Positions 1-32,717 of a stretch of DNA of 32,717 nucleotides are shown piece after piece. A program made the position numbers and the translations under genes. The stretch is from the NCBI GenBank assembly GCA_030167865.1, contig JALAGF010002306.1, positions 62,001 to 94,717 on the forward strand. The letters are read 5' to 3'. Under the pieces are notes generated by a model, which worked only from the letters and a program-made list of their open reading frames with translations, was not told the DNA's origin and made no database searches. Each line of letters opens with the position of its first letter. The first letter of the stretch is position 1. Source of the stretch: Craspedostauros australis. Its lineage: Eukaryota.

Positions 1-396
1 ATGGTTATAGTATTGGAACTAGCTGTATGGCAAATTATGCCAGAAGAGTTGTCATGAGTGTTGTAAACAACTGAACCATCATGGCCACCTGTGCAATACA
101 GTGGTCAGTCCAAAGACCACGCAGACCTTCATGTAACTACGACTTCAAATTTTGACGATGTCTACTTACATGAGCCACTCTCCTTGGAATGTTATTGCAT
201 AGAGAATCTACTGCGGAACAGCACTCTTCATCCGATCAACACAGACATTCCTCACTTCCTCCTTTCCCTCACGACCATCGTAAATATCATCATCATCATC
301 ATGACCAAATCAACTGCTGCCGTTCGATTCGCTTCGTCTTGGAGTACTCCACGATACTTCGCATTCCCTCACTTGACTTGACTTCACTTCATCTCA

Positions 397-2124
397 TTAT
401 CCACGCGCCTTCCGAAAGAACTGACGCACCGAACCCAACCACCGACGAATGCGTGGCAACGGACTCGAGATCTTGATCGCCCCCGTCTCCAAGCCTTGCT
501 GTATCAAACCAGCGATGAAACCGAGCACCGCGCCTGCCAGGATCAGCGTCAGCTCGTCCTCCTCAAAGATCGGATGCAGCACGCGCTCGAACTTGTCGGG
601 CGTCATGGCCTCCATCTTGACGCGCAGCGTCTCCTGCAGTCCCAGCGTCTTGTCCACGTACTTGTGCAGCACATGGACGTGGTTGGGCAGCTGCTCGATG
701 GTCTTGCCCGACATCATGCCGACCAGGCCGGCCTCCAACGGGCGTGCTGTCACCAATCCCGTGATGCCGTTGCACAATGAAGTGAAGTGCTTCGAAAACA
801 TGGAATGGAAGGCGGGCGTCGTGCTGGGATCGGTCAGGATAGAGTTCCACAAGCTCGCACTGTTCAGTATCCGCTGGGCAAAGAATTGGGAGAACTCGGC
901 TGCGACCTCCTTCTGCCGTCGCAGGAATTGTCCCTGCAACACGAAGGGGCCGATCTTGGTGGGGTTGACGGGTTCGAAGATCCATTTGAGAGCCAGCCAG
1001 TTGGTGGCCAATCCCACGATGCCACCGCCGATGCTGAGGGACCATGGATTCTCCCACACCAGCGCCACTGCCATCTGGATGAGGCCCAGCAGGAACCCGA
1101 ACCACAGGCCGCTGTTGGTGAGAAAGTCCAATTCCTTCTCTCCGCATCGGCGGAACAGCTCGCCCAGCTTGGCGCGATCCAGCAGCATCTGGTTGACCAC
1201 GCACGATTCCAAGTTGAAGACCTGGTCGATGTTGCGTTGCATGTCGATAACCAAGTTGGTCAGCACGCGGTGGTTCATCAATCTGAATGCGCCGCCCGTA
1301 GCGGTCGACATGCCGTTCCACAGAGCGCCGGGTACGGTCGTGAGAACGAAGTTGGGAAGGTTCGTGACGCCCCGCAGGATCTCGCCGCCCATCTTGGGGA
1401 CCTCGGGCTCCAACAAGGCCGCGCAAACGGCTGGATCCAATCGCGCGAAGGCCTGCTGGACGGTGAGCAACTGGGACGTGACCATGTCGACCATGGCGAT
1501 GCTCATGGTCCTTGTCTTGCACGGCACGATGCCTTGCCAACCCAACAGACCGAGCGGCACCTCCGGTCGTCGCCAGATGGGGATACCCCAGAATCCGACG
1601 GGGTAGAAGATCATTTGGACTGCGAGGTAGTTGGTGAACCAACCGACCAGGGCGGCGATGCAAGGGATCAGGAGGTAAGTCCCTGGACGGGCGATGAACT
1701 TGCGCTTGGCCTTTTGGAATATGTTGGGCTTCCGGGCTGACTCATCTCTTCCATCGTCGTCGCTTTGAACAGATACGTCGGCTTTGGTGGTCAATTGTGA
1801 GCTGCTGGCGGATGACCTTGATGGACGCCGCCGACGCGGATCTCGATTTGGATACGAGAATGCCGATGTCGCAATGTTCGAAGACGAGGAAAGCCGGCGG
1901 CTGTATTGGAGTCCGTGATCGGAAGGCACGTTTGCACTAGCACGAGGGAGACCGTGGAATGCCGATGGGAGGCTTCCACCTGTAGTTCGTCCTGAAGTGA
2001 ACGCATGAGAAGGCGATGTGCACGTCAACAAGATCAGCAACGCCGCTGTCCATCCCATCATGGGCAAAGCCGATGCTGCTCTCCCATCATGCCTCCTATT
2101 GGTAGTATGCTGGCTGAACTTCAT
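397..2124 (-). CDS. DUF445-like (UPF0754) membrane protein with predicted bipartite plastid-targeting presequence
   Basis: Intronless 575-aa ORF. Two copies of the DUF445-type motif (AALVGWFTNYLAVQMIFYP and GGIVGLATNWLALKWIFEP), GIVP after the first copy, and C-terminal EEDELTLILAGAVLGFIAGLIQ. The N-terminal hydrophobic stretch ends SHA-FT and is followed by an S/R-rich transit peptide. The true start may be a downstream Met (MMGWT). Confidence 0.8.
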   Translation of the reverse strand: MKFSQHTTNRRHDGRAASALPMMGWTAALLILLTCTSPSHAFTSGRTTGGSLPSAFHGLPRASANVPSDHGLQYSRRLSSSSNIATSAFSYPNRDPRRRRPSRSSASSSQLTTKADVSVQSDDDGRDESARKPNIFQKAKRKFIARPGTYLLIPCIAALVGWFTNYLAVQMIFYPVGFWGIPIWRRPEVPLGLLGWQGIVPCKTRTMSIAMVDMVTSQLLTVQQAFARLDPAVCAALLEPEVPKMGGEILRGVTNLPNFVLTTVPGALWNGMSTATGGAFRLMNHRVLTNLVIDMQRNIDQVFNLESCVVNQMLLDRAKLGELFRRCGEKELDFLTNSGLWFGFLLGLIQMAVALVWENPWSLSIGGGIVGLATNWLALKWIFEPVNPTKIGPFVLQGQFLRRQKEVAAEFSQFFAQRILNSASLWNSILTDPSTTPAFHSMFSKHFTSLCNGITGLVTARPLEAGLVGMMSGKTIEQLPNHVHVLHKYVDKTLGLQETLRVKMEAMTPDKFERVLHPIFEEDELTLILAGAVLGFIAGLIQQGLETGAIKISSPLPRIRRWLGSVRQFFRKARG

Positions 2125-2905
2125 GGTCGCTCAACTACCGATCCTGTTACACTCTTCTTTCAGTGACCTTTATCGGTGTTGCGCAGAAGTATTTCTTGGA
2201 GTATCCTATTGTATACTATTGTACGTATGAATCGTACTGGCACGAGTGTGTCTCTAGTTCGTTGAGGCTTTGAGTGACCTGCGTTGCGTATCTCGTGATG
2301 CTCCTTCGCAAGTACGCGCGCTCTTGCTTGTGTGATCGGCACAATGAAAGGTCTCTCTCACTGTTTGCCTGTTTGTTTCTGCATCGGCGCGTCCAGGCAG
2401 CGTGTGTTGGCGTCGTGTGCGTTGGTGGAGCACAACCGTTGACACCTCCAAAGATCTCTCGTCGAGAATTTGTCGCGTGACAGAACACGAAAAATCCCAA
2501 CAATGCCAATCGACGTCACGCTCGTGATTCACCATAGTATCCGCGATTGGATTGAGAACCAACCAAACCGAAATCACGTAACCCAAACAGAGAATCAAGA
2601 GAAGATCCCAAACCCCACAACCAAACCGAACTAGCAGGAGAGGAAGGCAAAGCGAAGCGAAGTCCTTCTCTCTCCATCCCCTCTCTGCTTTCTTCTCTCA
2701 CCGCAAAGAGCAAGGTACTCCATGAGCACTCCACGATACACAGCTTCAATCTTTGCTGCCGGTTGAAGTGTCTACGAGGACGAAGATCTGGCACCGCGTT
2801 GATCGGCATCTGCCATTCCGTTGTCATACATCTCAATCGAAGTGGAAAAGCCGAGAGCGCAACACCATCGCCGATTGTATCGAGGCGTCATTGACGAGAA
2901 ACACA

Positions 2906-4717
2906 ATGGGAGACAGCAACACCCAAAAGAACGTCCAGCCCAAGGAGGACAGCAGCGGCGATGTCGACGCCAAAGCCAAGACCCAGATGGAGGCCAAGGA
3001 AGCTGCCGCCCCACCACCGAAACGATCCAAATGGCAATCCCTGCTCGATGAAATTCTGCAATCCGATATCGCGGATCGAACAGATGACATCCGATCGCGG
3101 TACAAGGAAGCCACGCCGTACCCGCACACGCAGATCCAAAACCTGATGCAAACCACCTTCATCGAAAGCGTCAAGGACGAGATCAAATCTCATACCAAGG
3201 TCAACTTCAAGGAGTCCGACCTCTTCCGCGTCTACCAATCCATCGATCTGGCCAACTTGAAGCCGGGCACATTGCTGGCGGAGCATCTGCCAAACGTCAT
3301 GAAACTGCGGGAACTGCTCTACTCGCAGGAATGGCGTTCGCTCGTGGAGCGCTGGGCGCACTTGCCACCGTCCACGCTGACCGACAAGATCGATTGCGCT
3401 TGCAACTGCCACGCTCCAGGCTGCCATCTTCTGTGCCATGATGACGTCATCGGCAGTCGCAAGGTGTCCTACATCATCTACCTCACCGAGGATGATTGGG
3501 AGGAGGAAGAAGGTGGCTCGTTGGAACTCTATGCTCACCAGGGACTCGACGATCCAACCTCCAAGCCATTGCCCTTGAAACGGGTCTGGCCAACATTCAA
3601 TAGCATGGCATTCTTCGTCGTGGATCCGGGCAAATCCTTCCATGCCGTCCAGGAAGTTGTGGGCACCCGTCCCAGGCTCAGCTTGCAGGGATGGTACCAT
3701 GCTGCGGAGCCGCCGGCCAATCTGGAGCAGGCCACGTTGCAGCAGCTCAAGGCTCTGCGCTCGGATGCAACCGAACAAGCATCAGCCGGACAGGATCAGC
3801 TTTTGAGTGCTGACGACGAAGCACCATTCACGGAAGAGGATCGCGAGTTTCTGTCCCAATACCTCCACGGCGAGTACCTCAGCGAGAAATCGATGGAAGA
3901 TATCGCCACGAAATTCGAGGAGGACTCCAGCGTCCAGCTGCGCGACTTCTTCCTCGCGAAGTGGGCGCCCAAGCAGGAGTACACCAAGCAACCATTCACT
4001 GATGACTACTACAATTCGGGAATTACCGCCGACTGGACCGTCCAGGGTCCGGCCCACATGCAACGATACTTGGAATATAAGCCTCAGGGTACCGTGGAAC
4101 CAACGGACTCCATCGAATCGCTCCTCCATCAGCTCCGCACCAAGGTTATGGAATCGAAGCAGCTGGCGCGCTTCTTCAAGCGCGTCACGTCGCTGCACTG
4201 CGAATCCATCCAGACGAGCAAGATCCGCCGCTTCCGTCCAGGCCTCGACTACACCGTCGCGCACTACGGGCTGCTTGTCGACAAGCCGGTCTTGGACGCG
4301 ACCGTCTGCTTTGTCAATGACGACAACGGCGACGACAAGCAGGCGTGGGAATCCGGCGACGTCGGAGGATTCGAATGTTACATCGCAGCGGACGATGAAG
4401 ACGAGAAGGAAGGCGCAGCCAAGGGCACCGAGCAGCAGCACGGTCCTGCCGACGAGTACAACGAGGATGACGACACCCAGTTGCTCAGCGTGAGTCCAAG
4501 CAACAACACCTTGAACTTGGTTTATCGCGACCCCGGAACGTTGCGATTCGTCAAGTACGTCAGCCATTCGGCGCCCAGCTCACGCTACGACATCTCCATG
4601 GAGTACACTGTCACAGATGACGACGATGAAGATGAAGACGACGGTGGTGAAGACGCCGATCAGGAGCAAAAGACCGCCGCAGAAAACGATGGCGACAAAA
4701 AGCCAAAGGCAGCCTAG
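2906..4717 (+). CDS. OGFOD1: Prolyl 3,4-dihydroxylase, OGFOD1/Tpa1/Ofd1 family (2OG-Fe(II) oxygenase plus C-terminal degenerate domain)
   Basis: First ATG in the 654-aa ORF is at 2906 (MGDSNT). Motifs: LLCHDDVIGSRKVSYIIYL (HxD), GGSLELY, SFHAVQEV (distal His), RLSLQGWY (2OG-binding Arg). The second domain has RRFRPGLDYT, GGFECYI and LNLVYRDPGTLRFVKYVS. Confidence 0.92.
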   Translation: MGDSNTQKNVQPKEDSSGDVDAKAKTQMEAKEAAAPPPKRSKWQSLLDEILQSDIADRTDDIRSRYKEATPYPHTQIQNLMQTTFIESVKDEIKSHTKVNFKESDLFRVYQSIDLANLKPGTLLAEHLPNVMKLRELLYSQEWRSLVERWAHLPPSTLTDKIDCACNCHAPGCHLLCHDDVIGSRKVSYIIYLTEDDWEEEEGGSLELYAHQGLDDPTSKPLPLKRVWPTFNSMAFFVVDPGKSFHAVQEVVGTRPRLSLQGWYHAAEPPANLEQATLQQLKALRSDATEQASAGQDQLLSADDEAPFTEEDREFLSQYLHGEYLSEKSMEDIATKFEEDSSVQLRDFFLAKWAPKQEYTKQPFTDDYYNSGITADWTVQGPAHMQRYLEYKPQGTVEPTDSIESLLHQLRTKVMESKQLARFFKRVTSLHCESIQTSKIRRFRPGLDYTVAHYGLLVDKPVLDATVCFVNDDNGDDKQAWESGDVGGFECYIAADDEDEKEGAAKGTEQQHGPADEYNEDDDTQLLSVSPSNNTLNLVYRDPGTLRFVKYVSHSAPSSRYDISMEYTVTDDDDEDEDDGGEDADQEQKTAAENDGDKKPKAA

Positions 4718-4794
4718 ACTTCATGAATCCATCGTATCACCGTTGAGTATTGTGAGTAGATATGATTGGCGGTTGACACTTGACATTTGATTGA

Positions 4795-4846
4795 TGTCGA
4801 TGTGTTGTCGAAGTGTTGTCGATGTGTTGTCGAAGTGTCGTCGAAG
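4795..4846. repeat. 11-bp minisatellite (TGTCGAWGTGT), about 4.5 copies
   Basis: Read directly: tgtcgatgtgt tgtcgaagtgt tgtcgatgtgt tgtcgaagtgt cgtcgaag. Confidence 0.85.
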
Positions 4847-4879
4847 ACCAAACAAATCACTTCCTCCTTCACGGCGCAG

Positions 4880-5500
4880 TGTCGACACAGCCGGCAGCCT
4901 CTGGCGTTCAGAACATCGATGTCAGCGCCGCAGCAATCGACCAAAAACTTGACATTTTGAGGTGGCCCTCGTTGGTCGCACAGTAAAGCGCAATGTGGCC
5001 ATGTTTGCGTGCAGATTTCGTTGACTGATATCCGCTTTCGCTGATTCTATCAACCAATGCACGATATTGCTGTAGCCAAGAATGCTTGCAAGATGTCGTA
5101 AAGTGTTATGATTACGGCCTTTGGCGTTCAAATCCAAATTGGGAGCTGCAATCAGACACTTGACTACGTCGAAATGATTGTGGAAATATGCTCTGAAGAT
5201 TGGGCCTCATGCCCGCAGTTCTCGACGTTGACGTTGACCTTGCCAGATTCAACCAGGTGCAATGCAATGCAGTCTCTCCATCCATGGATTCAGCGTTGAT
5301 GTCTGCCCCATACAACTCCATCAACTGTTTGATCGTTTCGAGCTGACCGTTGGAACACGCGATGGAGGGGAGTCTTGCCACGCTCGTCTTTGATCGTGTC
5401 GATGGAGGTATGTGGAAATGCTGTCTTCCATGCATTGAGGGTATCCGCACCTTCTTGTTCCTCGACATGTAGGAGACCCTTACAAGTAATCCTTGGCTCG
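4880..5500 (-). pseudogene. Frameshifted ankyrin-repeat pseudogene
   Basis: Ankyrin-like fragments are spread over different minus-strand frames: IACSNGQLETIKQLMELYGADINAESMDGETALH; HNHFDVVKCLIAAPNLDLNAKGRNHNTLRHLASILGYSNIVHWLIESAKADI; ALYCATNEGHLK; VKFLVDCCGADIDVLNARG. No continuous ORF and no splice sites that I could find to repair it. Boundaries are approximate. Confidence 0.8.
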
Positions 5501-6612
5501 GATGTATGTATCGCCAGGGGTCGACTTGAGTGAAAGGAGAGACGGTGAGGTTGGGGTTCGCGGTGGCCGAGCTCGGTGACTGCGGTTGCGCACTAGTGAG
5601 GCGAAGAGCCCAACGAGTGGAAGGAGAATGAAGACCATGGTGCAGCTGACCTTTCGTGCCGGGATGGACTGTTGCTTAGATCAGATCAATGCGACGGACG
5701 TTTTCGATACGATCGACTGCGTGCTTGGTTGACCAGAGTTTCTTGGACGCCCTTGTCCGCTGTTTGATGAGGCGTTCAGATGTTCCTGCGCGGTTAGTGG
5801 TGGTATCCAGTGCTCCACCTCGCATGGTGTGCACTACTCTAGATGGTATGGTACAATATCTGCGTCGCGTGTACGTTGATTGGTGTTTCGTGGTCTGCCT
5901 CATTTCACACACATTGCTGCCGTGGTGCGATGTACAAGTAGGTGCCACCGCGATGACTCCACCAACGTTGGCATCAGCATCAGCATCAGCGTGGACATCA
6001 TGTCGAGCGTGAGCGTGGGCATGAGCGTGGGTGCAGCCAGCCGTGGAAGAGATTGTTGATCGTGGTCACAGGTGTCGACATCAATCGCTTCATCCGCATT
6101 GATTTTCAAAACATGTTGTGTAACGTCTTTTACTCGTTCATTTTATTGATGACATGTGTGTCGGTTTCTGTATGTTTGTGTTTGTCTGTTTGTCGCTCAG
6201 TATCACAACTATTCTGTGACTGTCTGAAACTATCTGAGTCTGTGTCAGTTTGTCACATGTGATTTCTATTTTCAATGTATAAAATATACCGCTACTCCCA
6301 AATGAGCGACGTTTTGGAACAACCATGGCGGAACGCAAATAGCAGGATCGATGAAGACAGATGCAATCACCATTCTGCGATGGCTGGCTACATTGCTATA
6401 CTCGTACGCTGGCGTTGCGTGATTCTTCTGCGAGAGAACACTGGCAAATGCAATATAATATAATATTATTGTACTCTATGTGCTCTATGGTTAGTGTTGT
6501 GCTGCTCTACGCCACGTTCGATTGATTTATCACATTCTCTGGCCACGGTCGCCAGACTGAATGGTTCGTTATGGCAGATGGGCAACACGACTTTGCCTCC
6601 TCCATGCCATAC

Positions 6613-7383
6613 TCACATCGCATCGATGAGGTTATCCTTGTCCATTTCGTCACATGCCGCACACACGCTGATCCAGAACTGCTGTTCCTGAACATCGCGG
6701 AATGCCACCTTTGTGATGGTGCTGGTGTTGACGGAAGCTGATGACCGCGATGAAGCGACTGCTGTTGTCGTCGTGACCGTCGCAACCTTTTCGCTTCCAT
6801 TGACATTGGTGCGATAGATTCGGCGTTGCTGGGTTTGACCAGGCGAGGCATTGCGCCGACACTGGAGACGGCTGAACAAACTTCTGCCCTTGCCTGCTTG
6901 GATGACGTACTTTGGAACGAAGTGGACGGTGCTGTCGTGTTCGATGCAGTCCATTGTCCTGCTTGCTGTGAACACACCATATTCACGGCGATTGGCATCG
7001 AGTCTGCGCACGATGGCTTGCTTGTAGGCTCTGTGGGAACCGATCATGGTTGGCTGTTGCCTCTTGAATTGCGGGGCGTTGATGGCGTAGATGGTGTACG
7101 AATAGGTGGCGTCATCTTCGAGTGTGCGGATGCACAGTGTGTTGCATGCGCTCTTCGTATTCGAGTCGCGGCTCTGCAAGATGGCGTAGTTGGCGCTGCG
7201 GAGGCTGGACTTGCAGTTGATTGTGTCATTGACCGGCATCGAGGATGCTGGCTGTGCGGCAGAGAAGAGGTTGGTCGGGAATGTGACTTTCTGCTGCTTC
7301 AGTTGCTGCTGCGGCTTGTTGACCGATGCTGTTGTGCTGCTGGTGACGCTGGTTGCAGATTCGTTCATGATGGTGGCTACCAT
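6613..7383 (-). CDS. Hypothetical protein (~256 aa): low-complexity N-terminus followed by a probable globular domain
   Basis: Part of a 361-aa ORF. The ATG at 7383 (MVATIMNE) follows a 7-bp repeat tract that looks like UTR. Coding-like composition, ending in a helix-like FWISVCAACDEM. No family recognised with certainty. Confidence 0.6.
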   Translation of the reverse strand: MVATIMNESATSVTSSTTASVNKPQQQLKQQKVTFPTNLFSAAQPASSMPVNDTINCKSSLRSANYAILQSRDSNTKSACNTLCIRTLEDDATYSYTIYAINAPQFKRQQPTMIGSHRAYKQAIVRRLDANRREYGVFTASRTMDCIEHDSTVHFVPKYVIQAGKGRSLFSRLQCRRNASPGQTQQRRIYRTNVNGSEKVATVTTTTAVASSRSSASVNTSTITKVAFRDVQEQQFWISVCAACDEMDKDNLIDAM

Positions 7384-7407
7384 GGTTAGGATTGAACAGT
7401 GAATGGG

Positions 7408-7462
7408 TGATTGTTGATTGTTGGTTGCTGATTGTTGATTGCTGATTGCTGATTGCTGATTT
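7408..7462. repeat. 7-bp tandem repeat (TTGYTGA)n
   Basis: gattgttgattgttggttgctgattgttgattgctgattgctgattgctgatt, just upstream of the 7383 ATG. Confidence 0.85.
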
Positions 7463-7899
7463 TGTGAGGAAAGGAATAAGATGATGGGTTGTCTGTCGTG
7501 GTTTGGCTCTCTTTCTCTTGGCTTGTGTTGCTGATCCTCTGGATGTGGTGGTGGTGTTGCCTCTGCCAGTTTTCGATTTCTTGTGTGATTCGCAACCACA
7601 CGTAAGACCAACACTTCTTGTTCCAGCACTTCTCGCCTTGCCACAAGTGTCAACCATGAATGAGCCTCACTCACACATGGCTCCACGTTGTGACTCACAC
7701 ATGTTATCGTTGCCGGCTACAACTGTTGTTGACCGGTAACAACTGCTTTTGGCTGGTTGTTCGTGGCATTGGTTTCGCCGATAATCGTGTTCCGTTGTTC
7801 TCCAGCGAACACACCTATTTGTCCGTGATTCCTGACGGAAACGAGTTCTTTGTGAATACTACGAGCTACCATACGTTACTGGCTACGCGTCCGTATTCA

Positions 7900-8320
7900 T
7901 TCATGCACACGCAATCGCATTGGTAGATCGAACATCCATCCCCACAGGCTAGCGACTGTCCCCGATCCCGAACTACATCGTGACATGAGGCAAACGCATG
8001 TATGGACGTATGCAGCGTTGATCAACATCGGTGATATCAAATCCGTGTCCCATCCGCCTCTGAACTTTCGAGATACCTACGGAGTGCTCCCCAGGCACTT
8101 ACGATTACCGAACCTGTGTCGTCCCCCACGCTGTTGGCCATCTTCGCAAGTGCGATTAGGTCCGCTTACACGCGTTGCATCAATCCTTTGACTTCATCAA
8201 CGAAAACGCGAGGGTTCAGCGGAGTATGCTCGTTATCCAGCACATTGACAATTGGATCGAAATCGTCGCCTTCGTTATCAATCAAGTGTCTAACCGTATT
8301 GAGATTGCTGGTGGAAGAAT
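7900..8320 (-). pseudogene. Highly decayed ankyrin-repeat remnant
   Basis: Manual minus-strand translation gives SNLNTVRHLIDNEGDDFDPIVNVLDNEHTPL, then stop codons, then GFDITDVDQR, HDVVR and GMDVRSTNA. These resemble ankyrin helix-2, hairpin and TPL segments. Confidence 0.4.
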
Positions 8321-8420
8321 GGATTGTACCCACTTCGTTTCGTTTCGTTTCGCGCTTGACTTCTTTCGATGCTTTCGTTCTCTGTTAAGGCTTGTTGATC
8401 AACCCGTGTGATTACAGAAT

Positions 8421-11400
8421 CTAATCCCATTCGCCTTCGGCTGCATACATCGGAAATCGCATGGTCTCGATTTCATCATTCTCGTTGCAATCAATGCCAT
8501 TCCACTCACAAACGCTCTTGTCTGGATCCGTCTGCTGCTCCGACTTCAATTCAATGACTTCGTAGTATATAGCCAAGATATCCTCTTCCGTCAGTTTGAT
8601 GCATTCATGACTTCCCAAATACATAGTCGTGAATCCTGCCTCACATGGTTTGCAACCATCGGAGTGTGTAGCGTGTCCGGAATCGGAGTACGTTCCCAGC
8701 GGGCAGATGACCCCGTCACAGCCGTACATGCGGGTCAGACCGCTGTTAATGTTGGTGTTGGTACAAAGAGTAGATGGGATAGGATCGTATATCATGTTGC
8801 CGCCCAACCGGAAGTCCTTGAGCGATTGCGAGCTGCTGAACGACGCAGGTATAGTCCCGTGGATACGGTTGGCTGATATGTCGAACCACGACAAGAACGG
8901 CAGATGGCCGAAGCTGAATGGAATCGTCCCTGTGAGCTTGTTCATCTTGAGATGTAGGATTTGGAGAGACTGGAGCGTCGCCAGAGAATTTGGAATGCTC
9001 CCAACAAGGTCGTTGTTGAACAAGTCTATCCGTCCCAGAGGACGCCATCGGGTTGGGAAGGGTTTGACGTGGCACAGTGCGTTGCGATCAACACAGTGTG
9101 CAAATGCAGGTTGTACCGGAATGGGTAGAAACGAGCGCACAGGTATCAGAAAGTGAAAGGAATCATCGCTGGTGAGCAATTGCGAACTGGACGTTGTCAT
9201 CATAGCCAGTGACAGTGAGCAAACATCGCCAACGCGGCACATCATTGCGCCGGCGGCATGCAGCGCATCCAACAGAGTAATCGCCAGTCAAAGGACTCAC
9301 CCACTCGCTTGAGATTCGCACATCTGTACAGCGTCGACGGGATACTGCCGGTGAGTTGATTGCCGTACAGCTCGAGGTTCTCCAAAGACATCATGTGTCC
9401 GATCTGACTTGGGATGTTGCCAGTAAGCCGCATTCTTGACAGCATGAGTTCCTTCAGGTGTGTCATAGTTTGGATGCTGGTGGGGATGCTCCCCGACAGC
9501 GGGTTCGTGCTCAGATGTAGCTTTTCCAATCCCGTCATGGCGAACAGCTCCGATGGCACGGAGCCGCTCAATCGGCAACCCGCGAAGCTAAGGTACCTCA
9601 ATGTCGACACCTTGCTAAGTTCCGACGGGATGTTGCCCTTCATGCTCTGACAGCCGGACATGTCGAGATACCTTAACCGGGACATCGCGCCCAGTTCGGT
9701 GGGGATCGTGCCCTGCATGAACTGCCTCTTCTTCAGGATGATCACTTCCAGATTCGAAATTTGCGCGATTTCCGCTGGAAGTCCGAGACAATCCTTCGCG
9801 TCGTCGGAGTCCCGCCCGCTGACGCCACAGACAGCCGCTTCCGACAGATCGATCTGGACGATGCTGCCGTACATGGTGAGGACGCCGTACAATTCTGCAG
9901 ATGGGGTCTTGAGGTTGGCCCACTCTTTGAATGATGTGCCCCATTCCTCTCCTGCGTTGTTGACGTACAGGAGGTTGAGAATTTCACGGTCGCTGAGCTT
10001 GCCATCGCCATTCAGATCGCCGTACTTGAAGCTCACACCCTCGCACGATGTTCGACCCAGTACCTTTTGGAGCACCGTGTCAGTTTCGTTGTCTGTGCGT
10101 TCCACCTCGCTTTTTGGCGTCGGACATCGTCTGCAACTGGATTGCAGCGTCGCGGCGCCGAGTGGGTGAAAGTGGAGGGGCGGACAGAGGACGCTGTGAC
10201 AACCGAATCGCTTGTATAGCAGGGAGTCTTCCTTCGCCACTCTCAAGCAGAATCTGTCGGGGACGATGCCGGTGAGGACGTTCGCGGTCAAGTTTGCGCT
10301 GGTGAGGCTGGATAGTTGATTCAACTGGATTGGTAACCTACCGGTGAGCTGATTGCTGCTCAGATCAAGAATTTTCAGGACGGAGAGGCTTCCCACCTGC
10401 GCCGGTATGGTTCCCGTCAATTCGTTATGCGACAAGCCCAGTTGCTCGACGCATGAACCCAGGCCGAAGAAGAATTCCGGCGGTATGGTGCCCTGGATAT
10501 TGTTGTCATCTATTTGGAACGATCTCAGCTCCGTCATGTCGGCCCATTTGCCGCCTGATGGCGCGTCGGTGCGTATTCTGCCGATGCCAGGGAGGATGTC
10601 ATCGCCTCTCGGGATGATGCCAGCGATCTTGTTGTGGCTGACATCGAACACTCTGAGTTTGGAGAGCTTGACGATGCTTGAGGGTATGCTTCCCTGGAGT
10701 CTGTTGCCGCCGAGTCTGATTTCCTTGACGAACTCGAGCCTCATCCATGACCGAGGTATGGATCCGGAGAAGTAGTTGTTGCTGAGATCGATCGTCTCGA
10801 TATTCTCCATCATGCGCATTTGCTTCGGCAGAGTTCCTGTGATGGAGTTGTCCTGAAAATTGAGATGCTTGAGCCTCTTCGAGGCTGGTCCGTAATCGTT
10901 CGAGATGGTTCCCACGATGCTGTTAAACGACGCGTCGAAGGAGGTCAGAGTAGGCATCGTCGACAGGTTCGGCACCGTCCCGCCAATCTTGTTTCGGGAG
11001 ATGTCAATAGTCTTGATTTTCTGGAGATCCAACAGAGACTCCGGTATCGTGCCGGACAGCTTGTTGTTCCGCAGGACCAGCGTTTGCAGGTTGTTGAGCT
11101 CTCCGATTTCCTCCGGTATCGTCCCTTTCAACTCATTTTCTGGAGTTTGTGCGGGGTGAGGATGGATGATTGCGCAAGCGCGGGAGGTGTGTAGAGTGTT
11201 GATACGTGGAGTACAGAAAGCGAATGAGTTTAATGGATGGATGGAATGGCCGCAAGATGCTTTCATTCGTAGAGGAAGCGCAACCACTGCAGCTGCGGCG
11301 GCACATTCGCGAATGGACGCAGATGCAAACGTAGCAATGGGGATGTCCTTGGTCTTGGCATGTGAACGAGCAGCCAAGTGAACACCAGTACACATTTCAC

Positions 11401-12069
11401 AAATGCATTGATCCGTGGATGCGTATTTCTGCATTGCTGGACAAACGCAGGCACGCATGAACACACGCATGCATCCACGCAGCAACAAGCATGCGATGCA
11501 AACTCACCACCCAGCATGATCGTTTGCATGCTGCGCAGAGACCCGATCCAGGTGCTGATCGTCCCTGTGTAGCCGATCGCATCCCACCGAATACTGTTGG
11601 CGTTGCCATTGCTGTTGCAGGCGATGCCCTCCCACCGACAAACGTCCACATCCGACCAACCATCGACGATTTCGTAGAACAGATCCGCGTCCTCTTCCGG
11701 AAAGCCGGACGATTCAAACTTGAGACCGCATCGCACGGCCATGAGGCTGACGCTTTCGCGCCACATTTTGGTCTCGAGGAAATGCGCGACCTCCCCCGCG
11801 ACGGCGGACGGTCCCAACTGCATGAAGTATCGCGGGACGTTGGGGACCTCCAGGACTTCTTCGGTTCCCGTCGGACTGAACTGCAGGAGGACCGTGTCGC
11901 CGTCATCATCCGCTTGTTCGAAGTAGCCGAACGCATCGTGGTCGATGCTGGGCGTCTGCTGGTTGGTGCGCTGCTTCCGCTTGGATTTCCGCACGTACGG
12001 GTTGTTGGCGGTTGCCACCAACAGCAGCAGCGGCAGCAGCTGGATTCGCAGAGCACGATGTCGGTTCAT
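8421..12069 (-). CDS. Secreted leucine-rich-repeat protein (plant-receptor-type LRRs), ~1001 aa, 3 exons
   Basis: Exons 12069-11508, 11139-9301 and 9025-8421. GT-AG introns are phase-consistent and give IMLG/ENELKG and KRV/DLFNN. Signal peptide MNRHRALRIQLLPLLLLVATA, LRRNT cap VCRWEGIAC, many LxLxxNxLxGxIP repeats and two Cys-rich linkers. No transmembrane or kinase domain seen. Confidence 0.88.
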
Positions 12070-12749
12070 GCCGTGTCTGCAAGTGGGACGCGGTGGCTTG
12101 GACTTGAAGTTGGGTGGTTGTCGGGCCTGTTGGTGTCCTCGTACGAGTGGATCGTGCTGCACGTACACCCGATGGAGTGCGCGTACGCGAAGGAAAGATT
12201 GTGGTTGGAGGGTCTCCACCCGTTTTCGTTTTTGGTGTCTTGTTCTCGTTGTTGTTCTCCATTGTTGATTTCCGAGTTTTCCGCCACAATTTAGCGCTAG
12301 CGTTACTGCAATTGAATGGTTGTCGAATTCGGAGCAATATCAAGCTAATCTAGACTGGACAGCCTACGACCCACTTGACCCAATGAGTCAGAATCGAACC
12401 GAGATGGCACGCTTCACACGCACACGCTGACCAACACAACAACAAAACAAGCCAAAACAAACGCTTTGTTGGTTGTTGAAGTCTCACCACGAATGAGAAG
12501 AGTGTTGCCAACAACAACACACAACAAGACAAAAGTGAGGGCAAGAAGAGTGCAAACAGAACACAAACCAACTGCTACGTCATTCGTCACACCATCAACA
12601 GCATCAACAAACCGAGCCTCTCTGCATCGAACTGAAGTCCGAATTGCAACACAACACAACGCAAAGCAACATTCGCTTTCATCACATCGAATCGAATCGC
12701 ATCACACCAATCACATCATAAATATCCAATCGTTCCCCGCCACGCCAAG

Positions 12750-13376
12750 ATGCTCGCCAAACAGATCCTCATCGCCCTGCTCGGCTCCTTCGCCGTGCTC
12801 AGCTCGAATGCGCTGACTCCCTCCGGCCGACGCGCCTTCCTCACCAGGACCGCTGCCGCCGGCGCCGTCGTGGCCACGGGCAGCGCACCCGCGTTGGCCG
12901 AGCTGCCATCGACCGGTGCCAAGGCGCCCGCCTTCGAACTGCCCAACAGCCGCGGCAACGGACTCACGACGTTGGAGGCCTTGACCAAGGACAACAAGTG
13001 GACTGTGCTGTACTTCTACCCCGGTGCCTTCACGTCGGGATGCACCCTGGAGGCACGTGGCTTCCAGCGCGATCTCGATGAATACCGCAAGCTCAACACA
13101 CAGATCGTCGGCGTGTCGGTCGATCCCATCGAGAAGAACGCTCAGTTCTGCACGGAAGAGAAGCTGGATTTCTACATGCTGTCCGACAAGGGTGGCCTGG
13201 TCAGCAAGTCGTACGGTTCGGCCTTGAGCATTCCAGGGTTCGGAACGTTCTCGAACCGTCAGACCTACATCATCGACCCAAGCGGAAACCTCCGATGGGT
13301 CTTCACCGATGTCGAGAGCCACGTCGCCAGACATTCCGCCGAGGTCCTTGGCAAGCTCAAGGAGCTCACCGTTTAA
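12750..13376 (+). CDS. PRXQ: Peroxiredoxin Q/BCP, predicted thylakoid lumen
   Basis: VLYFYPGAFTSGCTLEA (PxxxTxxC), IVGVSVD and RQTYIIDPSG. N-terminal signal peptide, then a twin-arginine RRAFL, a hydrophobic stretch and an ALA cleavage site. Confidence 0.92.
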   Translation: MLAKQILIALLGSFAVLSSNALTPSGRRAFLTRTAAAGAVVATGSAPALAELPSTGAKAPAFELPNSRGNGLTTLEALTKDNKWTVLYFYPGAFTSGCTLEARGFQRDLDEYRKLNTQIVGVSVDPIEKNAQFCTEEKLDFYMLSDKGGLVSKSYGSALSIPGFGTFSNRQTYIIDPSGNLRWVFTDVESHVARHSAEVLGKLKELTV

Positions 13377-14191
13377 GAGGGTGGATGATTCCATCTTGCA
13401 CATGGAGCACTTTGTTTTTATTGCTCGGTGACTCTCGCTCTCGTCGATGATGCCCGTGTGGGCGGTGGTGGTGGTGGTGATGGGATCTGCGTAGCAGAAG
13501 CAGGATTGCACTCGGCACTTTATGACTTTCTTCAATCAACAGATCTCAAGGATAGCAAATACTTGAGTGGAGACCAAGAGGCAACTCAAGTGTTGGAGCA
13601 TGCATAATACCATCCATGGGCCAACGAAGCTCATGGTCCTTGTCACGTTTACAACTCCTACAGAATTGGATGCGACGTGGTCTGGTGTTCAGTACAGAGA
13701 CGAGCCTTCACGCACGATACCAAGCAACGCAAAACATCAATAGAACTCGGCAAAGCCACTCCTCTGCTGTCAATAATGAGCATTCCATTCCGGTCGACAC
13801 ATGAATGAGTACCTGAAAACAGTTGCACTGTCTAGACTAGCAGCGAACATACAAATTAGAGAGAGAGAAAGCTCGACTACAATCCACACAAGAGAAATTC
13901 ATCCAATCGCAGTAGAAGTGGCAAGGAGTGCATTTAGTTCAACTGTGTTGCATTGTCTTACTTCCGAGTACGTTGCGTCATCAGTACGATACATACATTG
14001 CAGATCGCATCACTCCGGTTGGCTTGATCAGTTCGCTTTATTCCACTCCTCTTGGCTTGGCTTGCAGCTTCATTCGTTTTCATGCAATGGATCAATTCAA
14101 TTGACTTTCGATTCTCACATTTTCGATGGCATGCCTCATCCTCCTCTGTCTCCTACTCGTCCCACTCGCACATTTACATGAACATGCACAT

Positions 14192-14791
14192 TTACAAGCC
14201 GGCTCCTGCACTTGATCTGTGGTTGATGAAATCATCGAATTCGTCATTGGATGTTGATTGCTGGATGCCACCGCCTGCGTCCGATGTTGGAGCAGGAGTA
14301 TTGTTCGTAGCGAATGGATCCGGCGTCTCCAACCCAGTGCTCTTGCCAGGTCCCGTCACAGCGCCCTTATTCTTGTCCTCTTCCGAATTCAACAGAAGGT
14401 CATCGAACTGGCTGGTGACATCCGGCGTGGCGGACGCGGCCGTCGTGGAGGCCGCCGCCTCCGAGATGGCGTTGGCATCAATGTCCTCCAGTATCCTCTG
14501 CAGCCGGTCGTTGCATTCGAGGCACTTGATGAGCACGTCTTCCGACAGCGCCCCCTGCGCCGCCACTTCCACCAGCTGCACCATGCGCGGCGCGCAGGCC
14601 TCCAAAAACCCAACGACGGACAGCATGGCCTGCGACGTCTTGAGGGATGGGGGTGGTTGGCCGCCTCCCGGATTCAGCATGGCCTCGCACAGATCCATCT
14701 TCTCCTCCATCGTCTCCAGATCCTTGATGATCTTGGCATCGGCCTCTCCCTTGCGGGCATTCGTGTTGGGCGTCTGTGCTGCGGCGCTCAT
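14192..14791 (-). CDS. GAT-domain protein (TOM1/GGA-like three-helix domain) with acidic tail
   Basis: 199-aa ORF. KIIKDLETMEEKMDLCEAML...LEACAPRMVQLVE...EDVLIKCLECNDRLQRIL fits the GAT pattern. The tail carries DPF and DEFDDF. Confidence 0.72.
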   Translation of the reverse strand: MSAAAQTPNTNARKGEADAKIIKDLETMEEKMDLCEAMLNPGGGQPPPSLKTSQAMLSVVGFLEACAPRMVQLVEVAAQGALSEDVLIKCLECNDRLQRILEDIDANAISEAAASTTAASATPDVTSQFDDLLLNSEEDKNKGAVTGPGKSTGLETPDPFATNNTPAPTSDAGGGIQQSTSNDEFDDFINHRSSAGAGL

Positions 14792-15475
14792 CGTCGCTTC
14801 TCTGTCTCAAGGTCCGCGAGTATTTGCTCTTGTTTCTTTCCAGGTGGATGGGCGGAGGATTCAGCTATTGTATGATTGTCTTCAGAGTATAATACTTGCT
14901 TTGGGCACTCGTACGAACTATGCTTTGCTTTGCATTCAATTACTCTCCGCAATAGTAGTACGACCCAGAGCAAGTGATGGTCCAGATCAAGTCTCGGCAG
15001 ATGGCGCGAGAGGAAGAGAGGAAAGCAGGGAAGGTCCCAAAACGTGGATGGGACACACGAAGTTCTCCGTTTCGCTTCCTTTCGTGTTTTCGGTGTTGTT
15101 TTCTTGTGTCGAATCTTGTCATGGACACAAACTGATGCATCACGTGCACACCACACACCCGATCTTACAGACAAAGCAGCACAATACGAGAAAACAAAAC
15201 TCATGATTCATGTTTGATGTCCATTCACGAGTTCCATGACGCAATCTTCGTCATTCCGATTGTTCAACACTTCATTCAATCCATCAACCAACAACACGAG
15301 CCGCGGCAAAGGTGTCAACGCGCGAGGTGCCAACGAACAATACGCACATCCACATCTTGTCCATTGCAACAGCACATACGCACCACTGAGTATCCATTGT
15401 TGCGTGGATCCCAACAGCAAGAGTACGACCAACTCCAATAAATTGAATCCGTCCATACATTCGAGTTGATTGACG

Positions 15476-16792
15476 ATGAAGATCCATTCCATTCCGTTCG
15501 TTGCGGCTGCCGGTGCTTCGGCAGCAGTGATGGCTGCCATGATGTCCACATCGGCATCTGCTTTTGCATTTCACCCAGGCCAGCACCGCCAACGGCAGCA
15601 GCATCTGCAGCAGCGACAATGGGACAGCGTGCCTTCCACTGCTCTTCAAATGAAGAAGAACAATGATGAAAACAAGAACAACAACGGGAGCAAGATGTCG
15701 TTCCAATCCACGGCTGCCGCATTTGCATTGGGATTGGTGCTGTCCACATCGACAATGTTCGGCGCACAGCAACCGGCCTTTGCCGACACGCCAAAATCTT
15801 ACGACGGATTTGCGGAATACGCCAAGGAGAATCAGATGGAAAAATCCGACGTCGGTTGCTTCATTAACAAGTGCGGTGATCAGACCAAGGCTCTCTTCTC
15901 CAATCCGCGCGGCATCAAGGGTGTCAGCTGCTTGGGACGTTGCAAGGGAGAGCAGTCCTGCTGCACGCGCTGTTTTGCCGAGTTCAGCAGCCCGGATCTG
16001 GACAACTGGCTGTCGTGCGCCATCGAAGAGAACGAGTGCGTCAAGGCGCCCAAGAACATTGACAATTCGGCCGAGAACGCGGGATACTCCACCGTCGTGC
16101 GCAACTTCGATCCCAAGTCTTTGCTGGGCAAATGGTACAAGACCTACGGTCTCGATCCCAACTACGATCTCTTCGATTGCCAATCCAACATCTTCACGCC
16201 CGCGAACGACGATGCCAGCGAGCTGGACATGGACATCTTCTTGCGCATCCGACGCCCCGAATCCGCCGGGGGCGGGTACTGGGAGAACGACCTCAAGGAG
16301 CACATGATCGTGGATGCCGTCCTCAAGGGCGACCAGAAGTCGCAGGCTGAATCCGTCATTGACGATTCCAGATTCTCCAACGAGATCGCGGATCGCACCA
16401 TGCACACGCAGGGCAAGATGTACGGTCTGGAGTTTTACGAGAACTGGTTCATCCTTGGCGAGTCCGATGGCAAGGGCGCCGTGCCTGAATTCAAGCTCGT
16501 CGCCTTCAAGGGACACACCCTGCAGGGCAACTACGAAGGTTCCTTCGTCTATTCCAAGGAGAAAGTGCTGCCGGAAGCCGCCATCCCGGCCGTGCGAGAA
16601 GCCGCCGCCAAGGCCGGCTTGGATTGGGATCAGTACACCCAGATCGACAACACATGTCCCGTCGGAGAACCGCTCAATGATTCCAACAAGGGAACCGGGA
16701 CCTCCACCAGCGAATGGATCGACCTTGTGGTCGGACCGGGTGGCGTGATCGACTGGATCTCGCCAGGTTGGAGAGGCGAGTACAAGAAGTAA
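15476..16792 (+). CDS. VDL1: Violaxanthin de-epoxidase-like protein, VDL1 type
   Basis: Cys-rich N-domain CFINKCGDQTKALFSNPRGIKGVSCLGRCKGEQSC, lipocalin GKWYKTYGLDPNYDLFDCQ and C-terminal VIDWISPGWRGEY. As I recall them, these match diatom VDL1 rather than VDL2. ASA-F signal cleavage site and a lumen-targeting domain ending AFA. Confidence 0.88.
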   Translation: MKIHSIPFVAAAGASAAVMAAMMSTSASAFAFHPGQHRQRQQHLQQRQWDSVPSTALQMKKNNDENKNNNGSKMSFQSTAAAFALGLVLSTSTMFGAQQPAFADTPKSYDGFAEYAKENQMEKSDVGCFINKCGDQTKALFSNPRGIKGVSCLGRCKGEQSCCTRCFAEFSSPDLDNWLSCAIEENECVKAPKNIDNSAENAGYSTVVRNFDPKSLLGKWYKTYGLDPNYDLFDCQSNIFTPANDDASELDMDIFLRIRRPESAGGGYWENDLKEHMIVDAVLKGDQKSQAESVIDDSRFSNEIADRTMHTQGKMYGLEFYENWFILGESDGKGAVPEFKLVAFKGHTLQGNYEGSFVYSKEKVLPEAAIPAVREAAAKAGLDWDQYTQIDNTCPVGEPLNDSNKGTGTSTSEWIDLVVGPGGVIDWISPGWRGEYKK

Positions 16793-17150
16793 ATTGACAG
16801 TTGGTGCGAACCACGATACAGCTGGTACGAAACCTACGCAAGTGCCTTTCATGCTGCTCTAGTATGTATGGTACTCTACATTAAACTATCTTTCATCCTG
16901 CAACTATTGGATCCTGTCATCACTGTGCCCGTTTGTTCGTTTTGACACTGTCAGCAGCCGCAATCGAGGAACAATGCGCGACTCACTGCCGATGATAGCC
17001 AAGTCAAGTAGCTACAATACCACAGAGAGACGAGAGAGGAAGCCATAATAATATCAGAAATAAGCGATTATACTGAAGCAGACAGAGTACTCTCTCTTGT
17101 CGTAGAGCCGAGCAGTGCGGTTGTATGGCTTTCTCAATGGGATGTACAAA

Positions 17151-20100
17151 TCAGGCTTCCGCACGCTTCCGATTGAACACATTGCGAAAGCTCTGCGCTT
17201 TGCGGGGGTGCTTCTTTTCGCCGCCGCCACCAGCACCGCCGTCCTGTCTGTCAGGAGCACGGCCGCTGTCACGCGTTCCCCGGGCCTTCCGTCTTGATCG
17301 GCTCGACGACCGTCGCTTCTTGTCATCGTCATCGCTGCGGCTCCTGCGCGATCGGTGTTCATCACTCGACCGTTTATCGACCACCTCTACAAACGTATCT
17401 CCCACCTGATGCTCGACGCCGCTGGTGCCGCCGCCTTCGGCCATGGTCATATTCTCCATCTGCCGTTCGACGCTGCCTCTTCCGTTGTGTTGACCATGTG
17501 GACGGCTCTTCCGAGACCTGTCCTTGCGCTCGCTGTCATTGCTCTCCGCACGACTTTGGTGGCCACCATTTGGATGCGCCGCTGATGAGGCTGGCTGCGA
17601 ATCGACATCACCCTGTTGCTGGTTCTGCCCTTGCCTCAGGATTGCCAGGGCTCTCTGTTCGCCCGTGAGCTCCACCTTTTGAGGTTCCGGTGGCTTCGAT
17701 TGTGCCGCGCCTGGTTGTTGCTGCCCAACTGAATCGCCCCACGCGCCTGTGTCGAACGCAGCATCGAATGCGTTGTCGGAAGTGGCATTTGGGGAACCCA
17801 TGTTGTCGAATGCGCTGAAGAAACCGCTTGTGTCCGTATCGCCCTTTGTGCCGAAGCCTGTGAGAACGTCATTACAAGTATTGGGCATAGTATGGTGCGG
17901 AATGGGGGATGAGACAGAGATGGTTGGGAGTGTAGGAGGCATGTTGCATTGGATCGTAGAGTAAAGTAAATAGTGCAGAGTGATGGTGCGCATGTGAGCA
18001 TCAATTTGTGCAGGAAGCGCATGTCCGTGTGGCAGATACAAGTGCTCGACGACGGCAACGGTGCATCAAGACACAGTTCACGACAAGCGTGTGCCAACCT
18101 AACCCTTGCCCCGCGCATTCTCGTGCAGGAAACGATCCAAAATAGAATATAGCACATCACAGTGTAGTACAGTGTGCATGCATGCAATTGCGCAATGTCA
18201 TGACACGACACCACACGACACGGACCTTTCATCTCACCGAAGGCAGACGACCCGAATCCATCCTTTTGTGCCGTCTCGCTTGATTTCTCGTTGTTGCTGA
18301 AGTCGCTGTGGAAGGAACCAAAGCCCATGGGGTCCGATGATGTAGTGCTGTTGGCAGTGGCCGTGGAAGTGCGTGCTGTGCTGCTGGTGGGTGCATGGGG
18401 TGGTTTCGAATTCTGTTGCGCCGCCCGTTTCCTTCTTGCGGCGACAGAATTGGAATTGAGCTTCTTTGCCTCCGTCTTCTTGGTTGGGTCATACAGCGAC
18501 TCTTGCACACCCTGCCCGTCTGTTCGAAACGCGCCGACCCTTTCCTTCTTCCGGTCCTTCCCTCCGTCTTCCGACTGACCGCCAGATCCGTCCCCGGACC
18601 TGCTGGATTTGGACACCCGCTGACGAGCAGGTAGCGGCCTACCGGCATACAAGGCTGACAAACACAGGATGACCTCTCGCATATCCGCTCTGGTCTTGTA
18701 ATCCATCACGAGCATCCGGTTGATGAGTTCTGCAAAGTCGCTGCCGTAGGGATCGTCTTCCGGTATCGTGTACTTGCCAGACAGGATGGCGAGGTTGGAA
18801 CCTTCCTCGAAGCAGTTTTGGAAGTACGCCATTTGGTACAAGCAGCAGCCCAGCGCCCACACGTCAGTCCTGTATTGATTGGTGTTGATTGGGAGAGGCG
18901 TGAGATCGCACCATGCGTTGCAGTACGGAGTACGCATTATGCAGCAGGTGGTACGTGCCATACATGAATGATCATTGTAGATGAAAGCGCGTGCACATAC
19001 GATGCCCATGTTTGTGCGCATGTATGCCAATGCGAATGATGTGACGCGAAGTAAAGTAAATTGAAGTGAAGCAGTGGTGAGAACAGGACTTGTTGTCAGT
19101 TCACTCCGTGCGCATGGTACGAATTGCAGTCGCAGAATTCCAAGCAAACCATCACGCATGAAAGAGAAGGCGACACTTACGCTTGGGTCAGCTTTTTCGC
19201 CATGTAGAGATCGACCATCTCGGGAGAACGGAACATCTGCGTGGTGGTTTTCTGTATGTGATCATCGGCGTAGGCTCTGTCCTTGGGTGTTCGGAGGTCC
19301 ACGTGGCCGATGATGGCGGAACCAAAATCGCAGAGCTTGTAGGTGCCGTTGGTGACGAGGAAGTTTGCTGGTTTCAAATCGCGGTGCACAATGGGCGGGT
19401 CCTGCGAGTGGAGGTAGCTGACGGCGTTGCAAATTTGTCCAAAGGCAACGATGATCTCGGTGCGGTCGAACCTCTTGCCTTGCGACATGAGGCGTTGGCA
19501 GACCTCGAGGGCGTGGCCGCCTTCGCAGAATTCCATGAGGATGAAGTGCTGCGGCTTCTCCTTGGATCCGGATGAACCCGAATCCTTCCCCCGTCGACCA
19601 GACGATCCCGTGAACTGCGAGAGCGTGGTGAAGCATGCGCCGTACATCTTGATGATGCATGGGTGCGTGCACCTTGCCAAGAGCTTGGCCTCATTCTCCG
19701 CAATCAGCTTTTGGGCTTTGGAATGGATGGCGGTGACCTTCAAGACAAAGAGCGGACTTCCATCTGGTGCCGTCTTTGTCGAACCGGAGTTCCGCCTGGG
19801 TCCAACAGGTTGCTGCCCGTCCCCTTCGGCATCCTCCTTGACCAAATATACGAATGAGAATCCACCTGAGACGTGAGCGAAAGATGGATGGAGAAGGAGA
19901 GTCGGATTCCGCGTATCCAGTTTGGCGTGGGAAGATTCATGGGTGTGTGGGTGTGTGGATGCATCGGTGCATTGGCCACATGGTAGCATAGTTGGACGTT
20001 CGCATGGATGTACATGTGTTTGCACATGTGCGAATGATACGCCGCCAACAGTACGGTTGGAGTGTGCGGTGCAGAAGAAGGGTGTCAGAAGGGAATGAAA

Positions 20101-20438
20101 CGAATGGAGCAAAATTGGAAACGATGGATCACAACATATGACGCGCAATCTCCATCACAGGGCATTTAATGTTGGATGTTGGATGTTTCTTCCCATCACT
20201 ATTCAAGCATATCATGGAAATACATATATATCTCTGACACATTCCGACCATCAGCAGTATGATTGAATTGCACGTTCCATTCAGTGAATCGCCAAAGCTT
20301 CCGCAGAGCGCATCACAACAGCATAGCATTCCACCCACCTTCTCCAATCATCTTGTTGACAAGCAGTTGCTTGTTGATGATGGTGAGCCGAACGCCGACG
20401 AGCTGCTGCCCGAGACCTCCATTCTCAACGACGGGCAT
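17151..20438 (-). CDS. NAK-family (AAK1/BMP2K/GAK-like) Ser/Thr kinase, ~707 aa, 4 exons
   Basis: Exons 20438-20339, 19865-19181, 18869-18238 and 17857-17151, all GT-AG and phase-consistent. Exon 1 (MPVVENG...KMIGEG) is not in the ORF track. Motifs: GEGGFSFVYLV, VLK, PPIVHRDLKPANFL, KLCDFGSA, TTQMFRSPEMVDLY, DVWALGC. Long disordered tail. Confidence 0.9.
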
Positions 20439-21607
20439 GATTCAGCGTTCCTCTAGCACTGGTGGAGCGTCCTCTGCTGTTCGATCCCGTTCTGAGCGAT
20501 CGAGGAGAAGTCGAATAGTGCGCAGTCGGGAGTCGTCAAGTCCCAAATCGTTGTCCCCGCTCGAACCCGTCCTTCCTTATCACGATGGCGTACTCCCTGA
20601 CGATGCAGTTAGCGGCACCAGAGGTATGCACCTGAAGTGGCGTTGATCGCAGCGATGCTTTGCCAATTGGAAATGGGCGCTGTTTCTCGGGTTGTTCGAG
20701 TATTATATCTCGCAACCCTCCTCGGTCTGGAACGACAGCGCAACCAACTGGCCAACCAGTCAATGGTGCAGTGGAGAGCTTGGACAGATCGAATCTCCGT
20801 CTGCTCTTTTCAGCAACGTGTCCCTATGTTTCTCTCTCTCTGGAGAGAGGACAGTGCTCGTCGGTGCTTCCGGGTACGCAGAAGAAAGAGCAACGAATCG
20901 GATGATGAGCCGATGCTTGATCGCCTTGTTGCTGAATTTTCAGAGCAGTTCAATCTTGGTGACCTCTGTCAGCGAAGCCCCTCGTGCTGCTTTGATCCTC
21001 TTGGATGCGCGTCAACAGCAGCAACAGCAACGGCGATGGTGTTCAGTGACAAATTCAATCAGAGTTGATGCTTTCTCATGCGGCCGATGGTGGTGGCGAT
21101 GTCCGTACGAGTCTCAACCATCCAGAGAGAGAGAGACCTCACCAACAACAACGGGAACGCCTCCGTTTGCGGTGTTGGTCGTGGTGGTTGGTCTTGTGTT
21201 TTGCGGCTTTGCTTTGTTTGTCACGCTGTTGCGTGTCCTTGTCCTGTCAATTCAATTTGTAATGTCACAGTGCGACATCCATGTGACCTTGTGAACGGAA
21301 TGACCCAACAATCACGTCGCTTGGAGTCGATTGAATCGGAACTGGATTTTCTCTAGATTCAACAATGGATAGAGTGCGACGAGACTCTCTCTTCCTTCAG
21401 GAATACAAAGTTGGATCAGCTCTATTACAGCGATCATGGTAGAAGTTTGCAGGAGGACATGTCATGAGCAACAAAGGTGTCCTCTATAACAGAGCGACAG
21501 CGGATAGAATCGAACATGTAATAGACGTTGTACAATGGTCCACGAGTAGTTTACGAACGCTCTTGTGCTCGTTGAACCCGAAATGCAACGTATCGATCTC
21601 CTGCATC

Positions 21608-23180
21608 TCAACCCTCAACCTTCTTGTCTCCAAAGTCCATTCCGCCTCGCTTGATGATTTCGACGGAGTAACCATCCGGATCGTACGCAAATGCAAGACC
21701 CTTCATTGATCCAGCATCGGGTTCCTGTTTTCGTCGTGGAAACGTTCATGATGGTATTCATGATTGCATTGAGTTGTAATGTCAACAGCGTGAAGACCAG
21801 CGGGGTGAGCTGCAGAATGGAGCATACACCGGCAAGCACCGTATACAAGGCAGGCACCTGGAGCTCGTTCATATGTGGTGCGCCTGCACGACTCTACTCT
21901 ACGCTGCGTTGCCATCAAATCAATTCCGACATCTGGCACAGCACACCCACACCCGCAGGCAGCATACAATTTGCAGCCTACGATTCGCAGCATGCAATTT
22001 CCAGAATACACGTGACACGCACCTTGCGAAACCCGTACCCCATGCCACGGAGGCCATCGCATGCCGCGTACACATCATCCACCAAGAAACCAATGTGCCC
22101 AAAGCCTTGCCGACCGGTCTCGTTGCCATTGTAGTGCTTGAAGTCGGCATCGTCCTCCGTGCCATGATTGTGCGTCAGCTCGAGCACAGGATGGAACATC
22201 TCCTTGTAGACGGCGCCATCTGGAATGACCGAGGAGGCCAGGAAGAACAGGGAGAAGTCCTTGTAGTGGCGTTCCGACAGCACCTTCATTCCCAACCGCT
22301 TGTAGAACTCCAGGCTCTTCTTGGGATCCTTGATGCGGATCATGGTCTGCGAGAAGGTCATCTCGTTCTCAATCTTGGCCTCCTCGCTGCGTTTCACAAT
22401 CTCCACCCAGTAGCCATCCGGATCGTACACGAACGCGAGGCCCTTCATGCGACCTTCATCCGGCTTCTTCTTGAACTCGCAGCCGGCGGTCTCGAGCTTG
22501 GCGCTCGTGGCGTACACATCCGCGACGTTGATGGCGATGTGACCGAATCCGTCCTTCTCCTTGTTGCCGACGTGGTATCCCTCGAACTTGTCATCCTTCT
22601 CGGTGCCGTGATTGTGCGTCAGCTCCAACGCCACGCCGTCCATGGACCACAGGTAATCGTGGGCGGCTTGCGTGCCGGGCGTGAGCTTGTACTCCTCGCC
22701 TTCGGGCAGCGTCGTGAGGAAGTAGAGGCTGAATTCGTACTGCGGGAAGTCGAGCTTGTCGATCAGAGTCATGCCCAGGAGGTCGGTGTAGAATGGCAGG
22801 GACTTGCTGGGGTCCTTGATGCGCAGCATGGTCTGCTGCCACGTGGGGCGGCCGGGGATCATCTCGACTGGTTTGTCATCGGTTGTTGCTGGGTCGGTGG
22901 ACATGTTGCGGTGTTGGGCGGTGCTTTCACAACGGTGGCTGTTCTTGGTGTTGCGCGATTTCCTGCTGTACTCGTACTGGCGGCTGATTGATTGACTTCG
23001 TGTCTGCCAAGCTTGCGATGCAATGGGTGAGGATGAACGTGGTTGCTTTGTCGTTGCTGTCGTGAGCGTGGACAGGAGATGCGTGACACCGACTTGGAAG
23101 TGACGAGCGTGAGATTGTGCGATGTTTGATTTGAGGAAGGATGATCTGGATGTTGTCCGCAAGGCTCGTTGGGTGAACAT
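21608..23180 (-). CDS. GLO1: Glyoxalase I (lactoylglutathione lyase), two-domain monomeric type, 2 exons
   Basis: Exons 23180-22023 and 21724-21608 (FRK/EPDAGSMKGLAFAYDPDGYSVEII). The motifs QTMxRIKDPxKSLxFY, LELTHNHGTE, GFGHI and DPDGYxVEI each occur twice. The start is either ATG 23180 (with presequence) or ATG 22904. Confidence 0.93.
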
Positions 23181-23263
23181 CTGGTTGGGTTTGCTTCGAG
23201 TTGGATTGGTGATGTTCCTCGTTTGGAGAGAAGTGTTGCGATGGGTTGTGGTGAATCGCTTCC

Positions 23264-23305
23264 GATTGTGTCGAATTGTGTCGAATTGTGTGGAATTGTG
23301 TTGGA
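23264..23305. repeat. 10-bp tandem repeat (TCGAATTGTG), about 4 copies
   Basis: gattgtg tcgaattgtg tcgaattgtg tggaattgtg ttgga, upstream of glyoxalase I. Confidence 0.8.
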
Positions 23306-23662
23306 TGCACAAGATCGCGACAACACGCAACGAAACTCTTCGTTTTTCCTTCGTGTCTCATGTTTGTGGACTGGAAAAGAAGGATCCGAGCTGGGTTCGT
23401 GATGACGTCGATACTTGTGTCAACTGAACATCACGCACATAGCCGCTCTCATCGAAGTCTATCCCGATTACTCTACCCTACATTATACTTGGCACGCACA
23501 CTTCGACATGTCGGTCTCGTGCGACCCATTATGCGTCTGATTTATATAATACTCTGCAGATAACTGATAGAATACTGAGAGACTCTAGTCGTAGTTGTAG
23601 GCGAATGACAATCGCAGAGCGCACGTATTAGGAGAGCCCGAGACCATCCATACATCCACAAG

Positions 23663-25543
23663 CTATGCTTTCTTGGTCTTGTCCTTGTCGCCATCCTTCT
23701 TGGGTGGCATTGGGAGGATGGTGAGAACACCGTACGACACGATGCCGATGACGTGACCGAAGAAGTAGAACGACTTCCACAGATCCCACGACCAGCTGTT
23801 GGCCAGCATGATGAAGGACGAGATGGTGTAGCACAGCACGCAGGCGTTCAGCATGGTGCACGCGATGCTGTACGGCGACAACGGGCTGTTCGAGAAGTAC
23901 GGCGAGATCTTCTTCTTGCCCAGTCGGTCGCAGAAGGTGTACAGCGGGATAGTGAGGAAGAACATGTAGTAGCCGGGGTAGAAGCCGTGCCAGAAGGCGC
24001 TCAGCGCGTACACGGCGAGGAGGTTGCCCCCGGTTCGCATGTACACGTACCGGCTCAGCCAGTTGGAGGTCTTCTTGTTCCAGGCCTTGCTGGCGCTCGA
24101 GACGTCTCCTGCCAGTTCGAAGCCGAGGATGTCCAGGTTGCAGGCGGCGTCCCATCCGATGGGCTCGCCCTTGTCGTTGAAACCGTCAAAGCCGGCGTAC
24201 CAGACGTTGTTGGCGCCCTCCGAGCACATCCATCCGAAGTAGTACTTGTTGCGGACGCCGAACATGCCGCACAGCAAGTATCCGAAGCGGTACAGGAATC
24301 CGTTCTGCAGGAACTCCTCCGTCAGCACGGTGGGCGTGTTGTTCTGTGGATCGACGGCGTCCAGTAGCGGGAGCGCACCGTTGATGGTGAAGAACAGGGC
24401 CATGTTGGTGAGGCACGCGAGGAATGCTCGCAGGGTGGGCCACACGTTGCTGGGGATCTTGCCCTTGGGGGTGCCATCGGGGTTGAAGAAGATGCTGCCG
24501 TCGCAGACTCTGGCGTAGATGCTGTACTCGGGTGCTGGTCCCGCAAGGCAGTTGGAGAAGCAGAACATGTAGCCGCAGAATTCGATGAAGCTTGGAATCT
24601 TCTTCAGCGCGAACTTGGAGCATTTCTTCGCGGCTCTGCTCGGATCTCCGCTCTCGATCGACGTGCCATCGAGGAGGTTGAAACCGATCATGTAAAGCTT
24701 TTGCGTGACGACCATCTGGGCCGACGTGAAGTCGAGATCCCATCCCAGGTAGTTGATGTACTGGCGGTGCAAGTGACCGAGCGTCATGTACGTCATCGCG
24801 AACACCGGTAGTGCAATGGTCAAGGTTTTACGTGGGAGGAGGAGGATCATGGCGTACGCCACGACCGTGCTGATGACCTGGTGGATCCACTGGACGCCGA
24901 GCGTGAACTGGAGCAGGAATGCGCCCAACAAAAATGAGAATGCGTGGCGCATGATGCCGAATGGCACCATGTTGATGATCATACCCAGAGGGTAGCACAT
25001 GAACATTGCGAGGACGTATGTCACGGTTTCAATGTCCATGCCGACCCCATCAGCCAGGCTTGCAACCTGCTCCGTCAGAACGGGAGGGACTGCGGTTGCA
25101 ATCGGTCAGGAGGGGTATGTGCATACGTATGCATGTGCACAGGATATGGTAGAATAGGAAAGGGCATGAATAGAGTACGTATTATAGATGAGGAAATGGT
25201 GTCAGCATGAGAAGGAACGAGGACTGGAATAATGACGATGGGTTGACGCCAACCTTTGGATGCCGTTTCATCAAGCTGTCACCGCCAAAATTACGCAACG
25301 AGAGAGAACAAGAGAGAGAGAGAGAGATGCTGCCCTTTCTGGGTGCAGTACTTCTGTTGCCTTCATGAAGGATGGTGCCGTGGATGGAGGTGGCTGGCAC
25401 CATCACAGCTTCCGGCCACGTATGTCACATCGCCGCTCCTGTCACTCACCCAAGATCACAGTCTTCTCGCAGAGTGGTTGGAAGGAGTAGATGAACTCCA
25501 GAGCGCCATCAATGACGGTCGTCACTGCTGAGGGGAGCTCCAT
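23663..25543 (-). CDS. LPCAT: MBOAT-family lysophospholipid acyltransferase (LPCAT/LPLAT), ~506 aa, 2 exons
   Basis: Exons 25543-25450 (MELPSAVTTVIDGALEFIY...) and 25089-23663, joined by a phase-1 GT-AG intron. Motifs: LAGP, KYYFGW, AWNKKTSNWLSRYVY, SAFWHGFYPGYY (catalytic His). C-terminal KTKKA is a KxKxx ER-retrieval signal. Confidence 0.92.
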
Positions 25544-27464
25544 GATGTCCACTTGACTTGATGACTGATGGGATTCTACTACTCAATTACTCAATGAGTG
25601 ACCCTTGAATGTTTGTTGGTATTTCGTGCTTACGCTTTGTTCAACAGAGTTGCACAAGTGCAGTCGCTTTTTCCACGAGACTGCTCTTTGTGGATGGATT
25701 GGCTGCTTTTGGTGTTGGTGGCAACCTCAACCAGGCGGACAGGAGGGTGGTGATGGTGGCGACAGTGATGTCTTTGTGCAGACTGGTGGGAGGTTGACAC
25801 GCGAGCGGAAGAAACAGATCTCGTCAAGAACGTGCGTGTGTTGTCACCACTACTTTGGTTGAGGTTTGGAGTTTTAATCCGAGGAGTCGAAGTATTGCGA
25901 AACAAATGTAGAGCAGACAATAACAAGCAATGGATGACAGTGTACCATGCACACCTGTGGCATAGAAATATAGTACTTCTGTCGCAGTCGTTGAGAGCTT
26001 CAAAACACTAAGAGGCTCATCTACAAGGAGTAGAGCACTTGGTTAAGATGGAGTACGACACGTACGCAACAGAGATCGGTTGCTCGGCTTCGACAACTTC
26101 AAGAGTACCAATACGTGTACTCCACGAGTACAACAATCTGTGCAGGCAAAGGTGTGAAAGCAAACGTGCGGGAAACGGGTGCTCTCGTTTTTGTAATGAC
26201 AGTTTCTTTGCCACTCCTCGCCTTTCCTTGTCACCATACCATACCGCATGGCACTCCTTTTATTTTTGGCTGTGATGCTCCGCACCGAGCCTGAGACCTT
26301 GCGACCGAGTTGTTTTCGTGGGCGGAGTGGCGCAGCAAAGCCCATCGTCTCCGGCTGAATCATGTTTCCGTCCACTTCCTCTCTTTGAGTTGCTCGTCCA
26401 AAATCATTTGTGTACCTACTCGTACGAGTACGTACAACAGAGACGGGGGACAGGACGATCGCAATAGTGCACAAAATATTATTCTCGCAAGGATGGAAAC
26501 GAGTCGAAATCAGAGGAGAGTCGAATAGAGCAGAGCAGAACAGAGTGCATACTATCACAATACACATCGCCAAGTATGAATGACTCTGTTCAAAATATAG
26601 TCGTATTACACCAATTGTCGTCACGTTGCTGTAGACTCTGTTCTGTGTTTTCTCCCTGCATCTACCTCCCTCTCTCTGTCTGGGGAGAGAAAGAGGCTAC
26701 CGGTATCAGCACACCATCGGCGACATCTGAACTTGGTATGGCATCGCATCGCGCTGGCTTGGCATGCTACGCTGTGCTTTTCCTCTCCATCTTTCCCCCC
26801 AAATAAATGGAGGGACACGGAGAGATGGGTGGAGCACACATGAATCGTTGTTTGGCACGTGACGACAACACAACACAACACAAAACAGAGCAGAGCGCGC
26901 CAAAACAAAACCAACAAAAGGCGAACAGTTGGTCGGACAAGAGTCACATTTCGGTGCATCTTATCCACGACTTGCAGCTGCACAAATTGAGACAAAGGCG
27001 ACGGAGTCATGCATAATTTCTTCGAAACGAAAGTTACCAACGAAATTCGAACCATCGCTTCGATCCAAAATGTGAACGTTTGGTTCTGCCCGCGCGCAAC
27101 GAACCGTCAACGGCACCATATGTTCATGTATACTCACAAATGAAAATCTAACGTCCCTCAAAGCCACCCTCATAATAACGACGGTTTGTCACTTATGGGA
27201 TATATGTCTGAACGTTGAAACGGCTAGCTTTTGATTCCAAACATTCATGACCTTCATCAACGTAGCAAAGTTATGTTGTTTGAACGCAACTCGCTGAAAC
27301 ACGTTTTCTTTTGGCAATTCTCGGGAAGCCAAAACCAACACACCAACAGGTGCATCTCGCCTGATTGGCGACTCAGTCCGATGGGAGACGCAGACCCAAA
27401 TGGCTGATGAACGTTGTTCCTCCTTTCCGAGCTTTCTGTCTTCGCCGAAGAGGGTTAACAAGCA

Positions 27465-27529
27465 TCAGCAGGAGTAACAGGAGTGACAGGAGTGACAGGA
27501 ATAGCAAGAATAACAGGAACAGCACCAGG
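27465..27529. repeat. Degenerate 9-bp minisatellite (CAGGAGTRA)n
   Basis: caggagtaa caggagtga caggagtga caggaatag caagaataa caggaacag, upstream of the cyclin gene. Confidence 0.75.
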
Positions 27530-27862
27530 CGAAAGCGCATCAAGCACCCCTCTTGACATGCTATCATCCAGAGCAGCGAAAGATCGCGCGAAGCGCCCAT
27601 CATCCATCCCAGAGAGTCCCACACCACTCAACTGAATCACAAAAACCGCCTCTGCTCACCAACAACGGACAACAAGAACACAGACACGACAATCAGCCAC
27701 GCACACACACGCACACGCACAAGCCTTCAGCCCAGCAACTATCCACACGCAGATCACAATCTTCCCAATCCAAACATCGGAAGAGCAACATTTCAGAAGA
27801 CAGAAAGAAAGTCACCATCACACTCTCTCAGCAACCGACCAACAGACCAACCAACAGCAATC

Positions 27863-30008
27863 ATGTTCAACCGACCAACCAACATCGTTCAGGGCCAGAA
27901 CACCATGGCCACCAACAACAACTCTCGCCGCGGAGCCTTCCGTGTGAGTGTCCACAACAGCGCAAAAACGATGCAACCATGGATCAAGTCAAAGTCAACG
28001 CCCAGCCAAGCAGTTGGAAGAGCAACGACAATGACATTGTGTACAAAACGATGCCTGAACTTGACCTGGATGAATGCAACCAGTGGAAGGAACACAAGCA
28101 GACAGGAAACAATCAGCCGCACGTGACGACCACTGCTATTGACGACAGCTCGATGACGATGACGATGAAAACGATGATGATCATGCGCAGTGGAACAAAG
28201 AGAGGCAGTGAACCAGGGAAGCAACAGAAATTACGATGGCAGTACAGCAGCACAGCACAACAGCGGAGTGGCATGCCCATGGAACAAATCGAAGCAACGC
28301 GATGACATTGGACGAGGCAGGCAATTGCCACTGCTGAAGTGATACCGAGCAACAATGCATCACATCATCAGGGCAATGCCAGTGAACATCCAAATCACCG
28401 ACAACGCGAACGATACTGTTGCATTCTTCCAGCTCCGCGCACAACAACAGATGCAGAAAAAACGCCAGCAATCGCACTCCACTTCACACAAGATCATTAT
28501 CATCGTCGTCATCGCAATCATCGCAAACATCATCACAGCTTGTCAACGAGGGCAACCACTTGGAGCATGGTTTCAACAATTGTCTTGTTGACGCAAACAG
28601 CGATTTCTCACGCATTCCACTTCTCTGCTTTTCATCCATCAACCTTTTTTCCATCTTCACCACTCTTTCGCACAACAGGACTTGACCAATGCCAACCGCA
28701 CAGTCCAACAGGGAGGAAAGCCAGGCGATGGCAGCGTCCTTCCAGAGAAGCGTGGTGCCCGTCACGATTTCGTGCCAACTCGTCAGGGATCCTTCCAGAC
28801 TCAGCACCAGCAGCCAGCATATGTCGTCGAGCAGCGTGACCCAGCCAACTTCAACATCATGCCTGTTGCCGAGACCCGCCAGCAGTTCATGCAGACCACG
28901 ACCGCGCCAACCATGCAGACCCAAGCCGGTGTCGTTCCAAACCCAACCAGCTACCAGTTCACTGGTCATGCTGACAACATCGATGAGCGCGATGCCGAGG
29001 ATCCATTGTGCGCCACCGACTACGTGCAGGACATGTACGAGCACTTCCGCGTGAAGGAGACCAGCACATCAGTCCGCCCATTGTACATGGAGAGCCAGCC
29101 ACACATCAACGAGCGCATGCGTGCCATCCTCGTTGACTGGCTCATCGAGGTCCACCTCAAGTTCAAGCTCGTCCCAGAGACCTTGTACCTCACCATCAAC
29201 CTCATCGATCGCTACCTCGAGCGCAAGGAAGTGTCGCGCCCAAAGCTCCAGCTTGTCGGAGTCACATCCCTCCTCATCGCATCCAAGTACGAGGAGATCT
29301 TTCCTCCGGAGCTCCGTGACCTCGTCTACATCTGCGACCGCGCCTACACACGCGCTGAGGTGAGTCCGAACACACGAGCAACATGCTCGCGCTGACTACT
29401 TTGCTGCTGCTGCTGGCTGCGACAATGCACCACTCGTGCGGTTTCGCGCCGTGGCGCACTGTGCCAATTATCAAGCATTCAAACTCACACATCGCATCTT
29501 CTTCGCACATACACACTCTGTCTCTCCCTCTCTGCACGCACACATGTGCTCAAACGAAATCAAACGAAATCGACCGCAAATCAACCACTTTCAGATCATC
29601 GAGATGGAAGAGAACATCCTCAAGACCCTTGAGTACGACATCACCATCCCAAGCGCCCACGCCTTCCTCGTCCGATACTTGAAGGCGGCCCATGCAGACA
29701 AGCGAATCGTGCAGCTTTCCTGCTACATCCTCGACGGCACCCTCCAGAGCTTCAACTTGCTCCACTACCTCCCAAGCCAGTTGGCAGCCGCAGCTGTCTA
29801 CGTGGCCCGCAGAACTGTGGGACGCAACTCCTGGAGCCCAACCCTCCTGAAGTACGCCGGGTACTGCGAGGAGGAGATCACGCCAGTGGCGCGCGCCGTC
29901 CTGGCGGAGAAGCGATCCTCTTCGCAGGAGCTCCGCGCTGTTGGTAAGAAGTACTCCAGCAGCCGGTACGGTGGTGTTGCCACCATCTCCATCGGCTGTG
30001 ACTTCTAA
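27863..30008 (+). CDS. CYCB1: Mitotic B-type cyclin, ~391 aa, 3 exons
   Basis: Exons 27863-27943, 28679-29359 and 29595-30008, with phase-0 GT-AG introns. Splicing creates the destruction box RGAFRDLTN. Cyclin box MRAILVDWLIEVHLKF (HxKF, B-type), LIASKYEE and EMEENILKTL. Confidence 0.9.
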
Positions 30009-31086
30009 ACGATCACAATATGACCGGGGTAACGTGTGATGTGGTCCGGCGAGGCAACACACACACACAGGCATATTCGAACACATTCGAACACAAGCAC
30101 GAATACAATTCCGTTCACCCCGAAGGTCGATTGGCGAAGAGATCGACGGGCACGGCGACCAGACAGCCCAACACACACACTCACAGGCAGCGCAACGACA
30201 AACGACGCGCCGACGGCCATCATCCACGCGACGAGCAGCCAGACAATCATGAACACAATGAGTGTTAACAGCGGCCCAGTCTCCAGATCGGCAACACGAC
30301 GAAGCCTCAGCAACAGTCAGGTGACTCTTTGGAAGAGCATCATGCACGCATGCAGGCGAATTAACCAGATCGCGACAACAAGAAGAACAGCGACAACAAC
30401 AACAACAGCAACAACGACAACCACAGTCGTGCGCCGTCATCACAAATCATTGTCACAATCAGACAAACGATGACACGAGGCGACGAAGCGGGGCTCATTT
30501 GCTTGACCCTCGCTAATCGACGCCGTCCAGCACTGCATTGGCGCCACAGAAGCAGCCGACAGCGCAGTTTGTGCACAACAATGACGACCATCGAGGGATC
30601 GCCATCAGCACACGCAGACAAGACACTAGCGACAGTTTTTAGCAGGCAGATGAATCGATCGAGATGAATGGTGCATTCGATGGACACAATTGGCTTTCGA
30701 ATGTAAGGATGGACAGAGCCTTGTTTCGTCTTCTTACCTTCACCGATTGAGCGAATCTGAATACAATACAACCATCGCACAATAACAACGAACTAAGAAC
30801 AACAATATTATCAAAAACATCGAGCATCGTTGATACCAGATACACCACCGTACAACGAATAGATACGGGATGCATAGAATCTGCAATGTGTGGACTGGTG
30901 TGAGAAAGTGTGGGAAGCCTAACTCTTCGTCTTTACTTCTATCCTCGACGTTCCGTTCGAAGCAGATGGTGATCGTTGCAGTGCAGTGACCCTTTGTCTC
31001 AGCATTTCATCGGTTTCAATGGTGACAAGCATGGAGTTCTTGTACATCATCCATTGGCTCCATCGAATGCTTGGTTCGCTTCTTCC

Positions 31087-31431
31087 TCAATTCCTTGACG
31101 AGTTGATGATCGTCGCGACCACCCCTGCGATGCCGCCGTCTCCCATGTTCGCTAGAACGAAGAAGTTGAATGCGATCAGCCCAAATCCGATCGCGGTCAG
31201 GCTAACGCTGTCCACGTCGTCGACGAGATCCACGCGAACCTTCTCGGGCTGCTTTTCCGGCATCTTCCGGCTTCGATCGATCTCATCCTCCGAGTATCCC
31301 AATGATCGCAACCGATCCTTGTCCTCCTCCTCAAGCCGCAACGACGACGAGGGTCTTTGGAATGCCGACGGCGTCACGAATGCGTTGCAAGAGGCGACTG
31401 CCAAGCACAAGAAAATCAGGACTGCCTTCAT
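31087..31431 (-). CDS. Small plastid-targeted membrane protein of unknown function (114 aa)
   Basis: ATG at 31431. Signal peptide MKAVLIFLCLAVASCNA-FVTP (ASAF-like), short S/R transit peptide, charged middle region and a C-terminal hydrophobic segment SLTAIGFGLIAFNFFVLAN. Confidence 0.8.
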   Translation of the reverse strand: MKAVLIFLCLAVASCNAFVTPSAFQRPSSSLRLEEEDKDRLRSLGYSEDEIDRSRKMPEKQPEKVRVDLVDDVDSVSLTAIGFGLIAFNFFVLANMGDGGIAGVVATIINSSRN

Positions 31432-31700
31432 CGTCACAGTAGTGTAGTATCGTATGGTATATACAAATCAGTATTTTTAATGTGGTCGTAGTTGTTATTG
31501 TCGTTCAACAGGTGTACGGGAAGGTAGGTTCCTCGAGAGACGGACAGAGAGAATGACAAGAATAACAATGATGATGATGACAGGCGAAGGAGTGAAAGGT
31601 TGGATGATGTCAATGGAGGGAGATGTTCGTGTCCTGCTTGTGTCTGGGGTGTCGTGCGTGTCTCTTGTGCGTTGAATGTTGAATCGTCCAAGATTTGGCG

Positions 31701-31718
31701 CGAGATGACGTCATCTCG
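31701..31718. promoter_or_regulatory. Perfect 18-bp palindrome centred on TGACGTCA (candidate bZIP site)
   Basis: cgagatgacgtcatctcg is its own reverse complement. It lies between the divergent starts at 31431 and 32031. Confidence 0.4.
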
Positions 31719-32030
31719 TCGCGAATATATAGTCGAATGAGTCGATCGACGCAACGGTGTCAACACACAAAGAGAGAGAAAGAGAAGACCATGCGACCAA
31801 GACAACAGCACACACCACTCAACCCCCTACTCGAACACGCCAACAACAGACATCGAATTGCCACTCAGGCTCATCACACAGCGAATAGTAATCATCCTAA
31901 TGCAAGCTATTGAAGACACACCATCGACATCTCTGCCATAGGTAGCTCCAACTACACACTTCCTCGACAGCCAATCCAACACCAATCGTCCAACACCAAT
32001 CGTCCAGCAACCATCGACCATCCTCTCAAA

Positions 32031-32717
32031 ATGCCGATTGTTACAAACGATGAACTCATTATTGCAGCCAGGGCAGGTGACTTGTTGGTGTTGAAGGAAT
32101 GGAAGAAGCAGAACAAGATGCAGAATGAAGGAGTTGATGTCAACATGGTTACAGACTGGGTTGGTCGGACTCCCCTTCATCTGGCATGCTACAACGGCCA
32201 CCTGGAGTGTGTCAAGTACCTCATCGAATCATGTGAGGCGGACATCAACTGCAAAGACAACGGTGGTGACACTCCCCTTCATGATGCATGCTACAACGGC
32301 CACCTGGAGTGTGTCAAGTACCTCGTCGAATCATGTGAGGCGGACATCAACTGCAAAAGCAACCATGGTTCCACTCCCCTTCATCGGGCATGCTCCAACA
32401 GCCACCTGGAGTGTGTGAAGTACCTCATCGAATCATGTGAGGCGAATATCAACTGCCAAGACAGCGATGGTTGGACTCCCCTTCATGTGGCATGCCACAA
32501 AGGCCAGCTGGTGTGTGTGGAGTACCTCATCAAATCATGTGGGGCCGACGTCAACTGCAAAGCCAACAGTGGTTGGACTCCCCTTCATGACGCATGCTGC
32601 AACGGCCACCTGGAGTGTATGGAGTCCCTCATCAGAGGACTTTCGCCTTCAGTTCACCCACAACTGCAACAACTGCAGCAACGCTTACAACAAAACGAGC
32701 AAGAGAATAAGCAGCCA
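32031..32717 (+). CDS. Ankyrin-repeat protein, 5' part, open to the window end
   Basis: Manual translation from ATG 32031 gives 229 codons with no stop: MPIVTNDELIIAARAGDL...GRTPLHLACYNGHLECVKYLIESCEADINCKDNGGDTPLH..., five TPLH repeats, then a Q-rich coiled-coil-like stretch. Missing from the ORF track because it has no stop within the window. Confidence 0.92.
   Translation, partial: MPIVTNDELIIAARAGDLLVLKEWKKQNKMQNEGVDVNMVTDWVGRTPLHLACYNGHLECVKYLIESCEADINCKDNGGDTPLHDACYNGHLECVKYLVESCEADINCKSNHGSTPLHRACSNSHLECVKYLIESCEANINCQDSDGWTPLHVACHKGQLVCVEYLIKSCGADVNCKANSGWTPLHDACCNGHLECMESLIRGLSPSVHPQLQQLQQRLQQNEQENKQP
32169..32635 (+). repeat. 102-bp tandem coding repeat, about 4.5 copies (34-aa ankyrin unit)
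   Basis: ACTCCCCTTCAT recurs at 32169, 32271, 32373, 32475 and 32577, an exact 102-bp period. Confidence 0.95.

Follow-up and report, generated by a model that had tools for sequence, protein, structure and literature searches.

The NOD-like receptors (NLRs) of fungi and the ankyrin expansions of viruses and symbionts are well-known cases of a fixed ankyrin scaffold which carries a variable face. In ankyrin repeats the tips of the hairpins and the inner helix together form the concave face on which the target is bound. For the designed ankyrin repeat proteins (DARPins) the positions randomised by Binz et al. in 2003 were reportedly 2, 3, 5, 13, 14, and 33. To our knowledge little is established about the recognition of viruses, parasites, and bacteria by diatoms.

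The closest described phenomenon to the gene treated here is the highly conserved repeats of fungal NLRs. The part of the work of Dyrka et al. (2014, PMC4986451) drawn upon here describes the ANK, TPR, and WD repeats of these receptors as highly conserved, polymorphic in repeat number, and positively selected at sites of the inner helix and of the hairpin; high conservation is defined there by an internal amino-acid identity of more than 85% along 100 or more amino acids of repeats. The nearest precedent in stramenopiles is provided by the LRR-ROCO and NB-ARC-TPR families of Ectocarpus. In the literature searched, which extended to Craspedostauros, no diatom ankyrin family of a hypervariable kind was found to be described. 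The word "ankyrin" is absent from the main text of the Seminavis genome paper, and two papers on other diatoms mention ankyrin expansions or regulation, in the parts considered here, in passing only.

The gene lies at the end of a stretch of 32,717 nucleotides of Craspedostauros australis (assembly GCA_030167865.1, contig JALAGF010002306.1, positions 62,001 to 94,717), which is called the window in the following. A first-pass annotation had pointed out an ankyrin array with hypervariable codons on the binding surface and had likened it to DARPins and to immune receptors. According to the analysis presented here this is probably a small, intron-free nuclear diatom gene for a stand-alone ankyrin protein, probably located in the cytosol, which belongs to a large, lineage-restricted, probably transcribed multigene family with diversified binding faces.

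The ankyrin reading frame, its ends, and its neighbours

From an ATG at position 32031 of the forward strand a reading frame of 229 codons, encoding 229 amino acids, runs without a stop to the end of the window at 32717. This reading frame (32031..32717) contains no intron and is open at its 3' end. The stop-to-stop frame in which it lies begins only at 31914, and therefore no domain is fused upstream in the ankyrin frame. Joints within contigs of the public sequencing run X1 were also listed, and none of them is located upstream of 32036.

The product is composed of an N-terminal cap, four full ankyrin repeats of 34 amino acids (102 bp), a repeat which forms the C-terminal cap, and a Q-rich tail. 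When the register of the units is set on the TPLH motifs, they start at 32160, 32262, 32364, 32466, and 32568 with a spacing of exactly 102 nt, and Tandem Repeats Finder reports a repeat at 32162-32633 with a period of 102, 4.6 copies, and 84% matches. All parts are on the forward strand. The start codon and the N-terminal capping repeat (amino acids 1-43) occupy 32031..32159, and alignment to three protein fragments from the databases, P0125, P0332, and P0260, marks this cap as specific to the family. It is followed by the repeats R1 (32160..32261, supported also by Pfam, with model helices at amino acids 48-54 and 58-68), R2 (32262..32363, 90% identical to R1 in DNA), R3 (32364..32465), and R4 (32466..32567), each of 34 codons. 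R4 is the most divergent of the full units and carries the framework replacements K12, Q14, V16, E19, K23, G26, and V29. The C-terminal cap R5 (32568..32636, model helices at 184-190 and 194-203) keeps to the pattern of the unit over 23 codons before it gives way to a tail rich in Q, E, and N (32637..32717, amino acids 203-229), which is predicted to be helical (model helix 209-225) and is cut by the end of the window.

Five ankyrin models of Pfam (Ank, Ank_2, Ank_3, Ank_4, and Ank_5) match above their own curated cut-offs and place the protein in the ankyrin superfamily, among them Ank_2 with E=2.7e-82 and 271.9 bits (cut-off 27.3) and Ank with 185.2 bits (cut-off 21.1). A degenerate DNA form of the framework motif matches four times in the window and not once in each of 100 shuffles, so the repeat array is not a product of chance. 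By inspection the 229 residues contain neither a start resembling a signal peptide nor a membrane segment, and the protein is probably cytosolic or nuclear. Four cysteines per unit (unit codons 10, 17, 25, and 31; 32160-32567, forward strand) are invariant in all full units and in the three named relatives. They occupy positions which in the ankyrin consensus are held by small hydrophobic residues (Ala, Ile/Val, Gly, and Ala), and filling of the core, metal binding, or redox sensing may be their role.

In front of the start codon a probable 5' untranslated region extends over 31775..32030 on the forward strand. The depth of X1 contigs rises from 0.48 in the bin 31584-31774 to 97.9 in the bin 31775-31965, which suggests a transcript start at this border. 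The putative untranslated region contains an upstream reading frame of 14 codons in another frame (31900-31941, forward strand). It also contains a 14-bp tandem repeat of 3.3 copies (31975-32020, forward strand, found by Tandem Repeats Finder), which ends 10 nt 5' of the ATG; a loose end of X1 contigs before 31987 suggests that the number of these 14-bp repeats differs between paralogues.

The 3' end of the gene bears on the idea, raised in part by the first-pass annotation, that the array is the N-terminal sensor module of a larger receptor (NLR-like, ROCO-like, or an ankyrin kinase) with an effector domain located beyond the Q-rich linker and hence beyond the end of the window. The still open reading frame would be compatible with such a continuation, and so would two of the three loose ends of X1 contigs listed behind 32694-32708 (37 further X1 loose ends are outside this listing), which stay open over another 7-10 codons rich in Q, E, N, and K. 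The third one, however, which belongs to a close paralogue, reaches a TAG at the eighth codon behind 32703 when read in the frame of the gene, and this tells against an attached effector. R5 has the form of a C-terminal cap and is succeeded by low-complexity Q/E/N sequence. The protein starts with its N-cap, with an in-frame stop just upstream, and no NOD domain precedes it, while the sensor repeats of NLRs are described as normally located C-terminal to the NOD (PMC4986451, in the part considered here). No match to NACHT or NB-ARC was obtained in the 74 reading frames of at least 130 amino acids in the window, which leaves the repeats without the central nucleotide-binding domain that precedes them in NLRs, and neither the proposed immune receptor nor an NLR, kinase, or ROCO domain finds support. 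The three named relatives are short fragments which start at the same methionine.

A search for longer proteins gave 7669 of 8000 scored candidates with E<=1e-3. Many long proteins with Roc/COR or NACHT domains are found among the best 120 of these matches and might be taken to favour a receptor, yet all of the best 120 are generic multi-ankyrin proteins with 32-54% identity, a level which is uninformative on the missing end of the gene. A larger receptor is thus quite improbable. The shape of R5 as a C-terminal cap, the missing upstream domain, and the TAG of the paralogue together argue for an ankyrin-only product. The window most likely carries the first approximately 95% of the gene, and the protein, judged from the sequence, would have a length of about 230-250 amino acids.

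The neighbouring genes are of an ordinary nuclear kind, as in a photosynthetic eukaryote, and comprise an Ofd1-type 2OG oxygenase, a large LRR protein, a peroxiredoxin, a violaxanthin de-epoxidase (VDE), a protein kinase, a glyoxalase, an MBOAT acyltransferase, and a cyclin. In the cyclin gene (28592-30005, forward strand; Cyclin_N E=7.9e-42, Cyclin_C E=1.1e-27) the N- and C-terminal domains are found in two separate frames with a split at about 29364-29392, which indicates a short intron; no X1 contigs map to this gene. Two adjoining LRR frames of 288 and 753 amino acids on the reverse strand (8424-11503; LRR_1 E=1.5e-46, LRR_8 E=2e-33) probably constitute one gene for a single large LRR protein with an intron or a frame change at about 9245-9287. 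This gene is a second repeat-type recognition module at a distance of about 20 kb from the ankyrin gene. A small divergent reading frame of 116 amino acids with a hydrophobic start resembling a signal peptide is present on the reverse strand (31087-31437), and X1 contigs cover 30244-31532 with 0 differences. Between this frame and the ankyrin gene there is a gap of about 240 bp in the depth of X1 (31584-31774), which looks like a shared bidirectional promoter. An ACA-rich microsatellite with 3.1 copies of an 18-bp unit is located at 30372-30426, and the X1 contigs break there.

A second ankyrin-like stretch on the reverse strand (about 4915-5403) has 26-55% protein identity to the array. It was rejected as a member of the 34-amino-acid family due to this low identity and to its distribution over three frames, for which introns or decay may account. 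When the array was compared with the window by blastn, only the array itself and weak matches at 5295-5392 were returned. Mutagenesis by a diversity-generating retroelement was also considered and rejected, as no reverse transcriptase was found among the 74 reading frames and no template copy in this blastn comparison.

Structure and variation of the repeat units

The best matches among solved structures are ankyrin-1 and designed ankyrin repeat proteins, to which the array aligns along its whole length (DARPin chain 5lec, E=9.9e-119). The alignment to ankyrin-1 and to the DARPin chains shows that every unit has its 34th residue inserted between helix 2 and the loop behind it. A single-sequence AlphaFold2 model of moderate confidence at best (mean pLDDT 67, pTM 0.64; the other four models 34-39; N-cap below 50) was used for the positions of the helices alone. 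In this model helix 1 comprises codons 5-11 and helix 2 codons 15-25 of each unit, and the two helices are paired in all five units, from 48-54/58-68 to 184-190/194-203. The helix-turn-helix plus hairpin/loop arrangement of the ankyrin superfamily is thereby found in the product, at the mean pLDDT of 67 given above.

The codons which vary most are located in two parts of this structure. Codons 1 and 3 are in the beta-hairpin/loop before helix 1, and codons 8, 11, and to a lesser extent 12 are on helix 1. The location of the variable codons in the hairpin and in helix 1 had already been proposed by the first-pass annotation and is borne out by the alignment, the entropy, and the model. Its lists of residues before TPLH (R, D, S, W, W), after TPLH (L, D, R, V, D), after AC (Y, Y, S, H, C), and in the hairpin (DNG, SNH, DSD, ANS) proved to be accurate throughout. 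Its identification of the variable positions with those randomised in DARPins applies to codons 1, 3, 11, and 12, whose counterparts in the alignment vary from one DARPin module to another, and does not extend to codon 8, which aligns with a fixed leucine. Codons 1, 3, 11, and 12 presumably correspond to positions 3, 5, 13, and 14 of the DARPin library.

Pairs of units are 79-90% identical in DNA and 53-85% identical in amino acids, the value of 85% being reached by the pair R1/R2 alone. The five 102-bp units which had been described as nearly identical in DNA are consequently correct as to their spacing, with four full units and a fifth one of 23 codons, and overstated as to their identity. 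The high internal conservation which had been read as typical of fungal NLR repeats, where more than 85% is asked for (PMC4986451, in the part considered here), is not found.

The differences between the units are mostly replacements. Among R1-R4, 18 codon columns contain replacements versus two columns (codons 18 and 27) with silent changes only, in agreement with the very few synonymous differences noticed before. Codons 1, 3, 8, and 11 have eight first and second positions, and all of these are variable and account for at least 12 changes, versus 5 of the 30 third positions of the framework which vary (Fisher p=2.6e-5). Summed over the six pairs of R1-R4, pN is 0.66 and pS 0.21 at codons 1, 3, 8, and 11, values which are to be read with the repeat pairs being non-independent and the silent sites few (17 summed at the variable codons). 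In the remaining 30 framework codons pN is 0.103 and pS 0.088, yielding a pN/pS of about 1.16.

With these counts the reading of the gene as one of a face-diversified family can be weighed against its main rival, which is relaxed constraint without diversifying selection. The genes would then be recent duplicates of an ordinary ankyrin adaptor, in which surface sites not needed for the fold drift faster and no repertoire has a function. The framework favours this explanation. Its pN/pS is slightly above one, and variation is no less frequent at its first and second positions than at its third ones (12/60 versus 5/30, p=0.78). No strong purifying selection on the framework is visible between the units, and this counts against a clean "frozen scaffold"; the whole array may be under relaxed constraint instead of consisting of a fixed scaffold plus a selected face. 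An amino-acid identity between units of only 53-85% points in the same direction, and a conserved scaffold with a variable surface is a pattern intrinsic to ankyrin repeats. Neutral drift predicts, however, that replacement divergence at free sites approaches silent divergence, whereas the pN at codons 1, 3, 8, and 11 exceeds the pS of the framework seven-fold. The at least 12 changes are concentrated in 8 columns versus 5 changes in 30, and among the common variants across the paralogue contigs 35 of 38 are replacements. Drift as the whole explanation is therefore considered rather unlikely.

The silent sites carry a further signal. Leucine is encoded by CTT in all five units at codon 6, by CTG in all five at codon 15, and by CTC in all five at codon 21, and threonine at codon 4 is encoded by ACT in all five. 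Elsewhere in the window, over six other genes, 6% of the leucine codons are CTT and 9% of the threonine codons are ACT. Since each position of the unit keeps its own codon, rare ones included, the likeness at silent sites stems from descent or conversion. Codon bias was ruled out as its source by these position-specific codons, among them the rare CTT and ACT. The "homogenised" framework of the first-pass annotation is supported to this extent by the silent identity through descent or conversion, and it is weakened by the seven framework replacements of R4 and by the framework pN/pS.

A family of close copies

The entropy per position was calculated over 11 repeats, from the window and from the three named fragments. 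Codons 1, 3, 8, and 11 have values of 3.28, 2.04, 2.91, and 3.10 bits, codon 12 has 1.87 bits, and no other codon exceeds 1.55 bits. The same codons stand out among the paralogues which are seen in the sequencing run X1. This run contains 47% of the sampled words of 30700-32717. Contigs with 0 differences cover 30244-30374, 30430-30817, and 30896-31532, and one is found at 32516-32629, and these exact matches indicate an identical or almost identical organism as the source of X1. The ankyrin array itself is matched by 691 of 30,610 contigs, with identities of 88-100%: 127 at 99% or more, 204 at 95-99%, 288 at 90-95%, and 72 below 90%. The contigs are about 100 nt long and come from a single run, and 187 of the 691 fit two places. 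Differences of 5-10% are beyond sequencing error and point to many paralogous copies of the repeat type. The family may comprise tens of genes by estimate, contigs of about 100 nt being too short for a count.

Inside the reading frame 38 variant letters are common in X1. Three of them are silent and 35 are replacements (P=0.024 versus 21.5% silent sites), and 25 of the 38 lie in unit codons 1, 3, 8, and 11, that is, in 12 of 102 nt (binomial P=7e-15). The ankyrin gene is thus not a one-off but one of many close copies in the diatom, and this is what is new about it. A recent solitary duplication, which the first-pass annotation had linked to a lack of paralogues, does not agree with the 691 contigs on the array, their variants at the same codons, and the excess of replacements. 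In several X1 contigs parts of the array which are not adjacent are joined, the net distance skipped being 102 or 204 nt, and in one contig the joint goes backward by a net 204 nt. These joints fit copies with other numbers of units or with reassorted units, and they may equally stem from a look-alike unit, as contigs of about 100 nt cannot separate it from a missing one.

The depth of X1 is zero over the cyclin gene, drops to the minimum described above in front of the ankyrin gene, and is unequal on the two sides of that bin. This pattern resembles a transcriptome and makes transcription of the family probable, with the nature of X1 as RNA being itself a guess. Two other runs, X2 and X3, contributed 0 contigs, which does not prove absence there.

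The protein databases, searched over 1.84 billion representatives, contain only three specific relatives, all of them fragments named MMETSP1442, which denotes one diatom transcriptome. P0125 (138 amino acids) is 71% identical and has a name starting with "Craspedostau"; P0332 has 114 and P0260 has 58 amino acids. All three share the N-cap from the first methionine onwards and the same cysteine-containing framework. Their end-to-end alignment with the ankyrin protein has 24 invariant columns in residues 1-58, 19 of which are within amino acids 1-43. When amino acids 1-56 were used as query, only these three aligned from residue 1 to residue 56 among the best 150 of 2988 matches, the rest of the 150 being generic multi-ankyrin proteins. 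A search for near proteins gave 6635 of 8000 candidates, and among the 120 listed only P0125 exceeds 55% identity. A word search with the N-cap alone (amino acids 1-46) yielded no candidate. The degenerate DNA form of the framework motif had 0 matches in the contig collections of metagenomes, viruses, and prokaryote genomes, a search which relatives with differing frameworks would escape, and a looser pattern of the motif also had 0 matches in the metagenome contigs. On present data the family, as judged by these searches, looks restricted to one diatom lineage.

This distribution bears on a further explanation, namely that the protein functions in silica biogenesis and is related to the dAnk proteins of diatoms, by which the machinery of the silica deposition vesicle is organised from the cytosolic side. 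The dAnk1-3 proteins, with the identifiers Tp23225, Tp5147, and Tp21058, are described as cytosolic ankyrin-repeat proteins without targeting signals, two of them widespread in diatoms (PMC9894196, in the part considered here), and for another pennate diatom an up-regulation of ankyrin genes during frustule formation is mentioned (PMC11151724, likewise in part), which would suit such a function. But dAnk2 and dAnk3 are given as nearly ubiquitous among diatoms (PMC9894196), whereas the present family occurs in one named transcriptome among all representatives searched, and its framework motif was not met in the three contig collections. Moreover, tens of paralogues whose binding faces diverge would not be expected from a conserved role in morphogenesis. 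A role in silica formation is accordingly regarded as highly improbable.

Possible origin of the family and comparison with known systems

In the favoured reading, a face-diversified multigene family, the members would share one DNA framework through recent duplication, gene conversion, or both, and would differ chiefly at the four to five codons per repeat (1, 3, 8, 11, and less so 12) which lie on the putative target-binding face. Each paralogue would be a protein binder with a specificity of its own, binding and targets alike being presumed from the fold. The set may have arisen by duplication of units and of genes. Exchange between the copies would have kept their scaffolds similar, while amino-acid changes on the binding face would have been selected for or at least tolerated. 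Alternatively, conversion might homogenise the scaffold while selection preserves an old diversity of faces.

A more specific proposal is that the germline of the diatom encodes tens of small, cytosolic, stand-alone "natural DARPins" as a repertoire, that selection and the exchange of units between paralogues maintain the diversity of their faces, and that they serve to recognise changing biotic targets inside the cell such as viruses, parasites, or bacterial effectors. This is held to be unlikely. If it were true, the diatom would possess a binder library resembling innate immunity without an attached NOD or signalling domain. More generally the family offers concrete candidates for recognition of this kind, or a diversified set of regulatory adaptors, in a benthic diatom lineage, and its interest rests on its size, on its apparent transcription, and on its diatom host.

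The family can be compared with four known systems. With the fungal NLR repeats (PMC4986451, in the part considered here) it shares units of 33-34 amino acids which are similar in DNA, variability in the inner helix and in the hairpin/loop, and the organisation as a multigene family. The joints of X1 contigs in which a net 102 or 204 nt is skipped would be compatible with differences in unit number between copies as well. It differs from them in being ankyrin-only without NACHT or NB-ARC, in the identity of its units, which stays at 53-85% versus the criterion of more than 85%, and in its occurrence in a diatom instead of a fungus. The ankyrin gene is therefore like the sensor domains of fungal NLRs in where the variation lies, but it is no member of them.

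The resemblance to DARPins consists in the succession of N-cap, internal repeats, and C-cap, in a protein of about 200 amino acids, and in the partial agreement of the variable codons 1, 3, 11, and 12. In contrast to DARPins the diatom protein is natural and has a 34-amino-acid unit with an extra residue, four conserved cysteines per unit, and a Q-rich tail. As its hypervariable codon 8 corresponds to an invariable leucine of DARPins, the match to the designed library is a partial one.

The candidate receptors of the LRR-ROCO and NB-ARC-TPR type in Ectocarpus, as described in the part of PMC3341825 considered here, likewise form a stramenopile multigene family with fast-evolving repeats and a proposed role in recognition. 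They are, however, built from LRR or TPR repeats together with signalling domains and are shuffled as exons, whereas the ankyrin units are contained in one uninterrupted reading frame in which no signalling domain was found. The dAnk1-3 proteins are similar in being cytosolic ankyrin-repeat proteins of diatoms without any other recognisable domain. Compared by description alone (PMC9894196, in the part considered here), dAnk2 and dAnk3 are diatom-wide and act in the patterning of silica pores, while the present family appears lineage-restricted, multi-copy, and variable. Taken together, the ankyrin family extends the known theme of a common scaffold with a variable face to a diatom instead of opening a new one.
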